From positions 42,615 to 106,614 of the forward strand of contig PAHP01000012.1 of NCBI GenBank assembly GCA_002705205.1: a stretch of 64,000 nucleotides of DNA, in the 5' to 3' direction. The notes beneath the pieces were generated by a model. That model was not told where the DNA came from, ran no database searches, and saw nothing but the letters and a program-made list of their open reading frames with translations. The position numbers and the translations under genes were made by a program. Below, one piece after another: positions 1-64,000 of the stretch. The DNA comes from Flavobacteriales bacterium. GTDB taxonomy: Bacteria > Bacteroidota > Bacteroidia > Flavobacteriales > BACL11. Numbering within the stretch: position 1 is the stretch's first letter; each line of letters opens with the position of its first letter.

Positions 1-666
1 AACAAAAGTTAAAATATCTTCTTTTAATTTATACTTACAGTACACCTCTATTTCAACTCCATTAATAATTTGATAAGCATAAGGGAAATACTCTCTAATT
101 GTGTTTACAGAAGTCGTAATATAAATATTTCCTTTAACTAAATTAATCTTTTCTACTCCTTTGTATTGCAATTTTATTTGATCTGTAGGTGCATATGGAG
201 ACACAACAAGGTCATATTTTAATTTGTCTTTTTTAATGTAGTAATTAGCCGTTACGCCATTATAAATATTTTTTTGATTTAAGCGTTTATACGACTTTAT
301 ATTTGAGGCCCAGTTATCATTTGATCCAATATAGTAGTTTTCGTAATAATCACTCTCTTCTAAAAGTTCTGATGTTATTTTATTGTTTGAATTAAGGAAC
401 TCAACAGAATATGAATGAGCTCTAATAAACCTTTCTGTTTTTTGTAAGTCATGTATTTGAGACAGCTCCTCTGCTGAGAAGAAAGTATATATAAGCTTGC
501 CTTTCTCAATAAAAAGTGATCCTTGAGGCACAGTCACTTTTGCAATCACTTGCTTAGGGAATTGGCCTTTGTTTTCTATAAATGGATTTTGGGCATTAGA
601 GACTGCTCCAAAGACAAAAATCAGCGCAATTAGATACGCTCTAATTATGTCTTCTTTTGGACTCAT
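1..666 (-). CDS. Secreted surface protein, N-terminal fragment (gene continues past the window start)
   Basis: Missing from the ORF track because it runs off the edge. The minus strand from ATG 666..664 translates as MSPKEDIIRAYLIALIFVFGAVSNAQNPFIENKGQFPKQV... and stays open to base 1 (222 codons). It has a signal peptide followed by a FIENKGQ-type N-terminus that I associate with large Bacteroidota beta-propeller/T9SS surface proteins. Confidence 0.5.
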   Translation of the reverse strand, partial: MSPKEDIIRAYLIALIFVFGAVSNAQNPFIENKGQFPKQVIAKVTVPQGSLFIEKGKLIYTFFSAEELSQIHDLQKTERFIRAHSYSVEFLNSNNKITSELLEESDYYENYYIGSNDNWASNIKSYKRLNQKNIYNGVTANYYIKKDKLKYDLVVSPYAPTDQIKLQYKGVEKINLVKGNIYITTSVNTIREYFPYAYQIINGVEIEVYCKYKLKEDILTFV

Positions 667-669
667 TCT

Positions 670-1890
670 TTATTCTTTTTTTCTTAATAAAATTTGTATT
701 AAACTATCTTTTACCTCTTCATAATCTTCTTTATTTTCGGATTTTATCGGATCACCTGGAGGCAACTTTTGCTTATATGGATCTACTTGCCTCCCATTTT
801 TCCAAAATCTATAACAAACATGAGGACCAGTTGCTAATCCTGTACTTCCGACATATCCAATAATATCACCCTGTTTTACATATACTCCTTTTTTTATTCC
901 TGGTTTTATTTTTGACATATGCAAATATTGAGTCGTATACGTTCCATTGTGTCTTACTTTTACATAGTTACCATTATTTTTTGTATAAGAAGCCGCTACA
1001 ATAGTTCCGTTTGCTGTTGACCAAATAGGAGTTCCTCTATCAGCAGCATAATCTGTTCCAAAATGACCTTTCCATCTTCCCGTAACTGGATGCTTTCTTC
1101 TTCTGTTATATTTTGAAGATATTCTTTTATAATCAACAGGAGCTTTTAAAAAAGCCTTTCGTAATGTTTTTCCATTTTCATCAAAATATTCTCCATAATT
1201 CTCATTCTCTTTATAATAAAAAGCGTAAAATTTTTGATTATTATGATTAAACTCTGATGCTAAAATTCTTCCAATTCCTATATACTCTCCCTCAATATAT
1301 TTATTCTCATAATAGACTTTAAATCCATCTCCTTTTTGAATTTTAAAAAAATCAATTGTCCAAGCATAAATAGTTGATAGTTCCGCTGCAATTTTTGGAC
1401 TCAACTTTTGTTCTTCTATAGTGAGCCATAAGGAAGAATTAATCTTTCCTGAAGCAACATTAACTTTTGTAATAACCTCTTTTTTACCCCTATAAACATC
1501 TATCTCATTAATAAAGTCCATAACTACATAGTTCATAGGATCCTCTTGATAAATAAAGTAGCATGCTCTCTCATTTGAATCTTTACTACAAATAATTGTA
1601 TAGTCCTTTCCTGTATTTACTCGCCTAACATCAAAAATACGTTTTGATTTTTCTACTACTTCTGCTATTTGAGGGTGGTCAATATGGTTAGCATATAATA
1701 TCTCGCCTAAAGTCTGACCCTTCTGAACCTTTCCTTTTATAACGTTAAAGGAGTCAACTAATATCCCATATTCATACTTTGGTTCAATAGCCTCTTGATA
1801 AACCTCTTCGGAAGACTCTTTGTTATTAATATTTGATAGGATAAATATTAAGGCAACAGCCATTAAAATTATTCCAGTCCATTTTTTCAT
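670..1890 (-). CDS. M23/LytM family peptidoglycan metalloendopeptidase
   Basis: 406 aa with an N-terminal TM/signal segment. The C-terminal M23 domain has HFGTDYAA (HxxxD) and GSTGLATGPHVCYRFW, which is HxC where the canonical motif is HxH. Confidence 0.85.
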   Translation of the reverse strand: MKKWTGIILMAVALIFILSNINNKESSEEVYQEAIEPKYEYGILVDSFNVIKGKVQKGQTLGEILYANHIDHPQIAEVVEKSKRIFDVRRVNTGKDYTIICSKDSNERACYFIYQEDPMNYVVMDFINEIDVYRGKKEVITKVNVASGKINSSLWLTIEEQKLSPKIAAELSTIYAWTIDFFKIQKGDGFKVYYENKYIEGEYIGIGRILASEFNHNNQKFYAFYYKENENYGEYFDENGKTLRKAFLKAPVDYKRISSKYNRRRKHPVTGRWKGHFGTDYAADRGTPIWSTANGTIVAASYTKNNGNYVKVRHNGTYTTQYLHMSKIKPGIKKGVYVKQGDIIGYVGSTGLATGPHVCYRFWKNGRQVDPYKQKLPPGDPIKSENKEDYEEVKDSLIQILLRKKE

Positions 1891-1904
1891 TTTGCTAATT
1901 TACT

Positions 1905-2654
1905 CTATTTACTTATTGACAAGGGGTATTTCAATTTTTTATACTTAACAAGGTGTGCTTTTATTAATCCAGCCCAAATTTTTGTTTCAACTTTTACTAG
2001 CAAATGATTCGGGTCATCTGTTATCCAAATTTGCATTTTATCCACATCTTTAAAGACTCTTCCTTCTTGCATTATTGGTTTAAACACCATGCAATTTATC
2101 ATACCCCATTTTGTATCTATAATCTCATTATTCATATATTCCACCTCTAAAAAATAATTCTCTTCATCAATAAAAACTGGAATAACAAATGAGCCTTTTT
2201 GTTTCAACTGTTCTGTATTAAATGTTCTTGCATAAAATAATGCTGAAAGCATATCTTGTGAATTATGCGGTATTTTATATGAGGAATCAGTTGTTAAAAC
2301 CAGACTATCTAAATGATTAAACTTATATAATTGTTTTTTTTCATATCCGCCTTCATATATGTCCCTAACAAACTTTACTGGAATTATTTTTGCCGTATCG
2401 AGGTATGTTTCGTAAACATCTCTGACTTTAAAAAACCAATCAAAAAAATAGGCTGTTTTCCCCCTTCCAATAATATGAAAAGTTGAAATACTATCAATTG
2501 TATAGTTTTCTACAATTTCTATTTCAGCAACTCCTACCGTTATTCCCCCAAAAGAGATGTCAAATGCGGAATATTCACCAATTCCATACGGAAGTTTATT
2601 CTGTGTATATAATAGCATAGGAACTAAAAAAAGTGCTAAAAAAAAATTTTTCAT
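1905..2654 (-). CDS. DUF3108-like secreted protein
   Basis: 249 aa, signal peptide MKNFFLALFLVPMLLYTQ, beta-rich. Size and pattern match my memory of the DUF3108 family common in Bacteroidota. No search was run. Confidence 0.5.
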   Translation of the reverse strand: MKNFFLALFLVPMLLYTQNKLPYGIGEYSAFDISFGGITVGVAEIEIVENYTIDSISTFHIIGRGKTAYFFDWFFKVRDVYETYLDTAKIIPVKFVRDIYEGGYEKKQLYKFNHLDSLVLTTDSSYKIPHNSQDMLSALFYARTFNTEQLKQKGSFVIPVFIDEENYFLEVEYMNNEIIDTKWGMINCMVFKPIMQEGRVFKDVDKMQIWITDDPNHLLVKVETKIWAGLIKAHLVKYKKLKYPLSISK

Positions 2655-2677
2655 GATAAAATAACAACAGTAATCAT

Positions 2678-4096
2678 CTACTTTGAAAGGTGTTTTGAGA
2701 AAGCAATTAATCCTGCTTCATTAAAATTTTCTGCCATTATATGAATACTTATTGGCAATCCGTTTGAGTGAGTCCCTAATGGAAGTGAAATAGCCGGATT
2801 TCCTGTTAAATTAGCCTGAGCAGTAAAAATATCTTCCAAATACATCACTGTAGGGTCTTTATGAATCTTTCCTATTTTAAATGCAGTATGAGGCGTTGTA
2901 GGAGAAATTATATAATCATATGTTTTAAACATTTCATTTGTTTTATCTCTTATTAACCTTCTAATTTTCTGTGCTTTTGTAAAATATGCATCATTATAGC
3001 CTGAGCTTAACACAAAGGTTCCAAGCATTATTCTTCTTTTGACTTCATCCCCAAAACCTTCTGTTCGGCTATTAATATAAGTGCTTTCTAGATCTGAAAT
3101 ATTACTGCTTCTATAGCCAGAATGTACTCCATCAAAACGAGCAAGGTTTGAAGATGCCTCAGCAGTAGTAATTACATAATACGTTGGGACTAATAAATCT
3201 AAATACGGAAATGAAATTGATTTAACTAGATGACCTTCTTCTTTTAATTTTTTTATACTCTGTTGCATAAATATTTTTATCTCAGGATCTAGTCCTTCTC
3301 TATCTAAACATTCCTGTATATATGCTATCTTTTTAGGCTTTCCATTAAACTTTTCTTGAGAGTACCTTTGTATGTCTTTAGTAGAAACGGTGCTATCAAA
3401 ATTATCTTTTCCTGCAATTATTTCAAGAATTAACGCTGCGTCATTAACATTATTTGTTAGTGGCCCTATCTGGTCAAAAGATGAAGCATAAGCAATTAAT
3501 CCATATCTAGAAACTCTTGAGTAAGTAGGCTTTAAACCAACTACACCGCAAAATGCAGCTGGCTGCCTAATTGAGCCGCCTGTGTCGCTACCTAGTGCGG
3601 CTAAACAAAGCCCCGCACTGACTGCAGCTGCAGATCCTCCAGAAGAACCTCCTGCAACCTTTGAGTTTTCTAATGGATTCTTTACTGGTCCATAAATTGT
3701 ATTCTCATTTGCAGAGCCCATTGCAAACTCATCGCAATTCAACCTTCCAATTATAATAACATCCTCCTCTAATAATCTTTCAACAGCAGTGGCCGAGAAT
3801 AAAGATTCAAAACCCTCCAATATTTTTGATGAAGCAGAAACCTTATGACCCTTATAGCAAATATTATCTTTTATTCCTATAACCATTCCAGCAAGCTTGC
3901 CAGCTGCTCCATTTTTTATTTTTTCATCAATCTCCTTTGCTCTTGAAATAGCCTCATCAGTATAAACCTCAATAAAAGCATTTAAATGAGAATTTTTTGC
4001 AATTTTTTTAATATAGTTATTAGTAATCTCAAGACAAGAAGTAGACTTCTTTTGAAGTGCCTTTTGTACTTCAGAATATGATTGAAAGGTAGTCAA
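2678..4096 (-). CDS. gatA: Asp-tRNA(Asn)/Glu-tRNA(Gln) amidotransferase subunit A
   Basis: 472 aa with the amidase signature KVAGGSSGGSAAAV and GSDTGGSIRQPA. Confidence 0.95.
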   Translation of the reverse strand: MTTFQSYSEVQKALQKKSTSCLEITNNYIKKIAKNSHLNAFIEVYTDEAISRAKEIDEKIKNGAAGKLAGMVIGIKDNICYKGHKVSASSKILEGFESLFSATAVERLLEEDVIIIGRLNCDEFAMGSANENTIYGPVKNPLENSKVAGGSSGGSAAAVSAGLCLAALGSDTGGSIRQPAAFCGVVGLKPTYSRVSRYGLIAYASSFDQIGPLTNNVNDAALILEIIAGKDNFDSTVSTKDIQRYSQEKFNGKPKKIAYIQECLDREGLDPEIKIFMQQSIKKLKEEGHLVKSISFPYLDLLVPTYYVITTAEASSNLARFDGVHSGYRSSNISDLESTYINSRTEGFGDEVKRRIMLGTFVLSSGYNDAYFTKAQKIRRLIRDKTNEMFKTYDYIISPTTPHTAFKIGKIHKDPTVMYLEDIFTAQANLTGNPAISLPLGTHSNGLPISIHIMAENFNEAGLIAFSKHLSK

Positions 4097-4108
4097 GATT
4101 TAAAAGTT

Positions 4109-4282
4109 TTAATCGTCTAAATCCTTTTCAACCTCATCTTTCCCTTTTTTAAATTCACTAATACCTTTTCCGAGCCCTTTCATTAATTCTGGAATTTTTT
4201 TTCCACCAAATAATAATAAAACAACTAAAGCGATAAGAAGCCATTCTGTGCCTCCCATAGTAAATAACAGGATAGTTTTCAT
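4109..4282 (-). CDS. tatA: Twin-arginine translocase subunit TatA/E
   Basis: Too short for the ORF track. The hand translation is [57 protein letters not shown] (57 aa, TAA at 4109..4111). It has the typical TatA TM helix, the LLLFGGKK(I/L)PEL hinge and an amphipathic helix. The start could instead be Met9 (ATG 4258). Confidence 0.8.
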
Positions 4283-4305
4283 AATTTTAAAATTTAATTA
4301 TATTG

Positions 4306-4313
4306 CAAATTTA
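4306..4313 (-). promoter_or_regulatory. Bacteroidota-type -7 promoter box TAAATTTG upstream of tatA-gatA
   Basis: The plus strand reads caaattta, whose reverse complement TAAATTTG matches TAnnTTTG. It lies 23 nt upstream of the tatA ATG. Confidence 0.35.
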
Positions 4314-4324
4314 TGCTTTTTGAT

Positions 4325-5584
4325 TTAATATGCATTATATAGCCAATTTGATGGGTCCTGCTTATCATAGCCTTGCCATATCTCAAAATGTAACTCTGTT
4401 TTGTTTTCTTGTTCATTAGTAATAACTACTCCTATTTTCTCTTTTGAAAGTAATTTTTCGCCTGTTTTTACGCTCACCTCTTTTAAGCCTGAATAAACAC
4501 TAAAATATTCTCCATGATTTATTAATACTGCCTTACCCTCTCCTTTTATAAAGAAAATTCTAGATACTATTCCATCAAAAACAACTCTAACTACAGTATT
4601 TTTATTTGTAGCTATATCAATCCCATTATTAAATGTTTCTACGCTAGAAAAAATAGAGTGTTTCTGTTTCCCATATTTCCCAATAATTATTCCCTTATCT
4701 AGTGGCCATGGGAGTTTTCCTTTATTGCTAGCAAATTCTGCAGACAATGCAAGTGCTTCTGGGGTTAAACTAAATTTATTGTTTCCTTCTTTTTTCTTAG
4801 CCTCTTCTTTAGCCTTTCTAATTTCCTCTTCAATAATTTTTCTAATCCTTTTATCAAGCTCTTTTGCATAGTTTTTTTTGTCTTGTAATCGCTTTTTAAA
4901 TAGCTCTTCGGAATTACTAAGCTTATTAATTAATTTTTCCTTTTCATCTTTTTTAACGCTTACGCCCTCGAGTTCGCTCTTCTTATTTTTAACAAGTAGT
5001 TTTTTTTCCACTGCCGCTTTTATAAGGCTCTCCTTTTTTTGAGCCAATTTCTCTTTCTTTTTTATTAACTTTTTTTGACTCTGGTTTATTTTTGAGGCCT
5101 GATTCTTTCTAAAAGCTGAGTATTGCTTTAAATATACAATCCTCTTATACGCCTGATTAAAATCAGAAGAAGAAATAATAAACATTAAATCATTTCTATT
5201 TCCTTTTTGTTTATACGCAGCATAAATCATTTTAGAATATTCATCTTTTAACGTTTGCAAGATTTTTTCCTCATTTAGTATTAATTCCTTATTTTCTAAA
5301 ATAAACTGTTCCGTTTTCTTTATTTGCTTATTTAATAATGAAATTTCTATATTTAAAGTAGCTAAAAGCATCTGCTTACTCTGTATTTGTTTTTCTAAAA
5401 CTCTTAAATAATTAAGTGATTTTGTTTTATTTGATTTTGTTTTATTTAAGAGATCTGCAGTATAGCTTATCTCTTTCTCTAGATCCAACTTTTGTTTTTT
5501 TAAGTCGTCTTTTGTTTGAGAAAAACAAGAAAAACAAAAAGCTAAGCTCAATATAAAAATTAAAAATCTAATTAGAATGGGCAT
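4325..5584 (-). CDS. EnvC-like coiled-coil protein with a degenerate LytM (M23) domain
   Basis: 419 aa: signal peptide, then a long K/E/Q-rich coiled coil, then a C-terminal LytM fold. The Zn motifs are degraded, with NNGIDIA in place of HxxxD and ELHFEIW in place of HxH. Confidence 0.75.
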   Translation of the reverse strand: MPILIRFLIFILSLAFCFSCFSQTKDDLKKQKLDLEKEISYTADLLNKTKSNKTKSLNYLRVLEKQIQSKQMLLATLNIEISLLNKQIKKTEQFILENKELILNEEKILQTLKDEYSKMIYAAYKQKGNRNDLMFIISSSDFNQAYKRIVYLKQYSAFRKNQASKINQSQKKLIKKKEKLAQKKESLIKAAVEKKLLVKNKKSELEGVSVKKDEKEKLINKLSNSEELFKKRLQDKKNYAKELDKRIRKIIEEEIRKAKEEAKKKEGNNKFSLTPEALALSAEFASNKGKLPWPLDKGIIIGKYGKQKHSIFSSVETFNNGIDIATNKNTVVRVVFDGIVSRIFFIKGEGKAVLINHGEYFSVYSGLKEVSVKTGEKLLSKEKIGVVITNEQENKTELHFEIWQGYDKQDPSNWLYNAY

Positions 5585-6290
5585 ACGAAATTGGGATTTT
5601 AAATGGTGTTTTAGATTTCTTATTTGCTATTATTTTAGAATATCTTAATCTCACCTCAAAGCCTTTTTTTGAATCAGTTTTTAAATACACTTCTCTTGGA
5701 AAATTTTCTTCATTAAAATTCAAAAACTCATATTGGAACTTAGTTCCTTCTATAAATAAAACCCCTTTAACAACTCTATAAGATTCTGAAATAGTATAGT
5801 TTGAATTAGGCTCTTCTAAAATAAATTGTTCTTTTGAATGAAATTTATATTTTAGTTTATTAATACTAGGATTTGCAGTAATCATTTGCTGCAATTGATT
5901 AAAAGAGAGGTTTGCTTTCAATAACGAATTAATCTCTGAGGCTGGCTTAATAAACCACGTTTTATTAGTTCGATTTATAAAGTAAATAGAATCTTGAGTA
6001 AGCTGACCCCTCGCTATCTCAATTCCAAAAGGAGCGCTTACTGAAATCCAAATCAAGCTATCTTTTCTATTTGTAATATTAATATTTAATGCAATCTGAT
6101 TGTCTTCTGTTATAATGTTTATCTTCCCTTTTAAATTTAGCCATTGAATATCTTTATTTTGTGAATTAACTCTTGCTATCAGTTCTTTTGAATTTTTAGG
6201 AGGCGATGAAAAATCATTTTTTTTCTCTTTCTTAATTCCACATGAAGAGAATATTAGAAGCAATAATACTATTGAAAATGAATTATTCAT
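5568..6290 (-). CDS. DUF4292-like outer-membrane lipoprotein (LolB-like pattern)
   Basis: 240 aa with lipobox LLIFSSCG and a beta-rich body. Its start overlaps the upstream TPR gene by 8 nt and its end overlaps the EnvC-like gene by 17 nt. Confidence 0.6.
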   Translation of the reverse strand: MNNSFSIVLLLLIFSSCGIKKEKKNDFSSPPKNSKELIARVNSQNKDIQWLNLKGKINIITEDNQIALNINITNRKDSLIWISVSAPFGIEIARGQLTQDSIYFINRTNKTWFIKPASEINSLLKANLSFNQLQQMITANPSINKLKYKFHSKEQFILEEPNSNYTISESYRVVKGVLFIEGTKFQYEFLNFNEENFPREVYLKTDSKKGFEVRLRYSKIIANKKSKTPFKIPISYAHSN

Positions 6291-8031
6291 ATAGTCTTTC
6301 TTGAGCTATTTTTTTTTCTAGTTCTTTTGACTCCTCTCCTAAAATTTTTGCTTTTTTCCATTGTTTAACTGCCTCTTTAATTTCTCCTAATTTATATAAT
6401 ATATCACCATAATGCTCAACCACCACACCGCTTATGTCCCCTCCATTTTTTAAAGCCTTTAACATCCATTCCTTTGCTTTTTTGTAGTCTTTTAGCTCGT
6501 ATAATATCCATGCATATGTATCTTGATAGGTTCCATTGTTTTGTTCTAGTTGATTGCATTTAAATGACATCTCCTGTGCTTTTTCTAAATTCTTCTTTCT
6601 TATCGATAGATAATAAGCATAGTTATTTAAAACTAAAGTGTTCATAGGATCAATCTCTAGTGCCTTTTCATAATATTCGTCTGATAATTTGTGTTGTTTT
6701 GTTGCATGATAAACGTCAGCAAGTGAAGAGTAAAATTCTAACAGTAGGTTCTGATTATCTATTACAAAACCTATTCCCACTTCTAAAGAGGCTATAGCAT
6801 CCTTGTAATTCTTAAACCGTTTATTTGATACTCCATTAAAATAATAAAAGAGTGGGTCTGCAGGAAAATACTCAAGAGCCTCATAACTAATCCTTAGCAT
6901 GGATTCAAAATCACTTTGTTCTGCTAATATAAATAACACCTGATTCCAGACTTGACTTTTTGTTTTATCTTTCTGAAGAACTGCTAAATACTGTTCTTTT
7001 GCTTCTTGAAATTTATTGTCTGTATATAAAATATCTGCATAAACTGCCATAGCTTTTAAATTACTAGGATGTCTTTTAAGCATAATGTTGGCTAATTCAT
7101 ATGCTTGTTCTCCCATGCCTGGACTATTCGCAATTAACTGATAATAAGAAACTAAAATTCTAACTTTAGTATCAATATTTAGTGTTGGACTCTCAAATGC
7201 CAATTTTAATTCCTCATATGATTTTTTATTATCCCCATTTTCCCTATAGTAATCAGCAAGTGTAAGGTGTATCCTTCCATTATTTGGAGAAATAATTGCA
7301 ATCTTTTTAAACAATTCAAATGCCTTATCTTTTTCATCATTCAAAAGATATAGTTCTGATAGTATCTCCATTACCTCTATATCATCAGGGATAAAGGATA
7401 AAATAGATTTCAACTCCTTTATTGCTCCCTTTATGTCATTTAATTGCCTATATAGTTTATGTTTTTGCATTGATAACATCTTATCAATACCTTTATACGT
7501 CTCTAAATCATTATATACTAATATCGCCTTTCGAAAATCATTTGAATAAATATATGTTTCTGCAAGCGCGAAATATAACTCTTCATTTCCCGGCTCAAGT
7601 GCAATTAGTTTTTTATATTCTTTTGCGGCATTTACAAATTCTTGTTTGCTAAATAATATCTCAGCGTGTGTCAAGATATACCATCTTTTTTTTGGGTCTA
7701 ATTTGCATGCTGTTTTAATTTCTTCTATTGCAGTATCGTAATGTCCATTTTCAGCATTAATCTTAGCTAGCTCATAATATGGAACAGGATTTTTCTCATC
7801 AATTTTAATGCATTTTTCAAAATGTTTTATCGCTTCGTCATAATCTTCTAGGGCGCTGGCTTTTAATGCATAAAAAAAATAATTATCAAATGTCTGTTTG
7901 TCTTTTTCTTTACTTTTTTTTATTGACTCTTTTTTTGATAATTTTGATTCTGGGTAATAGGATTTCCATTGCGCAGAAGTGCAGATACTAAAAAAACTAA
8001 ATACTACTATTAATCCTATTCTAATCATCAT
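6283..8031 (-). CDS. Tetratricopeptide-repeat (TPR) protein
   Basis: 582 aa with a signal peptide and many TPR-like A/Y/L repeats ([33 protein letters not shown]). Its ATG overlaps the dut TGA (ATGA). Confidence 0.8.
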
Positions 8032-8462
8032 TTTACGCCTGTACTTCCAAATCCTCCAGATCCCCTTTCAGAATTATTGAGCTCTTCTACCTCAACCCAA
8101 TGAGCTTTTTCATGCCTTGCAATTACCATTTGAGCGATTCTTTCTCCATCTTCAATTTCAAAATCATCATCTGATAAATTTACTAAGATAACACCCACTT
8201 CTCCTCTGTAGTCCGCATCAATTGTTCCTGGGGAATTAAGAACTGTAATCCCTTTTTTAAATGCTAAACCGCTTCTTGGCCGAACTTGAGCCTCAAAACC
8301 AAGCGGAAGTTCAATAAAAATTCCTGTTTTAACAATTGTTCTCTCTAAAGGCTTTAATTTGATTGGAGCTTCAATATTTGCTCTTAGGTCCATTCCTGCA
8401 GATGCAGGTGTAGAATAATTAGGTAAAGAGTGTTTTGAAGTATTAATAATTTTCACTTTCAT
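8028..8462 (-). CDS. dut: dUTP diphosphatase
   Basis: 144 aa with [22 protein letters not shown] and the C-terminal motif [10 protein letters not shown]. It ends at TGA 8028..8030. Confidence 0.95.
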
Positions 8463-9862
8463 AGTTTTTGTATAGGTTTTGGTTTTTCTAAAATATAAGC
8501 AAATATGATAAATCCTATTAAGAATAAGGAATTAAGCCATGTATTTAAATCGGAAAAATAAATAATGAAATATATCGCCAACATAATACTTAAATAAACA
8601 CTAATTCTTATAATTTGATATGGAATAGGAAAATATTTCTTTCCTATAAAATAAGATACTATCGTCATGCTAAAATAACAAACAAGCGTAGCTATTGCAG
8701 ATCCAATAAATCCTATTTTAGGAATTAATATAAAATTAAGGCTCAAAGTAATAATTGCTCCAAAAATTGAGATATAGGCTCCAAACTTTGTCTTCTCTGT
8801 AAGTTTATACCAAATTGATAAATTATAATAAACTCCTAGAAATAAATTTGCAAGAAGTAAAATAGATACCACTACAAAACCCCTTTCGTCATGATATGAT
8901 TTACCTAAAAATCCAATTACAAAATCATAAAATATTGTAACCGATAGAAAAATTATTATTGTAACTATTGTAAAATATTTCATTACATCTGCATAAACTT
9001 TTCTGTCATCTTTTTCTTTATGGTGTGAAAAAAAGAAGGGCTCGGCAGCAAAACGAAAAGTTTGAATAAATAGGAGCATAATAATAGATAGTTTATAAAA
9101 TGCACCATATAGTCCGATCTCAGACGCGACATTTTGTGTATTATCTAATAATTTTTTTAACAGAATTCTATCAATAGTCTCGTTAATCATTCCTGCAAGA
9201 CCAGCAATTAATAGCGGTAGAGAGTAGGCAATCATTTTTCTCCAAAGTACTTTATCAAAATATAATTTCGACATTAACATTTCAGGCGTAAACAATAAAA
9301 TTGTAATTATTGATGATATCAAATTTGCAACAAAAATATACTCTATTCCAAGCCCCCTTACAACAATAAAATATAGATTTAGGCCTATATTTACTAAGAT
9401 ATTTATCAACTTTATACTTGCAAATTTAATAGCTTTTTCTTCTTCTCTTAATCTTGCAAATGAGATTGATGAAACTGCATCTAAGCCAATAATAATTGCA
9501 AACCACTGAATATATTTTGCTTTAATTCCATAACCCATCCAATCAGAAATTTCTTGAGCATAAAATAGGCTTATGCCAATAAAAAAGACTGACGAGATTG
9601 ATAGTGAAATTAGTGCAGTGGTATAAACATTATTTTTATTTTCTTCCTTCTTAGAAAAATTAAAAAACGCTGTTTCAAATCCATATGTTAAGAGAATAAT
9701 CAAAAAAGCTACATAAGCATATATCTCAGTAACAACTCCATAATCTGAAGGAATAAAAAATCGTGTATATAGGGGTACTAGAAGATAGTTTAATAACCTT
9801 CCTACTACGCTACTTAATCCATAAATAACTGTGTGTCCTGCTAATTTCTTAAGAGGATTCAA
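8459..9862 (-). CDS. Polysaccharide/oligosaccharide flippase family membrane protein (Wzx/MurJ-like MOP superfamily)
   Basis: 467 aa, polytopic (about 12-14 TM segments), with an N-terminus typical of polysaccharide biosynthesis proteins. It ends at TGA, overlapping the dut ATG. Confidence 0.7.
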
Positions 9863-9864
9863 TA

Positions 9865-10638
9865 TTAAAAATTTGCTTTTCTTTTTTCCATAAACGCAGT
9901 TGTTCCTTCAATAAATTCAGCAGAGCCAAAACAGCTTCCAAATTCCTTTTTCTCAACTTCAAAACCATCAACACCATCAATAAAACCCGCATTTACTGTT
10001 TTTATTGCTTTCCCAATCGCCATAGGAGAGTTTCTTTTTATTTTTTCTGCTATTTTTTCTGCTAATAACATTAGCTCATCCTGAGGACAAACGTAATTTA
10101 CCAGCCCCCATTTTTCTGCCTCTACAGCTGTAAGCTTCATAGCTGTAATAATCATCTCGATAGCCTTTCCTTTTCCAACAAGGTTTGCTAGCCTCTGAGT
10201 CCCTCCATATCCAGGAATAACCCCTAAAGAAACTTCAGGAAGGCCCATTTTTGCATTTTCTGATGCTATCCTAATATGACACGACATTGCAAGTTCTAAC
10301 CCCCCTCCAAGAGCAAAGCCATTAATTGCCGCTATTGATGGAGTTCCAATATTTTCTAACAAATCAAAAAGCATCTCTTGGCCTTTTCTTGCTAAATTTT
10401 CTCCCTCGGCTACATTAAAACAAGAAAATTCTTTTATATCTGCTCCAGCAACAAAAGCCCTTGTATCTGCTCCAGTTAATATTATACACCTAACTAAATT
10501 GTTTTCTTCAGCAGATTTAATGGCATTACTAAGCTCTAAAATAGTTGCTCCGTTTAATGCATTTAATTGTTTAGGGCGATTTATTGTAAGATAACAAACT
10601 CCGTCTTTATTTTCACTTAATATGTTTTCATAAATCAT
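9865..10638 (-). CDS. Enoyl-CoA hydratase/isomerase family protein
   Basis: 257 aa crotonase fold with FVAGADIKEF and GFALGGGLELAMSCHIRIAS. Confidence 0.9.
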   Translation of the reverse strand: MIYENILSENKDGVCYLTINRPKQLNALNGATILELSNAIKSAEENNLVRCIILTGADTRAFVAGADIKEFSCFNVAEGENLARKGQEMLFDLLENIGTPSIAAINGFALGGGLELAMSCHIRIASENAKMGLPEVSLGVIPGYGGTQRLANLVGKGKAIEMIITAMKLTAVEAEKWGLVNYVCPQDELMLLAEKIAEKIKRNSPMAIGKAIKTVNAGFIDGVDGFEVEKKEFGSCFGSAEFIEGTTAFMEKRKANF

Positions 10639-10684
10639 AATTTATGTTTTTTTACAAATATAAAATATTAGCTCGATAAGCAAC

Positions 10685-10716
10685 AAAAAACCCTCTGCCA
10701 AAGAAGAGGGTTTTTA
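10685..10716. terminator. Rho-independent terminator after atpG (symmetric, A-run/T-run flanked)
   Basis: aaaaaaCCCTCTgccaaagAAGAGGGttttt: stem CCCTCT/AGAGGG (10691..10696 with 10705..10710), flanked by an A-run and a T-run. It sits 26 nt downstream of the atpG stop on the minus strand. Confidence 0.7.
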
Positions 10717-10741
10717 ACAATATTATTGATTGGTTATTATT

Positions 10742-11605
10742 TTATCCGTTAAGAGCCTCTGCCCCTCCAACAATTTCTAATATCTCTGCGGTAATTGCTG
10801 CTTGTCTTGCTTTATTATAAGTAAGTGTTAGGTCTTTTTTAAGCTCTCCTGCATTATCAGTTGCTTTATGCATTGCTGTCATTCTAGCTCCATGCTCTGC
10901 TGCATGAGAATCTAAAACAGCCTTAAATAATTGTGTTTTTAACGATTTTGGTATTAACTCATCTACAATATCTTTTTTTCCTGGCTCAAATAAATAATCT
11001 CCAATTTGATGATCATCAATGTTTACAGTTTGAATTGGCAAATAACTCTCATTCATTATTATTTGAGTAGCAGCATTTTTAAACTGATTATATACTAGTA
11101 GCACCTTATCATACTTTCCAGAAGCAAATTGCTCCATTATCTCTTCAGCTATTTTAGAGATGTTCTCGAAAGTTAATTCGTTAAATATATCATCATGTGA
11201 AGAAGCTACATTGAATGCATTCTTTCTAAAGTGTTCTGATGACTTTTTGCCAATTGATAAGATGTCAACTTTTGCATTCGCGTATTTATCATTAATTAAT
11301 GTTGTTGCACTTTTAATAATATAAGCATTAAATCCTCCACACAACCCTCTGTTGGATGTAATTGTAACTAAAAGAACATTGTTAACCTCTCTTTGAGAAG
11401 AATAAATCCCCCCATCATCTGTATCTAAGCTTGAGCTAAGACTTCCTAATAATTCTGTTAACTTGTTCGCATAAGGCCTCATTTGAGTAATAGCATCTTG
11501 CGCTCTCTTTAGTTTTGCAGCAGAAACCATTTTCATTGCTGAAGTAATCTGCATAGTGGATCCAACAGATGTAATTCTTGACCTTATTTCTTTTAAGTTC
11601 GCCAT
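10742..11605 (-). CDS. atpG: F0F1 ATP synthase subunit gamma
   Basis: 287 aa, starting MANLKEIRSRITSVGSTMQITSAMKMVSAAKL and ending with ITAEILEIVGGAEAL. Confidence 0.95.
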   Translation of the reverse strand: MANLKEIRSRITSVGSTMQITSAMKMVSAAKLKRAQDAITQMRPYANKLTELLGSLSSSLDTDDGGIYSSQREVNNVLLVTITSNRGLCGGFNAYIIKSATTLINDKYANAKVDILSIGKKSSEHFRKNAFNVASSHDDIFNELTFENISKIAEEIMEQFASGKYDKVLLVYNQFKNAATQIIMNESYLPIQTVNIDDHQIGDYLFEPGKKDIVDELIPKSLKTQLFKAVLDSHAAEHGARMTAMHKATDNAGELKKDLTLTYNKARQAAITAEILEIVGGAEALNG

Positions 11606-11608
11606 TTG

Positions 11609-13189
11609 TTATTTTGCATATTTTAATGATAGTTCCTCGGCAACATTTTCTAGAGTTGATTTTATCTCATCAGTTAATTTTCCGGAAGCTAAATCGTCTA
11701 AAATATTTTGATGTTTAGAGTGTAAAAAAGAGATGTACTCTGCTTCAAATTCTTTGATTTTATCAACAGGAACCGCCATTAATAGCCCATTTGTTCCACA
11801 GTAAATAATTGCAGCCTGCTCTTCAACTCTTAAGGGAGAATATTGTCCTTGCTTTAAGATCTCAACATTTCTTTTTCCTTTTTCAATAACTGCAGTTGTT
11901 GCTGCGTCTAAATCGGATCCAAACTTAGCAAATGCCTCTAATTCTCTATACTGTGCTTGATCCAATTTCAATGTCCCTGAAATCTTTTTCATTGATTTAA
12001 TTTGAGCTGATCCACCAACTCTTGACACAGAAATACCAACATTAATTGCAGGTCGAACTCCAGACAAGAATAAATTAGATTCTAAGAAAATCTGACCATC
12101 TGTAATAGAAATTACATTGGTAGGTATATAAGCTGAAACATCCCCTGCTTGAGTTTCAATAATTGGTAGCGCGGTTAATGATCCTCCTCCTTTTACAATA
12201 CCCTTTAATGATTCAGGAAGATCATTCATTTGAGCTGCAATTTTATCATCATTAATAACTTTTGCAGCCCTCTCTAATAATCTTGAGTGCAAATAGAATA
12301 CATCTCCTGGGTATGCCTCTCGACCCGGAGGCCTTCTTAATAGTAATGAAACCTCTCTATAAGCAACTGCTTGTTTTGATAAGTCGTCAAATACAATAAG
12401 CGCTGGCTTACCTGTATCTCTAAAAAACTCTCCTATTGCAGCTCCAGATAGTGGGGCATAAAACTGCATTGGAGCAGGATCAGATGCACTTGCAGAAACA
12501 ATAACAGTATAAGGAAGTGCGCCTGCTTTTTCTAGCGTATCCGAAAGAGCCGCAACAGTAGATGCTTTTTGACCAACAGCAACATAAATACAAAATACAG
12601 GCTCCCCTTTATCATAAAATTCTTTTTGATTAATAATTGTGTCAATCGCAACCGCTGTTTTTCCTGTTTGTCGATCTCCAATAATTAACTCTCTTTGCCC
12701 TCTTCCTACAGGAATCATAGCGTCAACCGCTTTAAGGCCTGTTTGTAACGGCTCATCAACTGGTTGTCGATAAATTACACCTGGCGCCTTTCTTTCAATA
12801 GGCATTTCATAAGTATCTCCACTAATAGGTCCTTTTCCATCAATAGGATTTCCCATTCCATCAACCACTCTTCCAAGCATTCCTTCTCCTACATTTAAAG
12901 ATGCTATTTTATTAGTTCTTTTTACCGTGTCTCCTTCTTTTATTCCTTTTGAAGGCCCAAGCAATACTACACCAACATTATCTTCCTCCAGATTTAATAC
13001 AATTGCTTGTATTCCATTGTCAAACTCAACCAACTCCCCGGACTGCACGTTAGTAAGCCCATAAATACGAGCAATACCATCCCCAACCTGCAAAACAGTT
13101 CCTACCTCTTGTAGTTCTGCCTCAGATTTAAATCCTGATAATTGTTGTCTTAAAATTGCTGATACCTCAGCTGGTTTTACTTCTGCCAT
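11609..13189 (-). CDS. atpA: F0F1 ATP synthase subunit alpha
   Basis: 526 aa with Walker A GDRQTGKT, plus [22 protein letters not shown]. Confidence 0.97.
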
Positions 13190-13202
13190 TTTATTTTATT
13201 TT

Positions 13203-13760
13203 TTAGAAGTCCTGTAAATACAGGTTTTTGTTAAACACTTGTCTTAATTCTGAGATCTCACTAGATAAGCTTGCATCTATTTGTTTATCTCCCATTCGGA
13301 TGATTACTCCTCCTATAATACTTTCATCTACCTCTTCGGTAAGTTCAACTTCTTTGTCTCCATATTTCTTAATATAAGAAATCACCTCTGATTTTAATTC
13401 TACTGTTAAAGGAACTGCTGTTGTAACTTTTGCTGATTCAATATTATTATACGCTTTGTATAGAGAAATGAAGCTGTTTGCAATTCCTTCTAATAATACT
13501 TCTCTCTTTTTATTTGTAATAATATTTATAAAAAGCATGCTTACTTTTCCTACTTTTGAGCCAAAAACCTCATCAAGAATTTTTAACTTCTGATCCGTCT
13601 TTACAATAGGGCTTTTTAGTAATAATGATAAGTCTTTACTTTGAAAACAAATACTTTGAATTAGAGTCATATCACTATATGATTGCTCCAAAACATCTTG
13701 CTCTATTGAGAGTTGTAATAATGCTTTTGCATATCTTATGGCTACTCTTGATTGCTTCAT
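13203..13760 (-). CDS. atpH: F0F1 ATP synthase subunit delta
   Basis: 185 aa, starting RVAIRYAKALLQL (OSCP/delta-like), positioned between atpF and atpA. Confidence 0.9.
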   Translation of the reverse strand: MKQSRVAIRYAKALLQLSIEQDVLEQSYSDMTLIQSICFQSKDLSLLLKSPIVKTDQKLKILDEVFGSKVGKVSMLFINIITNKKREVLLEGIANSFISLYKAYNNIESAKVTTAVPLTVELKSEVISYIKKYGDKEVELTEEVDESIIGGVIIRMGDKQIDASLSSEISELRQVFNKNLYLQDF

Positions 13761-13761
13761 T

Positions 13762-14262
13762 TTAGTTAAGTTGTGATTCTTTTAATACTGAAGCAACTAA
13801 TTTATTTTGTTTGGTTTTATCTGACAACTCTGATTTTAAAACCTTTTCGGCGATATCAATTGATAGCGTGGCTACAGTGTTTTTAAGCTCAGTAATTGCT
13901 TTCATTTTTTCATTAGCAATTTGTTCTTTTGCAGAGGCTAGAATTTTATCTGCTTCGCTATTTGCTAAATCTTTTGCTTCATTAACTATGCTTTCCTTTA
14001 TTTCTCGCGCTTCTTTTAATAAGGCGTCTCTCTCAACCCTTGCTTCAGCTAAAACCCTTTCATTGTCAGCATTTAACTTTTCCATCTCAGCTTTTGCATG
14101 TTCGGCAGCTTCTAAAGAATTTTTAATCCCTTCTTCTCTTTCTTCAACTGCAGATAAAATTGGCTTCCATGCGTATTTTCTTAAAACAAAAACTAATATT
14201 ACAAATAATACTGTTTGCCAAAAAAATAAGCCTACCGAGAAGTCATTAATTAATTTTTCCAT
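13762..14262 (-). CDS. atpF: F0F1 ATP synthase subunit b
   Basis: 166 aa with a single N-terminal TM segment followed by a long charged helix, at the expected operon position. Confidence 0.9.
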   Translation of the reverse strand: MEKLINDFSVGLFFWQTVLFVILVFVLRKYAWKPILSAVEEREEGIKNSLEAAEHAKAEMEKLNADNERVLAEARVERDALLKEAREIKESIVNEAKDLANSEADKILASAKEQIANEKMKAITELKNTVATLSIDIAEKVLKSELSDKTKQNKLVASVLKESQLN

Positions 14263-14299
14263 TTTACTTTATTCTTTTCTAAATTTGTTAATTTAACTA

Positions 14300-14334
14300 A
14301 TCCAAAACTACAAGCAACCCTTGTAGTTTTGGAT
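14300..14334 (-). promoter_or_regulatory. Perfect 15-bp stem-loop in the atpE-atpF spacer (intra-operon RNA structure)
   Basis: ATCCAAAACTACAAG-caacc-CTTGTAGTTTTGGAT: 14300..14314 pairs with 14320..14334 around a 5-nt loop. There is no strong U-tract downstream on the minus strand. Confidence 0.6.
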
Positions 14335-14344
14335 ATAATTTTGG

Positions 14345-14536
14345 TTACAGTGCAAATAGTGCAGCGAACCCAATACCCTCAATAAGGGCAGCGGCAATAA
14401 GCATCACAGTCTGTATTTTACCTGTAAGCTCTGGTTGTCTCGCCATTGCTTCCAATGCCGATCCTCCAATTCTTCCAATACCAATACCTGCTCCGATTAC
14501 TACAAGCCCTCCTCCTACAATTGCTGGAATTTCCAT
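14345..14536 (-). CDS. atpE: F0F1 ATP synthase subunit c
   Basis: 63 aa hairpin proteolipid with GAGIGIGRIGG, ARQPE and AALIEGIGFAALF. Confidence 0.95.
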   Translation of the reverse strand: MEIPAIVGGGLVVIGAGIGIGRIGGSALEAMARQPELTGKIQTVMLIAAALIEGIGFAALFAL

Positions 14537-14591
14537 AATAATTAATTTAAATTAAACACTCTAGTTAATATTTTTAATCTTACTTTCTTCA

Positions 14592-15611
14592 TTAATGATG
14601 CTCCTCTACAGCTCCTCCAAAATAAAGAGCAGATAACATTGTAAATATATAAGCCTGAAGCGCACACACCAATAGCTCTAATAAAGATAGAGCAAATGCT
14701 AGTCCAAAGGATAAGGTGCCTCCAAGCCAATTTTGAAATATAAAAATTAACCCTAAAATACTCATTAATACAACGTGACCCGCAGTCATATTAGCGTATA
14801 GCCGAATCATTAACGAAAATGGTTTTATAATTGTTCCTAATAATTCAATGGGAGCTAATATTATTTTCATAGGAGTAGGAACTCCTGGCATCCAAAAAAT
14901 ATGCCCCCAATAATTCTTGTTTGCGGTAAATGTTGTAATTAGGTAGGTTAGGACCGCTAAAGAAGCAGTCACTGCAATATTATTAGTTACATTAGATCCT
15001 AGCGGCGTCATCCCAAAAAGATTGACTATCCATATGAAAAAAAAGATTGTTAATAAAAAACTCATATATCTTTTATATTTTTTTTCTCCAATATTAGGCC
15101 TAGCAATATCATCTCTAATATATATAATTATAGGTTCGATGAGCCTTCCTATTCCTTTTGGAAGTGAGTTGTGTTTATATGATCTTGCCATTTTCACAAA
15201 CATTAAAATCATTAAAACAAAACAAATTAAAATGAATACAACATTTTTGGTTATTGAAAAATCAATGAGACTTAGATTTGATCCAACCTCTTTTATATGC
15301 TCATGCCCATCAACCTTATAAGCTCTTCCGTTAATTTCAAATACAACAGGCTTATGGTGATTGTCATATAAATTTGAAGACATAAACACATCAAGCTCTC
15401 CGTCTGTATATAAAATTACCGGCAAAGGAAATGCAATATCATGTGTTAAAACAAACATATGATTATCCATCAGGTGATGATTTTTAAACTTTTTATACCT
15501 TTCTCTTATATCTCCATCTTTCTCTAAATTCGAAGAGGGATTTTCACAGAAAGAGTTTAGCCCAAAAAAACTCGAAATAAAAAATGTAATAAGTATTGTT
15601 TTTAAGCGCAT
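14592..15611 (-). CDS. atpB: F0F1 ATP synthase subunit a
   Basis: Contains C-terminal subunit-a motifs (RLYANMTAGH, LQAYIFTMLS). I place the start at ATG 15611 (MRLKTILITFF). The track's TTG at 15650 lies inside a TATTTTTG promoter box. Confidence 0.9.
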   Translation of the reverse strand: MRLKTILITFFISSFFGLNSFCENPSSNLEKDGDIRERYKKFKNHHLMDNHMFVLTHDIAFPLPVILYTDGELDVFMSSNLYDNHHKPVVFEINGRAYKVDGHEHIKEVGSNLSLIDFSITKNVVFILICFVLMILMFVKMARSYKHNSLPKGIGRLIEPIIIYIRDDIARPNIGEKKYKRYMSFLLTIFFFIWIVNLFGMTPLGSNVTNNIAVTASLAVLTYLITTFTANKNYWGHIFWMPGVPTPMKIILAPIELLGTIIKPFSLMIRLYANMTAGHVVLMSILGLIFIFQNWLGGTLSFGLAFALSLLELLVCALQAYIFTMLSALYFGGAVEEHH

Positions 15612-15647
15612 TTTAATTGCTTTGATTTGTTTTTTAAAAAATCTTTG

Positions 15648-15655
15648 CAAAAATA
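15648..15655 (-). promoter_or_regulatory. -7 promoter box TATTTTTG upstream of atpB
   Basis: The plus strand reads caaaaata, whose reverse complement TATTTTTG matches TAnnTTTG. It lies 36 nt upstream of ATG 15611, in the 61-nt gap after the preceding membrane-protein gene. Confidence 0.4.
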
Positions 15656-15712
15656 GATATTTATGCTAATCTAAGTCCTTTTTTTATCGCAATTTTTTCT
15701 AATAATATTAAT

Positions 15713-16081
15713 TTATTTGTTCGGCCTATTCAAAAGCACTATTAGCGACTTTGTTTCTACAAACAAAGAAAAGATGTACGGAATAAAAAAAGACAAAAAC
15801 TCTAATTTAGAAACAACATTATCTTTTTTTAAAATTGGCAAAATAATTATGAAGAATATGGTGAATTTTAGAAATGTGCCTATTAAAAAATAAAATCCTA
15901 AATACTCTTTTTGTTTGTTTTTTAATAAAAAAATAAGATTATAGACAAATGCTGCTAGAAAGAAGTTGAGTGTGTAGAAAAGGGATAGGTTGGGGTCCTC
16001 TACAATATAATTATGAATAGAGTATACTGCAACTAAAACAATAAAAAGGTAACCATGAAAAGCAATTAAATACCTATTCAT
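15713..16081 (-). CDS. Small 4-TM membrane protein, AtpI-like by size and position
   Basis: 122 aa with four hydrophobic segments, located directly upstream of atpB. It overlaps the AtpZ-like ORF by 8 nt. I recognised no diagnostic motif. Confidence 0.45.
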   Translation of the reverse strand: MNRYLIAFHGYLFIVLVAVYSIHNYIVEDPNLSLFYTLNFFLAAFVYNLIFLLKNKQKEYLGFYFLIGTFLKFTIFFIIILPILKKDNVVSKLEFLSFFIPYIFSLFVETKSLIVLLNRPNK

Positions 16082-16304
16082 TGTTAATCTTTTCTAGTTG
16101 TTTTATTAAATTATAAATTGAAACTATAACTGCCAATAAAACAAAAAAGATAGTATACCAATTTTCTTCTAGATTATATCTAGCATCCAAATATTTTCCC
16201 AAATAAGCTCCCAAATAAATTATAATGCCAATCTGCAGGGAGGCAGATGTTAATGTAAGATATTTATTAGGCTGTTTTTTCTTTTTTATCGGCTTTTCCA
16301 ACAT
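16074..16304 (-). CDS. AtpZ/AtpI family small membrane protein
   Basis: 76 aa with a basic N-terminus (KKKKQPNKYL) and two TM helices (LTSASLQIGIIIYLGAYLGKYLD...), matching my memory of AtpZ-type proteins upstream of Bacteroidota atp operons. Confidence 0.6.
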   Translation of the reverse strand: MLEKPIKKKKQPNKYLTLTSASLQIGIIIYLGAYLGKYLDARYNLEENWYTIFFVLLAVIVSIYNLIKQLEKINNE

Positions 16305-16680
16305 CCTTTAAATCTTTTATTACCGCCCCCATACTACAAGATCCTGAAAAAGAAGCTCCTGGCTCAATTGAAAGTTTATTCGTAATAATATCTCCATTTA
16401 ATTTTGAGGTTGATTTTAATGATAGTAATTGTGAAACTGTGATTTTTGCTTTAATTGTTCCCGAAATATCAGCATCATTACAAACAACATCACCCTCTAT
16501 TATCCCTTCTTTTCCTAATACAACCTTTCCAGAAGTATTGACAGATCCTTTTAAAGTTCCATCAACCCTAAGATCACCCGCTGATTTAACATCTCCAGTG
16601 ATAACGGTTCCCTCTCCAATCATATTAATTGCAGCCTTACTTTCTGTTTTTTTCATTGAATCATTTTTATTTGAAAACAT
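16267..16680 (-). CDS. Bactofilin (polymer-forming cytoskeletal protein)
   Basis: 137 aa with repetitive beta-helix rungs typical of bactofilin: GTVITGDVKSAGDLRVDGTLKGSVNTSGKVVLGKEGIIEGDVVCNDADISGTIKAKI. Confidence 0.85.
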   Translation of the reverse strand: MFSNKNDSMKKTESKAAINMIGEGTVITGDVKSAGDLRVDGTLKGSVNTSGKVVLGKEGIIEGDVVCNDADISGTIKAKITVSQLLSLKSTSKLNGDIITNKLSIEPGASFSGSCSMGAVIKDLKDVGKADKKEKTA

Positions 16681-16722
16681 GTTATAATATTTTACGCTAA
16701 ATTATAAAATAATTTTAACTGC

Positions 16723-19305
16723 TTAATCTATTGTTAGGTAATTCTTTGTAAAGAATGAATGGTATCCATTAACATCTTTATTTCTATAAAACTCTTTAAA
16801 GTTTTCAAGTGATATTGACATTACCTTATATTCTGATTTACTCAGCATTTCCATTACTGAGCTTTCCTCAATAAACAAGTTGTAGTATTTCATTGACTCA
16901 TTAATGTTTTCAAAGGATTTAATCATTAATAAATGTTGATCTATCCCTAGTAAAAGCGCACTAATTTCAAAAACCTCATTTCCAATACTATTATTATGGA
17001 AATCAGATATAAGTGTTTTTAAATATGTCACATCTACACCTTTTTTAGGAACCACTATAATAACCATATGTTGATGATTTGACCTGTAAAGATATGAAGA
17101 CCCTGTAAGGGCTAATTCATTTGCTTTTTCCATCTTTGAAGGAGATTTAATTACTTCCAAAATATATTTTGCTTCTTCGGAAATTTTATCCCCTCCTTCA
17201 GAAAGTGTTTCTAGTATAGGAATTGCTTTTGTTTTCTCTTTAAGCTTTATCAGTGAAAGTGCTCTTAAAAGTAGGTGTCTGCTTTTATAATTGTCCTCTA
17301 AAATATTGGTTGTTTTACTTAAAACCTCATCAAACTTATTTTCAGTATAAAGTGAAAAAACCAACTTATAAGTAGCCTCATTGTTATTTTTCTTGCTCAA
17401 AAGGTCTAAAGAATAGCTTGGGTCTTTTACCATTTTAGCATAAATACTATTTGGATAGTTTTCTAAAAGGTTTTGTTTTGTTTTTTTAGCCTTTCTATCT
17501 TTTTTTAATTCTAAATAATTACTGTGAATATTATATAAAGAAAGAGGTGCATATTGCAAATCATTTGGAAATCTTGAGTAAATTGATGTAAAACTAGAGT
17601 TGCTCTTATTTATCTCCTCTAATGACTCTCTGTATATAACACCTAATTGATATAGGGCTTCTTTTATTTTAGTGTCCGAATTTTTAAAGTCTTCATCTGT
17701 TTTTGGTAGTTGGGTTAAATAGTAATTAGGATCTTTTTTGTTTTTTGTTTCAATTGCAACTGAATCTCTAATTATTGAGTCAGTCTCAAAGCTTATAACT
17801 GTTTTTTTGTCTCTTCTTCTCCAATCATCTTCAAGTTTTCTTTTTCCCCATTTTTTTCTAAATTCTGACATTCCAAAACTTAATGTTGCTGGATTATAAA
17901 AATACCACTTTCCTCCAGAGGTATTGTTCCCGAATTGCCCATCTCTTCCCCTGTTTATTCCACTCTCATACGCCATTTGCTTTCTAAGCCTCTCTTCTTC
18001 AGCGGCGATTCTTTCTTTTTCCATTTCTTGCTGAATAATTTTACTGACAATTATCTTTTGCTCGGCCCTAGGTAGTTTTCCTAGCATTTGTAAACTGTCT
18101 TGTAATTCAACTATTTTTATATTTTCAATCAAACCTGACAAAATAGTGTGTATTTCTTTTACTTGATTATATAGTCTAAAATCACTGTCCATATAAAAGA
18201 TCGTACTGTCATAGTGTGTCTTTGCTGGCTCATATAGGCCTTTCTTAAAATTAATTCTAGCTAGAGCTAAAAATGAAAGTGCTTTTTGAGAGCTATTTTC
18301 TATACTATTTATGGTGGAGAGGAAATAGTATTCAATTGCTGAATTCGTGTCTTTACTATTAATCTCCATTTCGGCTATAGTGAAATATATTTGATCTAAA
18401 TATTCTTTGTTTTTATCGTCCTTAGTCATTTTTAAGAGCTTTTCCTTCATTTTTTTTGTGCTGGAATTGCCCTGCTCTAATGATCTTGCTAAATTCATTT
18501 TTGCATTAAATGCCATTTCATAATCTGGACTAGATTTTAGAACTAACTGATAGTGTTTTTGGGCTAAAGCATAGTTGTTTGACTGTTGGTATAATTGAGC
18601 TAGTATGTAATTTATCCTTACTTTTTTTCTTTTTCTTTTAATTAGCTCTGTCGCGTTTTTAAGCTCGTTTATTGCCTCATCAAAATCTCCTTTTTGTAAA
18701 TAGTAATCTGAGGCAATAAGTGATAAGTTTTTGTTTAATTTGTCCGGAAACTTTTTGTTTTTTAATAACTCTTCTAATTCTAATTTAGCTGAGATAAAGT
18801 CTTTTTTCTCAATATAACTTCTCAACAGCCAAAGGGCTGCTTCAAAACGAATTTCATTTTTACTATACTCATTTTTTATAAAAATAAATGTCTTAATCGC
18901 CTCATCAAAATCTCCTTTATAAAAATATGCCTTCCCAACCAATAAATAATTATCATCAATCCATTTACAATATTCTTTTCCTTTTATTTTGATAGAGTGC
19001 CTTTGAATAACTACCGATCCTTTTTTAATTGCCCTATCCATATACGGATGGATTTTCTTTGTTTTTTTTAAATCTCCTGTAGGAAACACCCGAATTGTTG
19101 TGGTAAAATCATCTATGTTTCCTGAGTGAAGTTTTCTTACCCCAGCCTTTATGCTTTCACCTCCATTAAAGTATCCATTAAATTTAGCTGTAGTATTATG
19201 ATATTGGCGATTAGTCCAAGCTTTTTTCTTTGTTGAGCACGAGGAAGTAATTAGCAGTAAAAACAGCAAAATTAACGTATTCGTATGATGTGTGTTTAGT
19301 CTCAT
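16723..19305 (-). CDS. sprE: T9SS/gliding TPR lipoprotein, SprE/PorW-like
   Basis: 860 aa with lipobox LLITSSCSTKKKAWTNRQYHNTTAKFNGYFNG, the N-terminal pattern I recall for SprE/PorW. It has multiple TPR-like repeats and a size close to the roughly 870 aa of F. johnsoniae SprE. Confidence 0.6.
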   Translation of the reverse strand: MRLNTHHTNTLILLFLLLITSSCSTKKKAWTNRQYHNTTAKFNGYFNGGESIKAGVRKLHSGNIDDFTTTIRVFPTGDLKKTKKIHPYMDRAIKKGSVVIQRHSIKIKGKEYCKWIDDNYLLVGKAYFYKGDFDEAIKTFIFIKNEYSKNEIRFEAALWLLRSYIEKKDFISAKLELEELLKNKKFPDKLNKNLSLIASDYYLQKGDFDEAINELKNATELIKRKRKKVRINYILAQLYQQSNNYALAQKHYQLVLKSSPDYEMAFNAKMNLARSLEQGNSSTKKMKEKLLKMTKDDKNKEYLDQIYFTIAEMEINSKDTNSAIEYYFLSTINSIENSSQKALSFLALARINFKKGLYEPAKTHYDSTIFYMDSDFRLYNQVKEIHTILSGLIENIKIVELQDSLQMLGKLPRAEQKIIVSKIIQQEMEKERIAAEEERLRKQMAYESGINRGRDGQFGNNTSGGKWYFYNPATLSFGMSEFRKKWGKRKLEDDWRRRDKKTVISFETDSIIRDSVAIETKNKKDPNYYLTQLPKTDEDFKNSDTKIKEALYQLGVIYRESLEEINKSNSSFTSIYSRFPNDLQYAPLSLYNIHSNYLELKKDRKAKKTKQNLLENYPNSIYAKMVKDPSYSLDLLSKKNNNEATYKLVFSLYTENKFDEVLSKTTNILEDNYKSRHLLLRALSLIKLKEKTKAIPILETLSEGGDKISEEAKYILEVIKSPSKMEKANELALTGSSYLYRSNHQHMVIIVVPKKGVDVTYLKTLISDFHNNSIGNEVFEISALLLGIDQHLLMIKSFENINESMKYYNLFIEESSVMEMLSKSEYKVMSISLENFKEFYRNKDVNGYHSFFTKNYLTID

Positions 19306-19399
19306 TCTGCTTTAAAACTACTTTTAATGAAATTTATTTTATCCCTAATTCTAAAATTCTCGCAAATATGCTTATAATTTTATGATATTTGCAAACATT

Positions 19400-20254
19400 A
19401 TGCAAGATAACGAAAGTTTAAATAGTTTTTTTAAAAAGGTATTACACAAATATCGTTTTGTTATAATGACTGATGATTCTTTTGAAGAAAAGCTTTCGGT
19501 AAAATTAAGTCGGTTAAATGTTTTTTCTTTTTTAGTTTTTATAATTTTCATCTGCTTTTTTTTGATGGCTATCTTAATTACCTATACCCCACTAAAAGAG
19601 TTTATCCCTGGTAAATCAACCTCACAAGTAAAAAAAGAGTTGATTGCACTTACAATTAAATCTGACTCTTTAACAAAAACATTGCAAAATAGAGGTGTTT
19701 ACTTAGAAAATATAACTAATATTATCAGTGGAAAGAAATTAATTACACCTCAAATGTCTGACACTTTCAGAAAAAAAGAAAGTGATGTTTTTTTTGAAAA
19801 ATCAAAAGACGATTCTCTTTTAAGGGTTGCTGTAGAAAGGGAAGATAGAAGCTCTATTATTGTTCAAAAAAATAATCGTAATGATCTTATTGCTTTTTAC
19901 TCTCCTATCGATGGAGTTATTACAGACAAATTCGACCGTAAAGCAAAACATTTTGGAGTTGACTTGGTTGCAAAAGAGAAAACTAGGATTTCTTCCGTTC
20001 TGGAGGGGACTGTTATAATCAGTGATTGGACGTCTGAAACGGGCTATGTAATAGGCATTCAACACAAGAACAATTATTTTTCTTTATATAAACACAACTC
20101 AGTATTATTAAAGTCTGTCGGTGATTTTGTAAATGCTAGTGACCATATTGCAATTATTGGAAATTCTGGAGAACTTTCTTCTGGGCCGCACTTACATTTT
20201 GAATTATGGCACAAGGGAAATCCTGTTAATCCTGAAAACTATATTTCATTTTAG
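19400..20254 (+). CDS. M23 family metallopeptidase (canonical active site)
   Basis: N-terminal TM segment, then HFGVDLVA (HxxxD) and GNSGELSSGPHLHFELW (HxH). The track ORF starts at 19382; I prefer ATG 19400, which sits just downstream of a GATATTTG near-match -7 box. Confidence 0.85.
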   Translation: MQDNESLNSFFKKVLHKYRFVIMTDDSFEEKLSVKLSRLNVFSFLVFIIFICFFLMAILITYTPLKEFIPGKSTSQVKKELIALTIKSDSLTKTLQNRGVYLENITNIISGKKLITPQMSDTFRKKESDVFFEKSKDDSLLRVAVEREDRSSIIVQKNNRNDLIAFYSPIDGVITDKFDRKAKHFGVDLVAKEKTRISSVLEGTVIISDWTSETGYVIGIQHKNNYFSLYKHNSVLLKSVGDFVNASDHIAIIGNSGELSSGPHLHFELWHKGNPVNPENYISF

Positions 20255-20255
20255 C

Positions 20256-21743
20256 ATGGGGATTAAATCAATTTTAAGCCTCCCTTTTGCTAAATATATT
20301 GTTTTAAAAAACAGTAAATGGAAAAACAATGCGATTAAGGCCCAAGAAAAAATAATGTCGGAATTATTAATTCAAGCAAAAAATACGGTTTTTGGAAAAG
20401 ATCATGCGTTTTCAAAAATCAAAAACTACTCTGATTTTAAAAATCAGGTCCCTATAAGAGATTATGAAGGGTTGACAAATTATATTCAAAAAATAGTTGA
20501 AGGTAAGGCAAGTGTTCTTTGGCCTGGAAAGCCTATTTATTTTTGCAAAACATCTGGAACAACATCTGGAACAAAATATATTCCTATCACCAAAGAGAGC
20601 ATGCCAAATCATATAACCGCTGCTCGTGACGCAATACTTAGTTATATTGCTGAAACTAAAAAAACTTCTATTATAAATGGAAAAATGATTTTCTTACAAG
20701 GAAGCCCTGAGCTTTCAAAAACAGGAAATATATTAACTGGGCGTCTTTCGGGAATTGTTGCTCATCATATTCCTAGTTATTTAACAAAAAATCGTTTACC
20801 CTCTTTTAAGACTAATTGTATTGCTGAATGGGAAGAAAAAATAGATGCAATTGTTGAGGAAACGGTTATAGAAAAAATGACTTTAATATCAGGAATTCCT
20901 CCTTGGGTACAAATGTATTTTGAAAAACTACAATTAAAAACAGGAAAACTGATAAAAGATGTTTTCCCGGATTTTAATCTGTTTATTTATGGTGGTGTAA
21001 ATTATGAGCCTTATCGTAAAACATTTGAAAAACTGATTGGAAAGAAAATAGATGGGGTTGAATTATATCCAGCTTCAGAAGGTTTTATTGCTTATCAAGA
21101 TTCACAAAAAATTAAAGGAATGCTTCTTTGTGTAAATCATGGAATATTTTATGAGTTTATAGAAACAAAAACGTTTTTTGAAAAAAACCCTAACCGAATA
21201 TCTCTTGCTGACGTTGTTTTGGGTGTTGATTATGTTATTATATTAAATACAAATGCTGGGCTTTGGGGGTATAATATTGGAGATACTATAAAGTTTGTTT
21301 CTGTTAATCCTTATAGAATTATTGTAAGTGGTAGAATTAAGCATTTCACCTCTGCATTTGGAGAACACGTAATCGCTGAAGAGGTGGAGGGCTCATTACA
21401 GGAAACAATCGAGTCTATTCCTGCAGAGATTAATGAGTTTCATGTTGCTCCAATGGTAAATACAGAAACAGGCCTTCCTTATCACGAGTGGTTTATTGAA
21501 TTTGAAAAAGAACCTGTTGATATAAAAAAATTTAGTTTGTTGATTGATAAAAAACTTCAAAAATATAACTCCTACTATAAAGATTTGGTTAGGGGTAAAG
21601 TTTTACAACCTTTGAAAATTACAATTATTAGGAAAAGCGGTTTTAGAAGATACATGAAGTCAATTGGCAAGTTAGGTGGACAGAACAAAGTGCCAAGACT
21701 AGCAAATGACAGAAAAATTGCTGATAAATTAAAAATGTTTTAA
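20256..21743 (+). CDS. GH3 (auxin-responsive promoter) family acyl-adenylate-forming protein
   Basis: About 495 aa from ATG 20256 (MGIKSILSLPFAKYIV...), with FCKTSGTTSGTKYIP and the typical bacterial GH3-family layout. The track's upstream extension overlaps the M23 gene. Confidence 0.8.
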   Translation: MGIKSILSLPFAKYIVLKNSKWKNNAIKAQEKIMSELLIQAKNTVFGKDHAFSKIKNYSDFKNQVPIRDYEGLTNYIQKIVEGKASVLWPGKPIYFCKTSGTTSGTKYIPITKESMPNHITAARDAILSYIAETKKTSIINGKMIFLQGSPELSKTGNILTGRLSGIVAHHIPSYLTKNRLPSFKTNCIAEWEEKIDAIVEETVIEKMTLISGIPPWVQMYFEKLQLKTGKLIKDVFPDFNLFIYGGVNYEPYRKTFEKLIGKKIDGVELYPASEGFIAYQDSQKIKGMLLCVNHGIFYEFIETKTFFEKNPNRISLADVVLGVDYVIILNTNAGLWGYNIGDTIKFVSVNPYRIIVSGRIKHFTSAFGEHVIAEEVEGSLQETIESIPAEINEFHVAPMVNTETGLPYHEWFIEFEKEPVDIKKFSLLIDKKLQKYNSYYKDLVRGKVLQPLKITIIRKSGFRRYMKSIGKLGGQNKVPRLANDRKIADKLKMF

Positions 21744-22900
21744 TGGAAAAAAAGAAAAAGCAAATAGCAGTTTTAGGGTCGACCGGTTCTATAGGAACAC
21801 AAGCTTTAGAGGTTATTTCAGAGCATCCAAACTTATTTGATGTTGAGGTGTTAACCGCAAACAATAATAGCAAGCTCTTAATAAAACAGGCTAAAAAATT
21901 CAAACCCAACACTGTTGTTATCACTAATGAAAAAAAATATACTGAAGTTAATGATGCTCTTTTTAATTTAGGTATAAAGGTTTTTGCAGGAAAAAAATCA
22001 TTGGAAGAAGTTGTTGAGGGAGAAAATATTGACCTTGTCTTAACAGCGCTTGTTGGTTATTCTGGTTTAAAACCAACAATTAGGGCAATAAAATCATCTA
22101 AAAATATTGCGCTTGCAAACAAGGAGACGTTAGTTGTTGCTGGTGATTTAATTACAAAATTATGCCAAGAATATGGAGTTCAAATTTATCCGGTTGATTC
22201 TGAGCATTCAGCAATATTTCAATGTTTAGTTGGTGAGACTTACAGCCCAATTGAAAAAATTTACTTAACCGCATCTGGAGGTCCGTTTAGGGGCTGGAGT
22301 AAAGCTGAGCTTAAGAACATAACAAAAGAACAGGCATTAAAACACCCTAATTGGGATATGGGGGCAAAAATCACAATTGATAGTGCTTCATTAATGAACA
22401 AGGGACTGGAGGTTATTGAGGCGAAGTGGCTCTTTGATTTAAGAGCAGAACAAATTGAGGTTGTGGTTCATCCACAATCTATTATTCATTCTGCAGTGCA
22501 GTTTGAAGATGGGTCAATAAAAGCACAAATAGGTTTGCCAGACATGAAGCTTCCGATACAATATGCTTTGGGTTTTCCTGAAAGATTAAAAAATAATTTT
22601 AGGCGTTTTTCGTTTATGGATTATCCTCAATTTACTTTTGAAAAACCTGAATTTGAAACCTTTAGAAACTTGCAATTAGCTTATAATGCAATGCAAAAAG
22701 GAGGAAATATGCCTTGTATTTTAAATGCAGCAAATGAGGTTGCTGTATCTGCATTTTTAAAAGATAAAATTGGGTTTTTAAATATGTCTGATTTAATTGC
22801 AGATTGTATGGAAAAAATTACTTTTGTGGATAATCCTAGTTTGGAAGATTATGTAGCTACAAATAACGCCACAAGAATATTGGCAAATGAATTATTATAG
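21743..22900 (+). CDS. dxr: 1-deoxy-D-xylulose-5-phosphate reductoisomerase
   Basis: 385 aa with GSTGSIGTQAL, LANKE, DSEHSAIFQC and NKGLEVIEA. TAATG overlap with the GH3 gene. Confidence 0.97.
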   Translation: MEKKKKQIAVLGSTGSIGTQALEVISEHPNLFDVEVLTANNNSKLLIKQAKKFKPNTVVITNEKKYTEVNDALFNLGIKVFAGKKSLEEVVEGENIDLVLTALVGYSGLKPTIRAIKSSKNIALANKETLVVAGDLITKLCQEYGVQIYPVDSEHSAIFQCLVGETYSPIEKIYLTASGGPFRGWSKAELKNITKEQALKHPNWDMGAKITIDSASLMNKGLEVIEAKWLFDLRAEQIEVVVHPQSIIHSAVQFEDGSIKAQIGLPDMKLPIQYALGFPERLKNNFRRFSFMDYPQFTFEKPEFETFRNLQLAYNAMQKGGNMPCILNAANEVAVSAFLKDKIGFLNMSDLIADCMEKITFVDNPSLEDYVATNNATRILANELL

Positions 22901-24238
22901 ATGGAATTTTTAATTAAGGCATCACAACTCATTATGAGTTTATCAATCCTAGTAATCTTACATGAGCTAGGCCATTTTATACCCGCAAAACTATTCAAAA
23001 CAAGAGTAGAAAAATTCTATCTTTTTTTTGATCCTTGGTTTTCGTTAGTAAAGAAAAAAATTGGGGATACCGAGTATGGTATTGGTTGGCTACCTCTTGG
23101 TGGGTATGTAAAAATATCAGGTATGATTGATGAAAGTATGGATAAAGAGCAAATGGGAAAACCTGCTGAAAGTTGGGAGTTTAGGGCAAAACCTGCTTGG
23201 CAAAGACTAATTATTATGCTTGGGGGTGTAACGGTAAATTTGTTGTTGGGTGTTTTTATTTACTCTATGACTCTTTATGTTTATGGAGATAAATACTTGC
23301 CAAATGAGAATGTAATTGACGGGGTATGGTGTGTAAGTGAAATGGCAACTGAGCTTGGTTTTAAAAATGGAGATAAGTTTATTTCTGCTGATGGAGAGAA
23401 GATTGATCGTTTTTTAGATGTTTTAGAAAAAGTAATTGTCTCAAAAGTAATTACTGTTGATAGGGGGGGGGTTAATACTGACATTAATATGCCTGTTGAT
23501 GTAATTGACCGGTTCTTAAAAAATGGTGGTGAAACTTTGTTTTATCCAAGAATCCCTACTGTTATAAATACGGTTATGGAGGGGTCAAATGCTGAATTAG
23601 CTGGCTTAAAAACAAAAGATGTAATTGTTGGAGTTAACGGCGTTTCTGTATTATATTTTGATGAATTTAAGACTGAATTAGAAAAATATAAAGGAGAAAA
23701 TATTACTCTTTTAGTTGAAAGGGGTGAAGAGGAGGTTTTGCTTTCTACTATTGTTGATTCAGGTGGAAAAATTGGGTTTTCTAGAGCTAACTTCTCTTTA
23801 AAACAATTAGAAGATATGGGCTTTTATTCTCTTTCGTCTTATAAGTATGGTTTTTTTAATTCATTTCCTGCCGGCTACAACAAAGCGTTTAAAAAACTCG
23901 GCAGTTATATTGATCAATTTGTGTTAATCTTAAGCCCCAGCACAGGCGCTTATAAGGGTATGGGTGGTTTTGGTGCTATTGGTTCATTGTTTCCTGCAAC
24001 TTGGAATTGGGAAATGTTTTGGAACTTGACTGCTTTTTTATCTTTAATGCTTGCTTTTATGAATGTGTTGCCAATACCAGCCTTAGACGGTGGGCATGTT
24101 GCGTTCTTGCTTTATGAAATTATTTTTGGCAAGGCTGCTCCAGAAAAAGTAATGGAATATGCTCAAGTTGTGGGAATGATTGTTTTACTTAGTTTACTTA
24201 TATTTGCTAATGGTAATGATATTTTAAAATTATTTTAA
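22901..24238 (+). CDS. rseP: RIP metalloprotease RseP (site-2 protease)
   Basis: 445 aa with the HELGH zinc motif in TM1, PDZ segments, and C-terminal NVLPIPALDGGH. Confidence 0.9.
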   Translation: MEFLIKASQLIMSLSILVILHELGHFIPAKLFKTRVEKFYLFFDPWFSLVKKKIGDTEYGIGWLPLGGYVKISGMIDESMDKEQMGKPAESWEFRAKPAWQRLIIMLGGVTVNLLLGVFIYSMTLYVYGDKYLPNENVIDGVWCVSEMATELGFKNGDKFISADGEKIDRFLDVLEKVIVSKVITVDRGGVNTDINMPVDVIDRFLKNGGETLFYPRIPTVINTVMEGSNAELAGLKTKDVIVGVNGVSVLYFDEFKTELEKYKGENITLLVERGEEEVLLSTIVDSGGKIGFSRANFSLKQLEDMGFYSLSSYKYGFFNSFPAGYNKAFKKLGSYIDQFVLILSPSTGAYKGMGGFGAIGSLFPATWNWEMFWNLTAFLSLMLAFMNVLPIPALDGGHVAFLLYEIIFGKAAPEKVMEYAQVVGMIVLLSLLIFANGNDILKLF

Positions 24239-24239
24239 C

Positions 24240-25514
24240 TTGTTTGAGACACTAACAGCATATCACCTAATTATTATCTTCTCGGTAACAATTATTATTT
24301 CTTATTTCTTTAATTTATATGCAAAAAGATCAGGAATTCCTGCTGTTTTATTGTTAATTGGTTTGGGGATTTTTATCAACTATGGTTTAAGATTCTCTGG
24401 TTTTCCAAAACCTGATTTATTGCCAATATTAGAGGTTTTAGGTGTTGTTGGTTTAATACTGATTGTATTAGAAGCTGCTCTTGATTTACAACTTTTAAAA
24501 GAAAAAATAGGCTTAATAATAAGGTCTTTTTTAGTGGCTCTTATAGGTTTAGGGGGGACGGCATATTTAGCGGCATTTGCGCTTAATTATTTAATGGGAA
24601 TAGATCTTTTAATCGGCATGCTTTATACTATCCCTCTTTCTATATTAAGCTCTGCTATTATTTTACCAAGCATAAGTGATTTAGGCGAAAACAAGCGTGA
24701 ATTCATGATTTACGAAAGCACTTTCTCTGATATTATTGGAATAGTTGGTTTTTATAGTGTGCTTACAATGGCGGGCTCACAAACAAAGGGCAGTGTTTAT
24801 GGTGAGGTGTTTGGGAACCTGCTTATAACCATTCTATTATCTGTTCTATTGTCTTATATTCTTATTTATGTATTCCAAAAAATAAAAGGACATGTAAAGT
24901 TATTTTTACTTATTGCCATTCTACTTCTTCTTTATGCTGTGGGTAAAATGTTCCACCTATCATCATTAATCATCATACTTATTTTTGGTGTGATCCTTAA
25001 TAATTACAAAGTGTTTTTTAGAGGGGGTTTAATGAGTCTTTTAACAGAAGAAAGGGTGAAGGGGGTTCTTGATGACATGAAGGTTATAACTGCCGAAACC
25101 GCTTTTGTTGTTCGAACATTCTTCTTTATTATTTTTGGTTGGTCTGTTTTTTTAGGTTCGTTATTAAACCTTAAGGTAATTGGTATTGGCCTGCTTATTT
25201 TAGTAATTATTTATGTTGTTAGGGCTGTTGTGTTGTTTGCGTTTAACGGAAGGGATATTCTTCCTCAACTTTTTTTAGCACCAAGGGGTCTTATTACAAT
25301 ATTACTGTTTTTTGCAATTCCTGAAGAGCTTTCTGCTGGAAAAGAGTTTCAGGGAGTCTTGCTTTTTGTAATTTTAATAAGCTGTTTGTTTATGACTCGC
25401 TCTTTAATTTCCCATAAAAACAAACTGGCTAAATCTGAGGAGTCAAAAGACAGTGTATTATTAAAAAATAATTTTGAGCCTGATTCACCAGAAGAAGAAA
25501 CAGAAGGGGGTTAG
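24240..25514 (+). CDS. Cation:proton antiporter family membrane protein
   Basis: 424 aa, roughly 11-12 TM segments, Na+/H+-exchanger-like organisation, acidic C-terminal tail, TTG start per the track. Confidence 0.65.
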   Translation: MFETLTAYHLIIIFSVTIIISYFFNLYAKRSGIPAVLLLIGLGIFINYGLRFSGFPKPDLLPILEVLGVVGLILIVLEAALDLQLLKEKIGLIIRSFLVALIGLGGTAYLAAFALNYLMGIDLLIGMLYTIPLSILSSAIILPSISDLGENKREFMIYESTFSDIIGIVGFYSVLTMAGSQTKGSVYGEVFGNLLITILLSVLLSYILIYVFQKIKGHVKLFLLIAILLLLYAVGKMFHLSSLIIILIFGVILNNYKVFFRGGLMSLLTEERVKGVLDDMKVITAETAFVVRTFFFIIFGWSVFLGSLLNLKVIGIGLLILVIIYVVRAVVLFAFNGRDILPQLFLAPRGLITILLFFAIPEELSAGKEFQGVLLFVILISCLFMTRSLISHKNKLAKSEESKDSVLLKNNFEPDSPEEETEGG

Positions 25515-25561
25515 AGATTAGTCTTTCTTATTTTTCACATCTTTTTATCATATTCTTTTGT

Positions 25562-25569
25562 TATTTTTG
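25562..25569 (+). promoter_or_regulatory. -7 promoter box TATTTTTG upstream of the aldehyde dehydrogenase gene
   Basis: Exact TAnnTTTG match 28 nt upstream of ATG 25598. Confidence 0.35.
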
Positions 25570-25597
25570 GACTCTCATTTTATAAAAACAAATCACA

Positions 25598-27130
25598 ATG
25601 ATTGATATTAAAAAAGCATTATCTATATTAGGAATTAAAGAATCTAACAACGGTAGTTCAATAGGAATTGTTTCTTTTGGGGGTGGGGATGAAATTAAAT
25701 CTTACTCTCCGGTAGACGGGCGTTTAATAGGTGGTGTGACCTCCACAACAAGCGAAGAGTATGAAAAGGTTATGCAGGCGGCAACATCCGCATTTAAAGA
25801 TTGGAGGTTAAAGCCCGCTCCTATTAGGGGTGAAATTGTACGTCAATATGGAGAAAAATTGCGACTATATAAACAGCCTTTAGGGGAATTAGTTTCTTAT
25901 GAAATGGGAAAAAGTCTACAAGAAGGCTTGGGCGAGGTGCAGGAAATGATTGATATTTGTGATTTTGCAGTTGGGCTTTCGCGTCAACTTCATGGATTAA
26001 CCATGCACTCTGAAAGGCCAGGACACAGAATGTATGAGCAATATCACTCGCTTGGTGTGGTTGGAATTATTTCTGCCTTCAATTTCCCTGTTGCTGTTTG
26101 GAATTGGAACACTGCTTTAGCTTGGATTTGCGGCGACACTTGTGTTTGGAAGGCATCTGAAAAGGCTCCACTGTGTGCTGTTGCTTGTCAGAACATCTGG
26201 AATGAGGTTGCAAAAGAAAATGATCTGCCTGATGGTATTTCTTGTATTATCAATGGCGATTATAGAGTGGGAGAAATGATGACTGCTGATGACAGGCTTC
26301 CTCTAATTTCAGCTACAGGATCAACAAGAATGGGAAGGATTGTTGGGGCTAGAGTTGCAGAAAGGTTTGGAAAATCATTATTAGAGTTAGGTGGAAATAA
26401 TGCTATTATTATTACGCCTGAAGCCGATTTAGAAATTACAATTATTGGATCTTTATTTGGGGCTGTTGGCACCTGTGGCCAAAGGTGTACATCAACAAGA
26501 AGATTAATTATTCATGAGTCTGTTTATGATGAGGTAAAAAATAAGTTGGTAAAAGCATATTCTCAATTAAGCATTGGAAACCCTTTAGACGAAAGCAATC
26601 ATGTGGGGCCTCTTATTGATTCTGATGCGGTAAACATGTATTTAAACGCTATTGAAAAAGCAAAACTGGAAGGGGGCAATGTATTGGTTGAGGGTGGTGT
26701 TTTGGATGGGAAGGGGTATGAAAGTGGTTGTTATGTGAGGCCTGTGATTATTGAGGCAGAAAACCATTTTAAAATAGTACAAGACGAAACCTTTGCTCCT
26801 ATTTTATATATCATGAAATACTCTACTATAGAAGAGGCTATTAATATGCAGAATGGGGTAAAACAAGGATTGTCTTCTGCTATTATGACCACTAATTTAA
26901 GAGAGGCTGAAAAATTCTTATCTGTTGCTGGAAGTGATTGTGGTATTGCAAATGTAAATATAGGAACAAGCGGAGCTGAAATTGGCGGAGCTTTTGGTGG
27001 TGAAAAAGAAACCGGAGGAGGAAGAGAAAGTGGTAGTGATGCTTGGAAGATTTATATGAGGCGGCAAACAAACACTATTAATTATACTAAAGAACTTCCT
27101 TTAGCTCAGGGAATAAAGTTTGATTTATAG
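25598..27130 (+). CDS. Aldehyde dehydrogenase family protein (ALDH7 / aminoadipate-semialdehyde dehydrogenase-like)
   Basis: 510 aa with LELGGNNA and the catalytic Cys context FGAVGTCGQRCTSTRR. Confidence 0.88.
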   Translation: MIDIKKALSILGIKESNNGSSIGIVSFGGGDEIKSYSPVDGRLIGGVTSTTSEEYEKVMQAATSAFKDWRLKPAPIRGEIVRQYGEKLRLYKQPLGELVSYEMGKSLQEGLGEVQEMIDICDFAVGLSRQLHGLTMHSERPGHRMYEQYHSLGVVGIISAFNFPVAVWNWNTALAWICGDTCVWKASEKAPLCAVACQNIWNEVAKENDLPDGISCIINGDYRVGEMMTADDRLPLISATGSTRMGRIVGARVAERFGKSLLELGGNNAIIITPEADLEITIIGSLFGAVGTCGQRCTSTRRLIIHESVYDEVKNKLVKAYSQLSIGNPLDESNHVGPLIDSDAVNMYLNAIEKAKLEGGNVLVEGGVLDGKGYESGCYVRPVIIEAENHFKIVQDETFAPILYIMKYSTIEEAINMQNGVKQGLSSAIMTTNLREAEKFLSVAGSDCGIANVNIGTSGAEIGGAFGGEKETGGGRESGSDAWKIYMRRQTNTINYTKELPLAQGIKFDL

Positions 27131-27140
27131 TTTTTTATTA

Positions 27141-27896
27141 CTACCAAATATATCCTATTCCAAAAGACACGCTTAAAAATCTAATTTTTAATTTCTGCTC
27201 TGGTATGGCGTTTTTATAAGACGCTCCTGAGTCTTCAGTTGTTTTAACTCTTCTTTTTGGAATTTTTGGGTTTAGTGCAAAGTAGTCTATACCCCCTGTT
27301 ATCGCCCAACGGTCACTTATATAGTATTTTCCACCTAAACCTAAAGAAATTCCTGTAATTGGATCTGATTTTTTACTTTGAGTGTTGTGGCTACCTCCTT
27401 CTGGAATTAAAATATCAGAAGTGTCTGTCCAGGCAACATTAATTTCTGGAGACCTCACAAAAGGAGCGATGACTGCAGACGCTTTAATGTTAAAATCAAA
27501 AGGCTCGCTAGAGGTTGAAAGGAAAAAACCCACGGTGTGCGTTGAAAAAGACCAATAGTCGTTATCTGTTTCTGGATCAATATAGTAGTTTCCGTTCTGC
27601 TGCTCTACTTTTATAAACTCATTTGTGTATGCGTTTTCATCTATTGAATGGCTGTGTTTCCACCAAGAATAGGAGGCCCCTATATTTTTATAAAATCTAT
27701 ATTGAACATCAATAAATTTCATTGTGTATCCATACTCTGCAAAACCAACATCTTTATAGTCCGACTGATCTGTTTCTAGTCCAGCATAAACACCAAAAGG
27801 AAGTGAACCCCCTAGTCCAATTCCAACATACTTCTCTTGGGTAAAGGCTTCTAGAGTTAGTGTTATAAAACCAATAATTAAAAATATTTTTTTCAT
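27141..27896 (-). CDS. Putative outer-membrane beta-barrel protein
   Basis: 251 aa with a signal peptide, alternating aromatic/Gly beta-strand pattern, and a C-terminal FGIGYIW ending in an aromatic residue. Confidence 0.45.
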   Translation of the reverse strand: MKKIFLIIGFITLTLEAFTQEKYVGIGLGGSLPFGVYAGLETDQSDYKDVGFAEYGYTMKFIDVQYRFYKNIGASYSWWKHSHSIDENAYTNEFIKVEQQNGNYYIDPETDNDYWSFSTHTVGFFLSTSSEPFDFNIKASAVIAPFVRSPEINVAWTDTSDILIPEGGSHNTQSKKSDPITGISLGLGGKYYISDRWAITGGIDYFALNPKIPKRRVKTTEDSGASYKNAIPEQKLKIRFLSVSFGIGYIW

Positions 27897-27956
27897 TTTT
27901 AAAGCTAATAATTTTTGTAAATTTATAAAATAGATGTTCTTTTTTATCTTTATTAT

Positions 27957-28988
27957 CTACTCTTTTTTATCCACAACCAATCTTTTGTCTCTGTTTGCAA
28001 GCTCCCAGGCTGTTAAAAAAACAAGTTTTGTAATTTTTTTAATTTTAAAAAAATCTATTTTTTCTATTGTGTCTGTTGGTTTATGATAGTCTTCATGAAT
28101 CCCATTAAAATAGAATATTACAGGAATATTGTTTTTTGCAAAATTATAATGGTCTGAACGATAATAATATCTATTTGGATCGTCTTCCTTATTAAATGTA
28201 TAGTCTAAATCTAGTTTGGTGTATTTTTTATTTGTTTCTTCACTAATATTATGGAGTTCTGTACTTAACATATCAGAACCTATTAAATATACATAATTAG
28301 GGTCGGTGTGAAAATCTCCTATTCTTCCTATCATATCAATATTTAAATTTGCAACGGTTTTTTCTAAAGGATATATGGGGTTTTCTGTATAATATTTACT
28401 TCCTAAAAGACCCTTTTCTTCTCCAGAAACAAGCATAACAAGAATAGACCTTCTTGGTCCATATCCTTCTTTTTTAGCAAGCATAAAAGCTTCTGCTATT
28501 TCCATTGCAGCAACAGTTCCACTACCATCATCGTCTGCTCCATTAAAAATTAAACTATCGTGCTTTCCTAAGTGGTCATAGTGAGCTGTTATTATAATAA
28601 TTTCTTCTTTTAAATCTGTTCCTTCTATATAGCCTAAAACATTTTCTCCTTTTATTTTTTTCTTTTGACCTAAAAGTTTTTTTATAAAAGGCATGTCACA
28701 ATCATCACACTTACAAAGATGTCTTCCTGAATTAACTTTAAATTTTTGATAATATGTCTTTTTTTTATATGGTGGTATTCCTATATTTCTAAAATGATTT
28801 GCAATATAATTAGCGGCCATTTTTTGTCCTGGTTTTCCGGTTTCTCTTCCTTCTAATGAGTCAGAAGCTAATACTTTTAAATATTTTTTTAGTTCGTCTA
28901 CAACAATTGTCTCTGAAAACTTTATATTTTCTTGTGGAAAGCATAAATAATTACAAAAAACAAAAAATATTATATATTTTTTTTTCAT
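27957..28988 (-). CDS. M28 family peptidase
   Basis: 343 aa with a signal peptide and ITAHYDHLG, GADDDGSG, SGEEKGLLGS and NIDMIG. Confidence 0.85.
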   Translation of the reverse strand: MKKKYIIFFVFCNYLCFPQENIKFSETIVVDELKKYLKVLASDSLEGRETGKPGQKMAANYIANHFRNIGIPPYKKKTYYQKFKVNSGRHLCKCDDCDMPFIKKLLGQKKKIKGENVLGYIEGTDLKEEIIIITAHYDHLGKHDSLIFNGADDDGSGTVAAMEIAEAFMLAKKEGYGPRRSILVMLVSGEEKGLLGSKYYTENPIYPLEKTVANLNIDMIGRIGDFHTDPNYVYLIGSDMLSTELHNISEETNKKYTKLDLDYTFNKEDDPNRYYYRSDHYNFAKNNIPVIFYFNGIHEDYHKPTDTIEKIDFFKIKKITKLVFLTAWELANRDKRLVVDKKE

Positions 28989-29425
28989 TAATTATTTTCT
29001 ATTTTAATTTTATTTACTCTTCTTTCATGCCTTCCTCCTTCAAAGTCTGTATTTAAAAATATATCTACAATTTTTTTTACTTCTTGCCATTCTAAATGTC
29101 TGGCTGGCATAGTTAAAACATTAGCATTATTGTGTAGTCTTGCTTGTTCTGCAATATGAGTATTCCAACAAAGAGCAGCTCTAATTCCTTGATGTTTATT
29201 AGCTGACATATTTATTCCATTTCCTGTTCCACAAAATTGAATTCCTAATTTATTTTTTCCTTTTTCAATACTTTCTGCCAGTTTATGTGCAAAATCAGGA
29301 TAATCTACACTCTCTAAAGAATAACATCCATAATCCATTATTTCATTGTTTTTACTAGATAAATATTCTTTTATTTTTTCTTTATATTTAAATCCTGCAT
29401 GATCACAAGCTATTCCTATTTTCAT
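28988..29425 (-). CDS. rpiB: Ribose 5-phosphate isomerase B
   Basis: 145 aa, MKIGIACDHAGFKYKEKI..., GIQFCGTGNGINMSANK. TAATG overlap with the M28 gene. Confidence 0.92.
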   Translation of the reverse strand: MKIGIACDHAGFKYKEKIKEYLSSKNNEIMDYGCYSLESVDYPDFAHKLAESIEKGKNKLGIQFCGTGNGINMSANKHQGIRAALCWNTHIAEQARLHNNANVLTMPARHLEWQEVKKIVDIFLNTDFEGGRHERRVNKIKIENN

Positions 29426-29981
29426 TTTTTTAGTTTTTAACAGTGTGTTTATAATTATACTTTTTTCTCTTATATATTTTTAAAAGTTTTATATATTTTA
29501 AATTATTGTTTGTTAATAACTAACTAAATAAAATTAAAAACTAAATTTTATTTTTTTAAAAATAAAATTAAGTCAATATCAAAAATTTAAGTCAAGTAAT
29601 TTTATTGTTTTTTACTTATTAGTTTTAAATATATTTATTAACTTTTTTTAATTGTAAAAATAAAATTATTTATTATAAAATAACAGTTAATTATAGTCAT
29701 TAACAATTTTGTTTTTTTGTTAATTATATATCTAAAGTATTGATTTTTAATTTTTAATAATAAACATTATTATTATTTTTTGTCAATTACTATTAAAAAA
29801 ATACATATACAATATTTTACCTTATTTATTATTAACTAAACTAACAATTATATATAAATATTTTATATTTTATTTTAAAATTAACTAACTATAAATATAA
29901 TATATACTGTTTTTAAAATAGATTATTTATTTATTAAATAATAATTTAATACTTTTATAATCTTAATTATAAAATAATACT
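29426..29981. other. 556-bp ORF-free, extremely AT-rich divergent intergenic spacer
   Basis: By hand count there are 48 G/C in the 521 nt from 29461 to 29981 (about 9%). There are no ORFs on either strand. TTAAGTCAA occurs at 29568 and 29587, and TAACTAACTA at 29517 and 29882. Confidence 0.9.
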
Positions 29982-31994
29982 ATGAAAAAAATTATACTTT
30001 TATTAAGCAGTGCCTTAATATTTATAAATGTATTTGGACAAATAACTTTTTGTGAAAATTTTGATTCTTATACAAATGGAGATCCTATAGCAGCTACATC
30101 TGCAGATTGGGAAATTTGGCCTACCCCAACCTCTACTGATGTTAGTGTAACTAATGTTTTATCTTCAAGTGGAAGTAATTCTTTATATTTATTTTCTGGA
30201 CCAACTCAAGGAACACAAGACGTATTATTACCCTTTGGAACATCTGCTCCATATGAACTAGGTGTTTTTGAATTTTCTTCAATGTTTTATGTTAATCAAG
30301 GAACAGGTGCTTATTTTAATTTTCAAGCAGAGAATATTGCTGGAACAACATGGTCCTTAGATGTTAAGATGGATTTAGGAATAATGGTTGTAGAAAATAC
30401 AGGAAGTGGATTAAATTATTTAACTTCTACTTATCCTGAAAATCAATGGTTTGAAATAAAAGTGGTGAGTGATTTAACAAATAATATGTGGGAAGTTTTT
30501 ATTGATAACCAATCACAAGGAACATTTACTAATATAGAAAATAAAATAGCGTCATTAAACTTATATCCTATAGTAGGACATGAGTTTTATGTTGATGATG
30601 TTTGTTGGTCTTATACTGAACCAACGTTAGAAGATTTAAATGCACAAGTAATATCAGTTGCTCCTATTGCAGGTTTAACAGGACAAAATAGGTGGCCCTC
30701 TGTAGAGGTAAGAAACTTAGGACTAAACAATATTACTTCATTTGATGTTGAATTTTTATATAATGGAGTAACTCTTCAAGAATCAGTTTCTGGTGTGAAT
30801 TTAGCAACAACAGATATATATACAGTTAACTTTGATCCTTTAACAAATATGATAACATTAATAGGTGGAATAAATATAGGAACAGCAACTGTTACTAATG
30901 TAAATGGATTAGGCCCTGATGATGATCCTTCAGATGATAGTATGAATATTCAAATAGAAGCAATAGATCCGGCATTAGGAAAGTTAGTTATAGGAGAAGA
31001 AGCTACCGGAACCTGGTGTGGATGGTGTCCAAGAGGAGCAGTAGCATTAAATTGGATGGATCATGATTATGAAGGATATTGGCAGGGAATTGCAGTGCAT
31101 AATGGAGATCCAATGACAGATGCAGACTACGATAATGGACTGTTTGTTGTTCATGGAGGAAGTTATCCCTCAGGAGTAGTTGATAGAACTAATAATATAG
31201 ACCCATCTGCTTTTAAAGAAGATTTTTTACAAAGAATTACAGTTGAACCAAATGGAATAATTACAAACGGTGCAGAGTTAACAGGAAATACACTAAAAGT
31301 TAATTTAACAACTAACTTTCAAAATTCAGTAAGCGGAAGCTATAAGCTCGCATGTGTTTTGGTAGAGGATTCGGTAACAGGAACAACAAACCAATATTAT
31401 CAAGCTAATTCATATAGCGGAGGATCAGCAGGCTCATTAGTAGATGTTGATGGAAGTGATTGGGCAAACAAACCATCTCAAGTTCCAGCCTCACAAATGA
31501 TTTATCGCCATGTAGCAAGGGGAATAGCACCAAGTTTTAATGGAGGACCTCTCCCTAATACCTCATATAACAGTGGAGACTCTGAAACACTATGTTTTGA
31601 GTTCACATTAGATCCGTCTTGGGATCAATCAAAAATACATATTGTGGGAATGTTATTAGATAACAGCGGGCTTATTGATAATGCCTCCTCTACATCTATA
31701 GCCGACGCTATAAATAACGGGTATAATTCATGTGCAACCACATCAATAGGTGTAGATTTAAATGGACCGGACAGAATTAATTTTTTCCCAAATCCAGCAA
31801 CGGATAATATATACATATCAAATGTATTAAAAACAACAAACATTAAGATTTATGATATTCAAGGAAGATTAGTTTTAGAAAAAGAAACACACAATAAAGA
31901 ATATTTAAATATTTCATCTTTAGCAAAAGGAGTTTATCAAGTTACATTTGAAGGAGAGAACTATAAAGAAAAAAGAAAATTAATAAAAGAATAA
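29982..31994 (+). CDS. T9SS-secreted multidomain protein with a thioredoxin-type WCGWCP motif (Omp28-related/thioredoxin-like) and a type-A C-terminal sorting domain
   Basis: 670 aa with a signal peptide. EEATGTWCGWCPRGAV is encoded around 31014..31031. The C-terminus INFFPNPATDNIYIS...IYDIQGRLV...LAKGVYQVTF is a T9SS CTD. Confidence 0.8.
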   Translation: MKKIILLLSSALIFINVFGQITFCENFDSYTNGDPIAATSADWEIWPTPTSTDVSVTNVLSSSGSNSLYLFSGPTQGTQDVLLPFGTSAPYELGVFEFSSMFYVNQGTGAYFNFQAENIAGTTWSLDVKMDLGIMVVENTGSGLNYLTSTYPENQWFEIKVVSDLTNNMWEVFIDNQSQGTFTNIENKIASLNLYPIVGHEFYVDDVCWSYTEPTLEDLNAQVISVAPIAGLTGQNRWPSVEVRNLGLNNITSFDVEFLYNGVTLQESVSGVNLATTDIYTVNFDPLTNMITLIGGINIGTATVTNVNGLGPDDDPSDDSMNIQIEAIDPALGKLVIGEEATGTWCGWCPRGAVALNWMDHDYEGYWQGIAVHNGDPMTDADYDNGLFVVHGGSYPSGVVDRTNNIDPSAFKEDFLQRITVEPNGIITNGAELTGNTLKVNLTTNFQNSVSGSYKLACVLVEDSVTGTTNQYYQANSYSGGSAGSLVDVDGSDWANKPSQVPASQMIYRHVARGIAPSFNGGPLPNTSYNSGDSETLCFEFTLDPSWDQSKIHIVGMLLDNSGLIDNASSTSIADAINNGYNSCATTSIGVDLNGPDRINFFPNPATDNIYISNVLKTTNIKIYDIQGRLVLEKETHNKEYLNISSLAKGVYQVTFEGENYKEKRKLIKE

Positions 31995-34127
31995 TTAAAC
32001 CAAAATAAAATCCATTTGCTTTCTTTCTAAGTCAGCTTTTTTAATTTTAATTTTAATTTTTTGCCCTAATTGATAACTGACTTTTGATCGGCACCCAATT
32101 AGGGCATGTTTTTTTTCATCGTAAATATAATGATCGTCTTTAATACTACTAACCCTTACAAGCCCCTCACACCTATTAGCAATAATTTCAACATATAAAC
32201 CCCACTCAGTTACACCAGAAATAATTCCATCATATTTTTCTCCAACCTTATTTTTAAGAAATTTAACCTGCATATACTTAACAGAGTCTCTTTCGGCCTG
32301 TGATGCTTTTTTTTCTTTTTCAGAACAGTGCTTACACAGCTCTTCTAATTCGTTTTGTTTTGTTGGTTTTGCGCCGCTAATATATTTATCTAATAGACGA
32401 TGAACAACTAAATCAGGATATCTTCTTATAGGAGAGGTAAAATGCGAATAATAACCAAAAGACAATCCATAATGCCCTATGTTTTTGGTTGTATAAATAG
32501 CCTTAGCCATTGACCGTATAGTTAGGGTTTCTACCATTTGCTGCTCTTTTTTCCCCTTTATATTTTTAAGCAAAACATTTAATGATTTTGAAAGCAGGCG
32601 AGCACTATTATTGTTAATAGAATAACCAAGCTTCTTCACAATATTAGTAAGGCTTGAAATTTTGTCATTATCAGGTAAATCATGAACCCTATACACAAAA
32701 GGCTTCGCACTTTTTTTAGGAAAGCCAATGTGTTTTGCAATAGTTTTGTTAGCTAAAAGCATAAACTCTTCAATTAGGTGGTTTGTTCCCAAACTCTCTT
32801 TAAAAAAAACATCAATAGGGTTTTTTTTATCATCTAAAACAAACTTAACCTCCGAGCTTTCAAAGCCTATAGACCCTTCTTCCCATCTCTTTTTTCGTAA
32901 TTTTTTAGAGATGTTGCTTAATAAAAGAAGCTCCTGAGAGAAGCAGCCCTTTTTACTATCTATTATTTTTTGTGCTGTTTGATAGGTGAATCTCTTGTTA
33001 GAGTGGATAACCGTTTTTAAAATACGGTAGTTTAGTAAATTAGAGTCCTCATCCATTTCAAAAAGGACAGAATAAGCTAGGCGGTCAACATTTGGTTTTA
33101 AAGAACAAAGGTTGTTTGACAAAAACTCGGGTAACATGGGGATTACTCTATCAACCAAATATACAGAGGTGGCTCTTTCAAAAGCCTCAACATCAATAAC
33201 ACCCCCCTCAACAACATAATAAGAAACATCAGCGATATGTACACCAATCTCCCAGCGACCACCATCTAGTTTTTTTACAGACAAAGCGTCGTCAAAATCC
33301 TTAGCGTCTTTTGGGTCAATTGTAAAGGTTGTTGTTTTTCTTAAATCTAACCGATTTAATATTTCTTTTTTAGAAATAACCTCATTTATTTTATTAGCAG
33401 AGTCGGTAACTTTAGCGGGAAATTTTGGGTCAAAACCATAATCATATAAGATAGAATTTATTTCAGTGTCATGATTGTTAATATCACCGATAATACCAAT
33501 AACCCTTCCGACAGGGTTTTTAAAACCACTATTCCACCCCTCAATTCGAACTAAAACTTTTTTGTTTAAATGTTCTTTTTTTACAGATTTTTCATTCAAA
33601 AAAACATCAAAAGAAACTCTTTTGTCATCTGGAATTAAAAAATAACTAGAAGAGGAGTTATCAATCACCCCCACAAATTCGGTCTTTTTTCTTTCAACAA
33701 CACGAATAACCTCACCCGCTTGTTTCTTTTTTCTTTTTGGAAATAAAACAACCTCCACTTCGTCTCCTGCTAATGAAAACAAACTATACTCTCTAGGTAT
33801 AAAAATCTCATCACCCCCATCAAGGCCCACATAAACACCTTTTTTGTTTGTGTTTTTTACAACAGAAAATAGTGTAGTTGTTTTTTCTATTAATCGATAC
33901 CTCCCCCTTTGAATCTCTTCTATAATTTTTGATTCGGCCATTTCTTTCATAACATCAATCAACTGAATCTTAACCCCCATTTCTTTAATTCGAAGAGCTT
34001 TACTTACCTGTTTATAATTCAGTCTTTTTTTTGGGTTTTCTCTAAAAAAAGAAAGAAGTAAATCAAATAATTTTGTATTTGAAAACCCTTCTTTTCTTTT
34101 TTTTCTTGACTTTTTCTTTTTCTTCAT
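31995..34127 (-). CDS. rnr: Ribonuclease R
   Basis: 710 aa with a basic N-terminus, RNB domain motifs (DPKDAKDFDDALS, HYGL...YSHFTSPIRRYPDL) and a C-terminal S1 domain. Confidence 0.95.
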   Translation of the reverse strand: MKKKKKSRKKRKEGFSNTKLFDLLLSFFRENPKKRLNYKQVSKALRIKEMGVKIQLIDVMKEMAESKIIEEIQRGRYRLIEKTTTLFSVVKNTNKKGVYVGLDGGDEIFIPREYSLFSLAGDEVEVVLFPKRKKKQAGEVIRVVERKKTEFVGVIDNSSSSYFLIPDDKRVSFDVFLNEKSVKKEHLNKKVLVRIEGWNSGFKNPVGRVIGIIGDINNHDTEINSILYDYGFDPKFPAKVTDSANKINEVISKKEILNRLDLRKTTTFTIDPKDAKDFDDALSVKKLDGGRWEIGVHIADVSYYVVEGGVIDVEAFERATSVYLVDRVIPMLPEFLSNNLCSLKPNVDRLAYSVLFEMDEDSNLLNYRILKTVIHSNKRFTYQTAQKIIDSKKGCFSQELLLLSNISKKLRKKRWEEGSIGFESSEVKFVLDDKKNPIDVFFKESLGTNHLIEEFMLLANKTIAKHIGFPKKSAKPFVYRVHDLPDNDKISSLTNIVKKLGYSINNNSARLLSKSLNVLLKNIKGKKEQQMVETLTIRSMAKAIYTTKNIGHYGLSFGYYSHFTSPIRRYPDLVVHRLLDKYISGAKPTKQNELEELCKHCSEKEKKASQAERDSVKYMQVKFLKNKVGEKYDGIISGVTEWGLYVEIIANRCEGLVRVSSIKDDHYIYDEKKHALIGCRSKVSYQLGQKIKIKIKKADLERKQMDFILV

Positions 34128-34138
34128 GTTTTGTGGGG

Positions 34139-34146
34139 CAAAAATA
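34139..34146 (-). promoter_or_regulatory. -7 promoter box TATTTTTG upstream of rnr
   Basis: The plus strand reads caaaaata. It lies 11 nt upstream of the rnr ATG, which would leave a very short leader. Confidence 0.3.
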
Positions 34147-34162
34147 ATAGTAAATTTACCAA

Positions 34163-34414
34163 GTGAAACTCCTTAAAATAAAACATATCATTATTCTTTT
34201 GTTAAGTGTTTTGATTTTTAGCTCTTGCAGAACAAAAAAAACATTTAACGGAACATCAAACTTAGACTGCCCTGATTATAATGAGTCGGAATTACAGTCA
34301 AGCATAAAAGAAAAGACAAAATCAAAATGGAGGCTTGTGCTCTATAAGGACGGAAAAAAAATTGGGAGAAAATCAAAAAAAGGAAAAAGAAGACTATTTA
34401 AAAATAAAAACTAA
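34163..34414 (+). CDS. Small basic lipoprotein, unknown function
   Basis: 83 aa, GTG start, lipobox LIFSSC, Lys/Arg-rich C-terminus (KKIGRKSKKGKRRLFKNKN). Confidence 0.45.
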   Translation: MKLLKIKHIIILLLSVLIFSSCRTKKTFNGTSNLDCPDYNESELQSSIKEKTKSKWRLVLYKDGKKIGRKSKKGKRRLFKNKN

Positions 34415-34475
34415 TATTTTGTAACCAAGCCTGCGCCATAGTCGTTATCTATTATATAATCTAGATAAAACGACC

Positions 34476-35459
34476 ATGAAAAAATTCCTAAGCATGATTA
34501 TTGTTTTTCCTGTTTTGCTTGTCGCACAAACAACAAACAAAACACAGGTTGCAATACCAAAACAGGTAACACTAGAAAAAACAATTACAACAGTTGTAAC
34601 AGACAATACGGGGTTAAACTGGATTGGAACCCTTGATGGCTTAATTTGTTACGATGGAAAAAGGTGGCATGAAATTAACAAAAAAAACAGCATTATTCCA
34701 TCAAACAAAATACTTTCAATTGCAGTTTATGGAGACTCTAAATATATAGGAACCACAGAGGGGCTTTTAGAGATAAAAAATAATGAGTGGAAGGTTTTCA
34801 CAACACAAAACAGTAAACTACCATCAAACAAAATAAGAAAAATAATTATTAAAAATAACACCATTTGGATGGCTACAGCAAAAGGATTAACAAGTTTTAA
34901 TGGTGACTTTGAGGTTCTTTTGTCTGTAGAGAATAATGGAATTATGGATGATAATTTTATTTCGATGTCTATAGATCATAATAATACGATTTGGTTAGGA
35001 ACCAACAACGGACTATATAGTTTTGAAAAAAACATTTGGAGGGTTTTTACTACAAAAAACTCGAATCTTCCAAGTAATAAAATATGGGGTATTGTTATTG
35101 ATAGTGAGAATAGAAAGTGGTTTGGAACAAAAAAAGGAATAGCAACCCTTTTAAATGATGAGTGGGCGCTGTTTAATAAAAAAAACACACCCATAAAAAC
35201 CAACCTTATAAGGTCAATAACCTTTGATGATTATGATAGAGTTTGGGTAGGAACAGAAAAAAACATAACATCTTATGATGGAGAAAAATGGAAAAAACAC
35301 AAAATAACAAAGAAACACACTTTTGTAACAAATATGTTTATTGACAGTTTTGATAACAAGTGGATTTGCACGCCAAAGAATGTAATTGTATATAATGATG
35401 ATGGTGTGGAATTTAAAGACAACATAATAACTAATAATAGTGTTATAGTTAGTAAATAA
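34476..35459 (+). CDS. Secreted stand-alone two-component-regulator propeller (Reg_prop) repeat protein
   Basis: 327 aa with a signal peptide and about 6-7 repeats of the pattern GTxxGLxxYDGxxWxxFxxxNSxLPSNxIxxI. It has no kinase or other output domain. Confidence 0.7.
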   Translation: MKKFLSMIIVFPVLLVAQTTNKTQVAIPKQVTLEKTITTVVTDNTGLNWIGTLDGLICYDGKRWHEINKKNSIIPSNKILSIAVYGDSKYIGTTEGLLEIKNNEWKVFTTQNSKLPSNKIRKIIIKNNTIWMATAKGLTSFNGDFEVLLSVENNGIMDDNFISMSIDHNNTIWLGTNNGLYSFEKNIWRVFTTKNSNLPSNKIWGIVIDSENRKWFGTKKGIATLLNDEWALFNKKNTPIKTNLIRSITFDDYDRVWVGTEKNITSYDGEKWKKHKITKKHTFVTNMFIDSFDNKWICTPKNVIVYNDDGVEFKDNIITNNSVIVSK

Positions 35460-35510
35460 TAAATCAAAATAGTCGTTTATAAATAGATATTTTGGTTAAT
35501 ACGCAAAAAG

Positions 35511-35540
35511 TCCAGCTGTAGCTGGATTTTTTGTTTTTTT
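35511..35540 (+). terminator. Rho-independent terminator after the propeller gene
   Basis: aaaaagTCCAGCtgtaGCTGGAttttttgttttttt: a 6-bp GC-rich stem followed by a T-run. Confidence 0.7.
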
Positions 35541-35555
35541 TAATAAATAAAAAAA

Positions 35556-35579
35556 AGAGGCCTACATGAGTAGGTCTCT
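35556..35579. terminator. Second hairpin terminator, usable from either strand (downstream of tRNA-Asn on the minus strand)
   Basis: AGAGGCCTAC-atga-GTAGGTCTCT is flanked by an A8 run upstream and a T7 run downstream. The stem has one G-U pair in the plus-strand RNA and one A-C mismatch in the minus-strand RNA. Confidence 0.6.
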
Positions 35580-35589
35580 TTTTTTAGTG

Positions 35590-35663
35590 CTCCCCCTCTA
35601 GGACTCGAACCTAGGACCCTCTGATTAACAGTCAGATGCTCTAACCAGCTGAGCTAAGGAGGA
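35590..35663 (-). tRNA. tRNA-Asn (anticodon GTT)
   Basis: Hand-folded 74 nt: acceptor TCCTCCT/AGGGGGA, D arm GCTC-AGCTGGTTA-GAGC, anticodon arm TCTGA-CTGTTAA-TCAGA, T arm CTAGG-TTCGAGT-CCTAG, discriminator G. CCA is not encoded. Confidence 0.95.
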
Positions 35664-35714
35664 GTGTTTCTTAAAAACGACTGCAAAAATAGAAGAACGG
35701 ATTAAATAATACAA

Positions 35715-35722
35715 TATATTTG
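35715..35722 (+). promoter_or_regulatory. -7 promoter box TATATTTG upstream of the PfkB kinase gene
   Basis: Exact TAnnTTTG match 13 nt upstream of ATG 35736. Confidence 0.4.
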
Positions 35723-35735
35723 CAAAAAATAATTT

Positions 35736-36650
35736 ATGAGCATATTAGTAGTAGGAACAGTAGCTTTTGATGCAATTGAAACCCCTTTTGGAAAAACAGA
35801 TAAAATTATTGGAGGAGCAGCAACATATATTTGTTTGTCGTCATCATTTTTCAACAATAAAATCAATCTAGTTTCTGTAGTTGGAGAAGACTTCCCAGAT
35901 AGTGCAATACAAACGTTAAAAGAAAAGAAAGTAGACGTAACAGGATTACAGATAAAAAAAGGAGAAAAGACCTTTTTCTGGTCAGGAAAGTATCATGAAA
36001 ACATGAATAGAAGAGACACTCTTGAAACACAGTTAAACGTTTTAGAAAACTTTAACCCAATTGTTCCTGAAGAATTTAAAAAATCAGAATATTTAATGTT
36101 AGGAAACCTCATGCCTTCAGTTCAGAAAAAAGTTCTTTCTCAGATGAAAAAAAAGCCAAAGTTAATCGTTTTAGATACTATGAATTTTTGGATGGACTTA
36201 TTTATGGATGACTTAAAAGAAGCGCTTAAAGAGGTTGATGTCTTAACAATTAACGACGAGGAAGCAAGACAGCTTTCAGGAGAATACTCATTAGTAAAGG
36301 CAGCTAAAATCATTTTATCAAAAGGGCCTAAGTGCGTAATTATAAAAAAAGGAGAGCATGGGGCACTATTGTTTAATGAAAAAGAAGTTTTCTTTGCCCC
36401 AGCATTACCATTAGAAGAGGTTTGTGATCCAACTGGAGCGGGAGATTGTTTTGCAGGGGGGTTTATAGGTTATTTGGCAAAAACAGATGACATTTCATTT
36501 GAAAACATGAAACGAGCTGTGATTAATGGGTCTGCAATGGCATCATTTTGTGTTGAAAAATTTGGAACACAAAAACTAACCGAAATAAATCAAAGCGATG
36601 TTGATTTTAGGGTTAAGGAATTTGTTAATTTGGTGAATTTTGAAATATAA
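35736..36650 (+). CDS. PfkB family carbohydrate kinase
   Basis: 304 aa with the ribokinase-family signature DPTGAGDCFAGGF. Confidence 0.85.
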   Translation: MSILVVGTVAFDAIETPFGKTDKIIGGAATYICLSSSFFNNKINLVSVVGEDFPDSAIQTLKEKKVDVTGLQIKKGEKTFFWSGKYHENMNRRDTLETQLNVLENFNPIVPEEFKKSEYLMLGNLMPSVQKKVLSQMKKKPKLIVLDTMNFWMDLFMDDLKEALKEVDVLTINDEEARQLSGEYSLVKAAKIILSKGPKCVIIKKGEHGALLFNEKEVFFAPALPLEEVCDPTGAGDCFAGGFIGYLAKTDDISFENMKRAVINGSAMASFCVEKFGTQKLTEINQSDVDFRVKEFVNLVNFEI

Positions 36651-37130
36651 TTAAAACAACAAATTATCTGTATTTGCAACATTATTTTCATACCATTGGT
36701 CGGCAATTAAGGCGTTACTTTCAGCCGCTTGTACTGCTAAAAAATCACACCTTTCGTTTTCTGTGTTGTTTGAGTGTCCTTTTACCCAAATAAAACTAAC
36801 ATTTTGTTTTCGATAAACACATAAAAACCTAATCCACAAATCAGCATTTTTCTTTTTTTTGAAGTTATTTTTCTCCCAACTAAAAACCCATTTTTTTTCA
36901 ACCGAATTAATCACATATTTTGAGTCCGAATAAATAATAATACTAGAATTATTTTTTTTAACATTTTCAAGAGCAATAATTACAGCTAAAAGCTCCATTC
37001 TATTGTTTGTAGTAAGCCTAAACCCGCCAGAAAGCTCTTTTCTATATTCTCCGCTTATTAATACAATTCCATACCCACCCCTTCCAGGATTTCCTTTAGC
37101 AGAGCCATCAGTATAAACAATAATAGACAT
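36651..37130 (-). CDS. rnhA: Ribonuclease HI
   Basis: 159 aa with VYTDGSAKGNPGRGGYG, TNNRMEL and WVKGHSNNTENERCD. Confidence 0.92.
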   Translation of the reverse strand: MSIIVYTDGSAKGNPGRGGYGIVLISGEYRKELSGGFRLTTNNRMELLAVIIALENVKKNNSSIIIYSDSKYVINSVEKKWVFSWEKNNFKKKKNADLWIRFLCVYRKQNVSFIWVKGHSNNTENERCDFLAVQAAESNALIADQWYENNVANTDNLLF

Positions 37131-37700
37131 TTAATTAGATAATATTATTTGTTCAATTGTTTTTGGAAAATAGGCAAATTCTAAAACACGTATTTTTTTT
37201 TCTAAACTGTCAAGGGTTTCTTTTTTGGAGATGCGACATGATTTTTGTAAAATAATCTTTCCCTCATCATAATTTTGATTTACAAAATGAATTGTAATAC
37301 CACTTTCTGTTTCATGATTTTCTAAAACAGCTTTATGAACACTCTTTCCATACATTCCCTTTCCTCCATATTTTGGCAGTAAGGAGGGGTGGATGTTGAT
37401 GATTTTATTTGGGTAAGAGGATATCATTTTAGGTGATATTTTTAGTAAGAAACCAGAAAGAACAATATAATCAACATCATATTTTTTCATTATTTGGAGC
37501 ACCTCAAAACAACTATTTAAATCACCCTTATTTGTATATACGATTGGTAGGTTAAGTTTTTTGGCCCTTTTAACAATAAAAGCATCTTTTTTATTCGTGC
37601 ATATTAATACCACCCTAATATCAGTAGAGTTAGAAAAATAATTATAAATATTTTCTGCATTACTTCCTGAACCCGAACCAAAAATTGCTATATTTTTCAA
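37131..37700 (-). CDS. purN: Phosphoribosylglycinamide formyltransferase
   Basis: 189 aa, TTG start, with IAIFGSGSGSNAENI and INIHPSLLPKYGG. Confidence 0.92.
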   Translation of the reverse strand: MKNIAIFGSGSGSNAENIYNYFSNSTDIRVVLICTNKKDAFIVKRAKKLNLPIVYTNKGDLNSCFEVLQIMKKYDVDYIVLSGFLLKISPKMISSYPNKIINIHPSLLPKYGGKGMYGKSVHKAVLENHETESGITIHFVNQNYDEGKIILQKSCRISKKETLDSLEKKIRVLEFAYFPKTIEQIILSN

Positions 37701-37716
37701 ATGGTTAAATTTTTAT

Positions 37717-37724
37717 CAAAAATA
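37717..37724 (-). promoter_or_regulatory. -7 promoter box TATTTTTG upstream of purN-rnhA
   Basis: The plus strand reads caaaaata, 16 nt upstream of the purN TTG start. Confidence 0.4.
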
Positions 37725-37820
37725 CTATAAACAAGTAGATGTTAAAATAGAAAAGAATAAAGTTTGCAAATTCTTTATTTTATAGTTTTATTTGCACCTT
37801 ATTAACTAAAACATTTAAAC

Positions 37821-38057
37821 ATGTCAGATGTAGCAGAAAAAGTAAAAGCAATTATTGTTGATAATCTAGGCGTTGATGCTAGCGAAGTAACTGCAGAAGC
37901 AAATTTTACAAATGATTTAGGGGCAGACTCATTAGATACCGTTGAACTGATTATGGAATTTGAAAAAGAATTTGATATTCAAATCCCAGATGATAAAGCT
38001 GAGGCAATTGCAAATGTTGGTGATGCAATTTCTTTTATCGAAGGAGCTAAATCATAA
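37821..38057 (+). CDS. acpP: Acyl carrier protein
   Basis: 78 aa with the phosphopantetheine site [16 protein letters not shown]. Confidence 0.97.
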
Positions 38058-38063
38058 AAACAC

Positions 38064-39317
38064 ATGAAAAAAAGAAGAGTGGTTGTTACTGGAATAGGGG
38101 CGCTAACTCCTATTGGTAATAATTTACATGATTATTGGGACTCACTAATAAAAGGAGTTAGTGGCGCAGCAAAAATCACTCATTTTGACTCTTCAAACTT
38201 TAAAACACAATTTGCTTGTGAGCTTAAGAATTTTGAAGTAACAGATTTTATTCACAGAAAAGAGGCTAGAAAAATGGATCCTTTTTGCCAGTATGCAATG
38301 GTAACAGCCGATGAGGCAATAAAAGACTCTTGTTTAGATGTAGATGAAATTAATAAGGAAAGGGCTGGGGTTATTTGGGGCTCTGGAATTGGGGGGATGA
38401 ACACATTTCAACAAGAAACATCAAATTTTGCCACAGGAAGTGGAATTCCAAGATATAGCCCGTTTTTTATTCCTAAATTAATTTCTGACATTCCTGCGGG
38501 ACACATTTCAATTAAATACGGTTTTAGAGGCCCTAATTTCACCACTGTTTCAGCTTGTGCATCTTCAACAAACGCTCTTATAGACGCATTTAATTATATT
38601 AAATGGGATAAGGCAGATATATTTATTGCAGGAGGGTCTGAGGCTTGTATTTTTGAAACAGGAATGGGTGGTTTTAATGCAATGATGGCACTTTCTACTA
38701 GAAATGAAGATCCTAAAACAGCATCTCGTCCTTTTGATAAAGATAGGGATGGTTTTGTTATGGGGGAAGGTGCTGGGGTATTAATCTTAGAAGAGTATGA
38801 GCATGCTAAAAAAAGAGGAGCAAAAATTTATGCAGAATTAGTGGGAAGTGGATTAACAGCAGATGCTCATCATATTACGGCGCCACACCCAGAAGGTCTG
38901 GGCGCTAAAAATGTAATGAAATTAGCAATTGAAGACGCTGAAATAGAGACAACAGAAGTGGACTATATAAATGTCCATGGAACATCCACCCCTCTTGGCG
39001 ATATTGCGGAGACGAAAGCAATAAAAGCACTATTTAATAATCATGCATATAATATGAATATTAGCTCTACAAAATCAATGACTGGACATTTATTGGGTGC
39101 TGCTGGTGTAATTGAGTCAATAGCCTGTATAATGTCCATAAAGAACGACATAATTCCTCCAACAATTAACCACAAAACAAAAGATCCGGAGATTGATGAA
39201 AAGCTTAATTTAACATTAAATAAAGCACAAAAAAGAACAGTAAATTATGCTCTTAGCAACACTTTTGGTTTTGGAGGACATAATGCTTCTGTATTATTTA
39301 AAAAACACGCACAATAA
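38064..39317 (+). CDS. fabF: Beta-ketoacyl-ACP synthase II
   Basis: 417 aa with active-site Cys in TVSACASS, plus HGTSTPLGD and GFGGHNASVLF. Confidence 0.97.
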   Translation: MKKRRVVVTGIGALTPIGNNLHDYWDSLIKGVSGAAKITHFDSSNFKTQFACELKNFEVTDFIHRKEARKMDPFCQYAMVTADEAIKDSCLDVDEINKERAGVIWGSGIGGMNTFQQETSNFATGSGIPRYSPFFIPKLISDIPAGHISIKYGFRGPNFTTVSACASSTNALIDAFNYIKWDKADIFIAGGSEACIFETGMGGFNAMMALSTRNEDPKTASRPFDKDRDGFVMGEGAGVLILEEYEHAKKRGAKIYAELVGSGLTADAHHITAPHPEGLGAKNVMKLAIEDAEIETTEVDYINVHGTSTPLGDIAETKAIKALFNNHAYNMNISSTKSMTGHLLGAAGVIESIACIMSIKNDIIPPTINHKTKDPEIDEKLNLTLNKAQKRTVNYALSNTFGFGGHNASVLFKKHAQ

Positions 39318-39382
39318 GACGAATTAGATCAATACTTTCAAACTTCTTTTGTAATAAAAAAGAAGAATCTTTTTTAGCATCA

Positions 39383-39991
39383 TTGTTAGGTTTTTATTCA
39401 ACCAATGAGATATATCAAAGAGCATTTATTCATAAATCATTTAATCAAAACACAAATAATGAGAGGTTAGAGTTTCTTGGAGATGTGATTCTGTCTTTTG
39501 TGGTTTCCGATCTTTTATTTTTCGATAATAAAGAGGAAGAAGGGTTTTTATCAAAAAAAAGAGCAACAATAGTTGGCAGAAAACACTTAAATTTAATTGC
39601 AAAAAAAATTATACCAGAAACAGAGATTAAAACAAATCTAAAGAAAATTCCTGAAAACATATATGGAAACACTTTAGAGGCCTTAATTGGAGCGATATAT
39701 TTAGACAAAGGAATACATCAAACTAGAGGTTTTATAAAAAAACATATTTATAAATCAGAGTTTTTACAACAACTAAAAGACATAGACTACAAAAGCAAGT
39801 TATTAGCTCTTAGTCAAAAAGAAAAAATACAAATTACTTACAGGCTAGAAAGACAAAAAGGACCAGATCATAATAAAGAATTTTTAGTAGCCATTTTAGT
39901 TCAGGACAAAAAAGTAGCGGAGGCAAAAGGGAATTCTAAAAAGGAAGCAGAGCAGAATGCGGCTAAAAAAGCGATTAAAATTGTATTTTAG
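39383..39991 (+). CDS. rnc: Ribonuclease III (N-terminus probably extends upstream, see findings)
   Basis: ERLEFLGDVIL signature and a C-terminal dsRBD (GPDHNKEF...GNSKKEAEQNAAKKAI). The track start is TTG 39383, but the frame is open from 39302 with homologous-looking sequence. Confidence 0.9.
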   Translation: MLGFYSTNEIYQRAFIHKSFNQNTNNERLEFLGDVILSFVVSDLLFFDNKEEEGFLSKKRATIVGRKHLNLIAKKIIPETEIKTNLKKIPENIYGNTLEALIGAIYLDKGIHQTRGFIKKHIYKSEFLQQLKDIDYKSKLLALSQKEKIQITYRLERQKGPDHNKEFLVAILVQDKKVAEAKGNSKKEAEQNAAKKAIKIVF

Positions 39992-39996
39992 CGTTA

Positions 39997-40416
39997 ATGA
40001 AAACACATCACACCCTACATTGCACGCAAGAGTATGAGTTTATTACGTTAGCAATTAATAGCCATAGTAGGGGGTATAAATTATGCTGGAACCTAAACAA
40101 ATCACTTGGCCTAAGCTTTAAAATGACGGATAATCACATAATATCTAAAGAGTTAATATTTACAAGATATGAGGCAAAAGATGATGATGGACGATCATTT
40201 AATTTATTACCAAACCTTTCTAAAAAAGGATATTTAATTCCATCTCAGAGTCGGATAAATTACTTCTTATTAATTAACAATAGTAACTGGGATAATATAA
40301 AAGATAAATTTTTAAGCAAATTAAGAGCAATAAATGATATACTTTTGGTGCGGGAATTAGATGTAGAAAAAATCAAAAATAGCGATAGACTAATAATATA
40401 TGATAAGAAAAACTAA
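39997..40416 (+). CDS. IPExxxVDY-family-like protein of unknown function
   Basis: 139 aa in the rnc-to-pyk position where I recall this family in Bacteroidota. It contains the variant motif IPSQSRINY. Its end overlaps pyk by 17 nt. Confidence 0.55.
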   Translation: MKTHHTLHCTQEYEFITLAINSHSRGYKLCWNLNKSLGLSFKMTDNHIISKELIFTRYEAKDDDGRSFNLLPNLSKKGYLIPSQSRINYFLLINNSNWDNIKDKFLSKLRAINDILLVRELDVEKIKNSDRLIIYDKKN

Positions 40417-41815
40417 AATAATAGCAACCGTTGGCCCGTCTACATCATCAAAAATGATGTTGAAAAAACTAATACTTAAAGGGGTAAATGTATGTAGACT
40501 AAACTTTTCACATTTATCACACGACAAAGCAAAAGAAATCATTTCAAAAATAAAAGAGATAAACCAAGAGCTACATGTGCACACTGCAATATTAGCTGAC
40601 TTACAGGGACCCAAAATTAGAGTTGGAGATTTTGAAAAGCCAATAAAACTTACTAAAGGAGAGGTGGTACTTTTTAAAACAAAAAAAACAAGAAAAAGTA
40701 TATATATTAATTATAAAAACTTCGCAAGAGATGTAAGTGTAAAAAATAGAGTTTTGCTTGATGACGGAAAAATAATTCTTGAGGTCATGCACACTAACCT
40801 GCAAGATACAGTTAAATTAAAAGTAGTATTTGGAGGTATGTTGCAATCAAGAAAAGGAGTAAACTTGCCAAATACAGAGATATCACTTCCCTGCTTAACA
40901 AATAAAGATAAAGAAGATTTGGAGTTTATTTTATCAGAAAGAATAGAGTGGGTTGGACTTTCGTTTGTAAGAAAAGCTAAAGACGTATCCTTACTTAAAA
41001 AGATAATTAAAAAAAGGAAACTAAATCATAAGGTAATTGCAAAAATTGAAAAACCAGAGGCAATTAAAAATATTGATTCAATTATTAATGTTACTGACGC
41101 CGTGATGGTTGCTAGAGGTGATTTGGGCGTCGAGGTTCCTCCTCAAAAAGTTCCTGTATATCAAAAAATGATAGTGGGAAAATGCATTAATAATGCAAAA
41201 CCAGTTGTTATTGCCACTCAGATGCTTGAAAGCATGACGGATTCCCCAACAGCAACAAGAGCAGAAGTAAATGATGTGGCAAACTCGGTTATTGATGGTG
41301 CTGACGCCGTCATGCTTAGTGGAGAAACTTCCATAGGAAAATATCCATTAAAAACAGTTGACACTATGCGAAAAATAATAAGAGACATAGAGGGGAGTGA
41401 ACATAATATTTCAAAAAATACAGAAGAAAAAACCTTACTTAAGAGTAATAGACTACTTTCAAATGCGATTTGTTCTAATGCATGTGTTATTGCTGAACAA
41501 ATAAAAGCCAAGGCAATTATTACAATTACCTACTCGGGTTTTAATACCATTAAAACATCTAGCTTTAGGCCTCATGCGTTTATTTATGCATTTACAAATA
41601 ATCATACTATTTTAAATACATTAAGTTTAGTTTGGGGGGTTCAAGGTTTTTATTATGATAGAGGAACAACAACAGACCAAACAATTAAAGAAACAAAAGA
41701 GATATTACAAAAAGGGAAATATGTTAAAAAAGGCGATTTAGTAGTAAATTTAGCAAGTATGCCAGCGCAAGATAGAGGAACTACAAATATGATGAAGGTT
41801 AGTAAAATAAAATAA
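40400..41815 (+). CDS. pyk: Pyruvate kinase
   Basis: 471 aa with TKIIATVGPS, NFSHLSH and MVARGDLGVEVP. Confidence 0.95.
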   Translation: MIRKTKIIATVGPSTSSKMMLKKLILKGVNVCRLNFSHLSHDKAKEIISKIKEINQELHVHTAILADLQGPKIRVGDFEKPIKLTKGEVVLFKTKKTRKSIYINYKNFARDVSVKNRVLLDDGKIILEVMHTNLQDTVKLKVVFGGMLQSRKGVNLPNTEISLPCLTNKDKEDLEFILSERIEWVGLSFVRKAKDVSLLKKIIKKRKLNHKVIAKIEKPEAIKNIDSIINVTDAVMVARGDLGVEVPPQKVPVYQKMIVGKCINNAKPVVIATQMLESMTDSPTATRAEVNDVANSVIDGADAVMLSGETSIGKYPLKTVDTMRKIIRDIEGSEHNISKNTEEKTLLKSNRLLSNAICSNACVIAEQIKAKAIITITYSGFNTIKTSSFRPHAFIYAFTNNHTILNTLSLVWGVQGFYYDRGTTTDQTIKETKEILQKGKYVKKGDLVVNLASMPAQDRGTTNMMKVSKIK

Positions 41816-41819
41816 AAAA

Positions 41820-42866
41820 ATGATTAATACAGAATTATTAGCGGAGATTTGTGAGGTAGCAGGTGCTCCAGGACACGAACAAAGAGTAAGGGATATTGTA
41901 CTAAGAGAAGTAAGGCCTTTGGTGGATGAAATACGAATAGATAATTTAGGAAATCTAATTGCAATTAAAAAAGGCTTGGAAAGTAAAAAAGTGATGATTG
42001 GTGCTCATATGGATGAAATAGGTTTTATAGTAACACATATAGATGATAATGGGTTTATTTATTTTCATACATTAGGAGGGTTTGATCCAAAAACACTTAC
42101 AGCACAACGAGTGATTATTCACGGGAAAAAAGATGTTGTCGGCGTCATGGGAAGCAAGCCTATTCATTTAATGAATGCGGCAGATAGGGCCAAAGTACCT
42201 ACAATAAAAGACTATTTTATCGATACAGGAAGAAGTAAAAAAGAATTAGATAAATTGATAGGTGTTGGGGATACGATTACTAGAGAAAGAAAACTTATTG
42301 AAATGGGCGATTGTATTAATTGCAAATCGTTAGACAATAGGGTGTCTGTATTTATTTTAATAGAGATGTTTAGAGAAATGAAAAAGAAACCCCCATATGA
42401 TGTTTATGGGGCGTTTACAGTTCAGGAAGAAATAGGCATTCGAGGAGCAAACGTTTCTTCAATGGATATTAATCCTGATTTTGGTTTTGGGCTAGACACA
42501 ACAATTGCCTGGGATACCCCAGGATCTACAAAACAAGAACAAGTTTCTGCTCTTGGTGAGGGGGCATGTATTAAAGTGATGGATTCCTCTACTGTTTGTG
42601 ATTATAGGATGGTAAAATACATGAAAGAAATTTCTAAAAATAAGAAAATAAAGACTCAGTTAGAAATTTTGCCAGCCGGGGGAACTGACACTGCTGGGAT
42701 TCAAAGAATGAACCCAGGGGGTAGCATTGCTGGAGCGGTTTCTATACCAACCAGGCATATTCATCAGGTTATAGAGATGGTACATAAAAAAGACGTTAGA
42801 GCAGCTATAGATTTATTAAGAGCTAGTGTAGAGAATTTAAATACCTATAACTGGAAATTTAAATAA
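41820..42866 (+). CDS. M42 family metallopeptidase (glutamyl aminopeptidase/FrvX-like)
   Basis: 348 aa with GAPGHEQRVRD, GAHMDEIGF and FTVQEEIGIRGA. Confidence 0.9.
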   Translation: MINTELLAEICEVAGAPGHEQRVRDIVLREVRPLVDEIRIDNLGNLIAIKKGLESKKVMIGAHMDEIGFIVTHIDDNGFIYFHTLGGFDPKTLTAQRVIIHGKKDVVGVMGSKPIHLMNAADRAKVPTIKDYFIDTGRSKKELDKLIGVGDTITRERKLIEMGDCINCKSLDNRVSVFILIEMFREMKKKPPYDVYGAFTVQEEIGIRGANVSSMDINPDFGFGLDTTIAWDTPGSTKQEQVSALGEGACIKVMDSSTVCDYRMVKYMKEISKNKKIKTQLEILPAGGTDTAGIQRMNPGGSIAGAVSIPTRHIHQVIEMVHKKDVRAAIDLLRASVENLNTYNWKFK

Positions 42867-42872
42867 ACAATT

Positions 42873-43208
42873 ATGAAAAAACTATTATTTGTATTAGCGT
42901 TTACTTTTATTGGGGGGCAATCATTTTCACAAATTTATCTTGTCACATTATCTGATAATGGCATAGGGAGCTGCTCTAATCAAGAAATACTTCTTACTAA
43001 AATTCCCCCTGCAGGTCCGGCAACATACATCTGTATCCCAGAGAGTATTGAGTTTGGGCTTGTTCCATTAAACCAAGAGCTTAATAATATTATAAGTTTG
43101 GGGTATAAATTAATTGCAACTAACAATGGAACAACTGATGCTGCTAGTGGCTTAATTAATGAAGAAACTATAAACAAAGGAACAACATTTTATTTTGCCA
43201 TTCCTTGA
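42873..43208 (+). CDS. Signal-peptide domain of a small T9SS cargo protein, ended by an in-frame TGA
   Basis: 111 aa with signal peptide MKKLLFVLAFTFIGGQSFSQ. It ends FYFAIP-TGA, and the same frame continues into a T9SS CTD. Confidence 0.6.
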   Translation: MKKLLFVLAFTFIGGQSFSQIYLVTLSDNGIGSCSNQEILLTKIPPAGPATYICIPESIEFGLVPLNQELNNIISLGYKLIATNNGTTDAASGLINEETINKGTTFYFAIP

Positions 43209-43496
43209 AGTGCAAGTGGTCTAGAAGAAGTTCCTACGACCCTAAAGAATTTTATCATAAGCCCTAATCCTGCAAATACCTTTGTAGATGTTTCATTAGA
43301 TTGTTCCTTAAAAGGAAAAAGTGAAATTGTCTTTATAAGTGAAGCGGGGTATATCTCTCACAAAGAAAGTATAGGCAATATTTCTAAAAATGAAAAATAC
43401 AATATAGATATTTCTAAAATTCCTACAGGAAAATACCTTGTAACAATCGTTAATGGTAAAACCTACACCACTCCACAAAAATTAATTGTTTTATAA
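43209..43496 (+). pseudogene. T9SS type-A C-terminal sorting domain coding segment with no start codon of its own (in frame with 42873..43208)
   Basis: The hand translation gives 95 sense codons: ...FIISPNPANTFVDVSL...[35 protein letters not shown]. It is in the same frame as the upstream ORF and contains no internal stop. Confidence 0.7.
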
Positions 43497-44504
43497 AGAG
43501 GAGAATTGTTTTAGAAAACGAACATCATTTTCAAAAAACAGGCGCAAGTCGTTTATTCCATATTTTAACATAGCAATTCTTTCAATCCCCATTCCAAAAG
43601 CATATCCGCTATATTTATTGGAATCAATACCACAATTTTCTAAAACATTTGGATCAACCATGCCGCAGCCTAAAATCTCTAGATAACCGGTATATTTACA
43701 AACATTACAACCTTTACTACTACAAATATTACAACTTACATCAACCTCAGCACTTGGCTCTGTAAATGGAAAATATGAGGGCCTTAGCCTGATTTTTGTT
43801 TTTTCTCCAAACATTTCTTTTGCGAAATATAAGAGCGCTTGTTTCAGATCAGCAAAACTTACATTTTCATCAATATACAACCCTTCTACTTGGTGGAAAA
43901 TACAATGAGCTCTTGCTGAAATCGCCTCATTTCTATAAACTCTTCCAGGAGAAAGAGTCCGTATAGGGGGTTTATTATTATTCATATGCCTTACTTGAAC
44001 AGAGGAGGTGTGTGTTCGTAATAACAGATCTGGATCAGTTTGTATAAAAAAAGTGTCTTGCATATCTCTTGCCGGATGCTCTTCTGGTAAATTTAATGCA
44101 GAAAAATTATGCCAATCATCTTCAATTTCTGGCCCTTCGCTGATAGAAAAACCAATACGATTAAAAATATCTATAATCTGATCTTTTATTAGTGAAATAG
44201 GGTGCCTACTACCTAAATTATTTAAAGCAATAGGTCGAGTAAAATCAATCTGCTTTCTTTTTTCTTCTGCTTCAAAGCTGCCCTTAAACTCTTCTACTTT
44301 TTCTTGAGCATTTTGTTTAAGCATGTTTATTGCTTGACCAAACTCTTTTTTACTTTCATTAGGGATGTTTTTAAATGCAATAAAAAGCTCATTCATTTTA
44401 CCCTTTTTACCCAAAAACTTTAAACGAAAAACTTCTACTTCTTCTTCAGAATTAGGGCTAAACTCCTTAACCTCCTGTAGTAAATCTTTAACCGTTTCTA
44501 ACAT
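43491..44504 (-). CDS. pheS: Phenylalanine--tRNA ligase subunit alpha
   Basis: Class II motifs ([36 protein letters not shown]). I prefer the start at ATG 44504 (MLETVKDLL...). The track's GTG at 44540 adds 12 residues with no homology. Confidence 0.95.
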
Positions 44505-44518
44505 TGTAATAAATTGTA

Positions 44519-44526
44519 TATCTTTG
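44519..44526 (+). promoter_or_regulatory. -7 promoter box TATCTTTG upstream of the 44556 lipoprotein gene
   Basis: Exact TAnnTTTG match 29 nt upstream of ATG 44556. Confidence 0.35.
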
Positions 44527-44555
44527 CTTGTATAAAACACAAAGAAACAATAATT

Positions 44556-44933
44556 ATGCTAAATAGAATTTTTAAAACTGTAATATTAGGAGTTTTTTCA
44601 TTACTGATTATAACTTCAATTACATCTTGCAAAAAAGCTAAAGATACAATAGGCGTAATTATTGTAAAAGATGCAAATGGATTAACCGTTCCAGGAGCCT
44701 ATGTTACACTTCATCAGGATTCTTTAATAAGCCCTCAGGGAAACTATACGAACTCGGACTTAAAAAAAACAGACTATACAGATGTTAATGGGAGGGCAGA
44801 GTTTACGTATGAATTAGAGGCAATCTTAAATGTTGAGGTTCGAAAAACTGACGGAAACAATGTTTATACAGGCTCTAATATTATTAGACTACTTAAACAA
44901 AAAACCGTAACTAAAGTTGTTGAAATCAACTAA
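44556..44933 (+). CDS. Small lipoprotein, carboxypeptidase-regulatory-like beta-sandwich pattern
   Basis: 125 aa from ATG 44556 with lipobox ITSITSC, plus [16 protein letters not shown]. The track's TTG start at 44514 lies upstream of the promoter box. Confidence 0.5.
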
Positions 44934-45249
44934 GGTACTTGAGAATAGCCTCCTTTATTAGATTTTCTTGATTTTCTGCAGACAAGCTCATTAATGGTTT
45001 TAATTCTATATAATGAGGCCACCCATCATTATCAACACTATCAAATTTATAATAACCGAAAGAACTTAAAACCTTACAAGTTCCTACGTGTAGGACATTA
45101 ATTTTCTCTTCTCTATCATATTGCTTTATTCCGAAATTAAGCTCTTGAACACCAATTAAATAAAGAATCCCTTTTAATGTCATCTCTTCTCCAAACTGAT
45201 CCTCAAGTTTATCAACAAGGCTCCCCCATTTTTTCTCTAAACTATCCAT
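44926..45249 (-). CDS. Hypothetical cytoplasmic protein
   Basis: 107-aa ORF with no signal peptide and coding-like composition. I did not recognise a family. Confidence 0.45.
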   Translation of the reverse strand: MDSLEKKWGSLVDKLEDQFGEEMTLKGILYLIGVQELNFGIKQYDREEKINVLHVGTCKVLSSFGYYKFDSVDNDGWPHYIELKPLMSLSAENQENLIKEAILKYLS

Positions 45250-45282
45250 AAAGCAAAAATAAAGTTTAATATCTTTACAATC

Positions 45283-45795
45283 ATGAATTATCTAGATATT
45301 ATTATAGCTGCACCAATGTTATATGGGCTAATAAAAGGGTTTTTCAATGGTCTAATAAAAGAAATAACAGGGCTTTTAGGTTTGTTGATAGGCGTCTATA
45401 TTGCTATTAATTTTTCAACATATCTTTATCCAAACTTTACAAAGGTTTTGGCTGGAAATGAGAAGTTTATTCCAATAATTTCTTTTGCTACTCTTTTTAT
45501 TGTTAGCTTAATGGTAATTAGACTGCTAGGTTATTTTTTGGATAAAATCACTAATTTTTTAGCACTTGGTTTTATAAGTAAGATCCTTGGAGCAATTTTT
45601 GGAGGACTAAAAATAGTGGTAATTTTAAGTTTTATATTAACGATTGCAGGTCAGTATGAGTTTATTGAAAAAAATACAGAAAAAGAATCTGTTTTGATAG
45701 ATCCATTGAAACAAATATCAGAGATTATTGTGCCTGAGATACACAAACATAAAACCACTATTTTAGACAAAGCAAAAAAACTAAAGAAAAACTAA
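45283..45795 (+). CDS. cvpA: CvpA family membrane protein
   Basis: 170 aa, starting MNYLDIIIAAPMLYGLIKGFFNGLIKE, with 4 TM segments, typical of CvpA. Confidence 0.8.
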   Translation: MNYLDIIIAAPMLYGLIKGFFNGLIKEITGLLGLLIGVYIAINFSTYLYPNFTKVLAGNEKFIPIISFATLFIVSLMVIRLLGYFLDKITNFLALGFISKILGAIFGGLKIVVILSFILTIAGQYEFIEKNTEKESVLIDPLKQISEIIVPEIHKHKTTILDKAKKLKKN

Positions 45796-45805
45796 AGAAT
45801 AAAGA

Positions 45806-46996
45806 TTAATTTTGAATAGCGGTAATTCCAGGCAATGGTTTGCCTTCTAAATACTCTAGCATTGCACCGCCTCCAGTTGAGACGTAAGAAACATCTTGAG
45901 CAAATCCAAACTTTTTTATAGCAGCAACAGAATCTCCACCCCCAACTAATGAAAAAGCTCCATTATTTGTTGCAAAACAAATTGCTTCTCCAATTTTTTT
46001 AGTTCCTTTTTCAAACTTCTCCATTTCAAAAACACCCATTGGCCCATTCCAAATAAGAGTTTTTGATTCCTTTATAGTTTTAGAGAACTCTGTGATCGAC
46101 TCTTTACCAATATCTAACCCCATATACTCATTATTAATTTCAAAAATATTTGATGTATTTGTCTTGGCATTATTATTAAAACTATCTGCATTTAAAGAAT
46201 CAGTCGGAAGTAATAAACGAACAGATTTCTTTCTAGACTCTTCTATAAGCTCCTTAGCTAATGATATCTTCTCTTCTTCTACTAGTGATTTTCCAACCAC
46301 ACCTCCCATTGCTTTTATAAATGTATAAGCCATTCCACCGCCAATAATAAGATTATCAACAGTATTAAATAAAGCTTTTATAACATCAATCTTACCCGTA
46401 ATTTTTGCGCCTCCAATAATTGCAGTGAAGGGTCTTTTTGGGCTTGCCAGTGCTTTTTCTAAAGACTCAAGCTCACGGCCTAACAAATACCCAAAATACT
46501 TATTTTTAGGAAAGAATTTTGCAATTACAGCCGTCGAAGCATGTGCCCTATGAGCGGTTCCAAAAGCATCATTGATATAAATATCAGCAAGATTAGCTAA
46601 TTGATTAGCAAAACCAACATCTCCCTTTTCTTCTTCAGCATAAAAGCGCAAATTTTCTAAAACTAGCACATCTCCATCATTCATTTTATTTACATCTAAG
46701 ATTGTTTTTCTGCCAATACAATCGGAACTGAAATAAATATTTTGACTTAATAATGCAGAAAGGTGACCTACTATATTATTTAATGAAAATCTTTTTTCAA
46801 AACCCTTTTTAGGCCTTCCAAGGTGAGACATAACAATAGCTCTTCCTCCATCAGCAATAATCTTTTTAATTGTAGGAAGTGCAGCAACAATTCTGCTATC
46901 ATCCATAATAGTGTAATTATCATCTAAAGGGACGTTAAAATCTACTCTAACTAAAACACGCTTTCCTTTTAATGATACTTGATTTAAGCTATTCAT
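45806..46996 (-). CDS. pgk: Phosphoglycerate kinase
   Basis: 396 aa with RVDFNVP, MSHLGRPKG-like, NDAFGTAHRAHAST and GGGDS. Confidence 0.97.
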   Translation of the reverse strand: MNSLNQVSLKGKRVLVRVDFNVPLDDNYTIMDDSRIVAALPTIKKIIADGGRAIVMSHLGRPKKGFEKRFSLNNIVGHLSALLSQNIYFSSDCIGRKTILDVNKMNDGDVLVLENLRFYAEEEKGDVGFANQLANLADIYINDAFGTAHRAHASTAVIAKFFPKNKYFGYLLGRELESLEKALASPKRPFTAIIGGAKITGKIDVIKALFNTVDNLIIGGGMAYTFIKAMGGVVGKSLVEEEKISLAKELIEESRKKSVRLLLPTDSLNADSFNNNAKTNTSNIFEINNEYMGLDIGKESITEFSKTIKESKTLIWNGPMGVFEMEKFEKGTKKIGEAICFATNNGAFSLVGGGDSVAAIKKFGFAQDVSYVSTGGGAMLEYLEGKPLPGITAIQN

Positions 46997-47030
46997 TTTG
47001 CAAAAATATAATAAATGCTAAAATTCACTA

Positions 47031-47048
47031 CAAATTTATTTACATTTG
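47031..47048. promoter_or_regulatory. Back-to-back divergent -7 boxes (pgk leftward, holB rightward)
   Basis: CAAATTTA (47031..47038, reverse complement TAAATTTG) and TACATTTG (47041..47048) are separated by 2 bp. A further minus-strand box, TATTTTTG, lies at 47001..47008, only 4 nt from the pgk ATG. Confidence 0.35.
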
Positions 47049-47065
47049 ACAGAAAGAAATTTTTA

Positions 47066-48217
47066 ATGTTATTTAAGGAGATAATAGGAAACAGTACGAT
47101 TAAACAACAGTTAATTGATACCGTTAAAAAAAACAGAGTAAGTCATGCTCAGCTTTTTTTTGGTAATACTGGAAATGGAAAATTAGCACTTGCACTGGCA
47201 TATGCTCAATACCTTAATTGTGAAAATAAAACGGATATTGACTCCTGTGGAGATTGCTCTTCTTGCTTTAAGTATAAAAATCTATCGCATCCGGATCTCC
47301 ACTTAATATTTCCAGTTTTAAAAATGCCAGGCTCAAAAACATCTACAAGTGATAATTTTGTCAACAAATGGAGGTCTTTTGTTTTGGAAAATCCCTATGC
47401 ATCACTAAATGATTGGTCTGAGATTTTTGACAGTAATAATAAAACAGGGAAACAGTTCTTAATTTATAAGGATGAGGCAGATGTAATACATCAGAAGTTA
47501 ACATTAAAGAATTTTGAGTCTCCTTATAGAGTTGTATTAATTTGGATGCCTGAAAAAATGAATTTAGAGGCCTCAAACAAATTATTAAAATTATTTGAAG
47601 AGCCTCCAAAAGGCACAATTTTTCTATTAATATCAACTAGTCCTAACAAACTACTTCCAACAATCATATCTAGGTTACAAAAAATAAAGGTGCCTGATTT
47701 TACCAAGAACGATATTTTGACATATTTGGATAAAAGCCTAATAGATACTGAAAAATCAAAAAAATTAATAGCCATTACAGGCTCTAATCTTGGGAAAATC
47801 CTTAAAATAGAAAGTGAGCAATTGGAGGGGTTAGATTTGTTTGAACAGTTTGCTTCTTGGATGCGGCTTTCATATAAAACAGATATTGTAAATATATCAA
47901 AATGGGTAGATGAAATTGCCTTTATGGGTAGAAAGCATCAAGAATTATTTTTATCTTATGCAATAAAAATGGCTAGAGAGTGCTTAATTTTTAATTTTGC
48001 TAATCACAAGCTTTTAAAAACAAATGAAAAAGAATCTATGTTTATTTTAAAGTTTGCGCCATTTATACATGAGGAGAATAGTATTTTGATTATTGACGAA
48101 TTAGAAAGATCAATAAAATCAATAAATAGAAATGCAAATGCTAAAATTTTATTTTTTGAGCTATCTTTACAAATTATAAAGTTTTTAAAAGTTAAACGTA
48201 AGTTTGTTATAAATTAA
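47066..48217 (+). CDS. holB: DNA polymerase III subunit delta-prime
   Basis: 383 aa from ATG 47066 (MLFKEIIGNSTIKQQL), with HAQLFFGNTGNGKLALALAYAQYLNC, a Cys-rich Zn module and SRLQ. Confidence 0.85.
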   Translation: MLFKEIIGNSTIKQQLIDTVKKNRVSHAQLFFGNTGNGKLALALAYAQYLNCENKTDIDSCGDCSSCFKYKNLSHPDLHLIFPVLKMPGSKTSTSDNFVNKWRSFVLENPYASLNDWSEIFDSNNKTGKQFLIYKDEADVIHQKLTLKNFESPYRVVLIWMPEKMNLEASNKLLKLFEEPPKGTIFLLISTSPNKLLPTIISRLQKIKVPDFTKNDILTYLDKSLIDTEKSKKLIAITGSNLGKILKIESEQLEGLDLFEQFASWMRLSYKTDIVNISKWVDEIAFMGRKHQELFLSYAIKMARECLIFNFANHKLLKTNEKESMFILKFAPFIHEENSILIIDELERSIKSINRNANAKILFFELSLQIIKFLKVKRKFVIN

Positions 48218-48222
48218 AAAGA

Positions 48223-49389
48223 ATGGGCTGTAGTAACTGTAGTACATGTGATGTTTCAGAGAGTAGAGGTTGTGGGACAAGCTCAGTTTTTGACTGGCTT
48301 TATCAAATTGATGGCCCAAAAACAGAAAACACTAATCTTTTAGAGGTCCAATTTAAAGGAGACAGAAAGGATTTTTATATTAATTCAGAAGATCTTGAAA
48401 TTAAACATGGAGACTGGGTTGCGGTACAGGGAGATAAGTCGGGTCATGATATTGGCAAAATTACTATGATTGGAGAGTTAGTAGCGGTTCAGATGCAAAG
48501 GAAAAAAATAGATAGAGATAAAACACCCTTAAAGAAGCTATATCGTTTAGCATCAGATACAGATAAAGAAAAATGGAAATCTGCTATTGAAAGTGAAGGC
48601 GCTATTCTTGAGAAAGCAAAAAGAATCATAGAAGAAGCTAAATTAGAAATGAAACTTTCAGATGTGGAGTTTCAAGGAGATAAATCAAAGGCTACGTTTT
48701 ATTATACCGCTGAAAAAAGGGTAGATTTTAGGGAGCTTATTAGAGAGTATTCAAGGCAATTTGGAGTAAGAATTGAAATGAGGCAGATAGGGGCTAGGCA
48801 AGAATCAGCTAAAATTGGGGGTATTGGAAGTTGTGGGCGAGAACTATGTTGCTCTACTTGGATGACAGAGTTTTCATCTGTTTCAACAGGAGCAGCTAGA
48901 TACCAACAATTATCTATTAACCCACAAAAGATTTCAGGACAATGTGGAAGATTAAAATGTTGCCTGAACTTTGAGCTTGATGGATATACAGAAGCGTTAA
49001 AAGAATTCCCTAGTTCAAAAAAACAATTAAAAACTAAAATAGGTGTCGCAAAATTTGTCAAACTTGATGTATTTAAAGGAGTAATGTATTATTTTGTTCC
49101 AGAGAATCCCTCTGCAGAATTATTAGAAATTTCAACAGAAGGGGTAAAAAAAATAATAGAGATAAATAAAAAAGGAGGAGTTCCCGAAACGTTTGATGAG
49201 TTTATTGTTGATCAGTCTAGTTCTGAATTAAATTTTAAGGACGCAACAGGTCAAGACAATATTAATCGTTTTGACAAGAAAAAAAATAATAGAAGAAAAG
49301 GGGGTAAATTTAAAAGTAAAAAAAACAAGCAAATCCAAAAAACAAGAATAAAGAGTAAGGCAAAAGAAAAACAAAAAAAAGATGCGTAA
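48223..49389 (+). CDS. PSP1 domain protein (RicT/YaaT-like)
   Basis: 388 aa with a Cys-rich N-terminus (MGCSNCSTCD), PSP1 core motifs (GGIGSCGRELCCSTW, GQCGRLKCCLNFE) and a Lys-rich tail. Confidence 0.85.
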   Translation: MGCSNCSTCDVSESRGCGTSSVFDWLYQIDGPKTENTNLLEVQFKGDRKDFYINSEDLEIKHGDWVAVQGDKSGHDIGKITMIGELVAVQMQRKKIDRDKTPLKKLYRLASDTDKEKWKSAIESEGAILEKAKRIIEEAKLEMKLSDVEFQGDKSKATFYYTAEKRVDFRELIREYSRQFGVRIEMRQIGARQESAKIGGIGSCGRELCCSTWMTEFSSVSTGAARYQQLSINPQKISGQCGRLKCCLNFELDGYTEALKEFPSSKKQLKTKIGVAKFVKLDVFKGVMYYFVPENPSAELLEISTEGVKKIIEINKKGGVPETFDEFIVDQSSSELNFKDATGQDNINRFDKKKNNRRKGGKFKSKKNKQIQKTRIKSKAKEKQKKDA

Positions 49390-49840
49390 CGTTTTCTTTT
49401 TTTTAATCGCATTGTGTTTGTGCTCATGTGATGATATTGCCTATGAAAATTATCATTCTTTTAATGAAGAGGGCTGGAATACAGATAGCATTGTAAGTTT
49501 TGAGTGCACAGTATTAGACACTATAATGTTATATGATTTAATATTGAACGTTAGACATTCAGTAGATTATGAATATCAAAACTTATTCCTTTTTTTAGAG
49601 TCTGAGATAAAAGATACTATTGAAATAATATTAGCTGATAAAACAGGAAAATGGCATGGAACGGGTGTTAGCGATATAAGAGAGTTTAAGCATACTATTC
49701 AAGCAAAAAAAAGGTTTTCATCTAAGGGCTCATATTTGTTAAAAGTAGAACAAGCCATGAGATATGGAGAGAAGGCAAAGATACAGCGTTTAGCAAATAT
49801 TATAGATATTGGATTAATAATATCAAAGCATAATGACTAG
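49382..49840 (+). CDS. gldH: Gliding motility lipoprotein GldH
   Basis: 152 aa with lipobox LCLCSCDD. The pattern W..DS.V.F...Y.L...R....Y.NLFLF...DI.E...G.Y...QAMR...L..I.D.G matches my recollection of GldH. It overlaps both neighbours by 8 nt. Confidence 0.65.
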   Translation: MRNVFFFLIALCLCSCDDIAYENYHSFNEEGWNTDSIVSFECTVLDTIMLYDLILNVRHSVDYEYQNLFLFLESEIKDTIEIILADKTGKWHGTGVSDIREFKHTIQAKKRFSSKGSYLLKVEQAMRYGEKAKIQRLANIIDIGLIISKHND

Positions 49841-52088
49841 ATTTTCAAAACTAATATTTTGGGGATTTATTTTAAGCCCATTTATAGTTCTGTTTACTTT
49901 AGTTCAGCTAACTTCTTTAGGTGTCTTTGGTGAATTGCCCACCTTTAAACAATTAGAAAGTCCACAGAATAATTTGGCGACCGAAATTATTTCAGAAGAT
50001 CAGGTTGTTTTAGGAAAGTATTTTTTTGAGAATAGAAGCAAGTCAAGGTATAATGAACTACCAGAAAGCTTAATAAACGCTTTAATTTCAACGGAGGATA
50101 TTCGCTTTAGAAAACATTCTGGAATAGACGCCAGATCCCTTCTAAGAGCTATTTTTGGAGCTATTTTTGGAAAAAAAAATTCTGGAGGTGCTAGTACAAT
50201 TACGCAGCAATTAGCTAAAATGTTATTCACAGATAAGCCAAGCTCTGGATTAGAAAGGGTAATGCAAAAATTAAAAGAATGGGTAATTGCAGCTCAGCTT
50301 GAAAAACGCTATACAAAAGACGAGATCCTTAGCATGTACCTTAATCGTTTTGATTGGGTCAACAATGCTGTTGGGATTAAATCAGCAGCACAAGTTTATT
50401 TTAATAAGCAACCGATGGAGCTTAACACTGAAGAATCTGCAATGCTTGTTGGTATGTTAAAAAATCCAGCTTTATATAACCCAAATAGAAGATTAACATT
50501 AACAGAAGAAAGAAGGAATGTAGTCCTTTCTCAAATGAATAAATATGATTTTATCTCAGATTCATTATATGAGATATTAAAAGATCAGCCGATTCTTTTG
50601 GACTTTAAGAAAGCAAGTCATAACGAAGGACTAGCTCCTTATTTTAGAGAGTATTTAAGAGCCGAGTTAAAAAAATGGTGTGACACGCATACAAAACCTG
50701 ATGGAACACACTATAATATTTATACAGACGGACTTAAAGTTTATACTACAATAAACTCAAGATTACAAACGTTTGCAGAAGAGGGGTTAAAAATTCATAT
50801 TGCAAAGCTTCAAAAAGATTTTTATAATCACTGGAGAGGATATACAAATGCCCCTTACCCTGAAGACTTTGAAACCGAACAAATAAACGATATTATTGAT
50901 GCTGGAATGAGAAGATCAGATAGGTATAGAAAATTAAAAAGAGCAGGAAAATCCATATCTGAAATTAATAAAATCTTTAACACCAAAGTACCAATGGAAT
51001 TGTTTTCTTGGGACGGAGAAATAGATACAATTTTATCACCAAGAGACTCAATTAAATACAATAAGTTTTTTATTCACTCTGGAATGATGAGTATGGATCC
51101 AAACACTGGCTATGTGAAGGCTTATGTCGGTGGAATTAATTATAAGCATTTTCAATATGACCATGTTACTACAGGAAAAAGGCAGGTGGGCTCAACATTT
51201 AAACCATTTTTATATTCTTTAGCAATACAGTCAGGATATTCTCCTTGTTATGAGATTCCTAATGTCCCTGTTATTTTTGATAAGGACAGATGGGGGCTAG
51301 AAAAAGATTGGGCTCCAAAAAATTCAGGAGATGAGTATGATGAAATGAATATTACATTAAAGTTTGGGCTAGCAAATTCTATTAATACAATTACCGCTTA
51401 TATTATGAAACAGTTTGGGCCACATGCTGTTGTTGATTTAGCTAAAAAGATAGGAATTCAATCAAAAATATTACCAGTTCCTTCATTATGTTTGGGAACT
51501 TTTGATTTATCTGTTTATGAGATGGTAGGAGCTTATTCAACTTTTGTAAATAAAGGTGTATGGATAGAGCCAATTTTTATAACAAGGATTGAGGATAAAA
51601 ATGGCGTAGTATTAGAAGAATTTACTCCAAAAACTAATGAAGCAATGAGTAAAGAAACAGCTGATTTAATGGTGAGAATGCTGCAGGGGGTGGTTAAGGG
51701 AGTTTATAGTCCAGCGGCAAATAAAACTTTAGGAACAGGAGTTCGATTAAAGTATACATATGGATTTGAAAATGAAATTGGAGGAAAAACAGGAACAACT
51801 CAAAATCAATCAGACGGATGGTTTATGGGAATAACGCCTAATTTAGTTACAGGGGTTTGGAGTGGTTGTGAAGATAGATCAGCACACTTTAGAACAATTT
51901 ATTATGGACAAGGAGCAAATATGGCGTTACCTATTTTTGCGGAGTATATGCAAAGGGTGTATGCCGACACATTAAACACAGGAATTCATCCAATTCCATT
52001 TAATATTCCAAGATCTACATATGAAGAGATAGATTGCGGAGAGAATATTCAGGGGGGTCAATATGATGAATTTGAAGAAGAATTTTAA
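49833..52088 (+). CDS. mrcA: Penicillin-binding protein 1A (bifunctional glycosyltransferase/transpeptidase)
   Basis: 751 aa with GT51 motifs EDIRFRKHSGID, GASTITQQ and RKLKE-like, plus transpeptidase motifs STFKP and KTGTT. Confidence 0.93.
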   Translation: MTRFSKLIFWGFILSPFIVLFTLVQLTSLGVFGELPTFKQLESPQNNLATEIISEDQVVLGKYFFENRSKSRYNELPESLINALISTEDIRFRKHSGIDARSLLRAIFGAIFGKKNSGGASTITQQLAKMLFTDKPSSGLERVMQKLKEWVIAAQLEKRYTKDEILSMYLNRFDWVNNAVGIKSAAQVYFNKQPMELNTEESAMLVGMLKNPALYNPNRRLTLTEERRNVVLSQMNKYDFISDSLYEILKDQPILLDFKKASHNEGLAPYFREYLRAELKKWCDTHTKPDGTHYNIYTDGLKVYTTINSRLQTFAEEGLKIHIAKLQKDFYNHWRGYTNAPYPEDFETEQINDIIDAGMRRSDRYRKLKRAGKSISEINKIFNTKVPMELFSWDGEIDTILSPRDSIKYNKFFIHSGMMSMDPNTGYVKAYVGGINYKHFQYDHVTTGKRQVGSTFKPFLYSLAIQSGYSPCYEIPNVPVIFDKDRWGLEKDWAPKNSGDEYDEMNITLKFGLANSINTITAYIMKQFGPHAVVDLAKKIGIQSKILPVPSLCLGTFDLSVYEMVGAYSTFVNKGVWIEPIFITRIEDKNGVVLEEFTPKTNEAMSKETADLMVRMLQGVVKGVYSPAANKTLGTGVRLKYTYGFENEIGGKTGTTQNQSDGWFMGITPNLVTGVWSGCEDRSAHFRTIYYGQGANMALPIFAEYMQRVYADTLNTGIHPIPFNIPRSTYEEIDCGENIQGGQYDEFEEEF

Positions 52089-52091
52089 AAT

Positions 52092-52790
52092 ATGATAAAT
52101 AAAGCAGTAAATAATATTAAAGAGGCCTTATTAGGAGTTGAGAGCAATATGACTTTTATGTTTGGGGGATTTGGGCTTTCAGGCATTCCTGAAAATGCAA
52201 TAAATGCACTTTCTAAAAAGGATATTTTTGGACTTACTTGCATTTCAAATAATGCTGGCATAGACGATTTTGGCTTAGGTCTTTTGTTACAAAGGAAACA
52301 AATTAAAAAAATGATTTCTTCTTATGTAGGAGAGAATGCCGAATTTGAAAAACAAATGCTTTCAGGAGAACTAGAAGTAGACTTAATTCCCCAAGGATCT
52401 TTGGCAGAAAGGTGTAGGGCGGGAGGTGCAGGAATTCCAGCATTTTTTACCCCTGCTGGTTATGGAACAGAGGTTTCTTATGGAAAAGAAGTAAGAGAAT
52501 ATAATGGAAAGCCTCATATTTTGGAAACAGCACTTATTGCTGATTTTGCATTTGTAAAAGCATGGAAAGGAGATACAGCAGGCAACCTGATCTTTAGAGG
52601 AACAGCAAGAAACTTCAATCCTCTTATGGCTATGGCTGGAAAAATCACAGTAGCTGAGGTGGAGGAATTAGTACCGGCAGGAGAATTAGATCCTAATCAA
52701 ATACATACTCCAGGTATTTTTGTTCAAAGAATATTTAAAGGAGAAAAATATGAGAAGAGAATAGAGCAAAGAACCATTATAAAGCGATAA
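52092..52790 (+). CDS. scoA: 3-oxoacid CoA-transferase subunit A
   Basis: 232 aa with [12 protein letters not shown] and a typical subunit A sequence. Confidence 0.92.
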
Positions 52791-52794
52791 TAGA

Positions 52795-53451
52795 ATGGCA
52801 TTAGACAAAAAACAGATAGCCCAAAGAATAGCTCAAGATTTAGAGCACAATACATATGTTAATTTGGGAATTGGAATTCCAACATTAGTTGCTAATTATA
52901 TTCCAAAAGGAATTAATGTTGAGTTTCAATCAGAAAATGGAGTTTTAGGAATGGGCCCCTTTCCTTTTGAGGGGGAGGAGGATCCTGATATGATAAATGC
53001 AGGCAAGCAAACCATTACAACTTTACCAGGAGCAGTTATTTTTGATTCTGCAATCTCTTTTGCAATGATAAGAGGCAGGCATGTTCAGCTCACAGTTTTG
53101 GGGGCCATGGAGGTTTCTGAAAATGGGGATATTTCTAACTGGAAGATCCCAGGAAAAATGGTAAAAGGAATGGGAGGAGCAATGGATTTAGTCGCTTCAG
53201 CAGAAAATATTATTGTAGCTATGATGCACACGAATAGAAAGGGAGAAAGTAAGATTTTAAAAAAATGTACGCTTCCTATTACTGGTGTAAATTGTGTAAA
53301 GAAAGTAGTCACTAATTTAGCTGTTTTGGAGGTTACTAAAAACGGATTTAAACTTTTAGAAAGAGCTCCTGGAATAAGCATTAACGAAATTAAGAGTGCA
53401 ACCGAAGCAGACTTAATTATTGAGGGAGAAATTCCTGAGATGGACGTTTAA
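52795..53451 (+). CDS. scoB: 3-oxoacid CoA-transferase subunit B
   Basis: 218 aa with the catalytic-Glu motif QSENGVLGMGP and GMGGAMDLV. Confidence 0.92.
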   Translation: MALDKKQIAQRIAQDLEHNTYVNLGIGIPTLVANYIPKGINVEFQSENGVLGMGPFPFEGEEDPDMINAGKQTITTLPGAVIFDSAISFAMIRGRHVQLTVLGAMEVSENGDISNWKIPGKMVKGMGGAMDLVASAENIIVAMMHTNRKGESKILKKCTLPITGVNCVKKVVTNLAVLEVTKNGFKLLERAPGISINEIKSATEADLIIEGEIPEMDV

Positions 53452-53472
53452 GAGTACTTTGATAATAAGAGA

Positions 53473-55272
53473 TCAAGAAACTTTAATCCCCTTAGCTGAG
53501 AGGTGGGCTTTAATATCATCTAGCTTTCCCTCAGGTATAGCATCAATTAATTTTTGAGTATAAGTTGTTGATGGCTTATTATAAATTTGGTCAGCATCAC
53601 CCATTTCTTCAATTTTCCCCTGCTGCATTACTACCATTCTATCACTCATATACTTTACAACGGAAAGATCATGTGAAATAAAGATATATGTAAGGCCAAA
53701 TTCTTCTTTTAATTCGTTAAGTAGATTCAAAACCTGTGCCTGAACAGAAACATCTAATGCAGAAACAGACTCATCACAAATGATGAATTTTGGATTTACA
53801 GCTAAAGCCCTAGCAATGCCTATTCTTTGCCTTTGCCCTCCAGAAAATTCGTGTGGGTATCGGTAAAAATGAGCAGGATCTAAACTAACTCGACTAAGCA
53901 ATTCTTCTACTTTCTTTTTTCTTTGCTCATCATTATCTAAGATGTCATGCACTTGCATGGGCTCCATTATAGCATTTCCAATTGTCATTCTTGGGTTTAA
54001 TGACGAGTATGGGTCTTGAAAAATAATTTGCACCTCTTTACGAAAAGCCCTTAACTCATCTGCAGACATTTTTGTAATATCATTTCCTTTATAAATCATT
54101 TCCCCCTCACTAGGCTCTTCTAATCTAAGTATAGTTCTTCCAATAGTTGTTTTTCCACAACCACTTTCGCCTACAAGGCCTAATGTTTCTCCTGGATATA
54201 CATCAAAACTAACCTCATCAACAGCTTTGACATGACCTGTAATTCCTCCAAAAAACCCATTCCTTAATGGGAAATAAGTTTTTAGATTATGGATCTTTAA
54301 TATTGGTTCTTGCTTAAATAATTTGTTTTGTTTTGTTTTTCTATCACTATCTGGGATGGCCAAATTTTTAGTAAAATCTGCAACAGAAATACCATTATCA
54401 ATAATTTTACCATTGACATCAATTTTCATAAAATCAGAAACTGTTGGCAAAAAAGTATATCTTTTATCAAGTGGTGGACGGCAAGCTAAAAGCCCTTTTG
54501 TATATGGATGTTGAGGGTTGGTAAAAATATCCCAAACATTTCCTTGTTCTACAATTTTCCCTTTATACATTACTACAACTTTATCTGCTAATTCTGCAAT
54601 AACACCTAAATCATGTGTAATAAACATGATCCCCATATCCCTTTCCTTTTGCAGATTTTGCATTAATTCTAAAATAGTTTTTTGAACGGTTACATCTAGG
54701 GCTGTTGTTGGCTCATCAGCAATCAAAACAGATGGCTGGCAGCTCATGGCCATTGCGATCATCACTCTTTGTTTTTGTCCTCCAGAAATTTGATGTGGAT
54801 AGGTGCTAAAAATTCTTTCAGGAGTTGGCAATTGTACTTCTTCAAAAAGCTTTATGGTAAGTGCTTTTGCTGCATTTTTATCTAGTTTTTGATGCAATAT
54901 TATAGCTTCCATAACTTGGTCTCCACACGTAAAAACAGGATTCAATGAAGTCATTGGTTCTTGGAAAATCATTGCGATATCATTTCCTCTAAATTTACGC
55001 ATTTCCTCTTCTGATATTTTTAGTAAATTAGTAGCTTTTCCATTGTCTTGATGAAAAATAATTTCACCTCCACTAATAATTCCAGGAGGGCTAGGGATTA
55101 ATCGCATAGCTGAAAGTGAAGTTACAGATTTGCCAGATCCAGATTCACCAACTATACCAATTGTTTCTCCTTTATTTAATGTAAAACTAACGTTATTTAC
55201 AGCTTTCATAGTCGTTCCTTCGGTATGAAATTCGGTAATAAGATTTTTAAATTCCAATAATATATTTCCCAT
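53473..55272 (-). CDS. ABC transporter ATP-binding protein with two fused ATPase domains (DppD/DppF-like)
   Basis: 599 aa with two Walker A motifs ([16 protein letters not shown]), two signature motifs ([16 protein letters not shown]) and two Walker B motifs. Confidence 0.9.
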
Positions 55273-55318
55273 TATGTATTCTTTTTTGTGTTGTTAAAAA
55301 TAACGCTTTTTATATAAA

Positions 55319-56026
55319 CTATATATCTCCGTCTTTTATTGTCATTTGAAAGAGGTTAGAAATGTGAATTAATAGTTTTTTTTTAACCTCTTTCAAATCA
55401 ATTTCTTTTCCTAATTCTTTTTTCAAAGAAGTTACTTGCTTGTCTCTAATTCCACAAGGAATAATATTGCTAAAATAAGAAAGGTCAGAATTTATATTAA
55501 ATGCAAATCCATGCATAGTAACCCACCTACTGCTTTTTACTCCTAGTGCACAAATTTTTCTAGCCTTGGAGGTTCCAACATCAAGCCAAACCCCCGTCTC
55601 TCCTTTTGATCTTTCTCCAAATAAGCCGTATTCTTTTAGCGTAAGGACAACAGCTTCCTCCAAAAGCCTGAGATATTTATGTATATCTGTAAAAAAATTA
55701 TCTAAATCCAAAATTGGATAGCCTACAATTTGCCCAGGACCATGATACGTTATGTCCCCCCCCCTATTTATTTTATAAAAAGAAGCACCTCTACTTTTTA
55801 GATAATCATCATTTACCAATAAGTTTTTTTTATTGCCACTCTTTCCTAGAGTGTAGACGTGAGGATGCTCACAAAAAATCAAATAATTATTAGTTTTATC
55901 TTTTTTTACCTCTTTCCTGTTTTCTGATTTTTTAGCTAAGATTTCTGCAAAAAGTTCTTCTTGATAATCCCAGCATTTTTTGTAGTCAATCAGCCCTAAA
56001 TCTTTAAAGAGAACATGCTTATTCAT
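55319..56026 (-). CDS. lipB: Lipoyl(octanoyl) transferase
   Basis: 235 aa with HPHVYTLG, RGGDITYHGPGQ and KICALGV. Confidence 0.93.
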   Translation of the reverse strand: MNKHVLFKDLGLIDYKKCWDYQEELFAEILAKKSENRKEVKKDKTNNYLIFCEHPHVYTLGKSGNKKNLLVNDDYLKSRGASFYKINRGGDITYHGPGQIVGYPILDLDNFFTDIHKYLRLLEEAVVLTLKEYGLFGERSKGETGVWLDVGTSKARKICALGVKSSRWVTMHGFAFNINSDLSYFSNIIPCGIRDKQVTSLKKELGKEIDLKEVKKKLLIHISNLFQMTIKDGDI

Positions 56027-57015
56027 TAAATTTTTGCTAATTCCGACTTTAAAAAGTTGATTACATCAATCTCAATTGCATCTACATTATTCATTTCAGA
56101 TAAATACCAACTAACCCAATCTCCTACATTAATGTGGTAGAGAGAGTTTTCAATTAAAGAGCCTCCCTTACTCCATATTTCAGTAATGTTTTTTGTAAAT
56201 TTTGAAATAACTGCTTTGTTAATATCAATTCTTATTTGATTCCTGCCATAATCAATTTTATTCCGGAAATAGACTACAGCCAAACCATTTACATTTGTTC
56301 TCCAGCCCAGCAATTCGTTATGATTCATTTCTGGAATAACATGATGCCAGCAAAGCATTTTAGAGTTTTCATTTATCTGTTGACGAAATCGAATTGCGAC
56401 CCCCTCAAATCCATTTGCCACATAAATAACGGGTGTTTTTTTGTGCATTTTTTTTGCCAAAAATTTTGCTTTTTTTTGGATGTCATCTTTTTCAGTATCT
56501 AATAAATTTATGGCTTTTTCAAAATCAACCTTAAATAAATCATCAATAATATCATAATGATTTAAGAGGAAAAATAATTCTGTAAAAGCATAGCCAAACA
56601 TAGCTCTTGGAGGATGGCCTGCAGGTATAATTATTTTATTATAATTATTTTTTTCAGCAATTGTTTTTAGCTTACCTCCTGATGTTATTATTGCAATTTC
56701 AGCCCCCTTTTCTTGGCATTTCTCTAAAGCATAAAGAGTTTCTTCTGTATTTCCTGAATAAGAACTAGCAATAACGAGAGTGTTTTCGTTTACAAAATGT
56801 GGGACACTATAATCTTTGGTAGCGGAAATAGGAACTCCTGCTTTTTTAGAGACGATATCAGTTACAATTGTACCTCCAATACCGGAGCCTCCTAAACCAC
56901 AAATAAGTACATTTTTAATTTGTTTAGATGGTGGGCTAAGCTCTGTGCTTTTTGCAATATCAATTGCGTCTCTTAAATGATTTGTAAAATCATTAATATA
57001 ATCATTCATTTTCAT
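56026..57015 (-). CDS. Bifunctional phosphoglucose/phosphomannose isomerase (SIS domain)
   Basis: 329 aa with GLGGSGIGG and SYSGNTEET SIS motifs. One-nt overlap with lipB. Confidence 0.8.
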   Translation of the reverse strand: MKMNDYINDFTNHLRDAIDIAKSTELSPPSKQIKNVLICGLGGSGIGGTIVTDIVSKKAGVPISATKDYSVPHFVNENTLVIASSYSGNTEETLYALEKCQEKGAEIAIITSGGKLKTIAEKNNYNKIIIPAGHPPRAMFGYAFTELFFLLNHYDIIDDLFKVDFEKAINLLDTEKDDIQKKAKFLAKKMHKKTPVIYVANGFEGVAIRFRQQINENSKMLCWHHVIPEMNHNELLGWRTNVNGLAVVYFRNKIDYGRNQIRIDINKAVISKFTKNITEIWSKGGSLIENSLYHINVGDWVSWYLSEMNNVDAIEIDVINFLKSELAKI

Positions 57016-57094
57016 CTCTAGATTCGGTTTTGGATATTAAAATATGCTTGTTAAAAGAAGTCGAAAATACGAAATAATAGGATAATAGAATTCC

Positions 57095-57102
57095 TATCTT
57101 TG
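57095..57102 (+). promoter_or_regulatory. -7 promoter box TATCTTTG upstream of lysS
   Basis: Exact TAnnTTTG match 15 nt upstream of ATG 57118. The track's TTG start at 57100 lies inside this box. Confidence 0.45.
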
Positions 57103-57117
57103 CAAAAAAATTATAGC

Positions 57118-58632
57118 ATGAAAAGAGAGCTTTCAGAACAAGAAATAGTTAGAAGAGAATCCTTAAAACAACTAAGAGAATTAGGAGTGGAGCCTTATCC
57201 GGCTGAATTGTTTCATGTAAATGCTAGATCTAAACAAATTATTGAAAGCTATAAAGATGGTGATGAGGTAGAGGTTGTTATTGCAGGAAGACTAATGAGC
57301 AGAAGAATCATGGGAAAGGCTTCTTTTGCAGAAATACAAGATACTGATGGAAGAATTCAGATTTATGTAAATAGAGATGAAATCTGTGAAGGAGAAGACA
57401 AAAAAATGTATAATACAGTATTTAAGAAATTATTAGATATTGGAGACATTATTGGCGTTAAAGGGATAGTATTTATTACAAAGGTTGGAGAAATTTCGAT
57501 AAAAGCTAAAGAGCTTACGGTCCTTACAAAATCATTAAAACCATTACCCCTGCCAAAGATTGATGCTGATGGAAAAATGCATGACTCTTTTTCAGATCCT
57601 GAAAAACGATATAGACAGAGATATGTAGATTTAGTAGTTAATCCTAATGTAAAAGAGGCATTTATTAAAAGGACTCAACTTACAAATTCTATGCGTTCGT
57701 ACTTAAACGAGAAAGGTTATTTAGAGGTTGAAACACCAATTTTACAACCTCTTTATGGAGGTGCTGCTGCTCGACCCTTTAAAACACATCACAATACGCT
57801 GGATATGGAGCTATATCTTAGGATTGCTAATGAACTTTATTTAAAGAGATTAGTAGTTGGTGGTTTTGATGGAGTTTATGAGTTTTCAAAAGATTTTAGA
57901 AATGAAGGTATGAGCAGATTTCATAACCCAGAATTTACACAAATGGAATTGTATGTGGCGTATAAAGATTATTTTTGGATGATGGATTTAGTAGAAGAAA
58001 TGGTAGAAAAAATTGCGATGGATTTATACGGCACTACTGAGGTTGAAGTTGGAAAAAATACAATTAACTTTCAAAGACCATGGAAGAGGTATACCATGTA
58101 TGAAGCTATTGATCATTTTACAGGATTTGATATTTCAAAAATGGATGAGGCAAAAATATTTAAAACAGCAAAAAAATTAGGCGTTGAAGTAGATAAAACG
58201 ATGGGAAGAGGGAAATTAATTGACGCAATATTTGGAGAGAAATGTGAAGGAGAATTGATTCAGCCAACATTTATTACTGATTATCCTGTAGAGATGTCTC
58301 CACTGGCTAAAAAACATAGAAAGCATGAAGGTCTAGTTGAGCGTTTTGAGGCAATCTGTAATGGAAAAGAGATTTGTAATGCCTTTTCAGAGCTGAATGA
58401 TCCAATTGATCAAAGAGCTAGACTTGAGAAGCAAATAGAATTAGGAAAAAGAGGAGATGACGAGGCAATGCTTTTAGATGAAGATTTTTTAAGAGCAATT
58501 GAGTATGGAATGCCTCCAACTGCTGGTCTAGGGATTGGCATAGACAGACTTAGCATGATAATGACGAACTCTAATTCTATCCAAGATGTTCTTTTCTTTC
58601 CTCAAATGAAGCCAGAAATAAAAGAAGAATAA
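57118..58632 (+). CDS. lysS: Lysine--tRNA ligase (class II)
   Basis: 504 aa from ATG 57118 with an OB-fold N-domain and class II motifs ([32 protein letters not shown]). Confidence 0.95.
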
Positions 58633-58656
58633 AATAATATAATAAAGAGATTTAAG

Positions 58657-59004
58657 ATGTATGACACTGATGAATTATTAGAGAGCACAGAAATTAATGG
58701 TAAAGAGCTAGAATATCTTTTGTCAGAAAGAAAGATTGGTAGGGCTGATTTTTTACTTGTAGATGTAAGAGAAGAGTATGAGTATAATCAAAAAAGAATT
58801 GTAGGCGTTGATTACTTAATTCCTCTTTCAGATTTTTTTAACAAAGTTCAGCAGATTGAGAGCTGTAAATCAAAGCATATAATTGCAAAATGTAAGCTTG
58901 GAGGAAGATCTGCTCAGGCGCAAATGCAATTAAAACGAATGGGTTTTAAAAGTGTAATTAATTTAGCCGGAGGGATCTCTCATTATACAGGAGAAAAAGA
59001 ATAA
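58657..59004 (+). CDS. Rhodanese-like domain protein
   Basis: 115 aa with the active-site loop CKLGGRS (CxxGxRS). Confidence 0.85.
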   Translation: MYDTDELLESTEINGKELEYLLSERKIGRADFLLVDVREEYEYNQKRIVGVDYLIPLSDFFNKVQQIESCKSKHIIAKCKLGGRSAQAQMQLKRMGFKSVINLAGGISHYTGEKE

Positions 59005-59007
59005 TCT

Positions 59008-60612
59008 ATGAAAAAAATAATTTTAGGTTTTGTATTAATAAGTGTAACACTTTTTTCTCAAGAGAGTAAAGAATCAAAAACGGCTATTAATAGGTTAAAA
59101 ACAGACATACTATTTTTATCAGATGATAAATTAGAGGGGAGAGAAACAGGTACAATTGGAGAGCAATTAGCACTTGAGTATTTGCAAAAAAGATTTAATG
59201 AAATTGGTTTAAAAACAAAGACGCATCCCTTTCAATTTAATGATAATGTAGAGGTTGATTTTTTCTCAAATAATGAGGCCTTATATCCAATTAGATATTC
59301 TGAAAATGGAAGCCTGGATAATATTGATCATGTTGATGTTAATTTTGGGGTTCATGCTCAAGAATTAGGCTATTCTGACTATACTTCTTTAGATGTTAGA
59401 GGAAAAATAGCTGTAATAAATACATCTTCACCGGACGGTATTCACCCTCATTCAAAATATTTAAATTATCATGATTTAAAACTTAGAGCAGAGATTGCAA
59501 AAGAAAAAGGGGCAATAGCCGTAATTTACTATACGGATGATAAATATGCCGAAACCCCTGTAAGAAAGTTTAAAAAAATTAATTCTGCAGGAATTCCTGT
59601 TTTGTTTTTTGATGATTCGAAAGAAAAATTAACAACTAAAATTAGGGCTAAAATTAACTTAAAAGAAAGAAGGGTTAAGGGAAAAAATTTAATCGCAGAG
59701 GTTAATAATGGTAAAGAAAACACCATAATTATTGGTGCTCATTACGATCATTTAGGATGGGGAGCGGAAGGATCTCTTTATAGAGGTGAGCCTGCCATCC
59801 ATAATGGAGCCGATGACAATGCAAGTGGTACCGCAGGAATTTTGGAGCTTGCTAGATTTTATAATAAGTCAAAATACAATAATTACAATTACCTGTTTAT
59901 TGCATTTAGCGGAGAAGAAAAAGGGCTCTTGGGTTCAAATGCTTTTGCAAATAGTGATTTATTGAATCCAAAAAAAATAAACTATATGATAAATATGGAC
60001 ATGATTGGAAGATTAAATGAAGATGGTAGGATAGCTATTTATGGAACAGGAACGTCTCCGAGGTGGGATTTATTATTAAAAGAAAATATGCTAGAAAATA
60101 TTACCATTACTACTACAAAAAGTGGTGTTGGCCCTTCTGACCATACTTCATTTTATTTGCAAGACATTCCAGTTCTTCATTTTTTTACAGGAGCACATGA
60201 AGATTATCACAAGCCATCTGACGATGCAGATAAAATAAATTATGAGGGGATAGAAACCGTTCTTACTTATATACAGAATTTAATAAATGACTTGGATGAT
60301 GAGGAAAAGCTTCTTTTCACAAAAACTAAAAATGATGAAAATCGAAAAGCACCAAAATTCTCTGTTACATTGGGAGTTATTCCAGATTATCTATATTCAG
60401 AAAAAGGCATGCGAATAGATGGTGTAACCGATGGAAAACCGGCGTATAAATCAGGCATGCAGAAAGGAGATATTGTAGTGCAGCTAGGAGATATGAAAGT
60501 TCTAGACATGATGACCTATATGAAAGCATTAGGCCGCTATGTAAAAGGAGATAAGGTAAAAGCAACGATTATCCGAGATGGAAAAGCTGTTGAATTAATG
60601 GTTCAGTTTTAA
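59008..60612 (+). CDS. M28 family peptidase with C-terminal PDZ domain
   Basis: 534 aa with a signal peptide, GAHYDHLG, GADDNASGTAG, SGEEKGLLGS and a C-terminal PDZ-like segment (GVTDGKPAYKSGMQKGDIVVQLGD). Confidence 0.85.
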   Translation: MKKIILGFVLISVTLFSQESKESKTAINRLKTDILFLSDDKLEGRETGTIGEQLALEYLQKRFNEIGLKTKTHPFQFNDNVEVDFFSNNEALYPIRYSENGSLDNIDHVDVNFGVHAQELGYSDYTSLDVRGKIAVINTSSPDGIHPHSKYLNYHDLKLRAEIAKEKGAIAVIYYTDDKYAETPVRKFKKINSAGIPVLFFDDSKEKLTTKIRAKINLKERRVKGKNLIAEVNNGKENTIIIGAHYDHLGWGAEGSLYRGEPAIHNGADDNASGTAGILELARFYNKSKYNNYNYLFIAFSGEEKGLLGSNAFANSDLLNPKKINYMINMDMIGRLNEDGRIAIYGTGTSPRWDLLLKENMLENITITTTKSGVGPSDHTSFYLQDIPVLHFFTGAHEDYHKPSDDADKINYEGIETVLTYIQNLINDLDDEEKLLFTKTKNDENRKAPKFSVTLGVIPDYLYSEKGMRIDGVTDGKPAYKSGMQKGDIVVQLGDMKVLDMMTYMKALGRYVKGDKVKATIIRDGKAVELMVQF

Positions 60613-62388
60613 AATTTTATTAGCCTTACTTTTACCAATTAACTTAGTAAGATCTTCTTTTTTAGCTTCTTTTACTTTTTTAACAGACCCAAAATGTGAT
60701 ATAAGTAATTCTACTGTTTTTGGACCAATTCCGTTAAGTTTATCTAATGAAGTACTGAGGCTATTTTTAGCTCTTTTTTTTCGATGATGGCTAATGCCAA
60801 AGCGGTGAGCTTCATTTCTTAGCTGTTGTATCAACTTCAAACTTTGGGAGCGTTTGTCCAAATAAAGAGGAATACTATCTCCAGGAAAATAAATTTCTTC
60901 TAATCGTTTTGCAATTCCAATAATAGATATTCTTTCTCTTAGATTTAATTTATCTAAACTTTTTACAGCGGAGCTTAGTTGACCTTTACCCCCATCAATT
61001 ACAATTAACTCGGGTAATTTTTTTTCTTCATCCAATAACCGCTTGTACCTTCTATAAACTACCTCCTCCATACTTGCATAATCATCAGGCCCTTGAACAG
61101 TTTTTATGTTAAAATGACGATAATCTTTTTTGCTAGATTTTGCATTTTTAAATACTATACAGGCTGCAACAGGGTTTGTGCCTTGTATGTTCGAATTATC
61201 AAAACACTCAATATGTTTGGGAAGATTAAGCATTCCTAAATCTTTTTGTAATTGCTGCAGAATACTCTTATTATCCGGTTTTTTAACAGAATTAATTTGG
61301 CGCTTTTTCTTATCTAATTGCATGTATTTTGCATTACGCAAACTAAGGTCAATCAATTTTTTTTTATCACCAATTTTTGGTATTGTAATATTCAGATCAT
61401 CTCCTATATTTTCTGGAAAATGCGAGCAATAAATATCTTGTGATGTACTATTGAATTTTAGTCTAGTTTCTACAATGGCTAATTGCAATAAGGCTTCTTC
61501 AGTTTCATCTAATTTCTTTTTTAATTCCATAGTGTGAGCTTGAATTATTGCTCCAGAATTAATTTTAAGATAATTTACAAAAGCAGACTCCTCGTCAGAG
61601 ATAATGCTAAAAACATCAATATTATTGATTTTAGGGTTTACAATAGTAGATTTTACTTGATATTTATTTAATAGAGCAATCTTATCTTTTATTGATTGAG
61701 CTTTTTCAAACTCCATGTTCTTTGAAAATCTAAGCATAGTAGTTTTTAAATGTTTAATAACAGATTTAATGTCACCCTTAATTATTTGGCGGATATGGTT
61801 AATTCCAATTTGATAATCTTCGTTTATTTGATCTCCAATACAAGGCCCAAGACAATTGCCTATATGATACTCTAAACACACTTTAAATTTATTAGAGTTG
61901 ATATTTTTTACTGAGAGATTGTGATTACAATTTCTTAATGGATATAATTCATGAAAAAAATCTAAAAGTGTTTTTACTAACTTTACTGAAGTGTATGGGC
62001 CAAAATACTCGGACCCATCTTCTACAATGTCTCTAGTTTGGAAAACTCTAGGAAATGCCTCTTTTTTGATGCAAATCCATGGGTACGTTTTGCTGTCTTT
62101 TAGCATAACATTATACTTTGGCTGATGCTTTTTAATAAGGTTATTTTCTAAAAGTAAAGCATCCATTTCAGTTTCAACAACTATATATTTTATATCATTT
62201 ATTTTACTTAAAAGAGCTTGTGTTTTTTTATTTTGTTGTTGTTTAGTAAAGTAAGAGGCAACCCGTTTTTTAATATTTTTTGCTTTTCCAACATACAGTA
62301 ACTTTTCGTTTTGATCATAATATTGGTAAATCCCTGTTTTATCAGGGAGTAATTTTATAATATTAGTGATATTAGTTGGAGCTGGCAT
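60595..62388 (-). CDS. uvrC: Excinuclease ABC subunit C
   Basis: 597 aa with the GIY-YIG N-terminus (GIYQYYD...LYVGKAKNIKKRV), a UvrBC-interaction region, and endonuclease and HhH C-terminal domains. Confidence 0.96.
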   Translation of the reverse strand: MPAPTNITNIIKLLPDKTGIYQYYDQNEKLLYVGKAKNIKKRVASYFTKQQQNKKTQALLSKINDIKYIVVETEMDALLLENNLIKKHQPKYNVMLKDSKTYPWICIKKEAFPRVFQTRDIVEDGSEYFGPYTSVKLVKTLLDFFHELYPLRNCNHNLSVKNINSNKFKVCLEYHIGNCLGPCIGDQINEDYQIGINHIRQIIKGDIKSVIKHLKTTMLRFSKNMEFEKAQSIKDKIALLNKYQVKSTIVNPKINNIDVFSIISDEESAFVNYLKINSGAIIQAHTMELKKKLDETEEALLQLAIVETRLKFNSTSQDIYCSHFPENIGDDLNITIPKIGDKKKLIDLSLRNAKYMQLDKKKRQINSVKKPDNKSILQQLQKDLGMLNLPKHIECFDNSNIQGTNPVAACIVFKNAKSSKKDYRHFNIKTVQGPDDYASMEEVVYRRYKRLLDEEKKLPELIVIDGGKGQLSSAVKSLDKLNLRERISIIGIAKRLEEIYFPGDSIPLYLDKRSQSLKLIQQLRNEAHRFGISHHRKKRAKNSLSTSLDKLNGIGPKTVELLISHFGSVKKVKEAKKEDLTKLIGKSKANKILKLNH

Positions 62389-62444
62389 TATCTATGAACA
62401 ATAAAATAAATAATACCTATAAAAAGTAAAAAGAGTTTTTTCAT
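62388..62444 (-). CDS. Candidate 18-aa hydrophobic upstream ORF coupled to uvrC (speculative)
   Basis: ATG 62444..62442 translates as MKKLFLLFIGIIYFIVHR, and its TAA shares one base with the uvrC ATG (TAATG). The only support is this geometry and a TATATTTA near-match -7 box 6 nt upstream. Confidence 0.2.
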   Translation of the reverse strand: MKKLFLLFIGIIYFIVHR

Positions 62445-62459
62445 AGCGTGTAAATATAC

Positions 62460-62467
62460 TATTTTTG
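62460..62467 (+). promoter_or_regulatory. -7 promoter box TATTTTTG upstream of asd
   Basis: Exact TAnnTTTG match 17 nt upstream of ATG 62485. Confidence 0.4.
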
Positions 62468-62484
62468 AGCATGAATAATAAATT

Positions 62485-63471
62485 ATGAAATTAGCATTAG
62501 TAGGGGCTACAGGAATGGTTGGAAGAGAGATATTAGAAATTCTTTTGGAGAGAAATATTAATATTACAGAACTTACTCTTGTCGCTTCAGAGAACTCATA
62601 TGGAAAAGAGATTTTATATAATGGGAAGAAGTATAAGGTCATTTCTTTAAGCGAGCTATTGAATAAAGAAATTGATTTAGCTCTTTTTTCTGCAGGAAGC
62701 AAAACTTCAAGAATTTGGGCGCCAAAATTAGCAGAAAAAGGATGCAAGGTAATAGACAACTCATCTTATTGGAGAATGAATCCAAAACATAAGCTGATTG
62801 TTCCCGAAATAAACGGGATTGAGCTATTACAAGAAGACTTAATAATTGCAAATCCTAATTGCTCGACTATTCAATTGGTGATGGCTCTCTATCCGCTTCA
62901 TAAAATATTTTCGGTAAAAAGAGTAGTCGTTTCTACATATCAGTCCGTATCGGGAACAGGAAGAAAAGCCGTTGAGCAGCTAGAAAATGAAGAAGCAGGC
63001 GTATATACTGAAAAGGCATATCCACATCAAATTTACAGAAATGCACTTCCTCATTGTGATGATTTTATTGAAAATGGGTATACTAAAGAAGAGATGAAGC
63101 TAACTAATGAGACAAAGAAGATTTTGGACACTAATATTGATGTTGTAGCAACAGCTGTAAGAATTCCTGTTCTTGCAGGGCATTCAGAAAGTGCAAATAT
63201 TACATTTGAAGATGAGTTTGAGTTAGATGAAGTTAGAAAGGCATTAAATAAAATGCCAGGAGTCAAGGTAATTGATGATGTTCGGAATAATAAATATCCT
63301 ATGCCAATCAACGGATCTAAAAAAGATGATGTTTTTGTTGGAAGAATTAGAAGAGATTTTACGCAAGAGAAAACATTAAATTTGTGGATTGTTGCAGATA
63401 ATTTGCGTAAAGGAGCAGCTACAAATACAGTTCAAATAGCAGAGTATCTAATAAACCATAATTTAGTATAA
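62485..63471 (+). CDS. asd: Aspartate-semialdehyde dehydrogenase
   Basis: 328 aa, starting MKLALVGATGMVG, with active-site NPNCSTIQ and SGTG. Confidence 0.96.
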   Translation: MKLALVGATGMVGREILEILLERNINITELTLVASENSYGKEILYNGKKYKVISLSELLNKEIDLALFSAGSKTSRIWAPKLAEKGCKVIDNSSYWRMNPKHKLIVPEINGIELLQEDLIIANPNCSTIQLVMALYPLHKIFSVKRVVVSTYQSVSGTGRKAVEQLENEEAGVYTEKAYPHQIYRNALPHCDDFIENGYTKEEMKLTNETKKILDTNIDVVATAVRIPVLAGHSESANITFEDEFELDEVRKALNKMPGVKVIDDVRNNKYPMPINGSKKDDVFVGRIRRDFTQEKTLNLWIVADNLRKGAATNTVQIAEYLINHNLV

Positions 63472-64000
63472 ATGATAATTAGTCATAAATATAAATATCT
63501 ATTTATAGGGCTACCATTCTCTGCTTCATCCGCAATATCAAAAGAATTATATTTGGAGCATGAGGGGGAGCCATATTTAAGCAAGCATTCTTTATATTAT
63601 GAATTTGAAAAGAAAGCAACTAATCAGGAAAAAAAATACTTTGTATTTGCTGTTTTGAGAAACCCTATGGATATAGCGGTTACTATATATGAAAAAATGA
63701 AAGCAAATGCAAAAGGAAACTTCACTAATCCAAAGCTTTTTATTGAAAATGGAGGGCATATAACAAAACAACAGAGAGAACGATTTAAGTATATTCATAA
63801 TCATAAGGCGTCATTTCAACAATACTTTAAGAAATTTTTCATAAGACCATATGATAATCTTTTTTCATTAACACTTTCTCATTGTGATTTTATAATAAAG
63901 TATGAAAATATTGACAAAGACTATTTAATGGCACTTCAAAAAGTTGGAGTAGAAGAACCAAGGCCACTACCAGTAGCAAATAAGACTATTGGGAAGAAAA
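63472..64000 (+). CDS. Sulfotransferase-family-like protein, N-terminal fragment (runs off the window end)
   Basis: Missing from the ORF track. ATG 63472 immediately follows the asd TAA. The hand translation MIISHKYKYLFIGLPFSASSAISKELY...FVFAVLRNPMDIAVTIYEKM... resembles the sulfotransferase 5'-PSB-like and RNPxDRxxS-like motifs. The frame is open to base 64000. Confidence 0.5.
   Translation, partial: MIISHKYKYLFIGLPFSASSAISKELYLEHEGEPYLSKHSLYYEFEKKATNQEKKYFVFAVLRNPMDIAVTIYEKMKANAKGNFTNPKLFIENGGHITKQQRERFKYIHNHKASFQQYFKKFFIRPYDNLFSLTLSHCDFIIKYENIDKDYLMALQKVGVEEPRPLPVANKTIGKK

Follow-up and report, generated by a model that had tools for sequence, protein, structure and literature searches.

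An in-frame UGA kept between a small exported domain and a type IX secretion sorting domain in marine Flavobacteriales suggests partial stop-codon read-through

The locus under study lies in the window, i.e., the whole 64-kb stretch of DNA that was analyzed, and contains a short open reading frame on the plus strand (42873..43208) that runs from an ATG at 42873 to a TGA at 43206-43208 and encodes 111 amino acids, starting with MKKLLFVLAFTFIGGQSFSQ. Past this TGA, another 95 sense codons follow in the same frame up to a TAA at 43494-43496, which lies in a short overlap with pheS, a convergent gene on the minus strand (43491..44540) whose end is reached here. An earlier note on this DNA had described an ORF split by a TGA and followed by 95 more codons in the same frame, and the coordinates were found to match exactly. 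No ORF starting in frame with ATG, GTG, or TTG was found within the tail, nor a signal peptide of its own, and the note was correct in that the tail makes sense only as part of the upstream ORF. When the six frames of the window were scanned for TGA codons with at least 60 sense codons on each side, only three were detected, and the two remaining ones were antisense to real genes; thus, the architecture around 43206-43208 is more than would be expected by chance. The features of the locus are listed in Table 1.

Table 1. Features of the split gene and their coordinates in the window.
Feature	Coordinates	Strand	Details
Signal peptide	42873..42929	+	aa 1-19, MKKLLFVLAFTFIGGQSFS; predicted mature N-terminus Gln20
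Cargo domain	42930..43205	+	aa 20-111; small beta-beta-beta-alpha-beta-beta fold (AlphaFold)
Pro codon CCT	43203..43205	+	immediately 5' of the stop; P-site codon when UGA reaches the ribosome
In-frame TGA, proposed read-through site	43206..43208	+	residue 112
A at +4	43209	+	base after the stop; A in 93/95 loci
Linker	43209..43256	+	aa 113-128, SASGLEEVPTTLKNFI; predicted disordered
Candidate stimulatory hairpin	43218..43241	+	starts 9 nt past the TGA
T9SS type A C-terminal sorting domain	43257..43490	+	aa 129-206; PF18962
Long-form final stop TAA	43494..43496	+	within the 6-nt overlap 43491-43496 with the pheS end

The signal peptide is nearly invariant in the family and is modeled by AlphaFold with a helix at residues 3-14; cleavage before Gln, as predicted here, is typical for Bacteroidota. 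The cargo domain that follows was modeled with a pLDDT of 85.6 and a pTM of 0.74, and contains two invariant cysteines, C34 and C54. This domain is hypervariable among lineages, with a pN/pS of 0.69 and 18 length variants. A search of the PDB with its fold gave no significant match (best E 0.22), the window domain had no match in Pfam, NCBIfam, or PHROG, and the homologue P0264 showed only a weak match to PHROG (E 0.0034). In the AlphaFold model, the TGA falls exactly at the point where the last cargo-domain strand gives way to the disordered linker, whose residues 113-125 have pLDDT values below 50. From what is generally known of type IX secretion (T9SS), this linker probably holds the cleavage site of the C-terminal sorting domain (CTD).

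Next, the 95-aa tail was compared with profiles of T9SS sorting domains, as the note had claimed that it is a type A CTD and had proposed such a check. The Pfam model Por_Secre_tail PF18962 was matched with 35.9 bits (gathering score 27; E 9e-9), over positions 1-75 of its 75 positions and ending one residue before the TAA, and the score against TIGR04183 was 22.0, just under the cut-off of 23. The claim is hence upheld by PF18962, above its threshold, with TIGR04183 marginally below. In agreement, Foldseek analysis of the AlphaFold model of the tail retrieved the CTD of mirolase (8qb1_A; E 7.9e-4, TMt 0.60) and the CTD of NucA from a T9SS complex (8glk_D; TMt 0.71), and the sorting domain has the beta-sandwich fold of solved CTDs, placed at the extreme C-terminus. 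The protein encoded at 29982..31994, to which the note had likened this tail, indeed carries a CTD (55.3 bits). As regards a T9SS in the host, the window thus encodes another CTD protein, and the host is a MAG assigned to Flavobacteriales. For the split gene, read-through of the UGA is required to place the CTD on one polypeptide with the N-terminal Sec signal peptide.

The tail varies mostly at the third codon position, with entropies of 0.28, 0.18, and 0.56 for the three positions, and its pN/pS was 0.23 over the full length and 0.16 for the distal half alone. Across the family, the sole indel found in the tail and linker is of 9 nt and in-frame. Compared with the syntenic orthologue L102, the identity of the tail was 83%, similar to that of PheS (83%). 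Judged by these substitution patterns, the tail is translated and under purifying selection at the protein level, with its frame kept. The low synonymous divergence over the whole tail could be due in part to recombination or gene conversion, and not to RNA structure. The comparison of the window type with its sister sublineage L007-L010 gave 5 nonsynonymous and 1 synonymous changes in the tail, versus 0 and 3 in the cargo domain; one of the tail changes, Y144C, hits a column conserved in at least 90% of the sequences, and an additional nonsynonymous SNP, T123A, separates near-identical contigs. These data might be read as the loss of an ancestral feature in the window lineage, with a tail that is no longer used and has started to decay, and a gene that is effectively the 111-aa ORF. 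We give this explanation a low probability, because the 5:1 ratio does not differ significantly from the family pN/pS (p about 0.07, own calculation), and the frame, the context of the TGA, the hairpin, and a CTD detectable with Pfam are all intact; relaxed selection on this tail is accordingly regarded as suggestive and is not claimed.

To interpret the TGA itself, the note had offered two explanations: on the one hand, an error in the sequence or a nonsense mutation of very recent date, and on the other, a leaky stop. The first of them did not hold. Contigs that were assembled independently and from different samples have the same TGA (ENA and Logan ERR598983, JGI 3300020431, NCBI MDSW01061015, three BPAM22-1 samples, and ERZ27294581/602), so a sequencing or assembly error was discarded. 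If the TGA were a lesion, a sense codon would be expected in the orthologues, and the opposite was observed: TGA occupies the homologous position in 92 fetched loci of marine Flavobacteriales, both orthologues and paralogues. In the subfamily of the window gene, TGA was present in 54 of 54 unique full-length genes, which elsewhere contain 37 in-frame TGG codons, and whose long frame is terminated by TAA (44 genes) or TAG (10) and never by TGA. The codon is also TGA in at least six distant lineages with divergent CTDs (L092, L093, L095, L098-L101), and in L102, where the cargo domain is just 42% identical. Moreover, about 70 clusters (50% identity) of database proteins of 108-137 aa end at exactly this Pro. 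Since the family loci occupy at least three genomic contexts, a single syntenic locus was ruled out, and the TGA has outlasted duplication and speciation. The only sense codons observed at the homologous site were TGG, in L096/L097, and CGA, in L079, and decayed copies have a different look, with extra stops or frameshifts (L073, L085, L086, L089/90). A pseudogene generated by a nonsense mutation was rejected on these grounds, as the TGA is found family-wide and the tail is under selection.

It is true that TGA is one step from TGG, and that some "full-length" homologues are listed with W at this site in public protein databases. When the underlying DNA was read, the codon was TGA, indicating that these entries are artefacts of gene calling with genetic code 4, and they were dismissed as evidence for TGG. 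That the host uses a TGA-to-Trp code (table 4 or 25) was likewise excluded: no other coding in-frame TGA is present in the window, Trp is encoded by TGG, and TGA ends complete genes, namely those for a dUTPase and an ABC-ATPase. The host genome was thus shown to use the standard code, and together with the recurrence of the TGA in 92 loci and in independent assemblies, this leaves recent mutation, sequencing error, or host recoding, taken as a group, with a negligible probability. A family homologue with TGA at the site was found on contig L094, inside an element recoded from TGA to Trp, where the neighboring endolysin-like and holin-like genes contain several in-frame TGA codons at Trp-like positions; no family members were detected in IMG/VR with either profile, nor in cultured phages.

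The sequence flanking the TGA is conserved as well. In every TGA-bearing locus, Pro is encoded at position -1 (codons CCT 80, CCA 8, CCC 5, and CCG 1), and the base at +4 is A in 93 of the 95 loci. For comparison, ordinary TGA stops account for 4 of the 56 stops in the window, and three of these four are followed by T. F. johnsoniae contains far less RF2 than RF1, with UGA making up 7% of its stops (PMC10798248, PMC12421855). Peptides that end in Pro are released inefficiently (PMC7246954, citing Hayes 2002 and Pierson 2016), and the strong-termination base in bacteria is +4U (PMC5289835). On the basis of PMC7246954, PMC5289835, and PMC10798248, this conserved context, with UGA, Pro at -1, and A at +4, would be expected to weaken termination.

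The single TGG-bearing lineage, L096/L097, serves as a natural control and lacks this context. Its site reads Thr-TGG-Leu, without Pro at -1 and without A at +4, and 67 nt upstream there is a tandem paralogue that is 72% identical, encodes 116 aa, and ends in Pro-TAG with no tail. In this lineage, the short and long forms are thus encoded by two separate genes.

Downstream of the TGA, a hairpin was predicted in the local fold of the window sequence, with a 5' arm GGUCUAG (43218-43224), a loop AAGAAGUUC (43225-43233), and a 3' arm CUA(C)GACC (43234-43241) in which C43237 is bulged. Over 53 sequences, 96% of the cells were paired, and 5 were double-compensated. The stem codons CTA, ACG, and ACC are rare in the genome and nearly fixed here. 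Most subfamilies, at least five of them, have hairpins of unlike sequence that start 6-9 nt past the TGA, and one C-G to G-C swap occurred via two nonsynonymous changes; a perfect 5-bp stem with at least three G-C pairs at equal spacing was found at only 0.43% of 12,908 control codon positions. The energies were just modestly better than background, and the covariation counts are small: single-sequence folds gave z-scores of -0.7 and -1.0 (window hairpin z -0.7, empirical p 0.06), and RNAalifold found no consensus structure for the 53 sequences. The TGG control also folds, at -6.6 kcal/mol, but further downstream, and an Rfam scan of 43000-43600 gave a spurious snoRNA match and nothing else. 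Thermodynamic support for the hairpin is, therefore, moderate.

The main rival to read-through is bacterial selenocysteine insertion, which has the same architecture: the in-frame UGA is replaced in hardly any locus, and a hairpin lies immediately on its 3' side. According to this explanation, UGA would be decoded as selenocysteine by SelB and tRNA-Sec, the hairpin would act as the SECIS element, and the full-length secreted protein would be the sole intended product. Several loops have G at position 2 (CGAGA, AGUGA, AGCGA, AGAAGA), and the residues past the site are often U-x-x-S, as would fit a selenoprotein. However, the apical loop lies 11-16 nt from the UGA, counting spacer and stem, whereas the published model of the bacterial SECIS requires 16-37 nt; the stem and loop sequences vary among subfamilies, and G at loop positions 1-2 is found in some of them only. 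In addition, the site is at a domain boundary beside a disordered linker and not in a pocket, and selenocysteine has no need of an invariant Pro at -1 or A at +4. No homologue with Cys (TGT or TGC) was found in about 100 loci or in the roughly 150 representatives listed, and the sole sense replacements are Trp and Arg; in marine selenoprotein families, Cys members outnumber Sec members by 58,225 to 3,506 (PMC2398784). The TGA at the site of the homologue in the TGA-to-Trp recoded element of L094 argues in the same direction, as do the lack of an Rfam match and, more weakly, that of a tRNA-Sec within the 64-kb window. We thus consider a selenoprotein unlikely.

Collectively, the comparative evidence favors the leaky-stop part of the note's reading: the TGA and its context are conserved, the tail is under purifying selection, and one lineage encodes the two forms in separate genes. 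Our preferred interpretation, which we regard as probable with a fair margin of doubt, is that UGA 43206-8 undergoes programmed partial read-through, so that one frame would give two proteins. Most ribosomes would probably stop at the UGA and release the 111-aa precursor, whose signal peptide would take it to the periplasm as a domain of about 92 aa without a T9SS tag. A minority would decode the UGA, pass the disordered linker, and synthesize the type A CTD, and this long form would also bring the same cargo domain out to the cell surface or into the medium. The decoder would most likely be the near-cognate tRNA-Trp(CCA), with insertion of Trp, as general knowledge and the one TGG lineage suggest; TGG and the CGA of L079 are both one step from TGA, and neither reveals the inserted residue. 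Four elements are expected to aid read-through: UGA is recognized by RF2 alone, which in Flavobacteriales is the minor release factor; Pro, invariant here in the P site, would slow peptide release; the +4 base is A and never the strong-termination U; and the small hairpin, 6-9 nt downstream, would be near the mRNA entry while UGA is in the A site. What we infer is that read-through occurs, how efficient it is, which amino acid is inserted, the role of the hairpin, and where the short and long forms are located. Frameshifting and reinitiation were discarded, as conservation is in frame 0 from the codon right after the stop onward and there is no start codon.

The signs of translation in the tail would also fit a UGA that is a hard stop during normal growth and is read only when a suppressor tRNA, for instance from a TGA-to-Trp recoded phage, is present or a stress lowers RF2, with the CTD added as a switch, and L094 shows that the same gene pool includes TGA-recoded elements. 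Such conditional suppression is nevertheless pure inference, as no suppressor tRNA was seen and the searches of IMG/VR and cultured phages gave no member of the family. Moreover, Pro at -1, A at +4, and the hairpin would be superfluous with a cognate suppressor, and the two-gene lineage suggests that both forms are made constitutively; we therefore rate this possibility as very unlikely. Within partial read-through, it would also be rather improbable that the stop is a regulated switch instead of a fixed-ratio leak, in which case the tagged fraction would track RF2, charged tRNA-Trp, or a phage UGA-decoding tRNA. If this were so, a hypervariable small protein would move from the periplasm to the surface with the physiological state or infection.

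In public data, every member of this family appears either as a truncated hypothetical protein of about 110-135 aa or as a code-4 translation with a false Trp, and this annotation makes the family, and any like it, invisible to standard pipelines, which would miscount it as pseudogenes or as evidence for code 4. If our interpretation is true, an optional T9SS sorting domain would send one bacterial protein to two compartments, and the outcome would be tied to the low RF2 level of Flavobacteriales. The family offers a clean testable case, with an invariant Pro-UGA-A, a near hairpin, a coding-like tail, and a lineage in which nature has split the protein into two genes. For RNA phages, viruses, and eukaryotes, programmed read-through of stop codons is textbook knowledge; to our knowledge, programmed read-through other than for selenocysteine is essentially undocumented for bacterial chromosomal genes. 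Our literature search, which covered read-through in connection with T9SS or Flavobacteria as well as bacterial genes with a conserved in-frame UGA, found nothing relevant. Even if unregulated, this would be, as far as we found, the first bacterial chromosomal gene family with conserved non-selenocysteine read-through of a stop codon, as well as the first bacterial dual localization by this means.

A close likeness is the UGA of the phage Q-beta coat-protein gene, where low-frequency reading by normal tRNA-Trp gives A1, a minor extended protein needed beside the major short one; the classic leaky context in E. coli is a UGA with A as the next base. The leaky UGA, tRNA-Trp, and a C-terminally extended form are shared with what is proposed here. 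Q-beta, however, is an RNA phage with a structural extension, whereas the present family is chromosomal in Flavobacteriales, its extension targets secretion, and the conserved Pro at -1 and the hairpin 6-9 nt downstream are features found here. In fungi and animals, read-through adds a cryptic peroxisomal PTS1 to LDHB, MDH1, and glycolytic enzymes (PMC4207609, PMC4359377, PMC5133446). As proposed for the present family, a targeting signal is added there by reading a UGA in a short favorable context, so that one gene serves two compartments, and some lineages reach this with separate genes, like L096/L097 here. The PTS1 cases are eukaryotic and involve eRF1, a tripeptide, and peroxisomes, whereas here a folded CTD of 80 aa and the bacterial type IX secretion system would be involved, and the choice would be between the periplasm and the surface or medium. 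With bacterial selenocysteine insertion, the family shares a conserved in-frame UGA and a hairpin in the coding sequence immediately 3' of it, and it differs in having no Cys homologues, a non-catalytic site, a shorter spacing, a variable hairpin, and a context expected to weaken termination. Read-through with a 3' stem-loop about 8 nt past the stop is used by alphaviruses and coltiviruses, and MuLV has a pseudoknot (reviewed in PMC13517186); a stop, a short spacer, an RNA structure, and an extension under coding selection are common to both, but the viral signals act on eukaryotic ribosomes and are usually larger structures, while the stems here are of 5-7 bp only. Finally, Flavobacteriales have the RF2-sensing system of prfB, and it has been investigated in them (PMC10798248). 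In its +1 frameshift at CUU-UGA, as proposed here, the outcome at an internal UGA is set by competition with RF2; here, in contrast, there is no slippery sequence and the downstream frame conserved is frame 0, which points to read-through and not to frameshifting.

The earlier note described a 111-aa frame with a signal peptide at its start, closed by TGA and continued in frame by 95 sense codons to a TAA, and this layout was confirmed, the signal peptide being a typical one (see the table). Its proposal that the 95-aa tail is a T9SS CTD also held: Pfam Por_Secre_tail matched with 35.9 bits (gathering score 27) and the whole model covered, and NCBIfam TIGR04183 scored slightly below its cut-off (22.0, cut-off 23). 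The protein it used for comparison, which has an Omp28 domain, does carry a CTD. In the AlphaFold model of the read-through protein, residues 21-111 form a confidently predicted small alpha/beta domain, residues 113-125 a disordered linker, and the part beyond a beta-sandwich whose top PDB matches are the solved T9SS CTDs 8qb1_A and 8glk_D; this three-part layout would place the TGA exactly at the cargo/linker boundary. Profile and fold searches with the cargo domain gave no Pfam, NCBIfam, PHROG or PDB fold match. This TGA is the only one in the whole window that lies in coding sense with long open stretches on either side. The gene starts 6 nt past the M42 peptidase stop and is therefore probably co-transcribed with pyruvate kinase and M42, and the end of the long-form frame overlaps that of the convergent pheS by 6 nt.

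Features in the window and in the related loci (L numbers), the latter in their own coordinates
Feature	Position	Remark
ORF of the short form	42873-43208	111 aa
Cargo domain	42930-43205
In-frame TGA	43206-43208
Tail	43209-43493	95 codons
Stop of the long form	43494-43496	TAA
Overlap with pheS	43491-43496	6 nt
Predicted hairpin after TGA	43218-43241	GGUCUAG / CUA(C)GACC
Two more predicted hairpins, CTD-coding	43270-43330	CUGCAAA/UUUGUAG and nested UUCCU/AGGAA; z = -1.0
Omp28-domain protein	29982-31994	with CTD
Ordinary TGA stops	8028-8031, 8459-8462, 44926, 53473	fourth (non-T) in ATGA stop/start overlap
Tail changes, window lineage versus L001-L003, L007-L010		N126S, V140F, C144Y, I152V, T185A
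L079 gene	2495-3139	CGA at the site
L094 homologue region	140-2109
L096 short gene	703-1053	signal peptide and cargo, without tail
L096 long gene	1121-1765	Thr-TGG-Leu and CTD
Hairpin, other subfamily		CCAGY-N5-RCUGG; spacer 7
Hairpin, other subfamily		GCUGG-N7-CCAGC; spacer 6
Hairpin, other subfamily		GGUUA-N6-UAACC; spacer 8
Hairpin, other subfamily		AGUG(G)CUU-N6-AAGCACU; spacer 6

We consider programmed partial read-through of the UGA the probable explanation, making this gene a candidate whose central event we infer from sequence comparison. A recent nonsense mutation or sequence error, the first explanation in the earlier note, was refuted by the TGA in independent contigs and at the homologous codon of relatives. 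The identical 111-aa product was called on 8 contigs from several assemblies (99.93-99.98% identity to the window across 6 kb), all with TGA, and a sister sublineage from other samples, with 10 substitutions over the gene, kept it. A code-4 host was also rejected: TGA terminates complete window genes, e.g., those of a dUTPase and an ABC ATPase, the Trp codon is TGG, and no other in-frame TGA was found in the window. The ends of the 57 window ORFs are TAA (40), TAG (12) and TGA (5), and the annotation gives the host as a MAG of marine Flavobacteriales.

The comparison then took in 80 related loci from metagenomes, 2 from GTDB MAGs and 13 of distant members, and the homologous codon was TGA in 92 loci. 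Within the window's subfamily, it was TGA in 54/54 unique full-length genes, which contain 37 in-frame TGG codons elsewhere and terminate in TAA (44) or TAG (10), never in TGA. Conservation extended to the syntenic orthologue L102 (flanking-gene identity to the window: M42 92%, PheS 83%, pyruvate kinase 77%), where Pro-TGA-A was kept with 42% identity in the cargo domain and 83% in the tail. The codon before the TGA always encoded Pro, with synonymous variants (CCT 80, CCA 8, CCC 5, CCG 1), and the following base was A in 93 of 95 loci. CCN-TGA-ACN was also present in distant members with quite different CTDs (L092, L093, L095, L098/99, L100 and L101), on contigs where the genes next to them follow the standard code. 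When 1.84 billion cluster representatives were searched with a profile, about 70 clusters at 50% identity held proteins of 108-137 aa that matched only to position 111, with this Pro as their end. Family members sit in three or more genomic contexts (seen in L020, L046, L067 and others), so genomes probably hold several paralogues: M42 peptidase/gene/pheS, as in the window; RpiB or ferredoxin/gene/M28 peptidase, near which L046 also has a PETase-like CTD protein; and HPPD-AhpC/gene/GtrA.

The protein search returned 307 homologues; among the 120 listed, more than 100 were full-length at about 205-220 aa, and Trp stood at the stop position in 32/32 aligned full-length homologues. This Trp was rejected as proof of a TGG-to-TGA mutation, because the DNA at that position is TGA. 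For every such protein with DNA fetched, the DNA has TGA at the site and fails to translate to the listed protein; the W residues must therefore stem from gene callers choosing genetic code 4 on short contigs. Hundreds of 'full-length' W-bearing members are found in public metagenome sets (L007, protein P0123; L092-L095, L098-L101; P0001-P0120), and gene calls on long contigs give a truncated hypothetical protein of about 110-135 aa for this gene.

Codon-position entropies of the tail (0.28/0.18/0.56 at positions 1/2/3 in the 54 genes) follow a coding pattern, its pN/pS is 0.23 as a whole and falls to 0.16 in the distal half, and its length varies only by 9 nt in frame (95 or 98 codons), all of which indicates that the tail is translated. 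Diversifying selection on the cargo domain, or recombination of a cassette-like kind between conserved ends, is suggested by its pN/pS of 0.69, its saturated synonymous sites, its 18 length classes and the 42% identity to L102; the signal peptide and tail that flank this domain are conserved even at synonymous sites. Truly decayed copies differ, with extra stops or frameshifts (L073, L085, L086, L089/90), and these loci illustrate real pseudogenes of the family. A lineage-specific loss of tail function would fit the 5 nonsynonymous changes against 1 synonymous that separate the window's tail from the sister sublineage, and tail constraint in the window lineage may be relaxed; however, this pattern is not significant (p about 0.07), and we assign this alternative a low probability. 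In the same comparison, which stays within one species-level lineage, cargo differences were all synonymous, and T123A is an additional tail change among near-identical contigs.

A sense codon occupied the site in only two lineages. L079, the sole locus with CGA (Arg), has its start codon mutated from ATG to ATA and may therefore be a dying copy. The other, L096/L097 from two samples, was alone among the lineages seen in having a true Trp codon there, and both the Pro and the +4 A are absent; a perfect-stem scan found no hairpin 6-9 nt past this TGG, and the region does fold further downstream. The long gene is preceded, at 67 nt, by a tandem paralogue (72% identity over 115 aa) that ends in ...YLSKP-TAG and has only an AT-rich spacer after it. 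Judging from these sequences, the CTD-less and CTD-bearing forms come from two separate genes here, as expected if both are needed and the single gene elsewhere yields both by partial read-through.

At the RNA level, the first ~40 codons past the TGA had a pS of 0.23, far below the distal tail (0.42) and the cargo domain (0.63). Genome-rare codons are nearly fixed in that stretch (CTA 12%, ACG 8%, ACC 12% and AAG 22% of their synonymous sets), and CTA, ACG and ACC are exactly those building a predicted hairpin that begins 9 nt past the stop, whose loop holds the 9-nt insertion of some members. Across 53 sequences, 96% of cells pair and 5 cells changed on both sides (C-G to U-A, G-C to A-U), and compensatory-change counts are small. 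Other subfamilies have hairpins of their own at this position, and one member of the spacer-7 subfamily (GCAGU...GCUGC) shows a C-G to G-C swap through two nonsynonymous changes. Among 12,908 control codon positions, only 0.43% had a perfect 5-bp stem at the same spacing with three or more G-C pairs. Folding energies were modestly better than the background (empirical p 0.004 to 0.23), RNAalifold predicted no consensus structure for the 53 sequences, and recombination could be a partial source of the synonymous conservation; the evidence for the hairpins is thus moderate. Two more predicted hairpins fall inside the same synonymously conserved stretch.

In bacteria, a UGA with a hairpin after it is the signature of selenocysteine, which makes Sec the serious rival. 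However, no Cys homologue appeared among about 100 loci and the ~150 representatives listed, and in known marine selenoprotein families Cys forms predominate (PMC2398784). The modelled site is non-catalytic and falls on a domain boundary, the hairpin spacing is short, the hairpin sequence differs between subfamilies, and a termination-weakening context plays no part in Sec insertion; we regard Sec as unlikely.

For programmed read-through, we infer the following mechanism and products. UGA is decoded by RF2 alone, and scarce RF2 would favour read-through. In Flavobacterium johnsoniae, RF2 is far below RF1 and UGA makes up 7% of stops (PMC10798248, PMC12421855), which stop usage in the window resembles (ordinary TGA stops 4/56). 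Release after a C-terminal Pro is slow with both release factors (PMC7246954, citing Hayes 2002 and Pierson 2016), and in bacteria +4U is the base of strong termination (PMC5289835); of the four ordinary window TGA stops, three are followed by T, and this gene's TGA is followed by A. A hairpin 6-9 nt downstream would sit by the mRNA entry site with UGA in the A site, similar to viral read-through signals with comparably placed 3' structure (PMC13517186). Conditional suppression, e.g., by a phage tRNA, is another reading to which we give a low probability. The usual bacterial UGA reader is near-cognate tRNA-Trp, and it would be the reader here too, which fits the TGG lineage and the homologue in L094 (27.7-kb Logan contig SRR29457800_11689), where the TGA is kept. 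Next to that homologue lie a Peptidase_M15_3 gene and a small ORF of holin type, which carry 1-3 in-frame TGAs at Trp-like positions, and an opposite-strand DNA methyltransferase has TGG only; judged by these codons, the phage-like contig probably belongs to a phage, or an element of similar kind, in which TGA is recoded to Trp. Searches of IMG/VR and of cultured phages gave no relatives. The short form would be periplasmic, and the long form would be exported by the T9SS, with subsequent CTD removal. Neither read-through in T9SS cargo or in Flavobacteria nor a non-Sec in-frame UGA conserved in chromosomal genes of bacteria came up in full-text searches of the literature; the closest parallels are the coat/A1 read-through of Q-beta and, in eukaryotes, dual targeting through read-through (PMC4207609, PMC4359377).
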